The notes under the pieces are model-generated. The model saw nothing but the letters and a program-made list of their open reading frames with translations, ran no database searches and was not told the origin of the DNA. This document shows, in pieces, positions 1 through 47,773 of a stretch of DNA of 47,773 nt. Both the position numbers and the translations under genes were made by a program. Within the stretch, counting starts at the first letter, position 1; each line of letters begins with the position of its first letter. This DNA comes from Gammaproteobacteria bacterium (lineage in GTDB: Bacteria > Pseudomonadota > Gammaproteobacteria > GCA-001735895): positions 1 through 47,773 of the forward strand of contig JAOTTY010000002.1 of NCBI GenBank assembly GCA_029864185.1, read 5' to 3'.

Positions 1-1437
1 GTTGAAATGCGTGATCGCCTCCTCGTGCAGGTTCACCGTTTGCATGTCGAACAGGACCTGCAGTATCCGATCGGTGGCATCCGCGGCCGGTTCTCGATAC
101 TCGCTGATCAGGTTTTGCAAAACCCGGTTACCCTCTTCGTAGCGCCCACCGAGTATCAGCACCCGCGACTGTCGCAGCTGCCAGTCGAAACCGCTGGTGC
201 CTTCGGGTATCGTGTTAAGCCCCGACATCAGGCGAGTCGCCTTCTCGATATCGGCGGATTTCAACGCCAGGTCGACCAGCTGGTAGCGAATGCCTGGTGG
301 AATCTTGCGCGCGCTGGAAAATGTCTTGCTGCGATTGAACAGGTTGTCCAGCAGGTTGCGCTCGGCCTCGTCTATTTCCGCGAAGGTTTGCATGTATCCG
401 CTGCCGGCCTGGTTGGCAACCTGGCTGTCGCTGGATCGAAGCATCAGCATCGCGAACAGTGACCGCGACTTGACCGGCGTTACCTTGCTTGCCTTGTCGG
501 CGAGTTCGAGCCACCTGGCGTCATCCCCCAGCAACAGCTCGGAACGGTTGCCGACCAGTTCGGCATACTCGATATAGGCCTGCCATAACAGATCCACCGG
601 CAGCTTGAACAACTGCAACGGCGATTGCACCGGATTACGGAACAGTGATTCAAGCGCCACGACTCGATCGACCGGCGCCATTTGCCGCGACGCGAAATAA
701 CCGAGGGCCCATAGCGACGCGCGCCTACCGGGTTCCAGCTGCTCGCTAGCACTGTCCTGTTTTACCTGTTGCCAGAGTTCGGACTTGTCCACCTGTTTCA
801 GCAGGAAGCGCGCATAAAGCGTGGTCAGGCGGGCCTCCCAGGCGTCCTGATTCTGCAACACCAGCACCGCCTGCTCGTACCTGCCAGATTCGATTAGCAC
901 GCGTGCGCGCAGCAGCGACCATTCGAGATCGCTGCTGTCGAAGTCCTGGTCGAAACGCAACAACGCCACGCGTGCATCCTCGATGCGGCCGTCGGTGAGA
1001 TACGATTCGATAACCTGGCGCCGCCAGTTCTCGTATTCCGCCGATTCGCCGGCGCTCGGTTGCCACAGCTGCTCGCGTAAAACCTGTCGCGCCGTATGCG
1101 CCTGCCCCAGTTCGAGGAAGGCGCGGGCCTGATAGGTCGCGGCCTGCTGGCGGAACTGCTTCGGGATATCTCCCGGCAGGTTCTCGATGCGAACCAGCAA
1201 CTCGTCCCATTGCAGCCATTGCGTCAGGATCGCGAGGCGCTCCTGTTCCCACAGGATCCATTCGTACAAATCCTCGTCGACCTTGGGCTGCGCCTGGTCG
1301 AGCATTTTCAGGGTCAGGTTCGGCGCGCCGGCCGCGGAAATATTCTTCAACAGATCGAGACGTTCGTCCGCAACGGCGGCAGCAGGCAGCATCGCTACGA
1401 CTGCAAACCACGACAGGAGCCTGTTCAATCTTTTCAT
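1..1437 (-). CDS. exported protein of unknown function (N-terminus present, C-terminus beyond the window edge)
   Basis: I hand-translated the minus strand from the ATG at 1437-1435. No ORF ending at 1437 is in the track, which fits a frame that stays open to position 1 with no stop. N-terminus MKRLNRLLSWFAVVAMLPAAAVA|DERLDLLKNISAAG looks like a Sec signal peptide. The rest is Leu/Glu/Gln/Trp-rich and helical-looking. The listed ORFs here (7-462, 215-514, 480-752, 746-1411, 1096-1650) are Arg/Cys-rich shadow frames. Confidence 0.55.
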   Translation of the reverse strand, partial: MKRLNRLLSWFAVVAMLPAAAVADERLDLLKNISAAGAPNLTLKMLDQAQPKVDEDLYEWILWEQERLAILTQWLQWDELLVRIENLPGDIPKQFRQQAATYQARAFLELGQAHTARQVLREQLWQPSAGESAEYENWRRQVIESYLTDGRIEDARVALLRFDQDFDSSDLEWSLLRARVLIESGRYEQAVLVLQNQDAWEARLTTLYARFLLKQVDKSELWQQVKQDSASEQLEPGRRASLWALGYFASRQMAPVDRVVALESLFRNPVQSPLQLFKLPVDLLWQAYIEYAELVGNRSELLLGDDARWLELADKASKVTPVKSRSLFAMLMLRSSDSQVANQAGSGYMQTFAEIDEAERNLLDNLFNRSKTFSSARKIPPGIRYQLVDLALKSADIEKATRLMSGLNTIPEGTSGFDWQLRQSRVLILGGRYEEGNRVLQNLISEYREPAADATDRILQVLFDMQTVNLHEEAITHFN

Positions 1438-1581
1438 CGCTGCAGCCACCTCGAAATACATCATATTCGCGCGGCCATTCTAGCGGTCGGTTCCCATGTC
1501 TGCAAAAATCCGATTCTCGCCGCTTCCGTACCAGGCTATCAAGACATCATGCACGAGTCGGGTTCGACAGGCCGCGGGGAT

Positions 1582-1618
1582 AAAAAAAGGCGCGATGACC
1601 GGTGGTCTCGCGCCTTTT
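1582..1618 (-). terminator. intrinsic terminator after rplS (end of the rpsP-rimM-trmD-rplS operon)
   Basis: Stem GGCGCGA (1589-1595) pairs with TCGCGCC (1608-1614) around a 12-nt loop. On the minus strand a run of 7 T follows the hairpin (A-run 1582-1588 on +). It lies about 30 nt past the rplS stop. Confidence 0.7.
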
Positions 1619-1644
1619 CGCATCGGCATGCCGGGAAGCCGGGG

Positions 1645-1989
1645 TTATAGCTTTTCGCGGATACGCGCAGCCTTGCCGGTACGGCCACGCAGGAAGTAAA
1701 GCTTGGCGCGACGAACCCGGCCGCGGCGCTTGACCTCGATTGCGGCGATCATCGGGCTATGCGTCTGAAACACGCGCTCGACACCTTCGCCGTGCGAGAT
1801 CTTGCGCACGGTGAATGCCGAATTGATGCCGCGGTTACGCTTGGCGATCACGACGCCCTCGTAAGCCTGCAGGCGTTCGCGCGCACCTTCCTTGACCCGC
1901 ACCTGTACCACCACGGTGTCGCCGGGCGAAAACGAAGGCACGTCGGACTTCATGTTTTCCGCTTCTAGCTGTGCAATTATGTTACTCAT
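1645..1989 (-). CDS. rplS: 50S ribosomal protein L19
   Basis: [74 protein letters not shown] is a typical L19 sequence. The track ORF (to 2049) carries a 20-codon 5' extension. I chose the internal ATG at 1989. Confidence 0.95.
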
Positions 1990-2026
1990 TTCGATTCCTC
2001 GCATCACAATTTCAACGCGGCGACCG

Positions 2027-2776
2027 TCACCGCTTCCGAGTCCGTTCAAACTCGGCTATATATTCATCCAGCAGTCCCTGCTGTCTCGCGTCGAGCCTGA
2101 TACGCTCGAGCAAATCCGGGCGCCGCTGCCAGGTCCGGCCCAGCGCCTGCTGCTCGCGCCAGTTTTCGATGTCGCGATGATTGCCGTTCATCAACACTTC
2201 CGGCACGCGATCGCCGCGGTACTCCTCCGGCCGCGTGTAGTGCGGATAGTCGAGCAACCCATCGCTGAACGAATCCTGCAACGCCGATTCGTCATGTCCC
2301 AGGGCTCCCGGGATCAACCGCGTCATCGCGTCGATGCACACCATCGCGGCCAGTTCGCCGCCGCTGATGACGTAATCACCAATGGACCACTCCTCGTCCA
2401 CTTCTCGCTGGATTAGCCGCTCGTCGATACCCTCGTAACGACCGCAGAGGAATATCACCGACCCCAGCCTGACCTGCTGCGCGAGCCTTTCCTGGGTCAG
2501 CAATTCTCCCTGCGGGCTCAGGTAAACCAGGCGCGCATCCCGGTTCTGTTGCCGCACGGCGCTGATCGCATCCTGTAATGGCTGCACCTTCATCAGCATA
2601 CCGGGCCCGCCACCGTAAGGCCTGTCATCGACCGTGCGGTGCCTGTCACGGGTGAAATCGCGCGGATTCCAGCAGTGCAGCTCGAGCAACTTCTGCTCGG
2701 CGGCGCGCCCGACCACACCGCAGGCAATCACCTGTTCTACCAGTTCCGGGAACAGCGTGATGACGTCGACGCGCAT
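2027..2776 (-). CDS. trmD: tRNA (guanine37-N1)-methyltransferase
   Basis: [13 protein letters not shown]...[16 protein letters not shown]...LSPQG...[13 protein letters not shown]-type sequence. It sits in the canonical position between rimM and rplS. Confidence 0.95.
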
Positions 2777-2777
2777 C

Positions 2778-3287
2778 TCAGTAATCTGTCGACCAGTCGA
2801 CCACGAGTCGTCGTCGATCGAGGTCCACTTCGGTGACGATTTCGTCGATGACGAAAGGTATCAGGCGCTCGCGATCACCTTCTAGCACCATGACATCGTC
2901 GGCCCCGGTTTCCATCATCGCGGCCACCGTCCCGAGGGGCTCGGCGCGAACGGTCTCGACTTTTAGCCCGATCAAATCAGACCAGTAGTACTCTCCTGCC
3001 CCGAGACTCGGCAATCGTCGCTGCTCGATAAACAGCCGGCAGCCGATCAGCGTTTCCGCCTGGTTACGATCCTCGATTCCCGACAGCCTGGCGACTACAT
3101 TCTTACCCTGCAGGCGGCCTTCCACTTCCACCGCCTGGAACTCGTCACCCCGCTCTATCAACCAGGGGCTGTAATCCAGTATATTTTCGCGCGGGCTGGT
3201 GTTCGAAAACACTCGCACCCAACCCTTGATACCCTGCGCGCCCAGAATATGGCCAACACAGATCAATTCGTCGTCGTGCTGGCCCAT
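2778..3287 (-). CDS. rimM: 16S rRNA processing protein RimM
   Basis: [32 protein letters not shown] plus a PRC-barrel-like C-terminus. It sits between rpsP and trmD, 1 nt from the trmD start. Confidence 0.9.
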
Positions 3288-3294
3288 CGATTCG

Positions 3295-3546
3295 TTAAGC
3301 CGCGGCCTTGCGCGCTCCCTTGATCAGGTTGGCGACACGCTCGCTGGGCTGCGCACCTTGCGAAATCCAGTAATCGATGCGCGCGTCGTCCATGCTGAGT
3401 TCTACTTCCTGGCCACGCGCCTTGGGATTGTAGAAACCGACGCGTTCGATATAGCGACCATCCCTGGCCCTGCGGCTGTCGCTTACCACCACGTGATAAA
3501 ACGGGCGCTTTTTCGAACCACCGCGTGACAATCGGATTGAAACCAT
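3295..3546 (-). CDS. rpsP: 30S ribosomal protein S16
   Basis: [43 protein letters not shown] is a classic S16 N-terminus. The track ORF (to 3735) is a 63-codon spurious extension. The ATG is at 3546. Confidence 0.95.
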
Positions 3547-3637
3547 AGATAAACTCCAAATAAATGGCGGCCTAACCAACCGCCTTTCTATCGGCAAACC
3601 ACAGTCTGCCGCTGACCCCGGGATCAGAAGACCGCGT

Positions 3638-3665
3638 ATTGTACCTAAAATAGTCCGTCTGTGAA
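3638..3665 (-). promoter_or_regulatory. candidate sigma70 promoter of the rpsP operon
   Basis: The minus strand reads TTCACA-16 nt-TACAAT (-35 at 3665-3660, -10 at 3643-3638). An A/T-tract region (CTTTAAAAACAAGTAAAAAC) just upstream looks like an UP element. It lies about 90 nt upstream of the rpsP ATG. Confidence 0.35.
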
Positions 3666-3725
3666 GTCCGAAATGCCTGTTTTTACTTGTTTTTAAAGGC
3701 AATTGCCCGTTTCGAGAGCAATTAA

Positions 3726-3768
3726 GGGAACACAATACCGAATTCGATGGATTAAGTATTGTGTCCCC
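3726..3768. repeat. extragenic palindromic element, copy A (20-nt arms, 3-nt spacer)
   Basis: GGGAACACAATACCGAATTC-gat-GGATTAAGTATTGTGTCCCC, with arms complementary at 16 of 20 positions. It ends 4 nt beyond the ffh stop. It shares the half-site GAATTAAGTA..TGTCCCC with the copies at 36128-36199 and 45554-45601. Confidence 0.7.
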
Positions 3769-3772
3769 GTAT

Positions 3773-5137
3773 TTACATCGGGAATCCGGGGGGCATGCGC
3801 CCTTTCATGCCGCGCATCATGTTGGCCATACCGCCCTTGCTGCCCATTTTCTTCATCATGCGCTGCATTTGCTTGTGCTGCTTGAGCAGCCGGTTGATGT
3901 CCTGGATCTGGGTTCCGGAACCCTGCGCGACACGACGCTTGCGCGAACCGTTGATCAATTCGGGCTTGCGGCGCTCCAGCGGGGTCATCGAGTCGATTAT
4001 CGCCACCATGCGCTTCATTTGCCGGGTATGCGCCGGATTCTGCATCGCCTGGGTAACGCCGGCGCCCATGCCCGGCAACTTTTCGACCAGGCTACCGAGT
4101 CCACCCATTTTTTCCATCTGGGTAAACTGGTCACGCAAATCTTCGAGATCGAAGCCCCTGCCTCTCTTGACCTTGCGCGCAAGCTTCTCCGCCTTGTCGT
4201 GATCAACCTTCTCCTGCGCCTGCTCCACCAGCGACAGGATATCGCCCATGCCGAGGATGCGCGATGCAATCCGGTCGGGGTGAAAAACCTCGAGCGCATC
4301 GGTTTTTTCTCCGGAGCCGATGAACTTGATCGGCTTACCGGTAATGTGCCTGACCGAGAGCGCGGCACCGCCGCGTGCATCGCCGTCGGTCTTGGTCAGC
4401 ACCACCCCGGAAAGCGGCAGCGTGTCGTTAAAGACCTTGGCGGTATTCGCTGCATCCTGGCCGGTCATGCTATCGACCACGAACAACGTTTCGGCAGGAT
4501 CGACGGCGTCGTGGATCGCGCGAATTTCGTCCATCATTTGCTGATCGATGGCTAACCGCCCGGCGGTGTCTATGATCAGCACGTCGGCAGCCGACTTTCT
4601 GGCCGCCGCCACCGCTTCTTGCGCAATCGCCACCGGGTTCTGGTCCTTGTGGCTTGGGTAGAATTCGGCGCCGACCTCCTCCGCCAGCGTCTGCAGCTGG
4701 TCGATCGCGGCCGGTCGGTAGACGTCGGCGCTGGCCACCATGACCGATTTCCTGTCCAGCTCACGCAGCCGGCGCGCCAGTTTTGCGACCGTGGTGGTCT
4801 TGCCCGAGCCCTGCAGTCCAGCCATCAGCACGACAACCGGCGGCTTGCGATTCAGGTCGATCGCGGCCTGCGACTCGCCCATAATCGACACCAGCTCGTC
4901 GTTGACAACCTTGATCAACGCCTGGCCGGGCGAAAGGCTGCCGATCACTTCCTGTCCGAGGGCCTTGGCACGCACTCCGTCGATAAAATCCTTGACCACC
5001 GGCAGCGCGACATCGGCCTCGAGCAGCGCCATGCGCACTTCGCGCAGGCTTTCACGGATATTATCCTCGCTGAGCCGCCCCTGGCCGCGCAGGTTTTTTA
5101 GCGTTCCCGATAATCGGTCGGTCAGGTTTTCAAACAT
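3773..5137 (-). CDS. ffh: signal recognition particle protein Ffh
   Basis: GTPase motifs are present: [25 protein letters not shown]. The C-terminal M domain is Met-rich ([24 protein letters not shown]). Confidence 0.97.
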
Positions 5138-5199
5138 CGGAGAGTCTTGCCGCTATCAAAGGGCGGGATTATAACAGCGCTGACTTCTAAAAAAAAACG

Positions 5200-5964
5200 T
5201 CAAAATTTGAATACTTCGCCACCCTTCAGCTGGTGCACGTCGAAATCCGGCATCGCATCCAGGCACTCCTGGTATATCAGCTCCTCGTCGCCAGGTTTGA
5301 AATGTGTCAGCCAGATACCGGGGCGATGTTTCATCTTCAGAATATCCTCACCGAGCAGCCGCGGACAGTAGTGTTTCGAAATCTTGCTGATTTCGATGTC
5401 GTTGTTGGAAAATGCCGCCTCGACAAACAGCAGGTCGATATTCTCGTAACGGTCGAGCACTTCCCACAGCGTGTCGTTGGTGGTCGTGTCGCCGCTGAAA
5501 GCGACAGTCGCTCGCCTCGAGGACAGGCAGTAGCCTACCCCGGGGACCGTGTGGTTTACCTCGATCATTTCGATTTCGCGGGACCTGATGCTTATCTTGT
5601 CGCCCGGATTCATGACTTCGAACTGAATCGACGGGTTGTCCCGGGTCGGCAGCTCGGAGAAATCCGGCCAGATAACCCAGTTGAAAATATGCGCCTTGAG
5701 CGCCTTGATGGTTTTTTCCTGGGCGTGAACGATGATCGGTTCGTCATGCACGCCAAACATGCTGTCGGCGAGCAGCGGTAATCCAACGACATGGTCCATG
5801 TGCGAATGCGTCAGGAATATATGACGTATCCCGGTCATGTGGTTGAGCGGCAGGTCGCCCAGACCGGTGCCTGCGTCAATCAACAAATCATCATCAATCA
5901 GGAAGGAGGTGGTGCGCAGGTTTGCACCTATTCCACCAGCCCACCCGAGCACTTTAATTTGCAT
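5200..5964 (-). CDS. class-II 3',5'-cyclic-nucleotide phosphodiesterase-like MBL-fold hydrolase
   Basis: MQIKVLGWAGG...LLIDAGTG...IFLTHSHMDHVVGLP carries the H-x-H-x-D-H-x-x-G signature. I chose the internal ATG at 5964. The 60-codon upstream extension in the track ORF looks non-coding. Confidence 0.7.
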   Translation of the reverse strand: MQIKVLGWAGGIGANLRTTSFLIDDDLLIDAGTGLGDLPLNHMTGIRHIFLTHSHMDHVVGLPLLADSMFGVHDEPIIVHAQEKTIKALKAHIFNWVIWPDFSELPTRDNPSIQFEVMNPGDKISIRSREIEMIEVNHTVPGVGYCLSSRRATVAFSGDTTTNDTLWEVLDRYENIDLLFVEAAFSNNDIEISKISKHYCPRLLGEDILKMKHRPGIWLTHFKPGDEELIYQECLDAMPDFDVHQLKGGEVFKF

Positions 5965-6245
5965 AAACTTAAACCGATGTCCTGTATAAGCTTTTTTTAA
6001 CGCATCCCGTTCCCGACCAACTTTATAGCAAACGCCGGCCGGAATAGTGCAAATAATTCTTTCTCTTGCAGGACTTGCCGGATACGGAAATTTTATACAG
6101 CGATTATAATACAGCTTCGCGCTGATAATTCCGAGCCGGTTCACAAATTGACCGTCGTCGTCGATGACTGTATGTGCGCTGTCCGCTAGTGCGACCGGCT
6201 GATTTTTCAGTTACACTTCGAGGCCTGAGCCACTGACCGAAGATA

Positions 6246-7037
6246 ATGTTCCCCACCATCGCAAGCGCGCTCGCGTTCCTGTTCTACTGCCTGTCCGCGT
6301 TTTTGATTTATAAACAGCTGGGCACGGCACAACATCAACGCTGGATAGCGCTGACGCCTGCGATCGTCGCCATGCTGCTGCAGGCGATGGCGCTCAACGC
6401 GCTCATCATCCAGCCGCAGGGCCTGAACCTGGGATTTTTCCCCGCGTTGTCGCTGATTTCCTGGCTGATATCGATTCAGGTGCTGCTGAGCTGCATTTAT
6501 CGCCGCATCGAAAGCCTCGGCATTATCGTGTTTCCGCTCAGTGGCCTCAACGGAATCGCCGCGAGCCTGCATTTTTCCGACCATTTAATCACGACCAGCA
6601 ACAATGCCATTCAGGGTCACATCATGATATCGGTGATTGCCTACAGCCTGATTACGCTAGGCGCGTTCCAGGCGGGTTTGCTGGCCTACCAGGACCGCTC
6701 GATCAGACACCACCACCCCGGCGGTTTCATCCGCTTCCTGCCGCCGCTGCACGACATGGAAATCCTGCTGTTCCAGTTGCTGGGATTTGGCTTCGTCTGC
6801 CTGAGCGCGTCGTTGCTGAGCGGGTTTCTTTACCTCGAAGATATCTTTGCGCAGCACCTGGTGCACAAAACCGTTTTATCGATTGTCGCCTGGATCATAC
6901 TGGGCACCCTGCTGTTCGGCCGCTTCAAATTTGGCTGGCGCGGCAAAACCGCAATCCGCTGGACCCTGACCTCCTTCGTCTTCCTGATGCTCGCTTTTTT
7001 CGGTAGTAAGCTGGTGCTCGAATTCATCCTCGCTTAA
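6246..7037 (+). CDS. ypjD: CcsA/cytochrome c assembly-family inner membrane protein (YpjD-like)
   Basis: Polytopic hydrophobic protein. Like E. coli ypjD, it lies next to the ffh region in divergent orientation and is followed by a yfjD-like gene. Confidence 0.7.
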   Translation: MFPTIASALAFLFYCLSAFLIYKQLGTAQHQRWIALTPAIVAMLLQAMALNALIIQPQGLNLGFFPALSLISWLISIQVLLSCIYRRIESLGIIVFPLSGLNGIAASLHFSDHLITTSNNAIQGHIMISVIAYSLITLGAFQAGLLAYQDRSIRHHHPGGFIRFLPPLHDMEILLFQLLGFGFVCLSASLLSGFLYLEDIFAQHLVHKTVLSIVAWIILGTLLFGRFKFGWRGKTAIRWTLTSFVFLMLAFFGSKLVLEFILA

Positions 7038-7052
7038 GGCACGGCATCCGCG

Positions 7053-8354
7053 TTGAATGAAATTCCGCTATACTGGTTGCTGATCGCCTTCGTCGCGTTA
7101 ATCATGTTGTCGGCCTTTTTCTCGGGATCGGAAACCGGGCTCATGAGCCTGAATCGCTACCGCCTCAGGCACCTGGCTGACAATAACCACGGCGGCGCAA
7201 TCCGCGCGGTAAAACTGCTGGAACGCCCGGAAAAGCTCATCACGCTGATACTGCTGGGCAATAACTTCATCAACGTCCTGATAACCCAGCTGGCGACCTA
7301 TATCGGTTATCGCCTGTACGGCGAAGCGGGCATCGCGATAGCCGCGGGCCTGCTGACGCTGGTGCTGCTGCTGTTTGCCGAGGTCACCCCCAAGACCCTG
7401 GCAGCGTCCAATCCGGAAAAAATCGCGCTGCCCGCATCCTATATTTATCAACCCCTGTCAAAAATATTGATGCCGCTGGTCGCGATCATCGACTGGCTCG
7501 CCAAATCGGTATTGAGGCTGTTTCAGCTATCGGGCAGGAATATCGACAACGATGCGCTAACCTCGGAAGAATTGCGCGTGGCGGTAACCGAGACCAGCGG
7601 CCTGATCCCCGATTCGCACCGCGAAATGCTGCTCAGTATCCTCGACCTGGAAAAGGTTAGCGTCGACGATATCATGGTGCCGCGCAGCGAAATCATCGGC
7701 ATCGATCTCGAAGACGACTGGCACGAAACCCTCAAGCTGATTACCAACCTGTCCTATACCCGTATCCCGATATACTCCGGCAACATCGACAACCTGATCG
7801 GCGTCGCGTTGATGCGCAAGATCCTGCCGCTGCTGCTTACCGGAGATTTCACCCCCGAGACGCTGGTCGATCTGACTCGCGACGGCTATTTCATTCCCGA
7901 GGGTACGCCGTTGACGACCCAGTTGATCAACTTTCGCAAGAACAAACGCCGCATCGGTTTTGTCGTCGACGAGTACGGCGATATCCAGGGACTGGTCACG
8001 ATCGAAGACATCCTCGAGGAGATCGTCGGCGAATTCACCAGCGACCCCAGCGCGCTTCACCAGGATTTCTACCAGGATGCCGACGGCAGTTTCCTGATCG
8101 ACGGCTCGACGCATATCCGCGAAATAAACCGCAACCTGAACATATACCTGCCGACCAAGGGGCCGCGCACGCTCAACGGGCTGATCATCGAGCACATGGA
8201 ATTCATTCCCGAGGCCGGCACCAGCGTCAAGATCAGCGGTTACCCGATCGAAATCATGCAAATGAAAAACAACATGGTAAAGACCGCGCGCCTGGCGATA
8301 CCCGAGGATCACGATGTTACCGGCCCGCATTCCGAAGTGCCGCTGGATGGCTAA
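7053..8354 (+). CDS. HlyC/CorC-family transporter (DUF21 membrane domain + tandem CBS + CorC_HlyC C-terminal domain)
   Basis: The N-terminus is a membrane domain (SAFFSGSETGLMSLNRYRL). The CBS region contains DIMVPRSEIIGIDL. The C-terminus contains IGFVVDEYGDIQGLVTIEDILEEIVGEF. TTG start at 7053. Confidence 0.85.
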   Translation: MNEIPLYWLLIAFVALIMLSAFFSGSETGLMSLNRYRLRHLADNNHGGAIRAVKLLERPEKLITLILLGNNFINVLITQLATYIGYRLYGEAGIAIAAGLLTLVLLLFAEVTPKTLAASNPEKIALPASYIYQPLSKILMPLVAIIDWLAKSVLRLFQLSGRNIDNDALTSEELRVAVTETSGLIPDSHREMLLSILDLEKVSVDDIMVPRSEIIGIDLEDDWHETLKLITNLSYTRIPIYSGNIDNLIGVALMRKILPLLLTGDFTPETLVDLTRDGYFIPEGTPLTTQLINFRKNKRRIGFVVDEYGDIQGLVTIEDILEEIVGEFTSDPSALHQDFYQDADGSFLIDGSTHIREINRNLNIYLPTKGPRTLNGLIIEHMEFIPEAGTSVKISGYPIEIMQMKNNMVKTARLAIPEDHDVTGPHSEVPLDG

Positions 8355-9708
8355 AGCCCAGGCCCAGTTCCAGTGTCGCGAATGCGCCAGCCTGCAGCCG
8401 AAATGGTCGGGACAGTGTCCGGATTGCAAAAGCTGGAACAGCATCGATGAAGTCCCGTCGATGCCGACCGGCCCGGGCGCCAGGACAAACTGGCATGGCC
8501 GCGGAAGTCCGCTGGCGGTGGTTACCCTCGACCAGGTGCCAACCAGCGATACGCCGCGACTGCCGAGCCAGATAAATGAGCTCGACCGGGTGCTCGGCGG
8601 AGGTCTGGTCGAAGGCTCGGTAGTCCTGCTCGGCGGGGACCCGGGAATCGGCAAATCGACCATTCTGTTGCAGTGCCTGACCCTGATGAGCCAGCACTTC
8701 GAGGCGCTCTACGTCACCGGGGAAGAGTCACCGCAGCAGGTCAGCCTGCGCGCCCGCCGCCTCGGTCTTCCGGGCGATAATCTGAAACTGCTGAGTTCGA
8801 CCTGCGTGGAGGAGATCGTCGCGCAGGCAAACAGCAGTAAACCGGCGGTCATGGTCATAGATTCGATTCAGACCATATTCAGCAACAGCCTGCAGTCGGC
8901 ACCAGGATCGGTAAGCCAGGTCAGGGAAAGCGCCGCCATGCTGGTGAGATTCGCCAAGCAGTCCAACGTCGCTATCTTCCTGGTCGGGCATGTTACCAAG
9001 GAAGGACAGCTGGCCGGTCCGCGCGTGCTCGAGCACATGGTCGACACGGTGCTTTACTTCGAAGGCGATACCGCGACGCGCTACCGCGTCATCCGCGCGG
9101 TAAAGAATCGCTTCGGCGCGGTTAACGAGCTCGGTATTTTTGCGATGACCGACCAGGGCCTGAAGCCGGTCAGCAATCCTTCCGCCATCTTCCTGGCACA
9201 GCACGATCAGCCGGTGTCGGGTAGCGTGGTCATGGTATCGCGCGAGGGTACCCGCCCCTTCCTGGTCGAGATCCAGGCGCTGGTCAGCGAATGTCACAGC
9301 GGCAATCCGCGACGCCTCAGCGTCGGACTGGAATCGAACCGGCTGGCGATGCTGATCGCGATTTTACAGCGCCACGGCAGCATCCCGCTTTACGATCAGG
9401 ACGTGTTTATCAACGCGGTCGGAGGCGTTCGAATTGCCGAGACCGGCGCCGACCTGGCGATCATTCTCGCCATCCTGTCGAGTTATCGGGACCGTCCGGT
9501 AAACCCACGCTCGCTGGTTTTTGGCGAAGTCGGGCTGTCCGGCGAAGTGCGACCGGTAGCCAATGGCGAAGAACGGCTGCGCGAGGCCAGCAAACACGGC
9601 TTCGAAAGCGCAATCATACCGAAGGCGAACATGCCGAAACGCGGCGTCTTCAAAGATTTGCATCTGATCCCGGTCAATCATTTGGCTGACACTCTGGATG
9701 CATTATAA
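8347..9708 (+). CDS. radA: DNA repair protein RadA
   Basis: Motifs: zinc finger CRECASLQPKWSGQCPDC, Walker A GGDPGIGKST, KNRFG motif (AVKNRFGAVNE) and a Lon-protease-like C-terminus. The ATG at 8347 overlaps the upstream stop by 8 nt. Confidence 0.95.
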   Translation: MAKAQAQFQCRECASLQPKWSGQCPDCKSWNSIDEVPSMPTGPGARTNWHGRGSPLAVVTLDQVPTSDTPRLPSQINELDRVLGGGLVEGSVVLLGGDPGIGKSTILLQCLTLMSQHFEALYVTGEESPQQVSLRARRLGLPGDNLKLLSSTCVEEIVAQANSSKPAVMVIDSIQTIFSNSLQSAPGSVSQVRESAAMLVRFAKQSNVAIFLVGHVTKEGQLAGPRVLEHMVDTVLYFEGDTATRYRVIRAVKNRFGAVNELGIFAMTDQGLKPVSNPSAIFLAQHDQPVSGSVVMVSREGTRPFLVEIQALVSECHSGNPRRLSVGLESNRLAMLIAILQRHGSIPLYDQDVFINAVGGVRIAETGADLAIILAILSSYRDRPVNPRSLVFGEVGLSGEVRPVANGEERLREASKHGFESAIIPKANMPKRGVFKDLHLIPVNHLADTLDAL

Positions 9709-9735
9709 TCGCTTGATCCTACCGCGAGCATTGAC

Positions 9736-9981
9736 ATGACCGAAACCAAAGACAATCTCAGGGATTTCGAAAAATCCCTGCAACACCTGGAAAAAATCGT
9801 CAGCAGCATGGAATCCGGTGAAATGGGACTGGAAGAATCGCTGGCGCAGTTCGAAAAAGGCATCAAGCTCGCAAAAAGCTGCCAGGATACGCTGGCCAAT
9901 GCCGAAATGCGGGTCGAACAGTTGATCGAGAAAAACGGGCTGCAGCAAACCGTTCCGTTCGAAGACCTTGATGAAGATTGA
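9736..9981 (+). CDS. xseB: exodeoxyribonuclease VII small subunit
   Basis: FEKSLQHLEKIVSSMESGEMGLEESLAQFEKGIKLAKSCQDTL is a typical XseB sequence. It sits in the conserved xseB-ispA-dxs order. Confidence 0.92.
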   Translation: MTETKDNLRDFEKSLQHLEKIVSSMESGEMGLEESLAQFEKGIKLAKSCQDTLANAEMRVEQLIEKNGLQQTVPFEDLDED

Positions 9982-10876
9982 TGCGCAAATCTTCGAGTCT
10001 CTTGTTGAAGATTACCAGCAGAGAGTAGAGGCGGCCCTCGATCAATGGCTGCCGCCGGCTGACGTTAACCCGGTGCGTTTGCACCAGGCGATGCGCTACG
10101 CGGTACTGGCGCCGGGTAAAAGGGTTCGTCCGATACTGGTATATGCCACCGCGGCGACGCTCGGTCTCGACCTGAAAAAGGTCGATGGCGCGGCCAGCGC
10201 GGTCGAGATCATACACGCCTATTCGCTGATCCACGACGACTTGCCAGCCATGGACGACGATGACCTCAGGCGCGGTCGTCCTACCTGTCATCGCAAATTC
10301 GACGAAGCCACCGCGATACTCGCCGGGGATGCCCTGCAGGCGCTGGCTTTCTACATCATCAGCCACGATCCCGACATGACCGCCGACGCGTCGGCGCGAT
10401 TGCAAATGATCGAAAACCTGTCGCTGTTCTCGGGCTCGCGCGGTATGGCGGGGGGCCAGGCGATCGACCTGGCGGCCGTCGGCAAGACGCTTAATATCGC
10501 CGAACTCGAGACCATGCATATCCACAAGACCGGGGCTCTGATTCGTACCTGTGTTCAGCTGGCCGCGTTCAGCACCAACGGGCTGGACGAGCGGTACTTC
10601 GCCGCGCTCGATTCCTACGCCAAATTTATCGGTCTCTCGTTCCAGGTGCAGGATGACATTCTCGACGTAACTGGCGACACCGCCACCCTCGGCAAGACCC
10701 AGGGATCGGACAGCGCGCACAACAAGCCGACATACCCTTCGATAATAGGCCTCGATGCATCGATCGAGAAAACTCGGGAGCTGCACCGGAACGCGCTGCA
10801 GGCGCTTTCGATATTTGGTGAGGAAGCCGACATTTTACGGTATATTTCAGCGTGGTTCATCGAGCGTAAAAATTGA
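9971..10876 (+). CDS. ispA: (2E,6E)-farnesyl diphosphate synthase
   Basis: Both Asp-rich motifs are present: LIHDDLPAMDDDDLRRG and FQVQDDILD. The ATG at 9971 overlaps the xseB 3' end. A TTG at 9968 is an alternative start. Confidence 0.92.
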   Translation: MKIDAQIFESLVEDYQQRVEAALDQWLPPADVNPVRLHQAMRYAVLAPGKRVRPILVYATAATLGLDLKKVDGAASAVEIIHAYSLIHDDLPAMDDDDLRRGRPTCHRKFDEATAILAGDALQALAFYIISHDPDMTADASARLQMIENLSLFSGSRGMAGGQAIDLAAVGKTLNIAELETMHIHKTGALIRTCVQLAAFSTNGLDERYFAALDSYAKFIGLSFQVQDDILDVTGDTATLGKTQGSDSAHNKPTYPSIIGLDASIEKTRELHRNALQALSIFGEEADILRYISAWFIERKN

Positions 10877-10886
10877 GCAGGCCGCC

Positions 10887-12773
10887 GTGCTTGATAACAG
10901 TCATTTGAATAATATTAGCGAAACATATCCGATACTCGCGCAGATCGACAGCCCGGACGATTTGCGCGGGCTCGAGGAAAACCAGCTGCCGGAACTGGCA
11001 GAGGAAATTCGCGCCTTCCTGTTACAAAGCCTGGCGCGCACCGGCGGCCATCTCGCTTCCGGCCTCGGATCGGTCGAAATTACGATCGCCCTGCACTACC
11101 TGTTCAATACCCCGCACGACCGCCTGGTCTGGGATGTTGGTCACCAGTGCTACCCGCACAAGATCCTGACCGGGCGGCGCGACCGGATGTCCAGTATGCG
11201 GCAAAAAGGCGGGCTTTCGGGATTTCCCAAGATTACCGAATCGGAGTACGACCATTTTGGTGCAGGGCATTCCAGCACCTCCATCAGCGCCGCCCTGGGC
11301 ATGGCAATCGCCGCTAACGCGCAGGGCATAGACCGAAAAACGGTCGCCATTATCGGTGACGGCGGCATGACCGCGGGCATGGCCTACGAGGCGCTAAACC
11401 ACGGCGGCGCGCTCGATAATGATCTGCTGGTAATTTTGAATGACAACGAAATGTCGATCTCGCCCAACGTCGGCGCGATGTCGAAATACCTGTCCAGCAT
11501 CTGGTCGGGAAAGATATACTCCAGCCTGCGATCGGGCAGCAAGAAGGTGCTGCGACGCATCCCCAGCGCCTGGGAGCTGGCCAAACGCGCCGAGGAACAC
11601 GTCAAGGGCATGGTCACGCCGGGAACGCTGTTCGAAGAACTCGGGTTCTCCTATTTTGGACCCATCGACGGGCATAATCTGAAGGATCTGCTCTCGCTGA
11701 TACGCAACCTGCAGCACCTGTCCGGTCCGCGAATGCTGCACATCGTCACGCGCAAGGGACAGGGCTACACGCCCGCGGAAGAGGACGCCTGCAAGTTTCA
11801 CGGCATCGGGCCTTTTAATCCCGAAACCGGGGACGTCAAGTCTTCGAATAAGCCAGGTACGCAATCCTATACCAGCGTCTTCTCCGACTGGCTGGTTACC
11901 AGGGGCGCCAGCGATACCAAACTTCATGCGATTACGCCGGCGATGCGCGAGGGCTCGGGGCTCGTCAGGTTTTCCGAGGAAATGCCCGACCGCTACCACG
12001 ACGTCGGCATAGCAGAACAGCATGCGGTCACGCTGGCGGCCGGCATGGCGCGCGAGGGGCTCAAACCGGTGGTGGCTATTTATTCGACGTTCCTGCAGCG
12101 CGGCTACGATCAATTCGTCCATGATGTCGCGGTACAGGGTCTCGACGTAACCTTCGCCGTCGATCGCGCCGGAATCGTCGGCGCGGACGGCGCGACCCAT
12201 ACCGGGAATTTCGACATCGCCTACTGCCGCTGCATTCCGGACATCATCATGATGGCGCCGGCGAACGCAGAAGACATGTATACGCTGCTCAACGCCGCCT
12301 ACCACTATCCCGGGCCCGCGCTGGTACGATATCCGCGGGATAACACGGCGCAAGCCGACCCGGCAAACGTGGACGTTATCGCCGAAATCGGCAAGGCTTT
12401 GGTGGTGCGCAAGGGCAACAGGACCGCGCTGCTGGTTTTTGGCAGTCTTCTCGATGTCGCCCTGCCGATCGCCGAGGAACTCGATCTGAGCCTGGTCAAT
12501 ATGCGTTTTATCAAGCCAATCGACGAATCGCTGGTCGAAAGCCTGGCCGCGAGCCACGATTTCCTGATTACGCTCGAAGACGCGAGTATTGCCGGCGGGG
12601 CCGGTTCGGCCGTGCTCGAGTTTCTCAATCGAAAGCAGCTGCAGGTTCCGCTGCTGCGCCTCGGCCTCGACGACTTCTTCCCTTCGCAGGGTAGCCGCCA
12701 GGAAATACTGCAGGATTATGGACTCGATCCCACCACGCTACGCGACGCAATCAACGGATTTACCCGGGTCTGA
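10887..12773 (+). CDS. dxs: 1-deoxy-D-xylulose-5-phosphate synthase
   Basis: Motifs: GHSSTSISAALGMA, the ThDP motif IIGDGGMTAGMAYEALNHGG and DVGIAEQHAVT. The track ORF start (10755) lies inside ispA. I chose the GTG at 10887 just after the ispA stop. A TTG at 10905 is an alternative. Confidence 0.9.
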   Translation: MLDNSHLNNISETYPILAQIDSPDDLRGLEENQLPELAEEIRAFLLQSLARTGGHLASGLGSVEITIALHYLFNTPHDRLVWDVGHQCYPHKILTGRRDRMSSMRQKGGLSGFPKITESEYDHFGAGHSSTSISAALGMAIAANAQGIDRKTVAIIGDGGMTAGMAYEALNHGGALDNDLLVILNDNEMSISPNVGAMSKYLSSIWSGKIYSSLRSGSKKVLRRIPSAWELAKRAEEHVKGMVTPGTLFEELGFSYFGPIDGHNLKDLLSLIRNLQHLSGPRMLHIVTRKGQGYTPAEEDACKFHGIGPFNPETGDVKSSNKPGTQSYTSVFSDWLVTRGASDTKLHAITPAMREGSGLVRFSEEMPDRYHDVGIAEQHAVTLAAGMAREGLKPVVAIYSTFLQRGYDQFVHDVAVQGLDVTFAVDRAGIVGADGATHTGNFDIAYCRCIPDIIMMAPANAEDMYTLLNAAYHYPGPALVRYPRDNTAQADPANVDVIAEIGKALVVRKGNRTALLVFGSLLDVALPIAEELDLSLVNMRFIKPIDESLVESLAASHDFLITLEDASIAGGAGSAVLEFLNRKQLQVPLLRLGLDDFFPSQGSRQEILQDYGLDPTTLRDAINGFTRV

Positions 12774-12928
12774 AGGCTCCGGAATTTGCGCTTAAATTAA
12801 TCGAATTTTGCCGAATTTGGCGCTGCATGACCGTTTAATTAATGGCTTCCGTCCTGCGATTCCCCTACAATAAAACCTGCCGGGTTGTAAAACCGGGCAT
12901 AAATATAACCAAGCTACAGAGTAAAATT

Positions 12929-13138
12929 ATGTCTGAAACAGTAACAGGCACGGTTAAGTGGTTTAACGATGCCAAAGGCTATGGCTTTATTTCGCAAGAA
13001 GGTGGAAAAGACGTTTTCGTACATTACAGCGCGATACAGGCTGAAGGTCATAAAACGCTTCAGCAAGGTCAGACGGTGACCATGAAGGTTACCGATGGCG
13101 CCAAGGGCCCACAGGCCGAAGACGTCTCCCCCGCTTAA
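12929..13138 (+). CDS. CspA-family cold-shock protein
   Basis: [36 protein letters not shown] contains RNP1 (KGYGFI) and RNP2 (VFVHY). The ATG is at 12929. The upstream 29 codons of the track ORF are rejected. Confidence 0.95.
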
Positions 13139-13317
13139 ATCACAATAATAATAACGACACTTACGACCTCCTGACTCCGGCCCGTCAACGGCTGGTTCAG
13201 TTACAGCGGCGAAATTGATGATTTCGTCACAACGACGCTGTGCCACTCGTTTAGACCTCCATATATCCTGTTGTCGCCATCTGCTGTCGTAAATGGGATA
13301 ATCGCCATTATGACTAT

Positions 13318-13345
13318 TTGCCTTAAACCGACCGCGCAGTATAAT
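13318..13345 (+). promoter_or_regulatory. candidate sigma70 promoter upstream of folE2
   Basis: TTGCCT (13318-13323) - 16 nt - TATAAT (13340-13345). It would give a leader of about 100 nt before the ATG at 13453. Confidence 0.3.
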
Positions 13346-13452
13346 ACCCGACTATTTTACTCAGTTATTGACATGCTAACTTCAACAAACTGCTCTATCA
13401 CTCATTCACGACGCTGCAATGGGCTGCACGGGGCTTGTGACAGGATCAAGCC

Positions 13453-14274
13453 ATGAATGGTGAACCCGCTACCACGACCGTTGCGTCGATTCCCGACGTA
13501 CAGGGAACCGCAGATACCCGCAAACTTGCTATCAACAAGGTCGGTATCAAGGACATTCGGCATCCGGTGATCGTAAAGGACCGTTCCGACGGTCAGCAGC
13601 ACACGATCGCAACCTTCAACATGTTCGTGTTTCTGCCCCACCAGTTCAAGGGCACCCACATGTCACGTTTCGTAAAAATTCTGAATGATCACGAAAAGGA
13701 AATATCCTATACCTCTTTCAACGAGATGCTGCGCGAAATGGCCGAGCTACTCGAAGCCGAGTCTGGCTATATCGAGATGCATTTTCCGTATTTCGTGAAC
13801 AAGAAGGCGCCGATCTCGGGCGTCGAATCCCTGCTCGATTACGAAGTATCGCTGATCGGGGAAATCAACTCGGGCGTGACCAGCACCCGTATCAAGGTGC
13901 AGATCCCGGTCACCAGCCTGTGTCCATGCTCCAAATCCATTTCGGATTACGGCGCCCATAACCAGCGTTCGCACGTTACGCTCGATGCCAAGACCAGCGG
14001 ATTTATCTGGATCGAGGAACTGATCGATATCGTCGAAAAACAGGCTTCCTGCGAACTCTACGGACTGTTGAAACGACCCGACGAAAAATACGTGACCGAG
14101 CGTGCCTACGACAACCCGAAATTCGTCGAAGACATGGTGCGTGACATAGCAGGTGAGCTAAACAAGGATGATCGGATCCGCCAGTACGTACTCGAATCGG
14201 AAAATTTCGAATCCATTCACAACCACTCGGCCTACGCGCTGATCGAGTTCGACAAGGAAGCAAAAAAGGGCTAG
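13453..14274 (+). CDS. folE2: GTP cyclohydrolase FolE2 (type IB)
   Basis: [26 protein letters not shown]...GTHMSRFV...VTSLCPCSK...[10 protein letters not shown] are family-typical motifs. Confidence 0.88.
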
Positions 14275-14425
14275 CCTGACTAATTTAGCAGTCGGACCCG
14301 GCCCTGACTTGTCTTGATAACGCCTGGCCGGAGCTTCGTTCAGGCTTTGGCGATGGCTATGCCTTTCAGTCCAGCACGGCGGTGTGTCCCGCGTCATCCT
14401 CCCAGCTACCGGAGCAATATTCGGG

Positions 14426-15181
14426 CTAGACGGTAATCCAGCCGAAGCCTGCTTCCTGGTCCGCGAGTATCGGCTCCGGAACATTATCCAGCTGTCGAAT
14501 CAGCTTATCCACCAGATGGCGCGCATTGTTCTTCTCGGAAATATGCGCGGCGATCAGGCACCCCAGGCTGCTGGTGTCTATCTGACGCAGCAAATCCATC
14601 GACTGGTCGTTCGACAGGTGTCCGTGCTTACCTCCGACGCGCCGCTTGAGCATTTCCGGGTAGGGCCCGTTTTCCAGCATATCGAGGTCGTAATTGAACT
14701 CCAGCAATAGTCCATCGAGCCGGCCGAAGGCCTCGACGATATGGCTGGTAATGTGGCCGGTGTCGGTCAACAGGCCGAGACGCTTGCCGTTATCCAGCTG
14801 ATGGAAAATGAACTGCAAGGGTTCGCTGGCGTCATGAGGCACCGTTACCGGTAACACCTCGATGCCGCCGATCGTGACGGTTTGGCCTGCAACCAGCCTG
14901 TTGTATTCGAAACCGGGCGCCAGCGCTGCGCGTGCGGTGCCCACCGCGGTCCACAAAGGGATATCGTGGCTGGCACAAAGCCTCTGCACGCCACCGCTAT
15001 GGTCCCCGTGTTCATGGGTCAGCAGCACCGCATCGATGGCCCGGGGATCGATTTCGAGCCGTTGCAGGCGCTGCGTGAACTGTTTCAGCGAAAAACCATT
15101 GTCGATCAACAACGTGGTTTCCTGGTGCTGGACCAGGGTCGCGTTGCCCCGGCTGCCACTACCCAGCGACGCAATTCTCAT
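14426..15181 (-). CDS. MBL-fold metallo-hydrolase
   Basis: MRIASLGSGSRGNATLV...LLIDNGFS...LLTHEHGDHSGG (HxHxDH motif). It starts 6 nt after the bamC stop, so it is probably the last gene of a dapA-bamC operon. Confidence 0.85.
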   Translation of the reverse strand: MRIASLGSGSRGNATLVQHQETTLLIDNGFSLKQFTQRLQRLEIDPRAIDAVLLTHEHGDHSGGVQRLCASHDIPLWTAVGTARAALAPGFEYNRLVAGQTVTIGGIEVLPVTVPHDASEPLQFIFHQLDNGKRLGLLTDTGHITSHIVEAFGRLDGLLLEFNYDLDMLENGPYPEMLKRRVGGKHGHLSNDQSMDLLRQIDTSSLGCLIAAHISEKNNARHLVDKLIRQLDNVPEPILADQEAGFGWITV

Positions 15182-15186
15182 ATCCG

Positions 15187-16293
15187 CTACCTGATCTGCT
15201 GGTACAACAGTTTGAGAAACTCGGCACCCTCCGGAGTAGTATCGAGATCGCCCTGTTCGTTTTCGATATCGACACGGGTCAGTTCATGGCTCTCCTCGGA
15301 GAGCACCAGCGTCAGTTTCTTTTGCCGCTTTTGGTCCGACGATCCAAAAAATGAAAAGAAACCACCATCGCCGGCACTTTCGATCACTTCGGTGGCCACG
15401 GTTATCACCCCTTCCTGGCCAAACCCGATCCCGGTATTGAAATCGGCACTGACGATACTGAAATTCAGACGCTCGAGCTCGTGATAAACCCGATTCCATG
15501 CAATCTGATAGGAATCCTTCAGGATCAGAAAAGGCGAACGCTCCTCGGTATCGAATTGCAGGAATGCCCTGGGCTTGAATAATTTGGCGCTGGCCAGCTG
15601 CTGTTCCACCTGCGACCGCTGCAAGCCCAGGTAAATCATCAACCTCGACAGCATCTCGATTTCAAGCTCCGGCTCCGGTTGACGAAAACGCCACTGGTTG
15701 TCCTCGTCTTCGAACTCCGTCACGCTCCTGTCCTCGCCCTCGAACACGTAGACATACTCGGTACCCCGATGGACGATGTAGATCCGGTTTCTGCCCTGCT
15801 CGCCGCGCTCGATCCGGGTTCTGAACTGATCCTGGCTCGCGCTCAGGTCATCGTTGCCAAACAGGCGTGAAAGCCAGCCGCCCGATTCGTCATTGGTCCC
15901 TACCTTTCTGAAGACCCATTCCGTCTGCATCACCCCGATGACGGGCTCCTCGATGCTGAGACGATAACCCTCGGAAGCCCAGAAATTCTTGACCTGCTGG
16001 TACAGGTTTTCGATCGGCTCCTCGACGCTTAACCAGTACAGTCCGGCACTGCCCTCGAGGCGAATCGAGTCGACCTTGGCCAGCACGGGAATCCTGTCAC
16101 GGACACTGTCGTCGTCACCGGAGATACCGTCCGGCAACTCGAAGCCGGATTCAACTTCATCCGCGACCAGGTCGGGAGGCAGCTCGAGACGTTTCTCCAG
16201 CGTCACTTCCAGGTAGCGTTGATCGAGATCGCTCTGGCAGCCGGCTATCAGGGCGGCCAGGACCAGCAGCGCCGCCGCTTGTATATCTCTCAT
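15187..16293 (-). CDS. bamC: outer membrane protein assembly factor BamC (lipoprotein)
   Basis: The internal ATG at 16293 gives MRDIQAAALLVLAALIAGCQSD, a lipobox signal peptide. The ATGA overlaps the dapA stop. The dapA-bamC order is conserved. Confidence 0.8.
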   Translation of the reverse strand: MRDIQAAALLVLAALIAGCQSDLDQRYLEVTLEKRLELPPDLVADEVESGFELPDGISGDDDSVRDRIPVLAKVDSIRLEGSAGLYWLSVEEPIENLYQQVKNFWASEGYRLSIEEPVIGVMQTEWVFRKVGTNDESGGWLSRLFGNDDLSASQDQFRTRIERGEQGRNRIYIVHRGTEYVYVFEGEDRSVTEFEDEDNQWRFRQPEPELEIEMLSRLMIYLGLQRSQVEQQLASAKLFKPRAFLQFDTEERSPFLILKDSYQIAWNRVYHELERLNFSIVSADFNTGIGFGQEGVITVATEVIESAGDGGFFSFFGSSDQKRQKKLTLVLSEESHELTRVDIENEQGDLDTTPEGAEFLKLLYQQIR

Positions 16294-17165
16294 AGCGCAC
16301 CGCAGGCTACCAGCGCCTGTCTGAGCGGCGCCTGATGTTCCTCCGAGAGCACGGTCATCGGCAGCCGCAAGTTCAGCTCTCCGAATCCCATTTGCGAAAC
16401 CGCCCATTTAACCGGGATAGGATTGGACTCGATAAACAACAAGCGATGCAGATCGGCAATTTCGGCATCCGCCGCACGCGCCTCCTGTTCCTTACCCTCC
16501 GCGGCGAGGTGGCACATTCTGGCCATTTTGGCCGGTACGACATTAGCGGTGACCGATATCGCGCCATGGCCTCCATTTAGAATAAACTCGCAGGTCGTCG
16601 AGTCGTCACCGGTGAGCAACGCAAAATCGTCGCTTACCTGGCGCTTGATATCGGCAAGCCGCTCCATGCTGCCGGTGGCTTCCTTGATGCCAACAATATT
16701 GTCGACCCTGGACAACTCGGCAACCGTGTCCGCCAGCATATCGCATGCCGTACGCCCGGGAACATTGTAAAGAATCTGGGGGATATCGACGGCACCGGCG
16801 ATCGCCTGATGATGCAGGATCAAACCTTTTTGCGTCGGTTTATTGTAATAGGGAGTCACCAGCAACGCGGCATCGGCCCGGCTCTCTTTGGCGCAGCGGG
16901 TAAGTTCTATGGCTTCCGCGGTCGAATTAGCACCGGTGCCTGCAATCATCGGCATGCGCTGGCCGATAATTTCGTAGCTGCGTTGTAGCAATTCGCAGTG
17001 CTCGCGCGGGCTTAGCGTGGCCGATTCGCCGGTGGTGCCGGCAATAACCACGGCATCCGTAGCCTCGCGCACATGAAAATCGATCAGGGCCTCGAGTTGC
17101 GTGTAATCAACATCGCCGTTACTCAGCATTGGAGTGACCAATGCCACGATACTGCCTTTAAACAT
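16290..17165 (-). CDS. dapA: 4-hydroxy-tetrahydrodipicolinate synthase
   Basis: MFKGSIVALVTPM...AGTTGESATLS...YNKPTQ...GIKEATG, and the length is typical of the family. Confidence 0.95.
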   Translation of the reverse strand: MFKGSIVALVTPMLSNGDVDYTQLEALIDFHVREATDAVVIAGTTGESATLSPREHCELLQRSYEIIGQRMPMIAGTGANSTAEAIELTRCAKESRADAALLVTPYYNKPTQKGLILHHQAIAGAVDIPQILYNVPGRTACDMLADTVAELSRVDNIVGIKEATGSMERLADIKRQVSDDFALLTGDDSTTCEFILNGGHGAISVTANVVPAKMARMCHLAAEGKEQEARAADAEIADLHRLLFIESNPIPVKWAVSQMGFGELNLRLPMTVLSEEHQAPLRQALVACGAL

Positions 17166-17285
17166 GGATAACCTCTGTAGCCCCGTGGCTCATCAAGGGG
17201 CGTATGTTATAAAGAAACCCCGCCATTTTGAAGCTATTCCTGCGATAAGTGGGCACAGGGGCCGGGGCTTCGGTTGCGGGGATAA

Positions 17286-18347
17286 TTATTCCGCGATCAT
17301 TTCCTCGGTCGGCCAGGCCTTGAGGATTGCCTGGATCAACGTCGCCAGCGGAATCGCGAAGAACACGCCCCATACCCCCCACAGGCTGCCGAAGAATACG
17401 ACCGCCACGATAATGGCTACCGGGTGCAGGTTGACCACCTCGGAAAACAGTAGCGGTACCAGCAGGTTACCGTCCAGAAACTGGATAAATCCGTAAATTG
17501 CCATCAACCAGCCGAATTCCGAGGTAAATCCCCACTGGAAAAACGCGATCAGTGCCACCGGTATCGTAACTACCGTCGCGCCAACATAAGGGATGATTAC
17601 CGACAGGCCTACGGCGAGGCTGAGCAGCATCGCGTAGTTGAGCCCCATTACCTCGAACGCGACGTAGGTTGCTACCCAGATGATCAGGACCTCGATAACC
17701 TTTCCGCGCACGTAACTGGCGATCTTGACATCGAGCTCGGCCCAGACGGCACGCAACAGGCGGCGTTCCTCTGGTAAAAAATCGGCCAGCCAGTTCAGGA
17801 TGATGTCCTTGTCTTTCAAAAAGAAAAATACCATCAGCGGTAGCAGGATCATGTACACCAGGAAGGTGATAATCCCCACCACCGACGCCAGCGATATGCT
17901 GACCACGCGCTGGCCAAAGGTAGTCACCTCGTTGCGCGCCAGGGTCAGGATTTCCTCGATTTGCCTGGCGGAGACATAGTCGGGATACTGCTCGGGCAAT
18001 TGCAGCAGCAATTGTTGTCCCTGGGCGAGCATGCTCGGCATTTCGCGAAACAGCTCGCTAACCTGTTTTGACAGCAGCGGCAGCAACACAAAAAACACCA
18101 GGATGATGGTAGCGATCATGAGCATGGTCACGATACTTGCCGCGACGGTTCTGCCAAGATTGATTTTGTGCAGCAAGGCCACGAGGCCCTCGGCCAGGTA
18201 AGCGATAATGATCGCGATCAGTATCGGCATCAAGGTGGTATTGAGGACGAAAATCAGCAGCGCGCCGACAATCAGGATAAACGCAAAGATCACCGTCTGC
18301 GGATCGGTGAAATGACGGTTATACCACTGGAGCAAAATCTCGAACAT
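17286..18347 (-). CDS. AI-2E family transporter (PerM-like permease)
   Basis: Polytopic membrane protein with a family-typical C-terminal region: IPYVGATVVTIP...LDGNLLVPLLFSEVVNLHPVAIIVAVVFFGSLWGVWGVFFAIPLA. Confidence 0.8.
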   Translation of the reverse strand: MFEILLQWYNRHFTDPQTVIFAFILIVGALLIFVLNTTLMPILIAIIIAYLAEGLVALLHKINLGRTVAASIVTMLMIATIILVFFVLLPLLSKQVSELFREMPSMLAQGQQLLLQLPEQYPDYVSARQIEEILTLARNEVTTFGQRVVSISLASVVGIITFLVYMILLPLMVFFFLKDKDIILNWLADFLPEERRLLRAVWAELDVKIASYVRGKVIEVLIIWVATYVAFEVMGLNYAMLLSLAVGLSVIIPYVGATVVTIPVALIAFFQWGFTSEFGWLMAIYGFIQFLDGNLLVPLLFSEVVNLHPVAIIVAVVFFGSLWGVWGVFFAIPLATLIQAILKAWPTEEMIAE

Positions 18348-18384
18348 GACTTAGATAACTATCGGCAGGGACCGGGGCTTCAAT

Positions 18385-19296
18385 TTAACCGTGGTTTTTG
18401 AAATAAGCTTGTGCAAACTCGAGCAATTCTTCCATAACCGTAACCCGAAACTTCTGTCGTTGACGCACGAACGAGAATGGCCGGCTCAAGGGCGGATCAA
18501 GCTGTAAGTGACGAAGTGTATTCAGTTTGAGCTCTTTGTCGATGATCGAACGCGAAATTATCGTAATTCCCATGCCGGCCTCGACCGCGCCCTTGATGGC
18601 CTCGGGACTGCCCAGCTCGAGGCAAAGATTCATTTCGTTGGGATTTACCTGCTGATCGACGAGGTACTGCATGACCACATCCCGCGTACCCGAACCCTCC
18701 TCGCGGCTGACAAACGGATATTTCAGAATCTCCGCCGCCCTGACCTTACCTCCCCGTTTGACGAGCTCGTGGTCGGGTGCCGCGACCACCACGAGTTGAT
18801 CATCGTGACAGACCTCGACAATCAGGTTCTTGTTACTGACCGATGATTCGACGACACCAAGGTCGATCACGTTATGCTCCACCATCGAAACAATGCCCTC
18901 GGAATTGGATACCTTCAGGCGCAGGTTGATGTCGGGGTAACGATTCTTGAACTCGCCCAGCAGCGCCGGCAGCATGTACTCGGCGATCGTGGTGCTGGCC
19001 CCGATCGTCAGCGCGCCGCTGATTTCGCCGGTCAGGTCGCGCACCGAGTTCTCCATTTCTGCATAAAGGTCGAAAATGCGTTCGGCAAACTCGGACACCT
19101 TCTCCCCTGCCGGAGTCAGGTTGACCTTGTTATGGGTGCGGTCGAACAGGCGGGTATTGAAATATTCTTCGAGCTGGCGTACCTGGAAGGTTACCGCTGG
19201 CTGGGTCATGTGCAGGGCTTCGGCCGCCTTGGTAAAGCTCAGCAGCCTGGCCACGGTGTGAAAAACCTTGAGTCTGCGATCGCTCATTGCGTGCAT
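18385..19296 (-). CDS. LysR-family transcriptional regulator
   Basis: N-terminal wHTH: LKVFHTVARLLSFTKAAEALHMTQPAVTFQVRQLEEYFNTRLFDR. The C-terminus is a LysR substrate-binding-like domain. The start is ATG 19296 or ATG 19287. Confidence 0.9.
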   Translation of the reverse strand: MHAMSDRRLKVFHTVARLLSFTKAAEALHMTQPAVTFQVRQLEEYFNTRLFDRTHNKVNLTPAGEKVSEFAERIFDLYAEMENSVRDLTGEISGALTIGASTTIAEYMLPALLGEFKNRYPDINLRLKVSNSEGIVSMVEHNVIDLGVVESSVSNKNLIVEVCHDDQLVVVAAPDHELVKRGGKVRAAEILKYPFVSREEGSGTRDVVMQYLVDQQVNPNEMNLCLELGSPEAIKGAVEAGMGITIISRSIIDKELKLNTLRHLQLDPPLSRPFSFVRQRQKFRVTVMEELLEFAQAYFKNHG

Positions 19297-19490
19297 AAGC
19301 CCAATTAACAGGCAAGCAGTATATATTATTCTTATTAATACCTACAGGAGAGATAAATTTGTTTGATGAGAAGCGAAGAAAACGGCCGAAATTCTAACCA
19401 AGCACTTTAAAAAAAGATGGTAAATATTTGGATGACAACTATTATTTGGATTCGTAAACTGTCGAAATTAAAGGGAAAAAAGGGCAAGAC

Positions 19491-19919
19491 ATGCGTTATC
19501 TGATATACCTGACTCTGCTGGTGTCGATGCCTCTTCACGCCGGGGCAATAAAAAAGTGGATCGACGAGGAAGGCAATGTTTCTTACGGCGACGCGCCACC
19601 GATAACAGCCAAAACCGAGAATGTCCGCGTGCAGTCTGCGCCTAGCAACCCTGGCAAGGCATTGCCGCGCCTGTCTGCGCCCGGTTCCTCCGAGAGGACT
19701 GACGGCGATTCCGCCGCGAACGCCAACAACGGCGAAGACGTCCCCAAGGATCAGGCAAAGATAGCCTGCGACAATGCGCGGGAGGACCTCCAGGTCATAG
19801 GTCGCAGCAGTCGTATCAAGCTCAGGGCCGCCGATGGCAGCACACGCTTTATGACCACCGAGGAAATCGAGGAGCGCAAAACACAGGCCGAGGCCGATAT
19901 CGAGAGATTCTGCCAATAA
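19491..19919 (+). CDS. DUF4124-like exported protein
   Basis: Signal peptide MRYLIYLTLLVSMPLHAGA, followed by IKKWIDEEGNVSYGDAPP (the W-x-D-x-x-G-x-x-x-Y-x-D motif of DUF4124). Confidence 0.7.
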   Translation: MRYLIYLTLLVSMPLHAGAIKKWIDEEGNVSYGDAPPITAKTENVRVQSAPSNPGKALPRLSAPGSSERTDGDSAANANNGEDVPKDQAKIACDNAREDLQVIGRSSRIKLRAADGSTRFMTTEEIEERKTQAEADIERFCQ

Positions 19920-20017
19920 GCGGCAGCCCCGGTAAATTTCCTGTAAACCAGACGTGGAACCCCTATAATGCGCCGAATCTGATTCGACCGGTGCATCACC
20001 AAGGTGTTTGATTACCT

Positions 20018-21733
20018 ATGAGAGCTTCCCGCTTCCACCTGGCAACTTTGAAAGAAACCCCGGTAGACGCCGAGATCGTCAGCCACCAGTTGATGCTGCG
20101 GGCAGGAATGATCCGCAGGCACGCGGCGGGCATTTACAGCTGGCTGCCGCTGGGCCTGCGGGTACTGCGCAAGGTCGAGCAAATCGTCCGTGAGGAGATG
20201 AACCGGGCCGGGGCGCTCGAGTTGTTGATGCCCTCGTTTCAACCCGCAGAACTGTGGCAGGAATCCGGGCGCTGGGATCATTTCGGTCCCGAACTGCTGC
20301 GCCTCAAGGATCGGCACCAGCGCGACGCCTGCATCGGCCCGACACACGAGGAGATCATCACCGATATCTTCCGTCGCGAGGTGAACAGCTACCGTCAGTT
20401 GCCGCTTAATTTTTACCAGATTCAAACCAAGTTTCGCGATGAAATCAGGCCCCGATTCGGTGTCATGCGATCACGCGAATTCATCATGAAGGATGCCTAT
20501 TCTTTCGATCTCGACAAGCACGCAATGCAGCGTTCCTACGAAATCATGGACCAGGCCTACGTCAGAATTTTCGATCGCTTCGGTCTCGATTATCGAGCCG
20601 TAAGCGCGGATTCCGGCGCAATCGGCGGCAGTACCTCGCAGGAATTTCACGTGCTCGCCGAATCCGGTGAAGATGCGATCGCATTTTCGGACCAGGGTGA
20701 CTTCGCGGCAAACATAGAAACAATCGAGGCGCTGCCCCAGGATGGCGAGCGTGTGGCGCCCGGCGTGGCGATGCAGACCGTCGACACCCCGGGCATGCAC
20801 AGCATCGAAGATCTGGCCTCCGGGCTGGGCGTAAGCGCGCGCCAGTGCCTGAAAACCCTGATCGCCGAAGCTGCCGATGGCGGGCTGGTGGCTCTGGTGT
20901 TGCGTGGCGACCACGAACTCAACGCGCTCAAGGCCGGGCAGCTCGACGGCGTCGCAAGTCCGTTGCGCCTGGCTCAGCCCGAGCAGATTAAAAAGGTAGT
21001 TGGCAGCGATATCGGTTCTATCGGCCCGATCGGCCTCGATATCCGCATCTACGTCGATCGCAGCGCCGCTCAGCTAGGCGATTTCGTTTGCGGCGCCAAC
21101 GAGAAAGACAAACATCACATCCACGCGAACTGGGGACGCGACTGTGCCGAACCGGAGGTCGCCGACATACGCAACGTGGTAGACGGCGATCCCAGCCCGG
21201 ACGGCAGGGGCCGGCTCAGGATATTACGCGGAATCGAGGTCGGGCATATCTTTCAGCTCGGCCAGAAGTACTCGGAATCCATGCAGGCGACGGTACTCGA
21301 CGAGCAGGGCAAGGCGGTCGTCCCGTTCATGGGTTGTTACGGGATCGGGGTCACGCGCGTGGTCGCGGCCGCCATCGAACAAAACCATGACGAGCAAGGT
21401 ATCATCTGGCCCGAGGCCCTGGCACCCTTCCAGCTCGCGATCTGCCCGATCAATTATCACAAGTCGGAGCTGGTCAAACAGGCCACCGACGACTTCTACG
21501 ATGATTGCATCGCACGCGGACTCGACGTGCTGCTCGATGACCGGCCGCTGCGTCCGGGGGTTATATTTTCGGACATGGAGCTGATCGGAGTGCCGCGGCG
21601 CGTGGTTTTCAGCGAGCGCGGACTCGGTGCGGGACAGTTCGAGTACAAGGGTCGTCGTGATTCTTCCGCGCAGGATTTGCCGCTCGACGAATTAACTTCA
21701 TTCATCGAAAAAACGCTTCACCTCCGGCAATGA
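20018..21733 (+). CDS. proS: proline--tRNA ligase
   Basis: [33 protein letters not shown]... is a bacterial-type ProRS N-terminus. It has an insertion (editing) domain, class II motifs and a typical length of 571 aa. Confidence 0.96.
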
Positions 21734-22308
21734 CCTCCCGTATTGACCTTGCAATCGCCTTTTTCATCCTGCAGCTACTGATCACGGCAGCGGTTTGTCC
21801 GGTTAGCGCCTCGACCGACCCGGAACTGCGCAAGCTGCTGAAGGAGGCGATCGAATCGGATGCCGGATTCGAGGATCGCTTCGACGCCCAGGTGTGGTTG
21901 CTCGACATGTCGCGGCGGCTCGAAAAATTCGTCACAGATCCGAAGGCACGCATCGAACTGCTCAAGCAGGTGCATTACGAAGCGCGGCGTGTCGGCATCG
22001 AGCCCGAACTCGTGCTTGCCGTTATCGAGGTCGAAAGCCGCTTCGACAAGTTCGCCATCTCCGTCTCCGGCGCGCGCGGATTGATGCAGGTAATGCCGTT
22101 CTGGCTCAACGAAATCGGCATTTCCGATAATAACCTGTTCAAGATTCGCACCAACCTGCGCATGGGCTGCACTATCCTGCGTTACTACATCGATATGGAG
22201 CCCGACAATCTCGGGCGGGCGCTGGCGCGCTATAACGGCAGCCTCGGTAAAAACATTTACCCGAACAAGGTGATCACCGCGTTGCGCGAGCGCTGGTTTA
22301 AGCAATAG
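21730..22308 (+). CDS. lytic transglycosylase (SLT domain) with signal peptide
   Basis: [28 protein letters not shown] carries the catalytic Glu motif. The ATGA overlaps the proS stop. Confidence 0.85.
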
Positions 22309-22350
22309 GCGCGACGGGCGTACAATCCCCGTTTTAAACCGCCGTAGATT

Positions 22351-23499
22351 ATGTCCCTGGCAGCTAAACTCAGACGCATCGCGCTGCATCGGCAGGGTTT
22401 GCTCCGATCCAACTCGTTTGGCCGTGGCAAGCAGGCCACGTTACGCGCCATCGAACGGCTCGGTTATGTGCAGATAGACACCATTTCGGTGGTGGCCCGC
22501 GCGCATCATCACGTGTTGTGGTCGCGGGTCGGCAATTATCAACCGAAATTCCTCGACCAGCTCGTCAACGAACGCAGGCTTTTCGAGTACTGGTTTCATG
22601 CCGCCGCGTGGTTGCCGATGCGCGACTACCGGTTCGCGCTGCCGCGCATGGCGCAAATGAACGGCGAGCGTAACTGGTTTCAGGGCTGCGATCGCAGGCT
22701 GAAGAAACAAATTCTCGCACGCATCGAAGCCGAAGGCCCCCTGCGTGCTCGCGACTTCAGCGACCCGGATCACCGCGGCGGCGGCTGGTGGGAATGGAAA
22801 CCGGCGAAACAGGCGCTGGAGCAGATGTTCATGCAGGGCGAGCTGATGGTGAGTTCGCGCGACGGTTTTCAGAAAGTCTACGACCTGCCCGAGCGCGTAC
22901 TGCCCGACTGGGTCGATACCCGCACGCCGACCATGGACGAGTATGCCTGTTACCTGATCGACAGCGCCCTGCGTGCGCATGGCTTTGCCTCGTGCAAAAC
23001 GATTACCTACCTGCGCAAGGGGCAAAAACTGCGTGACTCGGCCAAAAAGCTGCTCGAATCGAGAATCGAGGCAGGCTCGCTGACCCGGGTGGAGCAGGTC
23101 GACGGCACGGTGGTTTACATCGAGCCCGAACTGCTCGACAGCAGGGCCCCGCGCAGCACCGCTCAGGCGCGAATTTTATCACCCTTCGACAATGTCGTGA
23201 TCCAGCGCCAGCGCGGTCGCCAGGTCTTCGATTTCGATTACCAGATCGAATGTTACCTGCCCGAATCCAGGCGTGTTTACGGTTATTTTTGCCTGCCGAT
23301 CCTGTATCGGGATCGCTTCGTCGGTCGCGTCGACTGCAAGGCGCACCGCGCTTGCGGTACGCTCGAGATTAAAGCACTGCACATCGAGCGCCGGGTCGAC
23401 GAGGCGTTCTACCAATCGTTTCACGATGCCCTGTTGGCATTCGCGAACTTCAACGGCTGCGAACAGATCGTCGGTGAAGGCGTCGAGCCGGAGCGCTGA
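22351..23499 (+). CDS. ycaQ: YcaQ-family winged-helix protein (DNA crosslink-repair glycosylase family)
   Basis: LRAIERLGYVQIDTISVVARAHHHVLWSRV...YWFHAA...CLPILY are family-typical motifs. Confidence 0.75.
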   Translation: MSLAAKLRRIALHRQGLLRSNSFGRGKQATLRAIERLGYVQIDTISVVARAHHHVLWSRVGNYQPKFLDQLVNERRLFEYWFHAAAWLPMRDYRFALPRMAQMNGERNWFQGCDRRLKKQILARIEAEGPLRARDFSDPDHRGGGWWEWKPAKQALEQMFMQGELMVSSRDGFQKVYDLPERVLPDWVDTRTPTMDEYACYLIDSALRAHGFASCKTITYLRKGQKLRDSAKKLLESRIEAGSLTRVEQVDGTVVYIEPELLDSRAPRSTAQARILSPFDNVVIQRQRGRQVFDFDYQIECYLPESRRVYGYFCLPILYRDRFVGRVDCKAHRACGTLEIKALHIERRVDEAFYQSFHDALLAFANFNGCEQIVGEGVEPER

Positions 23500-23591
23500 C
23501 ACCGGCTTGTCCGGTGAGTCAATACCGCCTACGGATCAGGCTGGCGTCGCCGACCAAACGAGATGCGCAGGTTTACATATTCGCAGGACGA

Positions 23592-24254
23592 TCAATCGCG
23601 CTCAGTTTTTTTCTTCCTGTGGTCGATAAAGACCAGCGCAAGGCTGATCGCAGAAAGCAGGATCAGCGGCCCGACGATGGTAATGTCCAGCAACAGCTCC
23701 GGCGAAAACGAGCTGGTCGCCCCGTAAATGACGCGCGCGTAAATGTAGGATTTGATCGCAATCCCGAGGATCGCCGTGATGACGAAGTAGCTTAGCCGGG
23801 CGCGCAGGATCCCCGCACTGTAATTGACGATCGCGTGTGGAAATCCGGGGAACACGCGCATCGCGAACAGCGTGTAGAGGTTTTCCTGGGCACTCAACAA
23901 TCGGTAGCTGTGCGTTTTTTTGACCTTATCGACCCATTCCTCGGTCAGGTACTCGGAAAAATAATAAGCACCGAGTCCGCCGAGCGTGCCGCCGGCGGCG
24001 AGAATGAAGGTCGCGATCGGCGGCGGGTATAGCGGCGCCGCGACCCAGAGAAACAACGAGCCCGCCAGGGCGAAGGTGAACAGGATCGATTGCGCCAGGA
24101 TCAAAACCAGGATCAGCCACCAGTGCTCGGTATAGCCTCGCGCAAAATCGAGAATCAGCCGCGCATCGAGCCACCCGGCGATCTGCAGGTACAGGCCGGC
24201 GGTGACGAGCAGCGCGAGCAGCAGCAGGCGGGTGCGGTGCCGCCGCATCACCAC
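23592..24254 (-). CDS. TVP38/TMEM64 (DedA/SNARE-associated-like) membrane protein
   Basis: Several hydrophobic segments with the family-typical RVFPGFPHAIVNYSAGI motif. Confidence 0.75.
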   Translation of the reverse strand: MVMRRHRTRLLLLALLVTAGLYLQIAGWLDARLILDFARGYTEHWWLILVLILAQSILFTFALAGSLFLWVAAPLYPPPIATFILAAGGTLGGLGAYYFSEYLTEEWVDKVKKTHSYRLLSAQENLYTLFAMRVFPGFPHAIVNYSAGILRARLSYFVITAILGIAIKSYIYARVIYGATSSFSPELLLDITIVGPLILLSAISLALVFIDHRKKKTERD

Positions 24255-24291
24255 GATTCCGGTTTGACAGGCATCAGGCCTTCATCACCCG

Positions 24292-24765
24292 CTACTCCAG
24301 ATCCAGGATGCTTGCGGGAGTCCAGTTCGCGTGCTGGAGCAACCAGTCGTCTTCCTTGACGAGGCGCAACTCGAATCTGTATATCCGGGCGCGCAGCGCG
24401 GCAAGCGCATCGAGGTCGCTGATGACGCTCCCGGCCATCGCGACGTGTAATTTTACCGTCGCCTGGTTCTCGGCCAGCAGCTCGATTGACTCGATCCGCG
24501 TAAATAAATGAATGTTCTTATGCGTGAAGAAATAGGCGCGCAGCAGGTCGGCAAGCTGTTTCCTGTTGTAAGCTTTGGCGTCGCGGTAGTCGGGATGCAA
24601 CATGTCGTTCAAATCGTCGACGCTGCGGTTTTCCGCGGCCGCAACACCCGCCTCGACGAAAGTCCTGATTTCGTCCTGCGCCGATCCCGGCTCGTCGCTG
24701 CAGGCCAGTAACATGGTTCCCGCCCATAGCAATAATAACAAACGGGCCATGGATCCAGGCGACAC
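24292..24765 (-). CDS. lipoprotein of unknown function
   Basis: Lipobox signal (MARLLLLLWAGTMLLAC|SDE). It begins 6 nt downstream of the GspE-like ATPase gene. I do not recognise a catalytic motif. Confidence 0.65.
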   Translation of the reverse strand: MSPGSMARLLLLLWAGTMLLACSDEPGSAQDEIRTFVEAGVAAAENRSVDDLNDMLHPDYRDAKAYNRKQLADLLRAYFFTHKNIHLFTRIESIELLAENQATVKLHVAMAGSVISDLDALAALRARIYRFELRLVKEDDWLLQHANWTPASILDLE

Positions 24766-24771
24766 GAGCCT

Positions 24772-26538
24772 TCAGCCGTCGTAACGTGGCGGCGCAACCT
24801 TGAGGACTTCCTCGATCGTGGTCATGCCGCGCGCAACTTTCTGCGCGCCCGCCAGGTTGAGCGGTTTCATGCCCTGCCTGATAGCCGCCTTGCGAAACCT
24901 GACCAGGTCGAAATTATCGGAAACCTCCTGCTTCAGGCTGTCGCCAAGCGGCATCATTTCGTAGATGCCGATGCGGCCGATAAAACCCGTCTGCCGACAC
25001 TCGAGACATCCGTCGGCAGCGGCGATTTTTTCCGGTGGTGAAGTGGTCCATGGCTTGATCAGGGCCTTCCAGTCGAGCAGGTCGAAGCCGGTCTCATGCT
25101 TGCAGTGAGGGCACAGGGTACGCACCAGCCGCTGGGCGACCACCCCGATCAGGGTCGCGGAAATCAGGTAGGGCGGGACTCCGATCTCGGTAAGTCGCGC
25201 GATCGCGGATGGCGCATCGTTGGTGTGCAGGGTCGATAACACCAGGTGCCCGGTAAGCGCGGCCTGTACCGCCATTTCTGCGGTTTCCCGGTCACGAATT
25301 TCACCAATCATTATGATGTCGGGATCCTGGCGCAGCAGGGTCTTTACCCCGCTGGCGAAATCCAGGTCGATATTGTGCTGCACCTGCATCTGGTTGAAGC
25401 TCGGCTCCACCAGCTCTATCGGATCCTCGATGGTACAGACGTTTACCTGCGGGGTCGCCAGCTGTTTGAGACTGGTGTAGAGGGTGGTCGTTTTTCCCGA
25501 CCCCGTCGGCCCGGTCACCAAAATGATACCGTAGGGCCGCGTAATCATTTCGTTCCAGATATCGGATTCGGTTTTTTCGAGCCCCAGCGCCGTGAAATTC
25601 TTGACCAGCACCTCCGGATCGAATATGCGCAGCACCAGCTTTTCGCCGAAGGCGGTCGGCATGCTCGACAGCCGCAGCTCGATTTCGGCGCCACCCGGTG
25701 ACAGGGTCTTGATCCTGCCGTCCTGGGGTTTGCGCTTTTCGGCGACGTCGAGACGTCCCATGATCTTGATTCGGCTTATCACGGCGGCGGTGATGTTGGC
25801 GGGTATCTCGTAGACCTGGTGCATGAAGCCGTCGATACGAAACCGCACGTTGCCTTGCGAGCGGCGGGGTTCGATGTGAATATCGCTGGCACGCTGGCTG
25901 AAGGCATACTGCATCAACCAGTCGACGATACTGACGATATGCTGATCTTCGGCGTCCACCTTGCCGGTCTTACCCAGCTCGATCAATTGCTCCAGGTTCT
26001 GAATATTGCCCGGCATATTCACGGCGGACTTGTTGCCGGCACCCTCCATCGCCTTGCTGACGCTGTAAAACTCGACCAGGTAATTCTTCAGCTCTCGTGG
26101 ATTGGCGAGTACCGTCTTGATCGGTTTTCTGACGATACGATCCAGTTCCTCGATCCACTCCAGGTTGTATGGATCGGTCAGTGCGACCACGATTTCGCTA
26201 TCGGTCACCTTGACGGGCAGTATGCTGAAACGCGACGCATAAGCGTAGGACATGATCGAGGTGCAGGCGGTAACGTCCATCTTAAGCGGATCGAAATGAT
26301 ATCGTTCCTGCCCGGATTGCCCGGCCAGCCAGTCGGTTAGCATATCTAGCGAGAGTAACTGTTGAGGTTGTGACTTGTTACTCCACTGCCGGCTGGCAAT
26401 GATTTCGAGCGGGTGCAGATTTTTCCTGTCCTTGGCGGAGACCAGCGAGGTGATCATACTGGCCTTGTCCTGCTCGACGATATCCTGCGATACCAGTTGA
26501 TCGAGTATCCCTTCCAGGGTACAGACGAGTTTAGTCAC
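24772..26538 (-). CDS. GspE/PulE/PilB-family secretion ATPase (orphan)
   Basis: Motifs: a T2SSE_N-like region (FSILPVKVTDSEIVVALTDPYNLEWIEEL), Walker A GPTGSGKTTT, Walker B DPDIIMIGEIRD, His box LVLSTLHTNDA and a tetra-Cys motif (CPHC...CLEC). Confidence 0.92.
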   Translation of the reverse strand: MTKLVCTLEGILDQLVSQDIVEQDKASMITSLVSAKDRKNLHPLEIIASRQWSNKSQPQQLLSLDMLTDWLAGQSGQERYHFDPLKMDVTACTSIMSYAYASRFSILPVKVTDSEIVVALTDPYNLEWIEELDRIVRKPIKTVLANPRELKNYLVEFYSVSKAMEGAGNKSAVNMPGNIQNLEQLIELGKTGKVDAEDQHIVSIVDWLMQYAFSQRASDIHIEPRRSQGNVRFRIDGFMHQVYEIPANITAAVISRIKIMGRLDVAEKRKPQDGRIKTLSPGGAEIELRLSSMPTAFGEKLVLRIFDPEVLVKNFTALGLEKTESDIWNEMITRPYGIILVTGPTGSGKTTTLYTSLKQLATPQVNVCTIEDPIELVEPSFNQMQVQHNIDLDFASGVKTLLRQDPDIIMIGEIRDRETAEMAVQAALTGHLVLSTLHTNDAPSAIARLTEIGVPPYLISATLIGVVAQRLVRTLCPHCKHETGFDLLDWKALIKPWTTSPPEKIAAADGCLECRQTGFIGRIGIYEMMPLGDSLKQEVSDNFDLVRFRKAAIRQGMKPLNLAGAQKVARGMTTIEEVLKVAPPRYDG

Positions 26539-26601
26539 GGGTTAATTCTGGCATAATTCTTTCCTGCATATTAGCAGGATTTCACCGGCTTGCATGGGCG
26601 A

Positions 26602-27084
26602 TTATTGAGAAGAGGTTAACTGCGGCTGCCAGTTTTGAATAAACTGCTCGATCATTTCGCGCGTCACGGGTCCTACCTGCCGTGCCACCACGTCACCCTG
26701 CGGGGATACCAGGAAGGTGGTCGGCAATCCCGGAATTAGTCCAAGTTCCGATTGCTGGGCAGGCTTCGACGTAAAAACCGGGTAAGTAATGAAATAATCC
26801 TCGAGAAAATCCTGCAATCTCTGCTTGCCGATCAGTTCGGTATTGATACCGAGAACCATCGCATCTTTATCGACATGGGCGTCGTGAAACGACTGCAGCT
26901 CGGGCATTTCGACGATGCAGGGCGGGCACCAGGTCGCCCAGTAATTGACCACCAGCCACTTGCCCTGGTAACTGCTGATATTGACCCTGTTGCCGTGGAT
27001 ATCCTGCAGCGGCATATCGACCGCCCGGACCGCAAGGGGCAACGCCAGTACCACCAGCAGCACAGAAAGAAAACGTTTCATCAT
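26602..27084 (-). CDS. TlpA-family thiol:disulfide oxidoreductase (exported thioredoxin-like)
   Basis: Signal peptide MMKRFLSVLLVVLALPLAVRA and redox motif WATWCPPC. Confidence 0.88.
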   Translation of the reverse strand: MMKRFLSVLLVVLALPLAVRAVDMPLQDIHGNRVNISSYQGKWLVVNYWATWCPPCIVEMPELQSFHDAHVDKDAMVLGINTELIGKQRLQDFLEDYFITYPVFTSKPAQQSELGLIPGLPTTFLVSPQGDVVARQVGPVTREMIEQFIQNWQPQLTSSQ

Positions 27085-27234
27085 TGAGTAATCGTCATAT
27101 TGTTTTATGAAAGTATAATTTGATTTTAGTTCAAAAGTTTACAACTTGATCGACTAGTTAGCCTTCGGCACGGGCAGGCGCTCACGAGTTCGGGAAATCC
27201 GTTCACGATCAACCCGTCTGGATAGACGGACTCC

Positions 27235-27264
27235 AAAAAAAAGCCCGCGAAACGCGGGCTTTTT
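27235..27264 (-). terminator. intrinsic (bidirectional-type) terminator after the LysM lipoprotein gene
   Basis: AAAAAAAA-GCCCGCG-aaa-CGCGGGC-TTTTT. On the minus strand 8 T follow the stem. It lies about 20 nt past the stop at 27282. Confidence 0.8.
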
Positions 27265-27281
27265 CGATTGAAGGGTCCTGC

Positions 27282-27944
27282 CTATTGCGCCAGGTAATCC
27301 AGATCCGATGCCTCGGTTACGCCGATCGACCAGGCACCCCGATTACGGGCGTGCTCGATTGCCGCGGCGCGCTCGGGTCCCTTGGCTTTCGGGATGTAGA
27401 AATACTGACCCGGAAAGATCAGGTCGGCGTCCTTGATCTGGCCCGAATTGGTCTTGTAGATCAGCGGCCACATATAGGGATCGCCGTAGATGGTACTTTG
27501 CCCGGCTATGGTCCACAGGTTATCGCCGCTAACCACCAGGTAGCCACCAAGGTACGGAGAGGTATCGGCCATTTCGGTGCTTGCGGGCTCCGGGGCTGTC
27601 TCCACTGCCACGGGTTCGCTTTGCAGCGCAGCGATTGCCGCCGCCGCGGCTTCCTCGGCCTTGTTGGCGAGAATCTTCGCGCGAACGTTTTGACAATCGG
27701 CTGCAGCTTGCTCAGCTTCCTCGATTATCTTTGCGTTTTCTTCCCATTCGGCACCCAGGTTTCTGGCGCGAGCGTTTTTCAGCTTGGCGGCGTAGATCGC
27801 ATTGCGGACTTCAGGAGTGGCACCCTGACATTCCTCTTCGACTGCAACTTCGGTCATCTCTGTAGTCGACTGTTGACAGCCTGCGATTATGCCTGAGGTC
27901 AAAACGGCAATAGCCGCGACCTTAAGGAGTTCTGTTGGTTTCAT
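27282..27944 (-). CDS. LysM domain lipoprotein
   Basis: Lipobox (LTSGIIAGC|QQ). The middle is Ala/Glu-rich. The C-terminus is a LysM domain (YLVVSGDNLWTIAG...IFPGQYFYIP). Confidence 0.85.
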   Translation of the reverse strand: MKPTELLKVAAIAVLTSGIIAGCQQSTTEMTEVAVEEECQGATPEVRNAIYAAKLKNARARNLGAEWEENAKIIEEAEQAAADCQNVRAKILANKAEEAAAAAIAALQSEPVAVETAPEPASTEMADTSPYLGGYLVVSGDNLWTIAGQSTIYGDPYMWPLIYKTNSGQIKDADLIFPGQYFYIPKAKGPERAAAIEHARNRGAWSIGVTEASDLDYLAQ

Positions 27945-28216
27945 CTATTGTTTTCTCCGAGAACTTTTAAGAATTGGTAGCTTCGTAATTATGGTAGCCC
28001 ATTTTGCCAAGAAGACTACATTGATCAACCCCTTAGAGCAAGTTTTTAATGTAAATATTACTCATTTGGCCCTGATTATAGCCCAGATTTGAACCTTTTC
28101 ACGGAACTATGAAAACAGCCCTGTCAGGAAGCCCTATCGTGTGCCTTGTTAACGCTATTGATAATGCAGCTGCGATATTGTACAACATCGCCAGTTCGGT
28201 CGCCAGAGACCAGGAA

Positions 28217-28576
28217 ATGAATAATCACAAGCTCGTCATCTACCATAATCCCAGGTGTAGCAAATCCCGCGAAACGCTGCAATTGCTGGAAGACCGGGAA
28301 TTGAACCCCGAGATCATCAATTATCTCGATGAGCCGCCGTCACCGCGGGAGCTTAAGAAAATCATTGCACTGCTGGGGGTCACGGCCCGGGACCTGATGC
28401 GCACCACCGAACCCGTCTACCGGGATGCCGATCTCGACGACGACAGCCTTTCGGACGAGGAAATTATCGAAGCGATTTGCGAGTACCCGGCCTTGCTGCA
28501 GCGACCCATCGTCGTTTTCGGTGACAGGGCGGTGATTGGCCGACCACCGGCCAGGGTCCTTGATATCGTTGCATAA
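28217..28576 (+). CDS. arsC: ArsC-family (glutaredoxin-type) arsenate reductase-like protein
   Basis: MNNHKLVIYHNPRCSKSRETLQLL contains the catalytic Cys context. The ATG is at 28217. The upstream 36 codons of the track ORF are rejected. Confidence 0.85.
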   Translation: MNNHKLVIYHNPRCSKSRETLQLLEDRELNPEIINYLDEPPSPRELKKIIALLGVTARDLMRTTEPVYRDADLDDDSLSDEEIIEAICEYPALLQRPIVVFGDRAVIGRPPARVLDIVA

Positions 28577-29156
28577 AATCCTGATTGTTTACTACAGCCG
28601 GCACGGCAGCGTCGCCCGTATGGCCGAACAGATCGGCCTCGGAGTCGATTCCAACGAGGACTGCGAAGCGGTGCTGCGCAGTTTACCGTCGGTTTCCGCG
28701 GACAGTGAACAAAGCATCGCATCGATTCCGCAGGCAGGCGTCCCCTATGCCACGATTTCGGACCTCGAATCCTGTTCCGGCCTGGTGCTGGGCAGCCCCG
28801 GTTACTTCGGCAATATGTCCTCGGCCGCCAAGTATTTTCTCGACCAGACCAGTTCGCTGTGGCTTGCCGGCGGCATGATTGGCAAACCGGGGGGCGTTTT
28901 TACCGCGACCTCGAGCATGCATGGCGGACAGGAGACCGTGCTCACCAGCATGATGCTGCCCTTGCTGCATCACGGCATGCTGGTGGCCGGTATACCCTAC
29001 TCAGAACCGGCGCTCAACCAGACACGCTCCGGGGCGACCCCCTACGGCGCGAGCCACGTTGCCTGGCAGCAGGGCCAGGCTCTGAGCGAGCACGAGGTCT
29101 CGGCCTGCAAAGCCCTGGGCAGGCGTATCGCCGACCTCGCCTGCCGGCTCGGGTGA
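28569..29156 (+). CDS. wrbA: NAD(P)H:quinone oxidoreductase WrbA (flavodoxin-like)
   Basis: (M)HKILIVYYSRHGSVARMAEQI...GSPGYFGNMSSAAKYFLDQT...GGQE. The proposed TTG start at 28569 overlaps the arsC end by 8 nt, so the start is uncertain. Confidence 0.85.
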   Translation: MHKILIVYYSRHGSVARMAEQIGLGVDSNEDCEAVLRSLPSVSADSEQSIASIPQAGVPYATISDLESCSGLVLGSPGYFGNMSSAAKYFLDQTSSLWLAGGMIGKPGGVFTATSSMHGGQETVLTSMMLPLLHHGMLVAGIPYSEPALNQTRSGATPYGASHVAWQQGQALSEHEVSACKALGRRIADLACRLG

Positions 29157-29509
29157 GAGCGGCGGCGTTCGTGCTGCATCCGCTCAAAATTATCAGCCTG
29201 GTCTGCTGGCTGGGATTATTCGGTTTTCAGTCAAGTCTGCTCTGGCCTGCATCGGGGGTAAGCTATTATTGGGGGTTGCTGCTTGCGATACCCTTGCTGA
29301 TACCGCTACCAGGCCTGCTCGGCGGCAAGCGCTACACCTACCAGTGGATTGGCTTCCCGATGCTCGTCTATTTCTGCGTCGGTATCAGCGAGCTCGCGAC
29401 GAATCCGCAGTTGCGGGTCTATGGTCTTGGCACCACGCTGTCGAGCACGATCCTGTTCCTGGCGAGCATCTACTATGCCCGCTACCTCGGCTTGCGGGAA
29501 AGGCGGTAA
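29153..29509 (+). CDS. DUF2069-like small membrane protein
   Basis: Hydrophobic 118-aa product (LKIISLVCWLGLFGF...YYWGLLLAIPLLIPLPGLL...YQWIGFPMLVYFCVG). GTGA overlaps the wrbA stop. It occupies the position of the DUF2069 gene after wrbA in Pseudomonas. The track ORF start at 28859 is an out-of-frame overlap of wrbA. Confidence 0.6.
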   Translation: MRAAAFVLHPLKIISLVCWLGLFGFQSSLLWPASGVSYYWGLLLAIPLLIPLPGLLGGKRYTYQWIGFPMLVYFCVGISELATNPQLRVYGLGTTLSSTILFLASIYYARYLGLRERR

Positions 29510-30220
29510 CTATTCGGGTCGATCCAGCAGCGCTTGCTTGACCAGCGGTATCGTCACCCTGCGCTGCTGCGACAGCGAAATCCCGTCGAGTCGCTGCAGG
29601 ATCGACATTTGTGACGCCAGGTTGCGCGCATAGTGCGTCATCAGGTAGGCGATCACCTCGTCCGAGAGTTCAAAACCGAGCAGGCCTGCGCGGCGGCGCA
29701 GTATTTCACGAATTTCCTTATCGCCGCTGCCCGGCAACTGCAGCAGCAAACCCCACTGCAGACGGGAACGAAAGTCATCGAGGCAGGTCTGCAAATCCTC
29801 GGGCCGGTCTGTCATCGCGAATATAAAGCGATAGTCGCCATCCCGGCAGCGATTGACTACGCGATAAAAAAACGTTTCCCAGCCGGGATTGCCGGCAATC
29901 GCATCGAGGTTGTCCACCGCCAGCACGTCGCATCGGTCGTAACCGTCGAATTCCCCGGGATCGCATTGCAGCAATTGCGCCGCGTCATAGATTTGCAGCA
30001 CGACCCCGTGCTTTCTCGCGAAGTCCGCGCTGGCGTTGAGCAAATGCGTCTTGCCGCTGCCGCTACCGCCCCAGAGACCTACCTGGCTCTCACCTTCCCC
30101 GAGCACCAGCGACTTCAGGTTTGCAACGATTAGTTCGGCCTGCCCGCAGATGAAATTGTCAAAGCTGAACTGGCGATCGAGGGAAATCGGTAACGCGATC
30201 TGTTTAATTGGCCACCCCAC
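29510..30220 (-). CDS. hda: DnaA regulatory inactivator Hda
   Basis: QIALPISLDRQFSFDNFI...LWGGSGSGKTHLLNA is a DnaA-like AAA+ module. GTG start at 30220. It abuts the convergent DUF2069 stop with zero spacer. Confidence 0.88.
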   Translation of the reverse strand: MGWPIKQIALPISLDRQFSFDNFICGQAELIVANLKSLVLGEGESQVGLWGGSGSGKTHLLNASADFARKHGVVLQIYDAAQLLQCDPGEFDGYDRCDVLAVDNLDAIAGNPGWETFFYRVVNRCRDGDYRFIFAMTDRPEDLQTCLDDFRSRLQWGLLLQLPGSGDKEIREILRRRAGLLGFELSDEVIAYLMTHYARNLASQMSILQRLDGISLSQQRRVTIPLVKQALLDRPE

Positions 30221-31304
30221 GATCGATAAAGCTGTAGTTTAATATGATCTGCTCCTCGCCCTGGGTTCTCAGTTGCGGAAAGTCTTCCTGTTCCAGCACT
30301 TCGCCGAATTCGATCAGACGCTGTAAATCCTCGGGATCGTTGCGTAACTTGAGCCGATAGGTGACGACGTCCCTGTTGACCATTGCTACGCGCACGCTAT
30401 CTACCGCGTTGAGCGACTGCAGATATTTCTGCACCTTTATCAGCTTGTCGATCCCGTCCAGCGCCGATACGCTCAACAACAGCGACTGCTCGACGCGTCG
30501 GTGATCTTCGAGTGCGTACTCCAGCGCCAGTATTCGGGCCAGATGCCTGATAACCTGGTCGATGACATCCTGTTTCGACGAAGCCCGATGCTTCCATTTG
30601 AATATCTGGTCGGCGAAGCGCACCTCCCAGTCGCCCTGCCAGCCTTCGCCACTGCGGCCGATTATCTGCCCTACCAGCAGCGCGTCGGGCGCATAGCGCT
30701 TTGCCATGGTGTAAATATTGTCGTACTGCCGGGATACGATATCGCTAATTTTGACCAGCGAGATATCGGCAAGATCCATCAGCGGGAACAATACCGGAAC
30801 CGCGTGCACCGACGCGGCGCGATCCAGGGCTTCGACCAGGTCCGGCGTCGAATCGTCCGCGACCAGCTTGATGTTTTCGTTCACATCGTACGAAATGACC
30901 AGCAGGCTGCTGGGGCGTTCACGCCCCCATACCGGAAAGTTGTGCTCGCGCAAAAGGCTCTCGATCAACTGCTGATCGAAGTCGATACGCAGATACAGCC
31001 GCGAGGCCTCGAGATCTTCGTCCTCGGACTGCTCACGACTGATATAGCGAAACTGCTTGACGTAACGCGCGCTGCGCTCTATCGGGCGCTCGAAGGCGGG
31101 GCTGTTGAGGGCATCGTCCGAACCGCTGACCTTGACCACGACCTGCCTGAATGCCTGGCTGAAGGACTCGAGCCGCAGCGCGGTAGTCTGATCGGCGACC
31201 GGTAATTCGACCGAGAAGAGATCTTCGACGATTACCGCGCCTGCCGGTAAATGCCACGCGCCTGCAACGGCCAGTAACAGCGGTAAAAAATTTCTCAGCT
31301 TCAT
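30204..31304 (-). CDS. DUF2066-like exported protein
   Basis: The ATG at 31304 gives [23 protein letters not shown], a signal peptide. It lies between purM (divergent) and hda as in Pseudomonas, and overlaps the hda start by 17 nt. Confidence 0.6.
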
Positions 31305-31387
31305 TGTTTCTCTTGTCCAGGACACGGGCATTTAAATTCAAGGCGTGTAAAATAGCACACCCATATTATTTCCTGAACCAGCAAACC

Positions 31388-32425
31388 ATGAATCCCGACC
31401 GATCTCTGAGTTATCGCGAATCAGGCGTCGATATTGACGCCGGTAACGACCTCGTGGAGCGCATCAAACCCGCGATCAAGTCGACCCGTCGAGCCGGCTG
31501 TATCGGCAGTATCGGCGGATTCGGTGGCCTGTTCGAGCTGCCGCTCGATCGTTATCGCGACCCGCTGCTGGTTTCTGGCACCGACGGGGTCGGGACCAAG
31601 CTAAAACTCGCCATCGATCTCGACATGCTCGACGGTATCGGCATCGATCTGGTCGCAATGTGCGCCAATGATATCGCAGTGTTGGGCGCGGAAGCTCTTT
31701 TTTTCCTCGATTACTACGCCACCGGCAGGCTCGATGTGGCGCAGGCCCAGCGCGTAATCGAAGGTATAGCGGCAGGTTGTCGCCAGGCCGGTTGTGCGCT
31801 GATCGGCGGCGAAACCGCTGAAATGCCCGGCATTTACCAGTCGAACGACTTCGATCTCGCCGGATTTTGCGTCGGCATCGTCGAACGGGAAGGCCTGATC
31901 GACGGCAGCCGGGTCGCGCGCGGCAACCGTCTGGTAGCGCTGGCATCGTCGGGCGTCCATTCCAACGGCTTTTCGTTGGTGCGTAAGATTATCGAAGTCG
32001 CGGAGGCGGACCTCGGCCAGGCGCTGGGCGCGCAAACGCTTGGCGAGGCGCTGATTGTGCCGACGCGCATTTATGTCAGGAACCTGCTGGCACTGTCCGG
32101 CAGCTGCCGCATCAATGCGATAGCGCACATCACCGGCGGCGGCCTGATCGACAACCTGCCCCGGGTACTGCCCGAAAATCTGGGCGCAACTATCGATTTG
32201 TCCAGCTGGCGCTTCCCGCCGGTGTTCGAGTGGCTGCGGCAGGCCGGTAATCTGGCCGAGCATGAAATGCTGCGCACCTTCAACTGCGGGGTTGGCATGG
32301 TGCTTGCCGTCGACGCCGAGGCGGAAGAGGCCTGCATCGAACGCCTCGATGCACTGGGCGAGACCGCCTGGGTGATCGGTGAAATCGTCGATCGCGGCGA
32401 CGAGGGCGCGGTCGTCTTCGTATGA
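31388..32425 (+). CDS. purM: phosphoribosylformylglycinamidine cyclo-ligase
   Basis: [20 protein letters not shown]...IGGFGGLF...GTDGVGTK...[11 protein letters not shown]. The ATG is at 31388. The track ORF start at 31304 is rejected. Confidence 0.95.
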
Positions 32426-33069
32426 GAGAACCGCTGCGGCTTGCGATTCTGATATCCGGAAACGGCAGTAACCTGCAGTCGATTATCGATGCCATAGAAG
32501 CGGGACGTCTGAATGCCAAAATCAGCGCGGTGATATCAAATGAGCGCAAAGCCTACGGACTGGTTCGCGCCACCAGGCATGGTCTGAATACCTGGGTGAT
32601 CGCACACCGCGACTACCCCGATCGCGATCAGTTCGACGCCACGCTGCAAAATTACCTCGAGGCGGTCAATCCGGATTACATCGTGCTGGCGGGTTTTATG
32701 CGTATTCTCGGGCCGGGCTTCATCCACGCATTCGAAGATCGTATCCTGAATATTCACCCTTCGCTGCTACCGGCCTACAAGGGTTTACATACCCACCAGC
32801 GCGCCCTCGACAATGGTGAAAAAGAGCACGGCGTAAGTATCCATCTGGTCACCGCCGAACTCGACGATGGGCCGGTAATCCTGCAGGCAAGTTATCCGAT
32901 CGAAGCCGGCGATACGGTGCAAGATCTGGAGCGCAAAGGACACCGGCTCGAACACCTGATGTATCCCCAGCTATTGTGCTGGCTCGGTGACGAAAAACTA
33001 ACCATCAAAGGAGGTCAGCTGTTCTATGAACAGGCCTTGCTCGAAAAACCGATCCAGTATCGGCCTTAG
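32422..33069 (+). CDS. purN: phosphoribosylglycinamide formyltransferase
   Basis: [18 protein letters not shown]...LAGFMRIL...[16 protein letters not shown]. The ATGA overlaps the purM stop. Confidence 0.95.
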
Positions 33070-33760
33070 CCTGCTGCTGGCCACTTTGCTTGCCGTGCCC
33101 GCTGTCGCCGCGGACGTAACCCTGCGGTCCTTCAAGGCCAGCTACGATTTATTCAAGGGCGGCATGCACATCGGGACTACCGACCTCAGGCTGCAGCGCT
33201 CGGGCGAACGCTGGCGCTGGAGTTCGCTGACCAGGGCGCGCGGAATTTACTCGTGGTTTACAGATAAGCAACCCTATACCGAAACCACCTTTAGCCAGGG
33301 TGACAGCGAGGTTCGGTTACACGAAATCCTGATCGGCGACGCCGGCAAGGACCGCAACACCGAGGCGGCGCGTTTCGACTGGAATAACGGCAGGCTGGAG
33401 ATAATGCGCAAGGGCAAGCAACGCCAGTTGCAACTCGTCGACGGGGTTTACGATTTCCAGAGCATTCATTTGCTGGCCGCTGCCATGGGCCAGCAACAGC
33501 TCACCACGGCGACTGTCGATTTCTACCGCAAGGGCAGCCTGGTCAAGTCCCGCCTGGTCTACAGCGGACAGGACAGGGTCTCCGTCGACGGCCGTAGTCT
33601 CGAGGCAAACGTTTACGAACAGATTATGGTGCGATCGAACTCGAAGATAAAATACTATTACGATACCGGCAATCCGCTGTTGCCGTTGCGCATCGAAAAG
33701 CTCGAGTCCGGGGAAAGCCCGGTTATTCTGTCCCTGCGCGGGGTGGAATGGGACTTATAG
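33026..33760 (+). CDS. DUF3108-like exported protein
   Basis: Signal peptide (LLLATLLAVPAVAADV), then FKASYDLFKGGMHIGTTDLRL. It lies downstream of purN as in Pseudomonas. The listed start overlaps purN by 44 nt, so the start is uncertain. Confidence 0.6.
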   Translation: MNRPCSKNRSSIGLSLLLATLLAVPAVAADVTLRSFKASYDLFKGGMHIGTTDLRLQRSGERWRWSSLTRARGIYSWFTDKQPYTETTFSQGDSEVRLHEILIGDAGKDRNTEAARFDWNNGRLEIMRKGKQRQLQLVDGVYDFQSIHLLAAAMGQQQLTTATVDFYRKGSLVKSRLVYSGQDRVSVDGRSLEANVYEQIMVRSNSKIKYYYDTGNPLLPLRIEKLESGESPVILSLRGVEWDL

Positions 33761-34210
33761 GCGGGTAAAACCTTCCTCTCGTTGCAGCCTTTCGATCTCG
33801 GCAGGCGCGAACGGCACCTGCTCGATAAAATTCGGCAGGTCCGCCTGGTCGATATCGAGCATCCGCATCATGGTCTGGCAGGCCTTGATATCGATAATAC
33901 TGTCCTGGTCGAGCACCCGCGCGCGCTCCACCAGCGACTGGTTGGAGCGATAGTTGTTCTTGCGGAACAGCTGCAGCTCGTCCCCATGCAGCACGATCGC
34001 AATTTTTCCGAGGTCATCCGGCTTGAACAGCTTGCGCAGGTCCTCCGCGCGGTTGAGCACCACGTCCAGCTGTTGCGGGGAGCTGACGGTCACGCTGAAA
34101 ACGTAGCCGGGCGCCGTGGCCGCGTCCTGCGCGCAAACCCGCACCGGCGACAGGATGAGCAACAACAGGACAGACAGGAATTTTCCGAACACGCTAGGTG
34201 CTTCCGGCAA
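33755..34210 (-). CDS. DsrE/DsrF-like family protein with predicted signal peptide (tentative)
   Basis: The N-terminus FGKFLSVLLLLILSPVRVCAQD is signal-like. The body (IAIVLHGDELQLF...IDIKACQTMM) resembles COG1416/DsrE-like proteins. The start is ATG 34210 (overlapping pmbA by 17 nt) or GTG 34192. Confidence 0.5.
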   Translation of the reverse strand: MPEAPSVFGKFLSVLLLLILSPVRVCAQDAATAPGYVFSVTVSSPQQLDVVLNRAEDLRKLFKPDDLGKIAIVLHGDELQLFRKNNYRSNQSLVERARVLDQDSIIDIKACQTMMRMLDIDQADLPNFIEQVPFAPAEIERLQREEGFTRL

Positions 34211-35549
34211 TCATCATGCGATCGACCAGGATGGAGCCGCAGCGGATACTGCCACGCGGATCGACATCCTTGCCGATTTCGACTATTCCCCTGAACATGT
34301 CGCGCAGGTTTGCCGCGATCGTGACCTCTTCGACGGCGTGATCGATGCTGCCGTTTTCGACCCAGAACCCGGCGGCTCCGCGCGAGTAATCACCGGTCAC
34401 CACGTTGACACCGTGCCCCATCAGCTCGGTGACCAGGAAACCGCGATGCATCGCGGCGAGGCACTGATCGAAGGATTTTCCGGTATCGTCGAGAATCAGG
34501 TTATGCACGCCGCCGGCATGGCCGTTGGAAGCCAGCCCCAGCTTGCGCGCCGAGTAGCTGTCCAGCAGGTAGTGCTGGATCACGCCATCGCTGACCAGGC
34601 TGTTCGCATGCGTGGCGACGCCCTCGGAATCGTAATTCGCCGATCCTAGCGCCCGCGGAATGAACGGGTTTTCGTGTAATTGCACGAACTCGGGGAAAAC
34701 TCGCTCGCCCACCGCGTCCAGCAGAAAGCTGGCCTTGCGGTACTGCGCGCCGCCACCGATTGCCGACGCCAGGTTGCCGATCAGGCCACGCGCCAGTTCG
34801 GGCACGAACAATACCGGGGCCTGCCGGGTCTTGAGCTTGCTTGCATCGAGCCTGCGTACGGTGCGTTCGGCCGCCTTTTCGCCAACGCTGCGCGCGCTCG
34901 CCAGCTGGTCCGCGTTACGGCTGACGTCGTACCAGTAATCGCGTTGCATCTTGCCCTGGTGCTCGCCCACCACTGCACAGCTGATGCTGTGCCGGGTTTT
35001 ATGCTGCGCCTGTAAAAAACCATGCGAGTTGCCGTAGACCGAAACCCCCGCGCTGAGATCGACCGAGGCGCCCTCGGAGTTGACGATACGCTTGTCGTAA
35101 CCGAGCGCCGCGTTTTCACATTCCAGCGCCAGATCGATGACCGCCTTCGGTTCCAGGTTCCACGGATGGTAGAGATCGAGATCGTGCATCTGCGTAGCCA
35201 TCAGCTCGGGGTCGGCAAGACCGGTGCAGGGATCTTCCGATGTGTAACGAGCGATATCGCACGCGGCTTCGACCGTTTTGCGAATCGCTTCGAGGTCGAG
35301 GTTCGACGTGCTCGCGCTGCCCTTGTGGCGGCCGAAGTAAACGCTGATGCCGAGGCCATTGTCCTGCTGATGCTCGATGGTCTCGACCGATCCCATGCGC
35401 GTCGCAACGGACAGTCCCTGCGATACCGAGAGCCCGGCTTCGGCCTGGGTCGCGCCGCTGGCCAGCGCCAGCTCGATGGCGTCGGCGACGATGTTTTTGA
35501 ACGAATCGGCGTGCGGAAATGCTAATATGCTGTTTTTTTCGAGGTCCAT
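34194..35549 (-). CDS. pmbA: metalloprotease PmbA (TldE)
   Basis: The length, a family-typical C-terminus (GFWVENGSI...VEEVTIAANLRDMF) and the divergent yjgA neighbour match E. coli pmbA. Confidence 0.9.
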   Translation of the reverse strand: MDLEKNSILAFPHADSFKNIVADAIELALASGATQAEAGLSVSQGLSVATRMGSVETIEHQQDNGLGISVYFGRHKGSASTSNLDLEAIRKTVEAACDIARYTSEDPCTGLADPELMATQMHDLDLYHPWNLEPKAVIDLALECENAALGYDKRIVNSEGASVDLSAGVSVYGNSHGFLQAQHKTRHSISCAVVGEHQGKMQRDYWYDVSRNADQLASARSVGEKAAERTVRRLDASKLKTRQAPVLFVPELARGLIGNLASAIGGGAQYRKASFLLDAVGERVFPEFVQLHENPFIPRALGSANYDSEGVATHANSLVSDGVIQHYLLDSYSARKLGLASNGHAGGVHNLILDDTGKSFDQCLAAMHRGFLVTELMGHGVNVVTGDYSRGAAGFWVENGSIDHAVEEVTIAANLRDMFRGIVEIGKDVDPRGSIRCGSILVDRMMIAGST

Positions 35550-35573
35550 TGGCGCATTTTATCCCAGACTGTT

Positions 35574-36083
35574 ATGGAAAACGAAGCAGAGTTTGATGAA
35601 ATCGAGTACGTCAGCAAGAGTCAGCTCAAACGAGAAAGCCACGCGCTGCAGGATCTCGGCAAAAGGCTGGTCGCGCTGCCCACGGAACACCTGAAACGGA
35701 TTCCGCTGGATGAACAGGTGCTCGAGGCGATCACGCTCGCCAGGCGCATTCAAAACAAGCGCAGCGCGCTCAAACGACAGTACCAGTTTCTCGGTAAGTT
35801 GCTGCGCGCGCGCGACGCCGAGCCCATCCTGACCGCGCTTGCCGAAATCGACCGCGAGAACCAGCACTCGATCCAGCTGCATCATCGCGCAGAACGCTGG
35901 CGCGACCGGATAATCGAGCAGGGCAACGACGCCATCGAAGCGTTACTCGGCGAGGTGGAGCGCGCCGATCGCCAGAAATTGCGACAGTTATGGCGTAACT
36001 ACCAGCACGCCAAAACCGACGCCAGGCGCGGCCAGCACTCCCGCCTCATCTACCAGGAAATCAGACAGTCCATCGACCCCTGA
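35574..36083 (+). CDS. yjgA: ribosome-associated protein YjgA (DUF615)
   Basis: VSKSQLKRESHALQDLGKRLVALP...RQYQFLGKLLR. It is divergent from pmbA. Confidence 0.85.
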   Translation: MENEAEFDEIEYVSKSQLKRESHALQDLGKRLVALPTEHLKRIPLDEQVLEAITLARRIQNKRSALKRQYQFLGKLLRARDAEPILTALAEIDRENQHSIQLHHRAERWRDRIIEQGNDAIEALLGEVERADRQKLRQLWRNYQHAKTDARRGQHSRLIYQEIRQSIDP

Positions 36084-36127
36084 GCGGCCAGCCGCCTGAT
36101 CCCCGTATCGCTTCGACTCATAATTCC

Positions 36128-36199
36128 GGGGATCCAATACTTAATTCTTCGACATTCTGGCCAGTCAACATGCGTCCATGAATTAAGTATCGTGTCCCG
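36128..36199. repeat. extragenic palindromic element, copy B (20-nt arms, 32-nt spacer)
   Basis: GGGGATCCAATACTTAATTC (36128-36147) ... GAATTAAGTATCGTGTCCCG (36180-36199). It lies between the convergent stops of yjgA and aroC. The half-site matches copies A and C. Confidence 0.65.
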
Positions 36200-36222
36200 G
36201 GAATCGTCCTGTGAATTACCGC

Positions 36223-37323
36223 CTAATCGGGACTGGCGGGGATGACGGGAGTCTTGCAAACGACATCGGCGTTCTGCGCGCGGTTACGCAGGAAGTGGTC
36301 CATCAGCACGATGGCGAGCATCGCCTCGGCGATCGGCGTGGCGCGGATGCCGACGCAGGGATCGTGCCTGCCCTTGGTGCGGATCTCCGCCGGATTGCCG
36401 TCGACATCGATCGTCCTGCCGGGAAGGTGGATGCTGGAGGTCGGTTTTAGCGCGATATCGACCAGCACATCCTGCCCGGAGGTAATGCCACCGAGGGTAC
36501 CGCCGGCATGGTTCGACAGAAAACCCTGCGGCGTGATTTCGTCGCGGTTTTGCGTACCCTTGAGTTCCACGGCGCCGAAACCGGCGCCGATCTCGACGCC
36601 CTTGACCGCGTTGATGCTCATCATCGCGTGCGCGATATCGGCGTCGATCCGGTCAAATATGGGCTCGCCCAGCCCGGGCGGCACGCCGCTTGCGACCACC
36701 GAAACGCGCGCGCCTATCGACTCCCCTTCCTTGCGTAGCGCGTCCATGAATTTTTCCAGCTCCGGCACCATTGCGGCATCCGGCCAGAAGAACGCGTTCC
36801 GGTCGACCTGCTCCCAGTCGAAGTTCGCCGGTTTGAGCGGGCCCAGCTGCGACAGGTAGCCACGCACCCGGATGCCGCATTTCTGGTGCAGATATTTTTT
36901 CGCGATACCGCCGGCCGCGACCCGCATCGCGGTCTCGCGAGCGGAGGAGCGACCGCCACCGCGGTAATCGCGGAAGCCGTACTTGTGCGTATAGCTGTAA
37001 TCGGCGTGACCGGGGCGGAACAGGTTCATGATGTCGCTGTAATCCCTTGAGCGCTGGTCCTGGTTGTAAACCAGCAGGCAGATCGGCGTACCGGTGGTTC
37101 TGCCCTCGAAGGTACCGGACAGTATCTGCACCGCATCGTCTTCGCGCCGCTGCGTGGTATGGCGCGAGGTGCCCGGCTTGCGCCGGTCGAGATCCTGCTG
37201 CAGGTCGGTTTCGCTGAGCTCGAGCCCCGGAGGACAACCGTCGACGATACAGCCGACCGCGCTGCCATGGCTCTCACCGAAAGACGTCACCACGAATGAC
37301 TTGCCGAAACTGTTACCCGACAT
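36223..37323 (-). CDS. aroC: chorismate synthase
   Basis: [20 protein letters not shown]...GRHDPCVG are typical AroC signatures. Confidence 0.96.
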
Positions 37324-37373
37324 TTACCTGACCCTGATTGAATTTACTGGAAATATCACTAAGTTATAGTGTC

Positions 37374-37886
37374 ATGGCGCATTCTACTAAAAAACTGGGC
37401 ATGATGTTCACTGCCGCGGGCTGGGTGCTCGGTTTTTTACTGCTGGCGCTGGTTTTTTCCAACATCCTCGACCGGCAAAATAATCCAAACCGCTCCGTGT
37501 CGACGCTGCAAACCGGGGCTTTTCAGGAAGTGGTGCTGACGCGAAGCCGCAACGGGCACTATGTTTTCGACGGCGAGATCAACCATCAAAAGGTAACATT
37601 CCTGGTCGATACCGGGGCCACGACCACCGCAATCCCTGCCGAAATGCAGCGCGCGCTGGGGCTGAAGGCCGGCCCCGCGACCTCGGTATCCACCGCGAAC
37701 GGCGTAACCACCGCCCGTCTGACCCGCCTGGACCAGCTAGCTATCGGCGATATCGAGCTTTTCGATACCAGTGCGACCATCATCTCGGGTATGGGCGTCG
37801 ACGAGGTCCTGCTGGGCATGAACGTGCTGAAGCATTTCGAGCTGGTGCAGCGCGGTAACGAACTGATTATCCGGCAATACCGGTAA
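37374..37886 (+). CDS. membrane-anchored retropepsin-like (clan AA) aspartic protease
   Basis: N-terminal TM segment (MMFTAAGWVLGFLLLALVF) and active-site motif FLVDTGATTTAIP. I chose the ATG at 37374. The track start at 37338 is a TTG. Confidence 0.75.
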   Translation: MAHSTKKLGMMFTAAGWVLGFLLLALVFSNILDRQNNPNRSVSTLQTGAFQEVVLTRSRNGHYVFDGEINHQKVTFLVDTGATTTAIPAEMQRALGLKAGPATSVSTANGVTTARLTRLDQLAIGDIELFDTSATIISGMGVDEVLLGMNVLKHFELVQRGNELIIRQYR

Positions 37887-38033
37887 AATAATGCCTTCCG
37901 CGGTTTGATTTTTCACGATTCCGCGAAAATTTTTACCTTTTTCTGAACTTTCTCGAAACTCGTTTTCTCTAAGCACGCGTAATGGGGGAAATAACCACTA
38001 CAAATATAGGTTTTCAAACTTGAGGATAATTTT

Positions 38034-38285
38034 ATGATTACAGCTAAAAAAACTACCGGAGTCGCCCTTGCCGCAGCCGCGGCTGCCATGTTTGCCGTTG
38101 CGCCGATGAGCGCGAACGCGGCCGAGACGGCGGGCAAATGCTTCAACGTCAATTCATGCAAGGGCACCAGCGCATGCGCAACCGCCACTACCAGTTGCGC
38201 CGGACAGAACTCTTGCGCCGGTCAGGGCTGGGTCAAGCGCACCAAGTCAGAATGCGAAGCAGCGGGCGGCAAGTTCGAAGCCTGA
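38034..38285 (+). CDS. bufA: Sec-exported Cys-rich RiPP precursor peptide (bufferin BufA-like)
   Basis: A GAGGA Shine-Dalgarno sits 7 nt upstream. The signal peptide is MITAKKTTGVALAAAAAAMFAVAPMSANA|AE. The 54-aa core has 6 Cys (KCFNVNSCKGTSACATATTSCAGQNSCAGQGW...SECE). It lies immediately upstream of DUF692 and DUF2063 genes. Confidence 0.7.
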   Translation: MITAKKTTGVALAAAAAAMFAVAPMSANAAETAGKCFNVNSCKGTSACATATTSCAGQNSCAGQGWVKRTKSECEAAGGKFEA

Positions 38286-38304
38286 GCCTTTTTCTCGGCT
38301 AAAG

Positions 38305-38335
38305 AAAAATGCACCGACCGGATCGGTGCATTTTT
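38305..38335 (+). terminator. hairpin / candidate partial terminator between the precursor and modification genes
   Basis: AAAAATGCACCGA-ccgga-TCGGTGCATTTTT is a 13-bp perfect stem with a T-run. It lies 20 nt after the bufA stop and 48 nt before the bufB start. Confidence 0.5.
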
Positions 38336-38382
38336 ATGTCCGATCGATACAATTGATTTCCCTCGATCCGTGATGCTCGTCT

Positions 38383-39219
38383 ATGGCTGAATCCGCACAA
38401 AAACCCTTCCTCGGCTTTGGCCTGGGTCTGCGTGCGGAGCACTATAAGGACATCCTCGAACGCAAGCCGAGGGAAATCGACTGGTTCGAAATCATCAGCG
38501 AAAATTACATGATCGATGGGGGCAAGCCGCTTTATTATCTCGACGCGATACGCCAGGATTACCCGATGGTCATGCACGGCGTGTCGATGTCGCTGGGCAG
38601 CATGGACGACCTGGACCTCGACTACCTGAAGCAGTTGAAATCCCTGATCGAACGCGTCCAGCCGCGCTGGTACTCCGACCACCTGTGCTGGACCGGTGTC
38701 GACCACAGAAACATGCACGATCTGCTGCCCTTGCCCTACACCGAGGAGGCGATACGCCATGTCGCAGATCGTATCTCCAGGGTGCAGGATTTCATTGGTC
38801 GCCAGATGCTGATCGAAAACCTGTCCAGCTACGTTACCTATTGCGACGACACAATGCCGGAGTGGGAATTCCTGTCGGCGATTGCGGAACGTGCCGACTG
38901 CTACCTGCTGCTGGATGTCAACAATATTTACGTCAGCAGTTACAATCATCATTACGATCCGATCGAATACCTCGAAGGCGTGCCCGGATCCCGCGTCTGG
39001 CAGCACCATCTCGCCGGCCACAGCAACGAGGGCAACCTGATAATCGACACCCATGACGATGACATCATCGATCCGGTGTGGACCCTGTACGAGGAAACCG
39101 CGAGGCGTCTCGGTCCGGTTTCGACCATGATCGAGCGCGACGGCAATATCCCGGATCTCGACAGCCTGCTGCTCGAACTCGAGCGGGCGCGCAGCATCGC
39201 TGCACCTTTTTACCGGTGA
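38383..39219 (+). CDS. bufB: DUF692-family multinuclear non-heme iron oxidase (MNIO; BufB/MbnB-like)
   Basis: Family hallmarks run along the whole length: GFGLGLRAEHY, WFEIISENYM, HGVSMSLGS, SDHLCW, LLPLPYTEEA, ENLSSYV, EWEFL, LLLDVNNIYVSS, HLAGH, IDTHDD, MIERD. Confidence 0.88.
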   Translation: MAESAQKPFLGFGLGLRAEHYKDILERKPREIDWFEIISENYMIDGGKPLYYLDAIRQDYPMVMHGVSMSLGSMDDLDLDYLKQLKSLIERVQPRWYSDHLCWTGVDHRNMHDLLPLPYTEEAIRHVADRISRVQDFIGRQMLIENLSSYVTYCDDTMPEWEFLSAIAERADCYLLLDVNNIYVSSYNHHYDPIEYLEGVPGSRVWQHHLAGHSNEGNLIIDTHDDDIIDPVWTLYEETARRLGPVSTMIERDGNIPDLDSLLLELERARSIAAPFYR

Positions 39220-39224
39220 GTTCC

Positions 39225-40010
39225 ATGATCCGGCTGCGAGAATTACAACGACGATTTCAGGATTACCTGATTGGCGCATCCGACGATATCGAGCGCGACA
39301 TCGTCGGCAGCGACAACGCGCTCGCCGAGCACCGCCTCGCCACTTACTACAACGCGTATCGCATCCGCCTGATAGACTGCCTGGCGACAGACTATGCCGC
39401 AGTACAGAATTATCTGGGTCGCGAAGCCTTCGAGGAACTGGCGTTAGCTTATCTCCGCGAGTACCCGTCTACGCACCCGTCGGTACGCTGGTTTGGCAAA
39501 TCCCTGCCCGAATATCTGCGCACCCGTTACCAAGGCGAGGAGCGTGATTTCCTGCTCGAGCTGGCGCGCTACGAGTGGGCACAAACGATGATATTCGATG
39601 CCGCCGATAGCGCTGCGCTGGTTCAGCTCGACGACATGGCGCAGTTGCCGCCGCAGGACTGGCCGGATCTGCGCCTCCGCTTCAAGCCGGCGCTTACCTG
39701 GCTGGACCTGCACTGGAACGTGCCGCCGATAGAGCACGCGCTGAACACGGGTGACGAACCGCCGCGCCAGCAGCGCCTCGAACATCCGCAACGCTGGCTA
39801 TTGTGGCGCCGCGAGCTGAAAATCCACTGGCGCTCGCTCGAGGTACACGAGGCCTGGGCGCTGCAGCAGGCCGTCGACGGGGCGAATTTTGCCGCGATCT
39901 GCGAAGGCCTGCTCGAATGGGTCGACGCCGAACAGGTTGCGCCGGTCGCGGCCGGATTTCTCAAACAATGGATCAGCGACCAGCTGATCGTCAGCCTCGG
40001 CGATGACTAA
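39225..40010 (+). CDS. bufC: DUF2063-family partner protein (BufC-like)
   Basis: MIRLRELQRRFQDYL...LATYYNAYRIRLIDCL...YLGREAFEELALAYLREYPS is a typical DUF2063 N-terminal domain. The ATG at 39225 is 5 nt after the bufB stop. The track start at 39078 lies out of frame inside bufB. Confidence 0.8.
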   Translation: MIRLRELQRRFQDYLIGASDDIERDIVGSDNALAEHRLATYYNAYRIRLIDCLATDYAAVQNYLGREAFEELALAYLREYPSTHPSVRWFGKSLPEYLRTRYQGEERDFLLELARYEWAQTMIFDAADSAALVQLDDMAQLPPQDWPDLRLRFKPALTWLDLHWNVPPIEHALNTGDEPPRQQRLEHPQRWLLWRRELKIHWRSLEVHEAWALQQAVDGANFAAICEGLLEWVDAEQVAPVAAGFLKQWISDQLIVSLGDD

Positions 40011-40122
40011 CCGGCGCGGTGGTGATAGTGTTAACATTACCAGGCTGGCGGCTGAGAACATCATTCGCCGGACTTTCCCGGAAAAACGAAACCGGTCGCG
40101 TTCGACCTGAGGAACTATCGCC

Positions 40123-43002
40123 ATGCCAAATCTTGACCTAAAACTGCAGGATCTCGATATCTTCCACGGCTTCATTCGCCGCCATATCGGCCCGGACGAG
40201 GCAGAAGAAAAGGCGATGCTCGCCGAACTCGGGATGGCGAGCATCGACGAACTGCTCGACAAGGTCGTGCCGGAATCGATTCGCCGGCGCAAGCCGCTCG
40301 CGGTCAAGGCCAGCCTGAGCGAGCGCCAGGTACTGTTACGGCTGTACGAGATTTCGATACGCAACCAGCTCTACAAATCCTTCATCGGCATGGGCTACTA
40401 CGGTACGCAGACCCCGAGCGTGATCGAACGCAACCTGCTGCGCAACCCCGCCTGGTACACGTCCTACACCCCCTACCAGGCAGAAATATCGCAGGGACGC
40501 CTGGAGGCGCTGCTGAACTTTCAGACCATGGTCAGCGACCTGACCGGCATGGAGCTCGCCAACGCCTCTATGCTGGACGAAGCCACCGCGGCGGCCGAGG
40601 CCATGACCATGTGCCATCGCCTTTCCAAGAGCAAGAGCGACGTGTTTTACATTGCGAATACCTGCCATCCGCAAACCATCGAAGTGGTCACCAACCGCGC
40701 CAGGCACCTGCATATCAAGTGCGTGATCGGGGATCCGTTTGCGGCGATCGACAACCCCGAACTGTTCGGTGTATTGCTGCAATACCCCTGCTCCACCGGG
40801 GAGGTCCACGATTACCGCGATCTGGTGGCGAAGATTCACGAAAAGCAGGGACTGGTCGCGGTCGCGGCAGACCTGCTGAGCCTGACGCTGTTGACGCCGC
40901 CAGGAGAATTCGACGCCGATATCGTGGTCGGCAACACGCAGCGCTTCGGCGTACCGCTTGGTTACGGCGGACCGCACGCGGCCTTCATGGCGACGCGCGA
41001 CGCTTTCAAGCGCTCGCTGCCGGGGCGCCTGATCGGCGTCTCGAAAGATAGCCGTGGCGAGCCCGCGCTGCGGTTGACGCTACAAACCCGGGAACAGCAC
41101 ATCCGTCGTGAAAAAGCGACCAGCAACATCTGCACCGCGCAGGCGCTGCTCGCGATCATGGCCAGCATGTACGCTGTCTATCACGGCCCCGGGGAAATTC
41201 GGCGCATCGCGCAGCGTGTGCATCGCCTGACCGTGCTGCTGGCCGAGGGCCTGCGCGAACTCGGCCTCCGGGTCAACACCAGGCACTATTTCGATACCAT
41301 CACGGTCGATACCGGCAACGCGACCGAGTTCATCATGGCCGCGGCACGCGCCAAGAAAATGAACCTGCGCCAGGTGGATGCGCACACGATCGGCATTTCC
41401 ATCGACGAGGTGTCGACCCGGGGCGACGTGACCCGCTTATACGATATCTTCACGCATGACCTCGGCCGGGACGTCTCGATCGACGAACTGGATACCAGGG
41501 TCGAGGCCGCGTTGCCGACGGACCTGATCCGCAACAGCGATTACCTGACCCACCCGGTTTTCAACAGCCACCATTCCGAAACCGATTTGATGCGCTACAT
41601 GCGCAAGCTCGCGGACAAAGACCTGGCGCTGGATCGCACCATGATTCCGCTCGGATCCTGCACCATGAAACTCAATGCGGCGACCGAACTGATACCTGTT
41701 ACCTGGCCCGGCTTCGGGCGCATTCATCCTTTCGTACCGCTGGACCAGGCGCAGGGGTACCAGCAGCTAATCGTCGAACTCGAGCAGATGCTGTGCGCCT
41801 GTACCGGCTACGACGCAATTTCGCTGCAGCCAAACTCCGGCGCCCAGGGCGAATATGCCGGCCTGCTGGCGATAAAGTCGTACCACGAGAGCCGCGGCGA
41901 GGGGCATCGTGATATCTGCCTGGTGCCGGGTTCCGCGCATGGCACCAACCCAGCGTCGGCGCAGATGGCGGGCATGAAGGTGGTGCTGGTCGGCAGCGCG
42001 AAAAACGGCAATATCGACGTCGACGATTTAACCGCCAAGTGCGAAAAACATCGCGATAACCTGGCCGCGATCATGATTACTTATCCTTCGACGCACGGCG
42101 TATTCGAGGACAACGTGCGCGAGGTGTGCCAGATAGTTCACGACCATGGTGGCCAGGTCTACATCGATGGCGCCAACATGAACGCGATGGTCGGCGTCTG
42201 CGCGCCCGGCAAATTCGGAGGCGACGTCTCGCACCTGAACCTGCATAAGACCTTCGCCATCCCGCACGGCGGCGGAGGTCCGGGCGTGGGCCCGATCGGA
42301 GTCAGGGAACACCTCAAGCCATTCCTACCGTCGACCAGCCAGAGTCACAACGGCGGGATCAACAAGGTTTCCGCGGCGCCGTTCGGTAGCGCCGGTATCC
42401 TGCCGATCAGCTGGGCCTATATTTCGCTGCTGGGCCGGCACGGGCTGCCGCAGGCGACCGCGACCGCAATTTTGAACGCCAACTACATTGCGCACAGGTT
42501 GAAGGAGCATTTCCCTATTCTGTATACCGGACCCAATGGGCTGGTCGCACACGAATGCATTATCGATACCCGTATCGTCAAGGATTTCGCGAGCGTCGAC
42601 GACATCGCCAAGCGCCTGATCGACTACGGCTTTCACGCTCCGACGATGTCGTTCCCGGTCGCGGGCACGCTGATGATCGAGCCCACCGAGTCCGAATCCA
42701 AGGAAGAGCTCGACCGCTTCTGCGAGGCGATGATCGCGATTCGCAACGAAATTCGCGAAATCGAGGCAGGCCGCATGGATCCAGACGACAACCCGCTCAG
42801 GAATGCGCCGCACACGGTCGACATGGTCTGCGCCGACGAATGGAATCACGCCTACAGCCGCAAACAGGCTGCCTACCCGCTGCCGTCGTTGCGCGACTAC
42901 AAGTACTGGTCACCGGTAGGGCGCATCGACAACGTTTATGGCGATACGCACGTAGTCTGCTCCTGTCCGCCGCTGTCTGCCTACGCCGACGACAACGCCT
43001 GA
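40123..43002 (+). CDS. gcvP: glycine dehydrogenase (decarboxylating), single-chain P protein
   Basis: 959 aa with the PLP-Lys region [19 protein letters not shown] and family-typical termini. Confidence 0.96.
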
Positions 43003-43100
43003 TCGGCCGACAGCTGGGCACGGGCGGGACTGCCAACTGGTGTATGGATTCTGCCATTCTGGCGTTATACTCCGGTCCGCTGCTGCGATAGGATTGCCCC

Positions 43101-44473
<1,373 letters not shown>

Positions 44474-44480
<7 letters not shown>

Positions 44481-45553
44481 ACGAATGGCAGGCGGCGCTG
44501 GCTCCCTACCTGAGCCTGATCGGGGACAATCCATGGCTGCAGGCAGGCATGGTCGTGGTTCTGTTCCTCGTCGTGGCATGGATCGTCGATCGCGTTATCG
44601 TCACCACGCTGGAGCGTATCTTCGCAAAGGCGCGATTTACCTTTGGTGACCAGTTGCTGGCGATTATACATGGGCCGATTTATATCAGCGTAATCCTGGT
44701 TGGCCTTGGGCTGGCAACCAATTTGCTGGACCTCGGCGATCCCTACGAATTCATCGCCTATTCCACATTGAAATCGATCGCGGTAATCATCTGGGCGGTA
44801 TTCCTGATGCGCCTGTCGCACCTGCTGCTGCACAGTATTGCAGGCAATGAAAGGCGCGTCAGATTTCTAAACAGCCAGTCGCTGCCGTTATTCAATAACG
44901 TCGCCAATATCGTTATCGTCGTAATCGCCGTCTACGCGGTCTTCACCGCGTGGGGCATCGACATGACCGCGTGGCTCGCGTCTGCAGGAATCATCGGCAT
45001 CGCGGTCGGCTTCGCCGCCAAGGACACGCTCGCCAACCTGTTTTCCGGGGTTTTCATCCTCGCCGACGCACCCTACAAGATCGGCGATTACGTCGTGCTC
45101 GATTCGGGCGAACGCGGCGAGATCACCCACATCGGTATCCGCAGCACGCGCATGCGAACGCGCGACGATGTCGAGGTTACGGTGCCCAACGCGATCATGG
45201 GCAACACCAAGATCATCAACGAATCAGGCGGGCCCTACGAAAAATTCCGCATCCGGGTAAAGGTTGGCGTGGCTTACGGCTCCGACATCGACCAGGTGCA
45301 GAACCTGCTGATGGAGATCGCCGCGGCGAACGAGAATGTTTGCCATGAACCCGCGCACCGCGTCCGCTTTCGCGCTTTTGGCGGCTCCAGCCTCGATTTT
45401 GACTTGCTGTGCTGGGTGAATCAGCCCGCCGCCCGCGGCCTGGTCACGCACGAACTGCTATGCCAGATTTACAAGCGCTTCAACGCGGAGGGTATCGAGA
45501 TCCCTTACTCCAAGCACGATCTCTACATCAAGGAATTACCGGACCGGAAATAA
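44474..45553 (+). CDS. MscS-family mechanosensitive channel
   Basis: N-terminal TM helices. The pore-helix/beta-domain region reads [36 protein letters not shown]. The ATG overlaps the sdaA stop by 7 nt. Confidence 0.88.
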
Positions 45554-45601
45554 GGGGACAGTTTACTTAATTCGACGTGTCGAATTAAGTAAACTGTCCC
45601 C
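45554..45601. repeat. extragenic palindromic element, copy C, doubling as a bidirectional terminator
   Basis: GGGGACAGTTTACTTAATTCGA-cgtg-TCGAATTAAGTAAACTGTCCCC is a perfect 22-bp stem, followed by GTTTTT. It starts 1 nt after the mscS-family stop and ends 14 nt before the convergent aminotransferase stop. Confidence 0.85.
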
Positions 45602-45615
45602 GTTTTTACCGTCTA

Positions 45616-46977
45616 TTATTCGCCGAAGACGGTGACGATGGCGTTGCGAATGCCGGCGACGAGTTCGTCCAATGTGACCTCGTCGGTCGTCAGCGGCGGC
45701 GCAATGCAGACCACTTCGCTGCGCATACGCGTGAAGACACCGTTGTCGATCATGGCTTTTGTCATTTTCGCTCCAACCCCCCACTCCGGCGGATACCAGG
45801 TCTTCGTGGTCTTGTCCTCTACCAGCTCTACCCCGCACATCATGCCCTTGCCGCGTACGTTGCCGACATGCGGGTGCCCATCCAGCTCGGCGTGCAGCCT
45901 GTCGAGCAGATAGGCGCCCTTGCTGGCAGCCTGCTCGACCAGGTTGTGGCTCTCGATATAATCAAGGGTTGCCAACCCGACCGCGCAGGTGGTCGGATGC
46001 CCACTATAGGTATAGGCGTGCATCCATGGCTTGTCGCTGTTGCGGATGGTCTCGGCGACCTCGTCGCTGATACCGATTCCACCGAGCGGCAGGTAACCCG
46101 AGGTAATCGACTTGGCGAACTGCATCAGGTCCGGTTGCACACCGTAATGATCGAGTGCGAATAGCTTGCCGGTGCGGCCAAAACCGGTAATGACCTCGTC
46201 GACCACGAACAGCACCTCGTACTGATCGCAGATTTCGCGAATGCGCGGGAAATAGTCGTCCGGCGGCACGATGACGCCGCCTGCGCCCTGTACCGGTTCG
46301 GCGATAAACATCGCCACAGTCTCGGGACCCTGCTTCAGGATTTCCTTTTCCAGTTCGTTGGCCGCCGCGATTCCCTGCGATGATCCATCCCCGGGCACCG
46401 GATAGTGGTATGGGTCGGGTGCCGGTATATGGCTGAACCCGGGCATGCGCGGCTCGAAGGACGGCCAGTAACCGGCTATACCGGTGGCGCACATTGCTGC
46501 GAACGTCACCCCGTGATAGCCCCAGATGCGGCTGATCACCTTGGTCTTTTCCGGCTTGCCCTTCGCCTTCCAGTAATACCGCGCCAGCTTGAAATTGCTG
46601 TCGGTAGATTCGCCACCGCCCGACGTGAAATAGAAATTATTGATTTGTGGATAACACAGTCCCGACAGGCGTTCGGCAAGTTCGATCGCCGGCGGGTTGG
46701 AGCTGCCGTTATAACTCGAACAATAAGCCATTTGCTGCATCTGCCTGGCAGCCGCATCGATCAGCGGCTGGCGTCCGTGACCGCAGCTGACGTTCCACAG
46801 GCATGACAACCCATCGATATAGCGATTGCCGTCGGCATCGATCAGGTGGGAACCTTCCGCTTTAACCCAGACTTTCGCGTTGGCGTGGGCCGGGTTGTGG
46901 TGCAATGGATGGATCATGTGTTCCTGGTCCTTGTCGACCAGGGCGCTGTTGCTGAGGGGCGCGTTCATATGAATCAC
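45616..46977 (-). CDS. class-III (omega) PLP-dependent aminotransferase
   Basis: DGLSCLWNVSCGHG, FIAEPVQGAGGVIVPP, VVDEVITGFGRTG and FAKSITSGYLPLGG (Lys) are typical of the aspartate aminotransferase family, class III. I cannot call the substrate. Confidence 0.88.
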   Translation of the reverse strand: MIHMNAPLSNSALVDKDQEHMIHPLHHNPAHANAKVWVKAEGSHLIDADGNRYIDGLSCLWNVSCGHGRQPLIDAAARQMQQMAYCSSYNGSSNPPAIELAERLSGLCYPQINNFYFTSGGGESTDSNFKLARYYWKAKGKPEKTKVISRIWGYHGVTFAAMCATGIAGYWPSFEPRMPGFSHIPAPDPYHYPVPGDGSSQGIAAANELEKEILKQGPETVAMFIAEPVQGAGGVIVPPDDYFPRIREICDQYEVLFVVDEVITGFGRTGKLFALDHYGVQPDLMQFAKSITSGYLPLGGIGISDEVAETIRNSDKPWMHAYTYSGHPTTCAVGLATLDYIESHNLVEQAASKGAYLLDRLHAELDGHPHVGNVRGKGMMCGVELVEDKTTKTWYPPEWGVGAKMTKAMIDNGVFTRMRSEVVCIAPPLTTDEVTLDELVAGIRNAIVTVFGE

Positions 46978-46990
46978 TCGCTGTTTGATA

Positions 46991-47050
46991 GGAACCGGCC
47001 ATGCGGCGTTTGGATCTCCTTATTATAGGTATTCCGGTTCCCTAATAAAC
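46991..47050 (-). promoter_or_regulatory. candidate promoter/operator of the aminotransferase gene
   Basis: A minus-strand TATAAT (47027-47022) has a weak -35 (TTTATT). An 8-bp inverted repeat, GGAACCGG (46991-46998) / CCGGTTCC (47034-47041), brackets it. Confidence 0.3.
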
Positions 47051-47216
47051 CGATTTCCGCGTCTGTAAACGAAACGCAGGCTCGATATGGGGTTTTGCGG
47101 CGCAATTTATTGCGATGGCGCCCGTGGCGCGGCGTATTTTATCGCCGCTCGTCCTGTGCAACTCTGCTGCGTTCGCCCGCGCCGCAGCACAGGCTGGGAG
47201 TCTCGTTAGACGCCTG

Positions 47217-47597
47217 TTACCGCGTTGCCTGTCCGCCCTGTTGCGCGCATTGCAGGATCAGTCCGGCCATGGCGTCGTTTTCGCCGAGATACTGCGACAT
47301 CTCGATGCTGATCCCGGGGTACCCCGCCCTGGCGCAGGCAAGTTCGCCGGGGATATCCTGCACCACGTGCCGCCCCGCGGCCAGAAAATAGGGTACCGCG
47401 ACAATTTCGGATGCGCCCAGTTCGATACAGCTGGCTATCCCCTGCTGGATATCCGGTTCGGCGAGTTCGAGAAAGGCGGGCAAGACCGCATCGTAATCGC
47501 CGCCGCCGAGTTCCTGCACCTTTTGCGCAAGCCGGCGAACCTCGTCGTTGGCGGACTGTTTACGGCTGCCGTGTGCGATTAGCATCATTACCTTCAT
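47217..47597 (-). CDS. cbiX: CbiX/SirB-type (small) sirohydrochlorin chelatase
   Basis: MKVMMLIAHGSRKQSANDEV...VAVPYFLAAGRHV is a family-typical His-containing motif, and the 126-aa length fits the short CbiX form. Confidence 0.8.
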   Translation of the reverse strand: MKVMMLIAHGSRKQSANDEVRRLAQKVQELGGGDYDAVLPAFLELAEPDIQQGIASCIELGASEIVAVPYFLAAGRHVVQDIPGELACARAGYPGISIEMSQYLGENDAMAGLILQCAQQGGQATR

Positions 47598-47773
47598 TGT
47601 CGTGACCCTGTCCCGCGTATCGAGAAAATCAATTAGTGTACGTTAGCGCGGCGCTTTCGGATTTTATCCGCTCCCGGTCGATCCGCGGAGCACAATTCGC
47701 CCAACCTGCGGCAAAGTGCTATGAAGGATTTCGCAATTTGTCGAGTCCCCGGGGCAGGCCGCGGTCCGGTGCA

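Follow-up and report, generated by a model that had tools for sequence, protein, structure and literature searches.

Bufferins (captophorins) are the largest group of RiPPs made by MNIO enzymes; only a handful of them have been studied, and none in the lineage considered here. The closest described system is buf2ABC of C. vibrioides (CCNA_03001-02999; Leprevost et al. 2024), which belongs to the BUF_6/12Cys family and comes without a DoxX gene (PMC11626156). In its product the four central cysteines are each 4 Da lighter and one disulfide is formed; the peptide has an absorbance near 305 nm and gives protection from copper (PMC11626156). The catalogue of Buf2 members now runs into the thousands (PMC12452194). 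Every PME1-dependent MNIO that has been characterised so far makes 5-thiooxazoles, and the products bind copper (PMC13097082).

The locus analysed here lies in a window of 47,773 nucleotides, the whole stretch of DNA that was examined. It consists of three co-directional genes with gaps of 97 nt and 5 nt, and the open reading frames were confirmed where the first-pass annotation had placed them:

bufA, 38034-38285, forward strand: Buf2-type bufferin precursor of 83 aa (NF050166 match, cysteine conservation, substitutions at third codon positions)
bufB, 38383-39219, forward strand: MNIO of 278 aa, predicted to mature the bufferin precursor (PF05114, NF050167, iron ligands)
bufC, 39225-40010, forward strand: MNIO partner of 261 aa, read from the ATG at 39225 (PF09836, AlphaFold2 fold)

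Very probably, these genes form a Buf2-type bufferin (captophorin) biosynthetic cluster. The initial proposal of a minimal bufferin-type MNIO RiPP cluster holds as to family, on the strength of curated models scoring above cutoff and of the fold of the partner protein, but the precursor is of the six-cysteine Buf2 type (BufA2) and not of the DUF2282 (Buf1) type. The proper comparator is therefore Caulobacter buf2ABC, and the "minimal" gene set is the normal Buf2 layout, since buf2ABC likewise has no DoxX. The 47 open reading frames of the window that were scanned include no gene for DoxX, a sigma factor or an anti-sigma factor.

NCBI maintains naming models for both BufA2 and BufB. BufA matches the first of them (NCBIfam NF050166, Cu_RiPP_BufA2) over residues 10-81 of 83 with 78.8 bits (cutoff 60), while a Pfam search gave no match at E <= 0.01, DUF2282 included. 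The missing Pfam match and the presence of six cysteines instead of four rule out a Buf1 identity. Some BufA homologues carry a precomputed PF10048 match, so that the BufA2 and DUF2282 families are related. Thus the profile searches that had been proposed for the three proteins recovered DUF692, DUF2063 and the BufA2 precursor family, but left DUF2282 unmatched.

The DUF692 hallmarks first noticed by eye in BufB do run from end to end of the protein, as PF05114 is matched with 375.7 bits over profile positions 2-262 of 263. The MNIO_BufB model NF050167 is matched with 380.9 bits (cutoff 310); BufB stays below the cutoffs of the HvfB (294, cutoff 360), MbnB (TIGR04159; 66.2 bits, cutoff 325), ApyH and ChrH models. 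The iron ligands of MbnB are H54, H90, E133, D163, N166, H192, D208, H210 and E239 (PMC9060507). The aligned BufB residues are, in the same order, H65, H100, E145, D178, N181, H209, D222, H224 and E251, and none of the nine positions varies in any of 81 sequences. Among solved structures, 3BWW is the nearest relative of BufB (E 1.3e-49).

The N-terminal DUF2063 domain expected in the third protein was recovered as a PF09836 match of 74.7 bits over residues 6-98. BufC had no significant sequence match in the PDB, either as a single sequence or as a 39-sequence profile; only fold comparison worked. With an AlphaFold2 model (mean pLDDT 86.0, pTM 0.79) as the query, Foldseek placed 3DEE (NGO1945, E 2e-5) first among PDB entries, followed by TglI (8HCI_A, 8HI7_A). 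The next ranks were taken by peptide-binding RRE domains of lasso-peptide B1 proteins at non-significant E values of 0.23 to 4.1, and the C-terminal domain of the BufC model may be described as RRE-like. The only NCBIfam partner model matched was HvfC, with 56.8 against a cutoff of 142, which counts against the Buf2 reading. The 5-nt gap and a GGTGAG ahead of the bufC ATG suggest translational coupling to bufB.

The precursor can be divided as follows:

38034-38120, forward strand: signal peptide of BufA, predicted cleavage after Ala29 (ANA|AE)
38121-38282, forward strand: BufA core, 54 aa with six cysteines

By inspection, the N-terminus shows Lys-Lys, a 17-residue hydrophobic stretch rich in Ala, Val and Phe, then Ala-Asn-Ala followed by Ala30, and no lipobox. 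This Sec-type signal is conserved across 70 BufA homologues, and the originally described combination of an export signal with a 54-aa core rich in Cys, Gly, Ser and Ala stands; the core holds 6 Cys, 10 Ala, 7 Gly, 6 Thr and 5 Ser. Its computed monoisotopic mass is 5376.38 Da when unmodified and reduced, and 5358.24 Da for the modified form. All six cysteines are present in 45 of 45 related loci; among the 70 homologues, five cysteine columns are invariant and the Cys42 column is retained in at least 90%. In the structure model of BufA, which is of low confidence (pLDDT 62), Cys36 falls within a strand and Cys74 within a short helix, in line with what has been published for bufferins; a Foldseek search of the PDB with this low-confidence model gave no match and is uninformative. 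The gene is under purifying selection. Across 31 related loci, differences from the window at codon positions 1, 2 and 3 number 130, 168 and 1185, and the differing codons comprise 1033 synonymous and 251 non-synonymous ones. This predominance of third-position and synonymous differences indicates that the small open reading frame is a real gene and not a chance occurrence.

The residues that follow the four central cysteines (42, 48, 55 and 61) set BufA apart from its better known relatives. In the typical Cys-Lys precursor group, Lys follows the central cysteines and the enzyme has Asp after a Glu-Arg-Asp motif (PMC13097082); the typical Buf2 precursors compared here read CK at all four positions. 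BufA reads CK, CA, CA, CA, with Lys after the first cysteine only, and BufB has Gly254 where the Cys-Lys-type MNIOs have Asp (PMC13097082). The absence of these features marks the clade as a variant, although they are traits of the typical subgroup and do not define the family. Enzymes with Asp254 tend to pair with CK-rich precursors, but a link between residue 254 and Cys-Lys content could not be taken as proven, given the exceptions (L050, L060 and L074) and the confounding effect of shared ancestry.

Because of the CK, CA, CA, CA pattern and Gly254, the number and positions of the modified cysteines could differ from those in Caulobacter Buf2. A rival reading has a modification unlike the published one, with fewer than four heterocycles, with oxazolone-thioamide pairs as in methanobactin, or at the single Cys-Lys site only. 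Cys-flanking residues and the same enzyme position do affect FonB activity (PMC13097082), and the distinction between 5-thiooxazoles and oxazolone-thioamide pairs has been contentious. We nevertheless find such a departure distinctly improbable. BufB clears the BufB cutoff comfortably and falls far short of that of MbnB (66 vs 325), and related products have recently been reassigned to 5-thiooxazoles (PMC13097082). FonBC accepted most of the substrate variants, with a preference for small flanking residues (PMC13097082), and Ala after Cys fits this preference. Finally, the central cysteines are conserved over wide divergence, three of them invariantly and Cys42 in at least 90% of the homologues, which argues for a functional need for each of them.

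The bufA-bufB gap contains two signals:

38305..38337, forward strand: intrinsic-terminator-like hairpin, with an A-tract, stem TGCACCGA, loop CCGGA, stem TCGGTGCA and TTTTTAT
38348..38353, forward strand: -10-like hexamer TACAAT, 3' of the terminator, a possible bufBC transcription start

The terminator folds with -21.8 kcal/mol (z-score -3.7 against shuffled sequences). The window and all 45 loci compared with it (46 of 46 sequences) have a hairpin followed by a T-run 41-59 nt past the bufA stop, and the 25 distinct stem arms among them point to compensatory changes in the stem. The terminator was recovered by direct folding and by comparing the loci, whereas a simple consensus terminator scan overlooked it, probably owing to a stem that runs on into the A/T tracts. 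TACAAT is retained 10-15 nt past the T-run in most close relatives, but no convincing -35 element accompanies it, so that its function is uncertain.

A strong conserved terminator followed by a -10-like hexamer might be taken to separate an independent gene, BufA being an ordinary disulfide-rich periplasmic protein and the DUF692/DUF2063 pair acting elsewhere; stand-alone bufferin precursor genes do exist in other genomes (PMC12452194). The genomic distribution makes this extremely improbable. The co-occurrence analysis suggested by the first-pass annotation found that, of the 73 loci with a tblastn-detected precursor, 72 have the BufA-like open reading frame immediately preceding the BufB gene (the exception is L065), and this adjacency holds even where the flanking genes are wholly different. 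The full bufA-bufB-bufC order is kept in the same proportion of these loci (72 of 73). Near bufBC there is no further candidate substrate rich in Cys. Terminators past precursor genes are, moreover, a common means by which RiPP clusters set the substrate-to-enzyme ratio. The bufABC order has also been described as strictly conserved (PMC12452194).

Within the clade, the order aroC, aspartic protease gene, bufABC and usually gcvP is fixed in about 45 species of uncultured marine Gammaproteobacteria. In the loci L001-L031, identity decreases from BufA (87-96%) to BufB (80-86%) and BufC (62-74%). The aspartic protease gene (37338-37886) was considered as a fourth member of the cluster and rejected: it stays beside aroC despite insertions of 0.8-4 kb before bufA (L041, L046, L047), and it is missing from all Buf2 loci outside the clade. 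On the other side, gcvP starts 112 nt past bufC. The neighbourhood is of the housekeeping kind that had been described, with aroC, gcvP, sdaA, purM, purN, hda, pmbA, yjgA, proS, dxs, ffh, trmD and rimM around the cluster. Members of the clade come from marine sediments and from worm symbionts, a gutless-worm symbiont among them.

Ahead of bufA, three elements were located:

37944..37972, forward strand: predicted ECF sigma-E/AlgU-type promoter of bufA, with -35 TGAACTT at 37944-37950, a 17-nt spacer and -10 TCTAA at 37968-37972
37979..38001, forward strand: small stem-loop where the bufA mRNA is predicted to begin, GTAATGG ... CCACTAC, unproven
38022..38026, forward strand: Shine-Dalgarno GAGGA of bufA, 7 nt before the ATG

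The Shine-Dalgarno of the first-pass annotation is confirmed, and its GAGG is nearly invariant in an alignment of 45 loci. The promoter motif GAACTT-N16/17-TCTAA occurs once in the window, against 0.02 occurrences expected by chance. It lies 78-100 nt ahead of the bufA ATG in 43 of the 44 clade loci with a detected bufA (L001-L044); the exception, L032, has merely 57 nt of sequence 5' of bufA. In 471 kb of clade loci the strict motif has 40 occurrences, each of them ahead of bufA, and in the clade alignment the TGAAC and CTAA columns are invariant while the spacer varies. Sigma-E promoters are described by a GGAACTT-like -35, a TCAAA- or TCTGA-like -10, 15-19 nt (preferably 16) between the two, and A/T-rich sequence upstream (PMC1312014; PMC4336711). 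The bufA motif matches this RpoE/AlgU consensus (PMC4336711; PMC1312014), reading TGAACTT-N17-TCTAA in the window and N16/17 in the relatives, with a T-rich stretch immediately 5' of it. We therefore predict, by motif resemblance, a promoter of the sigma-E/AlgU type. The window contains no rpoE gene, and no second GAACTT...TCxAA motif was found before dapA-bamC or elsewhere in it; as it holds no other sigma-E-like promoter, the assignment has no internal control. A SigF-type promoter (GTAACC-N16-CGAA) was discarded, as the one match overlapping the region has two mismatches, is not conserved and is among 56 such matches in the window. The regulation of the peptide, described at first as uncharacterised, is thus narrowed by a conserved sigma-E-type motif and an internal terminator.

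The stem-loop is a less certain element. When the sequences are folded singly, most of the 45 relatives form this short hairpin, weakly (about -5 kcal/mol), with changes among relatives from TGG/CCA to CGG/CCG and from TGGT/ACCA to TAGT/ACTA; RNAalifold on a MAFFT alignment of the 5' UTR predicted no pairs and no consensus structure. A search of Rfam (the whole window at the gathering threshold, the locus at E <= 1) gave nothing relevant, which indicates that neither the 5' UTR nor the terminator belongs to a known RNA family.

The promoter and the surroundings bear on what the peptide does. The same machinery might deal with another thiophilic metal (Hg, Au, Ag or Cd), counter oxidative or hypochlorite stress, or store or chaperone copper constitutively in the periplasm of organisms from sulfide-rich marine sediments and of worm symbionts. 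The locus sits within core housekeeping synteny and not in a metal-resistance island, and the promoter motif is of the envelope-stress type instead of the copper-responsive SigF/NrsF type. Fusions of MerC with Buf2 in mercury loci suggest that some bufferins handle other metals (PMC12452194), gold and hypochlorite responses are described for related clusters (references in PMC13097082; PMC7907618), and BufA itself departs from the usual Cys-Lys motif. Still, all characterised members of the class bind copper (PMC11626156; PMC13097082), a core-genome location is compatible with a copper role, and the window gives no pointer to a specific alternative metal. Another role is accordingly unlikely in our view, and a Buf2-type copper-binding bufferin is the reading we carry forward; what counts against it is that the 47.8-kb window contains neither a copper-resistance gene nor DoxX.

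On that reading, bufA would be driven by the sigma-E/AlgU-type envelope-stress promoter, and the strong terminator behind it should keep the precursor transcript short (about 360 nt) and plentiful. Expression of bufBC would be lower and would depend on read-through or on a weak internal promoter. The bufA mRNA would be translated into the 83-aa precursor, which a BufB-BufC complex would modify ahead of export. The RRE-like domain of BufC may hold the peptide while the iron centre of BufB, with O2, carries out a four-electron oxidation per cysteine to give 5-thiooxazole rings. By analogy with Caulobacter Buf2, Cys42, Cys48, Cys55 and Cys61 would be converted and Cys36 and Cys74 joined in a disulfide. 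Export through Sec and cleavage by signal peptidase after Ala29 would leave a 54-residue periplasmic mini-protein that could sequester Cu(I)/Cu(II).

The fixed core-genome position in about 45 species, including the gutless-worm symbiont, suggests that the peptide matters for life in metal- and sulfide-rich sediments. One may go further and speculate that the clade has fixed a variant bufferin in its core genome, with Cys-Ala sites and a matching Asp-to-Gly change in the enzyme, wired to sigma-E rather than to SigF/NrsF, and that the peptide differs from Caulobacter Buf2 in modification pattern or metal preference and is a permanent part of periplasmic metal or redox homeostasis instead of an accessory copper-resistance trait; we hold this to be rather improbable. 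Our understanding of the bufferin family is unchanged by this locus, which adds a solid annotation and a few leads. A well-defined natural variant, in which small residues follow the target cysteines and the enzyme has Gly at a position implicated in substrate contact, could help to test what determines substrate specificity. With the sigma-E-type promoter and the precursor-specific terminator, a Buf2 cluster without a neighbouring sigma/anti-sigma pair has for the first time a concrete hypothesis of its regulation that can be tested.

The locus is a true, if unremarkable, member of the known bufferin-2 family, and its likeness to other systems is graded. With methanobactin (MbnABC) it shares the enzyme superfamily, the set of iron ligands and, as proposed here, the oxidation of cysteine to a copper-binding heterocycle; MbnA, however, has a leader peptide and no Sec signal, the partner protein is MbnC and not a DUF2063 protein, and the product is a secreted chalkophore with oxazolone-thioamide pairs, produced under copper starvation. 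Oxazolin/HvfABC, fontiphorin and gonophorin belong to the same proposed RiPP class, the captophorins (PMC13097082). The HvfB and HvfC models nevertheless remain below cutoff here (294 vs 360; 56.8 vs 142). The EGKCG captophorins supply both the closest solved structure to BufB (3BWW) and the closest fold to BufC (3DEE), but their precursors carry EGKCG repeats of the Lys-Cys type, of which BufA has none, and their enzymes have Phe after the Glu-Arg-Asp motif where BufB has Gly.

The Buf1 systems (buf1ABCD; the gig operons of Cupriavidus and Legionella) likewise combine an MNIO and a DUF2063 partner with an exported Cys-containing precursor, and 5-thiooxazole chemistry and a function in copper stress would be common to both. 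Their precursor is a DUF2282 protein with four cysteines, unlike the six-cysteine BufA without a DUF2282 match, and their clusters usually carry DoxX and sigF/nrsF (PMC12452194), all absent here. The agreement with Caulobacter buf2ABC is the closest, and it extends to the order of precursor, MNIO and DUF2063 partner, the lack of DoxX, the Sec signal (predicted here), the six cysteines and the predicted outcome, in which four central cysteines would be converted and the first and last would form the disulfide. The differences are a core of 54 aa instead of 61 aa, Ala after three of the four central cysteines and Gly254 in place of the Asp of Cys-Lys-type enzymes, a sigma-E-type motif instead of the SigF motif GTAACC-N16-CGAA (PMC3511200), and the setting, as the cluster lies between aroC and gcvP in an uncultured marine gammaproteobacterium.

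The cluster consists of three genes on the plus strand: bufA for the precursor, bufB for a DUF692-type iron oxidase (MNIO) and bufC for a DUF2063 partner protein, with gaps of 97 nt (bufA-bufB) and 5 nt (bufB-bufC), in agreement with the three same-strand ORFs of the first-pass annotation. The genes and the signals around them are located as follows.

37944-37972, plus strand: predicted promoter TGAACTT-N17-TCTAA, 62 nt 5' of the bufA ATG
38034-38285, plus strand: bufA, 83 aa
38305-38337, plus strand: hairpin with T-run (terminator) between bufA and bufB, -21.8 kcal/mol, z = -3.7
38348-38353, plus strand: -10-like TACAAT
38383-39219, plus strand: bufB, 278 aa
39225-40010, plus strand: bufC, 261 aa

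BufB matches PF05114 (MbnB_TglH_ChrH) over its full length with 375.7 bits in Pfam and scores 380.9 bits with the NCBIfam bufferin maturase model NF050167 (cutoff 310), so the earlier assignment of the 278-aa protein to the DUF692/MNIO family is upheld. With the HvfB, ApyH, MbnB and ChrH models it scores under the respective cutoff each time. The 261-aa BufC carries the proposed N-terminal DUF2063 domain (Pfam PF09836, 74.7 bits, residues 6-98). Of the DUF2282 and bufferin families, both considered earlier for the precursor, only the latter stands: BufA scores 78.8 bits with the BufA2 model NF050166 of NCBIfam (cutoff 60), and it has no match in Pfam, which therefore rules out a DUF2282 identity.

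The small ORF bufA is a real gene, as judged from its codon-position and synonymous bias. In comparison with 31 related loci, 130, 168 and 1185 differences fall at codon positions 1, 2 and 3, respectively, and 1033 of the 1284 differing codons are synonymous. The Shine-Dalgarno sequence GAGGA lies 7 nt 5' of the ATG, and the N-terminus of the product, in which Lys-Lys precedes a long hydrophobic stretch rich in Ala and then Ala-Asn-Ala, is by inspection a predicted Sec-type signal. It is followed by a 54-residue core containing six Cys and abundant Ala, Gly, Thr and Ser. The gene was probably left uncalled in the source annotation; the exact BufA sequence (window 38034-38282) is missing from a collection of 15 billion proteins that does include BufB and BufC from this contig. 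Public names of the relatives are 'hypothetical', 'DUF692 domain-containing' and 'DNA-binding domain-containing'. The structure model of BufA, of low confidence (pLDDT 62) and with no structural match in the PDB, places the first Cys (Cys36) in a strand and the last (Cys74) in a short helix, as in published bufferins.

The iron ligands of MbnB (H54, H90, E133, D163, N166, H192, D208, H210 and E239; PMC9060507) align to BufB H65, H100, E145, D178, N181, H209, D222, H224 and E251, and none of the nine positions varies across the window protein and 80 relatives. Among solved structures, 3BWW is nearest in sequence (E 1.3e-49). For BufC, sequence searches of the PDB with either the single sequence or a 39-sequence profile gave no match. 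Its AlphaFold2 model (pLDDT 86.0, pTM 0.79) is most like 3DEE (NGO1945, the DUF2063 partner of a gonococcal MNIO) and TglI, the partner of TglH, followed by peptide-binding RRE domains of lasso-peptide B1 proteins, matched non-significantly (E at least 0.23). These likenesses support, without proving, the view of BufC as a two-domain partner that would present the precursor to the oxidase.

Scanning one genome per species yielded 225 BufB relatives. Among the best 80 of the 225 loci, which were kept, the closest 47 (BufB identity 71-86%) come from uncultured marine Gammaproteobacteria, including the Olavius algarvensis Gamma 3 endosymbiont. Wherever these 47 have sufficient flank, the order aroC (minus strand), TIGR02281 aspartic protease, bufA, bufB, bufC is kept; gcvP lies 3' of bufC in the nearer loci of this clade. 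The notion that the three genes are independent and not one unit is extremely improbable. Identity across loci L001-L031 reaches 87-96% for BufA, 80-86% for BufB and 62-74% for BufC, and the precursor is the best conserved of the three proteins within the clade. The housekeeping neighbourhood noted earlier extends over the entire window, which contains no copper, DoxX or sigma-factor genes.

The TIGR02281 protein (37338-37886, plus strand) is a clan-AA, retropepsin-like protease with an N-terminal membrane segment. It is found immediately 5' of bufA in all clade loci; three loci (L041, L046 and L047) carry 0.8-4 kb inserted before bufA, with the protease still adjoining aroC, and Buf2 loci outside the clade lack it. 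As a cluster gene it was set aside, since its aroC-linked and clade-limited occurrence looks like synteny. Without link to the buf genes are the type IV pilus ATPase TfpB (24772-26538, minus strand), a TlpA/ResA-like thiol:disulfide oxidoreductase (26602-27084, minus strand), a LysM-domain protein (27282-27944, minus strand), an arsenate reductase of the glutaredoxin type with an ORF extended at the N-terminus by about 40 residues (28109-28576, plus strand) and a DUF2069 membrane protein, also within 24772-29509.

More distant loci show other precursor arrangements. A BufA-like ORF with a lipobox signal in a Granulosicoccaceae MAG (L065:4761-5201) sits 3' of bufC, not 5' of bufB, apparently breaking the bufABC order reported as strict. 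Enlarged precursors occur in L055, L058, L060 and L079 and in L061, L063, L066, L068, L071, L074 and L076-L078; some hold 10-12 Cys through additional internal C-K-[TV]-A-type repeats inside one domain, others two tandem 6-Cys domains per protein.

The strict promoter pattern occurs once in the window (0.02 expected by chance). Among the clade loci with a detected bufA (L001-L044), the motif lies 78-100 nt 5' of the bufA ATG in 43 of 44, the exception (L032) having just 57 nt of upstream sequence. The 471 kb of clade DNA contain 40 copies, every one of them before a bufA gene. TGAAC and CTAA are invariant in the alignment, and the spacer is variable. The motif was not found at the more distant Buf2 loci among the best 80 of 225. 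It matches the RpoE/AlgU consensus, described as GGAACTT and TCAAA separated by 15-19 nt (preferably 16), with an A/T-rich region upstream (PMC1312014), or as GAACTT-16/17-TCCAAA/TCTACA (PMC4336711). It does not resemble the SigF motif of Caulobacter, GTAACC-N16-CGAA (PMC3511200). The promoter reading, which we infer here, is new to this analysis; judged from the motif, sigma-E itself is a slightly favoured candidate for the sigma factor. With a discriminator of the usual 5-6 nt, transcription would start at about 37978-37981, where a small stem-loop (37979-38001, plus strand) has its base. This stem-loop, weak at about -5 kcal/mol, is present in most relatives, where some of the changes in it are paired; RNAalifold gave no such structure. 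BamC belongs to the sigma-E regulon in E. coli and Shewanella; the window has a dapA-bamC (NlpB) pair (15187-17165, minus strand), with no GAACTT...TCxAA motif before it.

All 46 sequences compared (the window and 45 loci) have a comparable terminator 41-59 nt 3' of the bufA stop, with 25 distinct stem arms and therefore compensatory change. TACAAT, present in most close relatives 10-15 nt 3' of the T-run, may act as an internal bufBC promoter; no good -35 element is recognisable for it. There is no obvious Shine-Dalgarno sequence for bufB, and bufC starts 5 nt past the bufB stop, preceded by GGTGAG. On the simplest reading of these signals, envelope stress would elicit an abundant short precursor transcript, read-through or a weak internal promoter would give lower levels of the BufB and BufC enzymes, and the translation of these two would be coupled.

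Typical Buf2 precursors form a Cys-Lys group, with Lys after every central Cys (PMC13097082). BufA of the window differs from them in having Ala, not Lys, after three of its four central Cys (CK, CA, CA, CA). The MNIO position after the catalytic Asp is Asp in Cys-Lys enzymes, where its contact with the substrate Lys has been modelled, and Phe in Lys-Cys (EGKCG) enzymes (PMC13097082). BufB has Gly254 there, next to the motif Glu251-Arg252-Asp253; 3BWW and MbnB have Phe. Of 81 BufB sequences, 57 have Gly at this position, 18 have Asp and 6 have Ala. Asp254 enzymes are mostly paired with CK-rich precursors, with exceptions, and this trend, confounded by shared ancestry, is a lead only. One MAG (JBNKDE01) holds two Buf2 clusters of both types: the aroC-linked L039, with Ala254 and two CK sites, and L057, with Asp254 and four CK sites in a precursor of the lipoprotein type (lipobox).

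The window locus is very probably a functional Buf2-type bufferin cluster. Ahead of Sec export, Cys residues of BufA would be oxidatively converted to 5-thiooxazoles by a complex of BufB and BufC; export with removal of the signal peptide would then yield a periplasmic metal-binding mini-protein. The C. vibrioides Buf2 product is 18 Da below its core, through -4 Da on each of four central Cys and a disulfide joining the first and last Cys (PMC11626156). By analogy, modification of exactly four Cys in BufA is somewhat likely, and a pattern differing from the published one quite unlikely. The C. vibrioides product has an absorbance near 305 nm, and each of the two buf clusters confers protection from copper (PMC11626156). 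Copper is a reasonably likely physiological ligand here as well; a role other than copper buffering appears unlikely.

An NCBIfam-based annotation pipeline would now name BufA and BufB automatically. At the clade level, the present analysis adds the core-genome synteny, the strongly constrained precursor, the candidate sigma-E promoter, the covarying precursor terminator and the Cys-Ala/Gly254 variant. The layout is exactly that of C. vibrioides buf2ABC, in which a six-Cys precursor with a Sec signal is followed by the MNIO and the DUF2063 protein, without DoxX (Leprevost et al., PMC11626156). As this layout is shared and thousands of Buf2 members are catalogued, with no sigma/anti-sigma genes found and a strictly conserved bufABC order (Antoine et al., PMC12452194), the window cluster belongs to a family that is already known and widespread.

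Follow-up and report, generated by a model that had tools for sequence, protein, structure and literature searches.

A six-Cys BufA2-type bufferin precursor in a buf2ABC operon of an uncultured gammaproteobacterium

Introduction

The buf2ABC operon of Caulobacter vibrioides (CCNA_02999-03001) encodes the BufA2 precursor on which the BUF_6/12Cys family was founded (PMC11626156; PMC12452194), and the cluster "lacks a bufD1-like gene" (PMC11626156). Its product, Buf2, differs from the unmodified peptide by -18 Da, or by -16 Da after reduction, and takes up four to six alkyl groups; each of the four central Cys accounts for -4.03 Da, while Cys I and Cys VI are unmodified, "likely forming an S-S bond" (PMC11626156). 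The same study described absorbance near 305 nm, induction by copper and protection against copper. A 5-thiooxazole has been assigned across the captophorin/bufferin MNIO subfamily (PMC13097082). According to a survey of bufferin clusters, sigma/anti-sigma genes accompany Buf1 and not Buf2 clusters, and the signal peptide has been suggested as part of recognition by BufB-BufC (PMC12452194).

Here we describe a locus of this kind in the window, a 47,773-nt stretch of DNA from an uncultured gammaproteobacterium. An earlier note on this DNA had drawn attention to a small secreted protein with six Cys, had left its class to a comparison with family models, and had proposed that closely spaced Cys become metal-binding heterocycles. 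We identified the precursor and its operon partners with curated family models, and compared the locus with its relatives across sequenced genomes.

Results

The precursor belongs to the BufA2 family

The gene and the parts of its product are placed as follows.

38022..38026, + strand: ribosome-binding site GAGGA, 7 nt 5' of the ATG; the TGAGGA block is invariant in 8 aligned loci
38034-38285, + strand: bufA2 precursor ORF, ATG start, 83 codons plus stop, 83 aa
38034..38120, + strand: predicted signal peptide, 29 codons, with a KK n-region, a hydrophobic core and AxA; predicted signal peptidase I site ANA/AE
38121..38285, + strand: core peptide (54 aa, six Cys) plus stop codon; NF050166 match, Cys invariant

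The uncut translation is MITAKKTTGVALAAAAAAMFAVAPMSANAAETAGKCFNVNSCKGTSACATATTSCAGQNSCAGQGWVKRTKSECEAAGGKFEA; with the stroke marking the predicted cut after A29, which leaves the 54-aa core, it reads MITAKKTTGVALAAAAAAMFAVAPMSANA/AETAGKCFNVNSCKGTSACATATTSCAGQNSCAGQGWVKRTKSECEAAGGKFEA. By rule, the N-terminus would act as a Sec signal peptide: it has K5-K6, hydrophobic residues 9-24 (Kyte-Doolittle 11-residue means up to 2.3) and A-N-A at -3/-1, and it contains no lipobox Cys. Re-deriving the core from the translation returned the six Cys at core positions 7, 13, 19, 26, 32 and 45 and the spacing C-x5-C-x5-C-x6-C-x5-C-x12-C, both as first reported, and the motifs NSCKG, TSCAG and NSCAG are all present in a core that has no His or Met. 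The proposed quasi-repeat (S/T)-S-C-(A/K)-G held as a repetition and failed at its first position, since the residue at -2 is N or T. The central Cys at core position 19 (TSACAT) has no Gly at +2. The core is predicted to have a monoisotopic mass of 5376.38 Da when unmodified and reduced, and of about 5358.24 Da when mature.

We ran the HMM check that the earlier note had named. The ORF passes NCBIfam NF050166 (Cu_RiPP_BufA2, "BufA2 family periplasmic bufferin-type metallophore") with 78.8 bits against a cut-off of 60, and ORF residues 10-81 align with positions 2-78 of the 79 in the model. A Pfam scan of the precursor returned no family at E <= 1, DUF2282 (PF10048) included. With NF050166 passed and DUF2282 unmatched, the class is settled as BufA2, the six-Cys class that the earlier note had set apart from DUF2282 precursors. 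Membership of DUF2282 (BufA1) itself was rejected on the same missing PF10048 match and on the count of six Cys, not four. Some homologues are flagged PF10048 in a precomputed table; on rescanning they gave no DUF2282 match and only a sub-threshold DUF7640. We also rejected the BUF_EGKCG or oxazolin (Lys-Cys) class, as the core has no EGKCG repeat. The single K-C of the core (GKCF) is Cys I of the BufA2 frame.

The ORF at 38034-38285 encodes a typical BufA2 precursor, its operon is a canonical buf2ABC operon, and we are highly confident that the best explanation of the locus is a bufA2-bufB-bufC operon whose precursor (BufA2) yields a bufferin 2-type RiPP metallophore (captophorin). In the sources searched, this gene and those closely related to it are unnamed or listed as "hypothetical protein", so the gain in annotation is that they can be named BufA2-type bufferin precursors, together with BufB and BufC; significance beyond annotation is little. 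PDB sequence searches returned no solved structure for BufA2 (by profile), BufC or a DUF2282 protein.

The six-Cys pattern is a family signature

A word-indexed search recovered 207 close relatives. A profile search of 1.84 billion cluster representatives (50% identity) gave 2029 at E <= 0.001, 969 of them at E <= 1e-10, and at least 506 loci were recovered from GTDB species genomes. The six Cys are invariant in an alignment of 31 homologues. The best 80 of the at least 506 loci contain 89 precursor ORFs, every one of them with the spacing 5-5-6-5-12 or 5-5-6-5-13; one or other spacing is found in 143 of 161 domains from the best 150 of the 2029 representatives, the remainder differing only in the third or last gap. 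C-x5-C-x5-C-x6-C-x5-C-x12 (or x13) is therefore a signature of the family, and the pattern is far beyond chance. Fifteen of these best 150 representatives carry two copies of the six-Cys pattern, and such two-domain, 12-Cys forms are as expected for BUF_6/12Cys. Two or three tandem BufA2 genes precede a single bufB in seven loci (L008, L029, L033, L038, L062, L068 and L079).

Hosts of the loci include Gammaproteobacteria, Legionella, Alphaproteobacteria, Burkholderiales, Binataceae and others. Legionella pneumophila subsp. fraseri, a named Buf2 host in the 2025 survey, is among the loci recovered by our genome scan. The genomes closest to the window are MAGs labelled only "Gammaproteobacteria bacterium".

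We compared the bufA2 gene with its counterparts in 7 related genomes, which share 76-79% DNA identity across the neighbourhood. Differences fell mostly at the third codon position (33-43, against 1-6 at the first and 3-5 at the second), and codon changes were 28-38 synonymous and 4-11 non-synonymous. The gene is under strong purifying selection, and the codon-position bias supports its being a real coding gene. Conservation is equally high in the signal peptide and in the core: across the 7 genomes, 0-3 of the 29 signal-peptide residues change, which fits the published suggestion that the signal peptide takes part in BufB-BufC recognition (PMC12452194).

Operon partners and genomic neighbourhood

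Two genes follow the precursor on the same strand, both intact, the first starting 97 nt 3' of the bufA2 end.

38383..39219, + strand: bufB, MNIO (DUF692) bufferin maturase, 278 aa; NF050167, 380.9 bits (cut-off 310); PF05114, E = 1.4e-112
39225..40010, + strand: bufC, DUF2063-domain partner (RRE-type), 261 aa; PF09836 (DUF2063), 74.7 bits (cut-off 27.2); HvfC sub-threshold

The bufB product is a BufB equivalog, passing the NF050167 (MNIO_BufB) cut-off and containing the ERD catalytic motif. Its active-site motif is E251-R-D253-G254, within MIERDGNIP; in the alignment with 3BWW, the closest PDB entry, D253 falls on the ERD of that protein. The precursor is thus genetically associated with both an MNIO and a DUF2063 gene. 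Across the best 80 of the at least 506 loci, bufB was found 3' of the precursor in 58 and bufC in 54, and Gamma- and Alphaproteobacteria, Legionella and others share the order bufA-bufB-bufC.

No DoxX gene lies 3' of bufC. The gene directly 3' of the operon is a 959-aa ORF at 40123-43002, which from its translation we take to be glycine dehydrogenase (gcvP), and it is followed by genes for a serine dehydratase and an MscS-type channel. Upstream are pmbA, darP/yjgA, a gene that we take to be aroC from reading its ORF translation, and a TIGR02281 aspartic protease; apart from aroC and gcvP, these neighbours were assigned by family scans, as were purM, purN, ffh, dxs, proS and others further away. 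The neighbours scanned are housekeeping genes or encode domains of unknown function, and we saw no copper, regulator or sigma/anti-sigma genes among them. The absence of sigma/anti-sigma genes near the operon agrees with the survey of Buf2 clusters (PMC12452194).

The aroC and gcvP translations served as tblastn queries on related loci. The order aroC-protease-bufABC is kept in the clade, with gcvP next in L001-L007. The protease (clan AA, retropepsin-like, membrane-anchored; 37338-37886, + strand) lies directly 5' of bufA and is syntenic in all 9 related loci with the aroC neighbourhood (L001-L007, L016 and L075); it is not adjacent to distant Buf2 operons. We rejected it as a member of the cluster, its synteny being limited to the close clade and bufA's own promoter intervening. 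Elsewhere in the window, two ORFs of about 150 aa, at 33755-34210 (- strand) and 47115-47582 (+ strand), have no Pfam match at E <= 1e-5, and the first has a signal-peptide-like N-terminus. In a Niveibacterium sp. MAG (L049, 3390-8000), a complete Buf1 operon sits directly 5' of the Buf2 operon on the same strand; it contains a DUF2282 precursor, an MNIO, a DUF2063 gene and a probable DoxX-like membrane protein.

Transcription signals around bufA

Two putative transcription signals flank the precursor gene.

37944..37972, + strand: putative ECF (sigmaE/AlgU-like) promoter TGAACTT-N16-CTCTAA, 5' of bufA, conserved
38305..38335, + strand: putative intrinsic terminator or attenuator hairpin plus T-run, between bufA and bufB, from direct folding

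The motif TGAACTT-N16-CTCTAA, which we take to resemble the sigmaE/AlgU ECF consensus, has this sole match in the window against 0.02 expected. In 7 related genomes its hexamers are invariant and the spacer between them is variable, and the motif is also present in L016; 8 of its 14 matches in 801 kb of loci sit directly 5' of bufA. A scan for sigma-70 promoters gave weak matches only. As Buf2 clusters are reported without sigma/anti-sigma genes, the conserved sigmaE-like promoter offers a testable lead on Buf2 regulation. Just 3' of the putative -10, the 5'-UTR contains a second conserved block, CGCGTAATGGGG..AACCAGTAC (37983-38007), which folds into a weak 6-bp hairpin with one compensatory pair; a search of Rfam returned nothing meaningful around the bufA2 gene, this block included.

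The hairpin between bufA and bufB folds at -22.9 kcal/mol (z = -3.9). Its stem is kept in 8 loci, with a both-sided change from A-U to G-C in L005. It was found by direct folding of the region and was not detected by a general terminator scan. Such a hairpin would yield precursor transcript in excess of that of the enzyme genes, and an excess of this kind is a common arrangement in RiPP operons. A conserved GATACAAT block lies 3' of the terminator (38346-38353) in 6 of 8 related loci; it could serve as a -10 element for bufBC, and no convincing -35 is present for it.

Assignment of the modified Cys

The earlier note had proposed that MNIO could modify up to four central Cys while the outer two form a disulfide. 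This reading gains support by analogy from Caulobacter Buf2, and from two comparisons of our own. We aligned the BufA2 family alignment with the DUF2282 bufferin of L049 (Pfam 85 bits) by hhalign, which gave a probability of 68% and E = 5e-5. Cys I is placed on Buf1 Cys I and Cys VI on Buf1 Cys IV, the proven disulfide pair of Buf1; Cys III and IV fall on the two Buf1 Cys that are turned into thiooxazoles, leaving Cys II and V as extra sites. An AF2 model of the precursor, weak at a mean pLDDT of 57.7 and used for secondary structure only, has strands at 33-37 and 66-70 and a helix at 71-76; it puts Cys I in the first strand, Cys VI in the helix and the central Cys in a low-confidence loop. 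This secondary structure agrees with the bufferin fold of the 2024 paper, where strand-to-helix disulfide geometry was described for BufA1 (PMC11626156).

The dense array of heterocycles that had been put forward as a departure from the four-Cys model is a published property of Buf2 and is not novel; with the Caulobacter Buf2 data already in print (Leprevost 2024), the proposal restates known biology. Its accompanying rule, that the substrate Cys are those followed by a small residue, does not hold, as the family typically has Lys directly after the Cys, N at -2 and G at +2.

One detail of the published numbering bears on comparison of positions. For the 61-residue Buf2 core, PMC11626156 gives the residue numbers Cys24 for Cys I and Cys50 for Cys VI. 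With Cys VI at 50, the invariant family spacing puts Cys I at 12 and makes Cys24 the third Cys, so the printed numbering is probably a slip. The roman labels in the same paper leave no ambiguity (I and VI are unmodified and the central Cys are modified) and are consistent with our hhalign mapping.

A Lys-poor precursor paired with an ERDG enzyme

Gadgil et al. 2026 describe the Asp of ERD as the catalytic base of these enzymes; enzymes of the Lys-Cys type have Phe as the next residue, and those of the Cys-Lys type have Asp, which is predicted to contact the substrate Lys, and FonBC rejects Cys-Lys substrates (PMC13097082). The window departs from the commonest family state on both sides of this contact. 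In the window and in L001-L007, the four central Cys are followed by K,A,A,A, and the commonest state in the family is K,K,K,K, so that the window precursor has one Cys-Lys dyad, at Cys13, not four. Across 144 domains, the proportion with Lys at +1 is 94% for Cys II, 59% for Cys III, 66% for Cys IV and 89% for Cys V; around Cys II, IV and V, the residues at -2 and +2 are almost always N and G, respectively. On the enzyme side, BufB has Gly where the Cys-Lys MNIO subgroup has Asp after the catalytic Asp. ERDG is found in the window, L001-L005, L007 and L016; the majority of BufA2-linked enzymes have ERDD, which accompanies 47 of the 67 precursors with a readable bufB motif downstream, and some have ERDA. 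ERDG occurs only with Lys-poor precursors in our sample, and ERDD also occurs with K,A,A,K precursors.

With three central Cys lacking Lys and Gly replacing Asp in BufB, the number of modified Cys could differ from four. We consider it unlikely that the Lys-poor clade with its changed BufB pocket, although of BufA2 type, has fewer than four modified Cys or a different modified subset. The K,A,A,A state of the clade, the restriction of ERDG to Lys-poor precursors, and the tie drawn by Gadgil et al. between the MNIO position and the flanks of the modified Cys, together with the rejection of Cys-Lys substrates by FonBC (PMC13097082), all speak for this reading. However, Cys II, IV and V keep their N at -2 and G at +2, Cys III and IV are commonly followed by Ala (26% and 19% of domains) even with ERDD enzymes, and the invariance of all six Cys in the clade argues for a role of each. 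The association also comes from essentially one clade, effectively one evolutionary event, and we therefore treat it as a lead and not as a finding.

A BufA2 product modified at its four central Cys stays the favoured reading. That it is instead a Cys-rich periplasmic mini-protein that remains unmodified and has three structural disulfides, with an MNIO adjacency that is incidental or vestigial, is extremely improbable: surveys note that many bufferin precursor genes are orphans with no MNIO gene next to them (PMC12452194), and bufB was not found downstream in 22 of the best 80 loci, in part through truncated contigs, but here bufB and bufC lie intact from 97 nt downstream and pass the curated and the DUF2063 cut-offs, respectively, gene order is conserved in every close relative, and the experimentally studied family member, C. 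vibrioides Buf2, is modified (PMC11626156).

Discussion

A model of bufferin production at this locus

As a proposed mechanism, the locus would work as follows. Transcription of bufA would start from its own conserved ECF-type promoter, and most transcripts would stop at the hairpin 3' of bufA, leaving more mRNA for the precursor than for the enzymes. In the cytoplasm, the iron- and O2-dependent MNIO BufB would work with its DUF2063/RRE partner BufC to oxidise core Cys 13, 19, 26 and 32 to 5-thiooxazoles, at -4 Da each, as modelled on C. vibrioides Buf2 and Buf1. The peptide would then be exported by its Sec signal peptide and, by rule, cut by signal peptidase I at ANA/AE. [quoted passage not shown]

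A further reading concerns the clade, which comes from sediment and water and is uncultured. It is conceivable, though we think it doubtful, that BufA2 there lost Lys at three of four sites in step with the Asp-to-Gly change in BufB, and that sigmaE/AlgU-type control replaced a copper-specific ECF. If true, this would be a natural case of substrate-enzyme co-evolution at the site that Gadgil et al. proposed for MNIO selectivity, and a hint that some bufferins respond to general envelope stress. With its Cys-Ala dyads and ERDG enzyme, the clade is a natural variant for probing the published model of how an MNIO chooses its Cys.

Comparison with known systems

Methanobactins (MbnA/MbnB/MbnC) are alike in being copper chelators made from a ribosomal peptide whose Cys are modified by an MNIO. 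They differ in their oxazolone-thioamide groups, in a leader peptide that is not a Sec signal, and in the partner MbnC, and they are secreted copper-acquiring chalkophores, unlike the bufferin type of the window. The window BufB scores 66 bits against the MbnB model, whose cut-off is 325.

The EGKCG captophorins (oxazolin, fontiphorin, gonophorin and bulbicupramide) are likewise copper-binding RiPPs with signal peptides and MNIO/DUF2063-dependent 5-thiooxazoles (PMC13097082). They carry Lys-Cys repeats and, unlike the window precursor, have neither the conserved six-Cys mini-protein fold nor its disulfide frame. Their MNIOs have Phe after the catalytic Asp (e.g. ERDF in 3BWW), whereas the window BufB has Gly.

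Bufferin 1 (BufA1, DUF2282/PF10048) is closer. Its scaffold is homologous to that of the window precursor, with K-C-x-G at Cys I, TSCAG and the W...C C-terminal part matched by hhalign, and the two share the MNIO subfamily, the partner protein, Sec export and a fold described as strand-loop-strand-helix. Bufferin 1 has four Cys and two heterocycles, whereas by analogy six Cys and four heterocycles are expected of the window type. DoxX is a usual addition in Buf1 operons, and sigma/anti-sigma genes are a frequent one (PMC12452194); all of these are absent from the window operon.

Caulobacter Buf2 differs from the window in host, in core length (61 aa by published description, against 54 aa) and in its promoter, which is SigF-dependent in Caulobacter vibrioides and putatively sigmaE-like in the uncultured gammaproteobacterium. 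Set against Caulobacter Buf2, the window precursor has Cys-Lys at one of its four central Cys; the window BufB has ERDG, and Asp251 is reported for Caulobacter BufB2. The two are alike in their Sec signal peptide (predicted in the window), their six-Cys core and the arrangement bufA-bufB(MNIO)-bufC(DUF2063) with no DoxX, and by analogy the Caulobacter chemistry, four electrons at each of four central Cys and a Cys I-Cys VI disulfide, is what would be expected of the window product.
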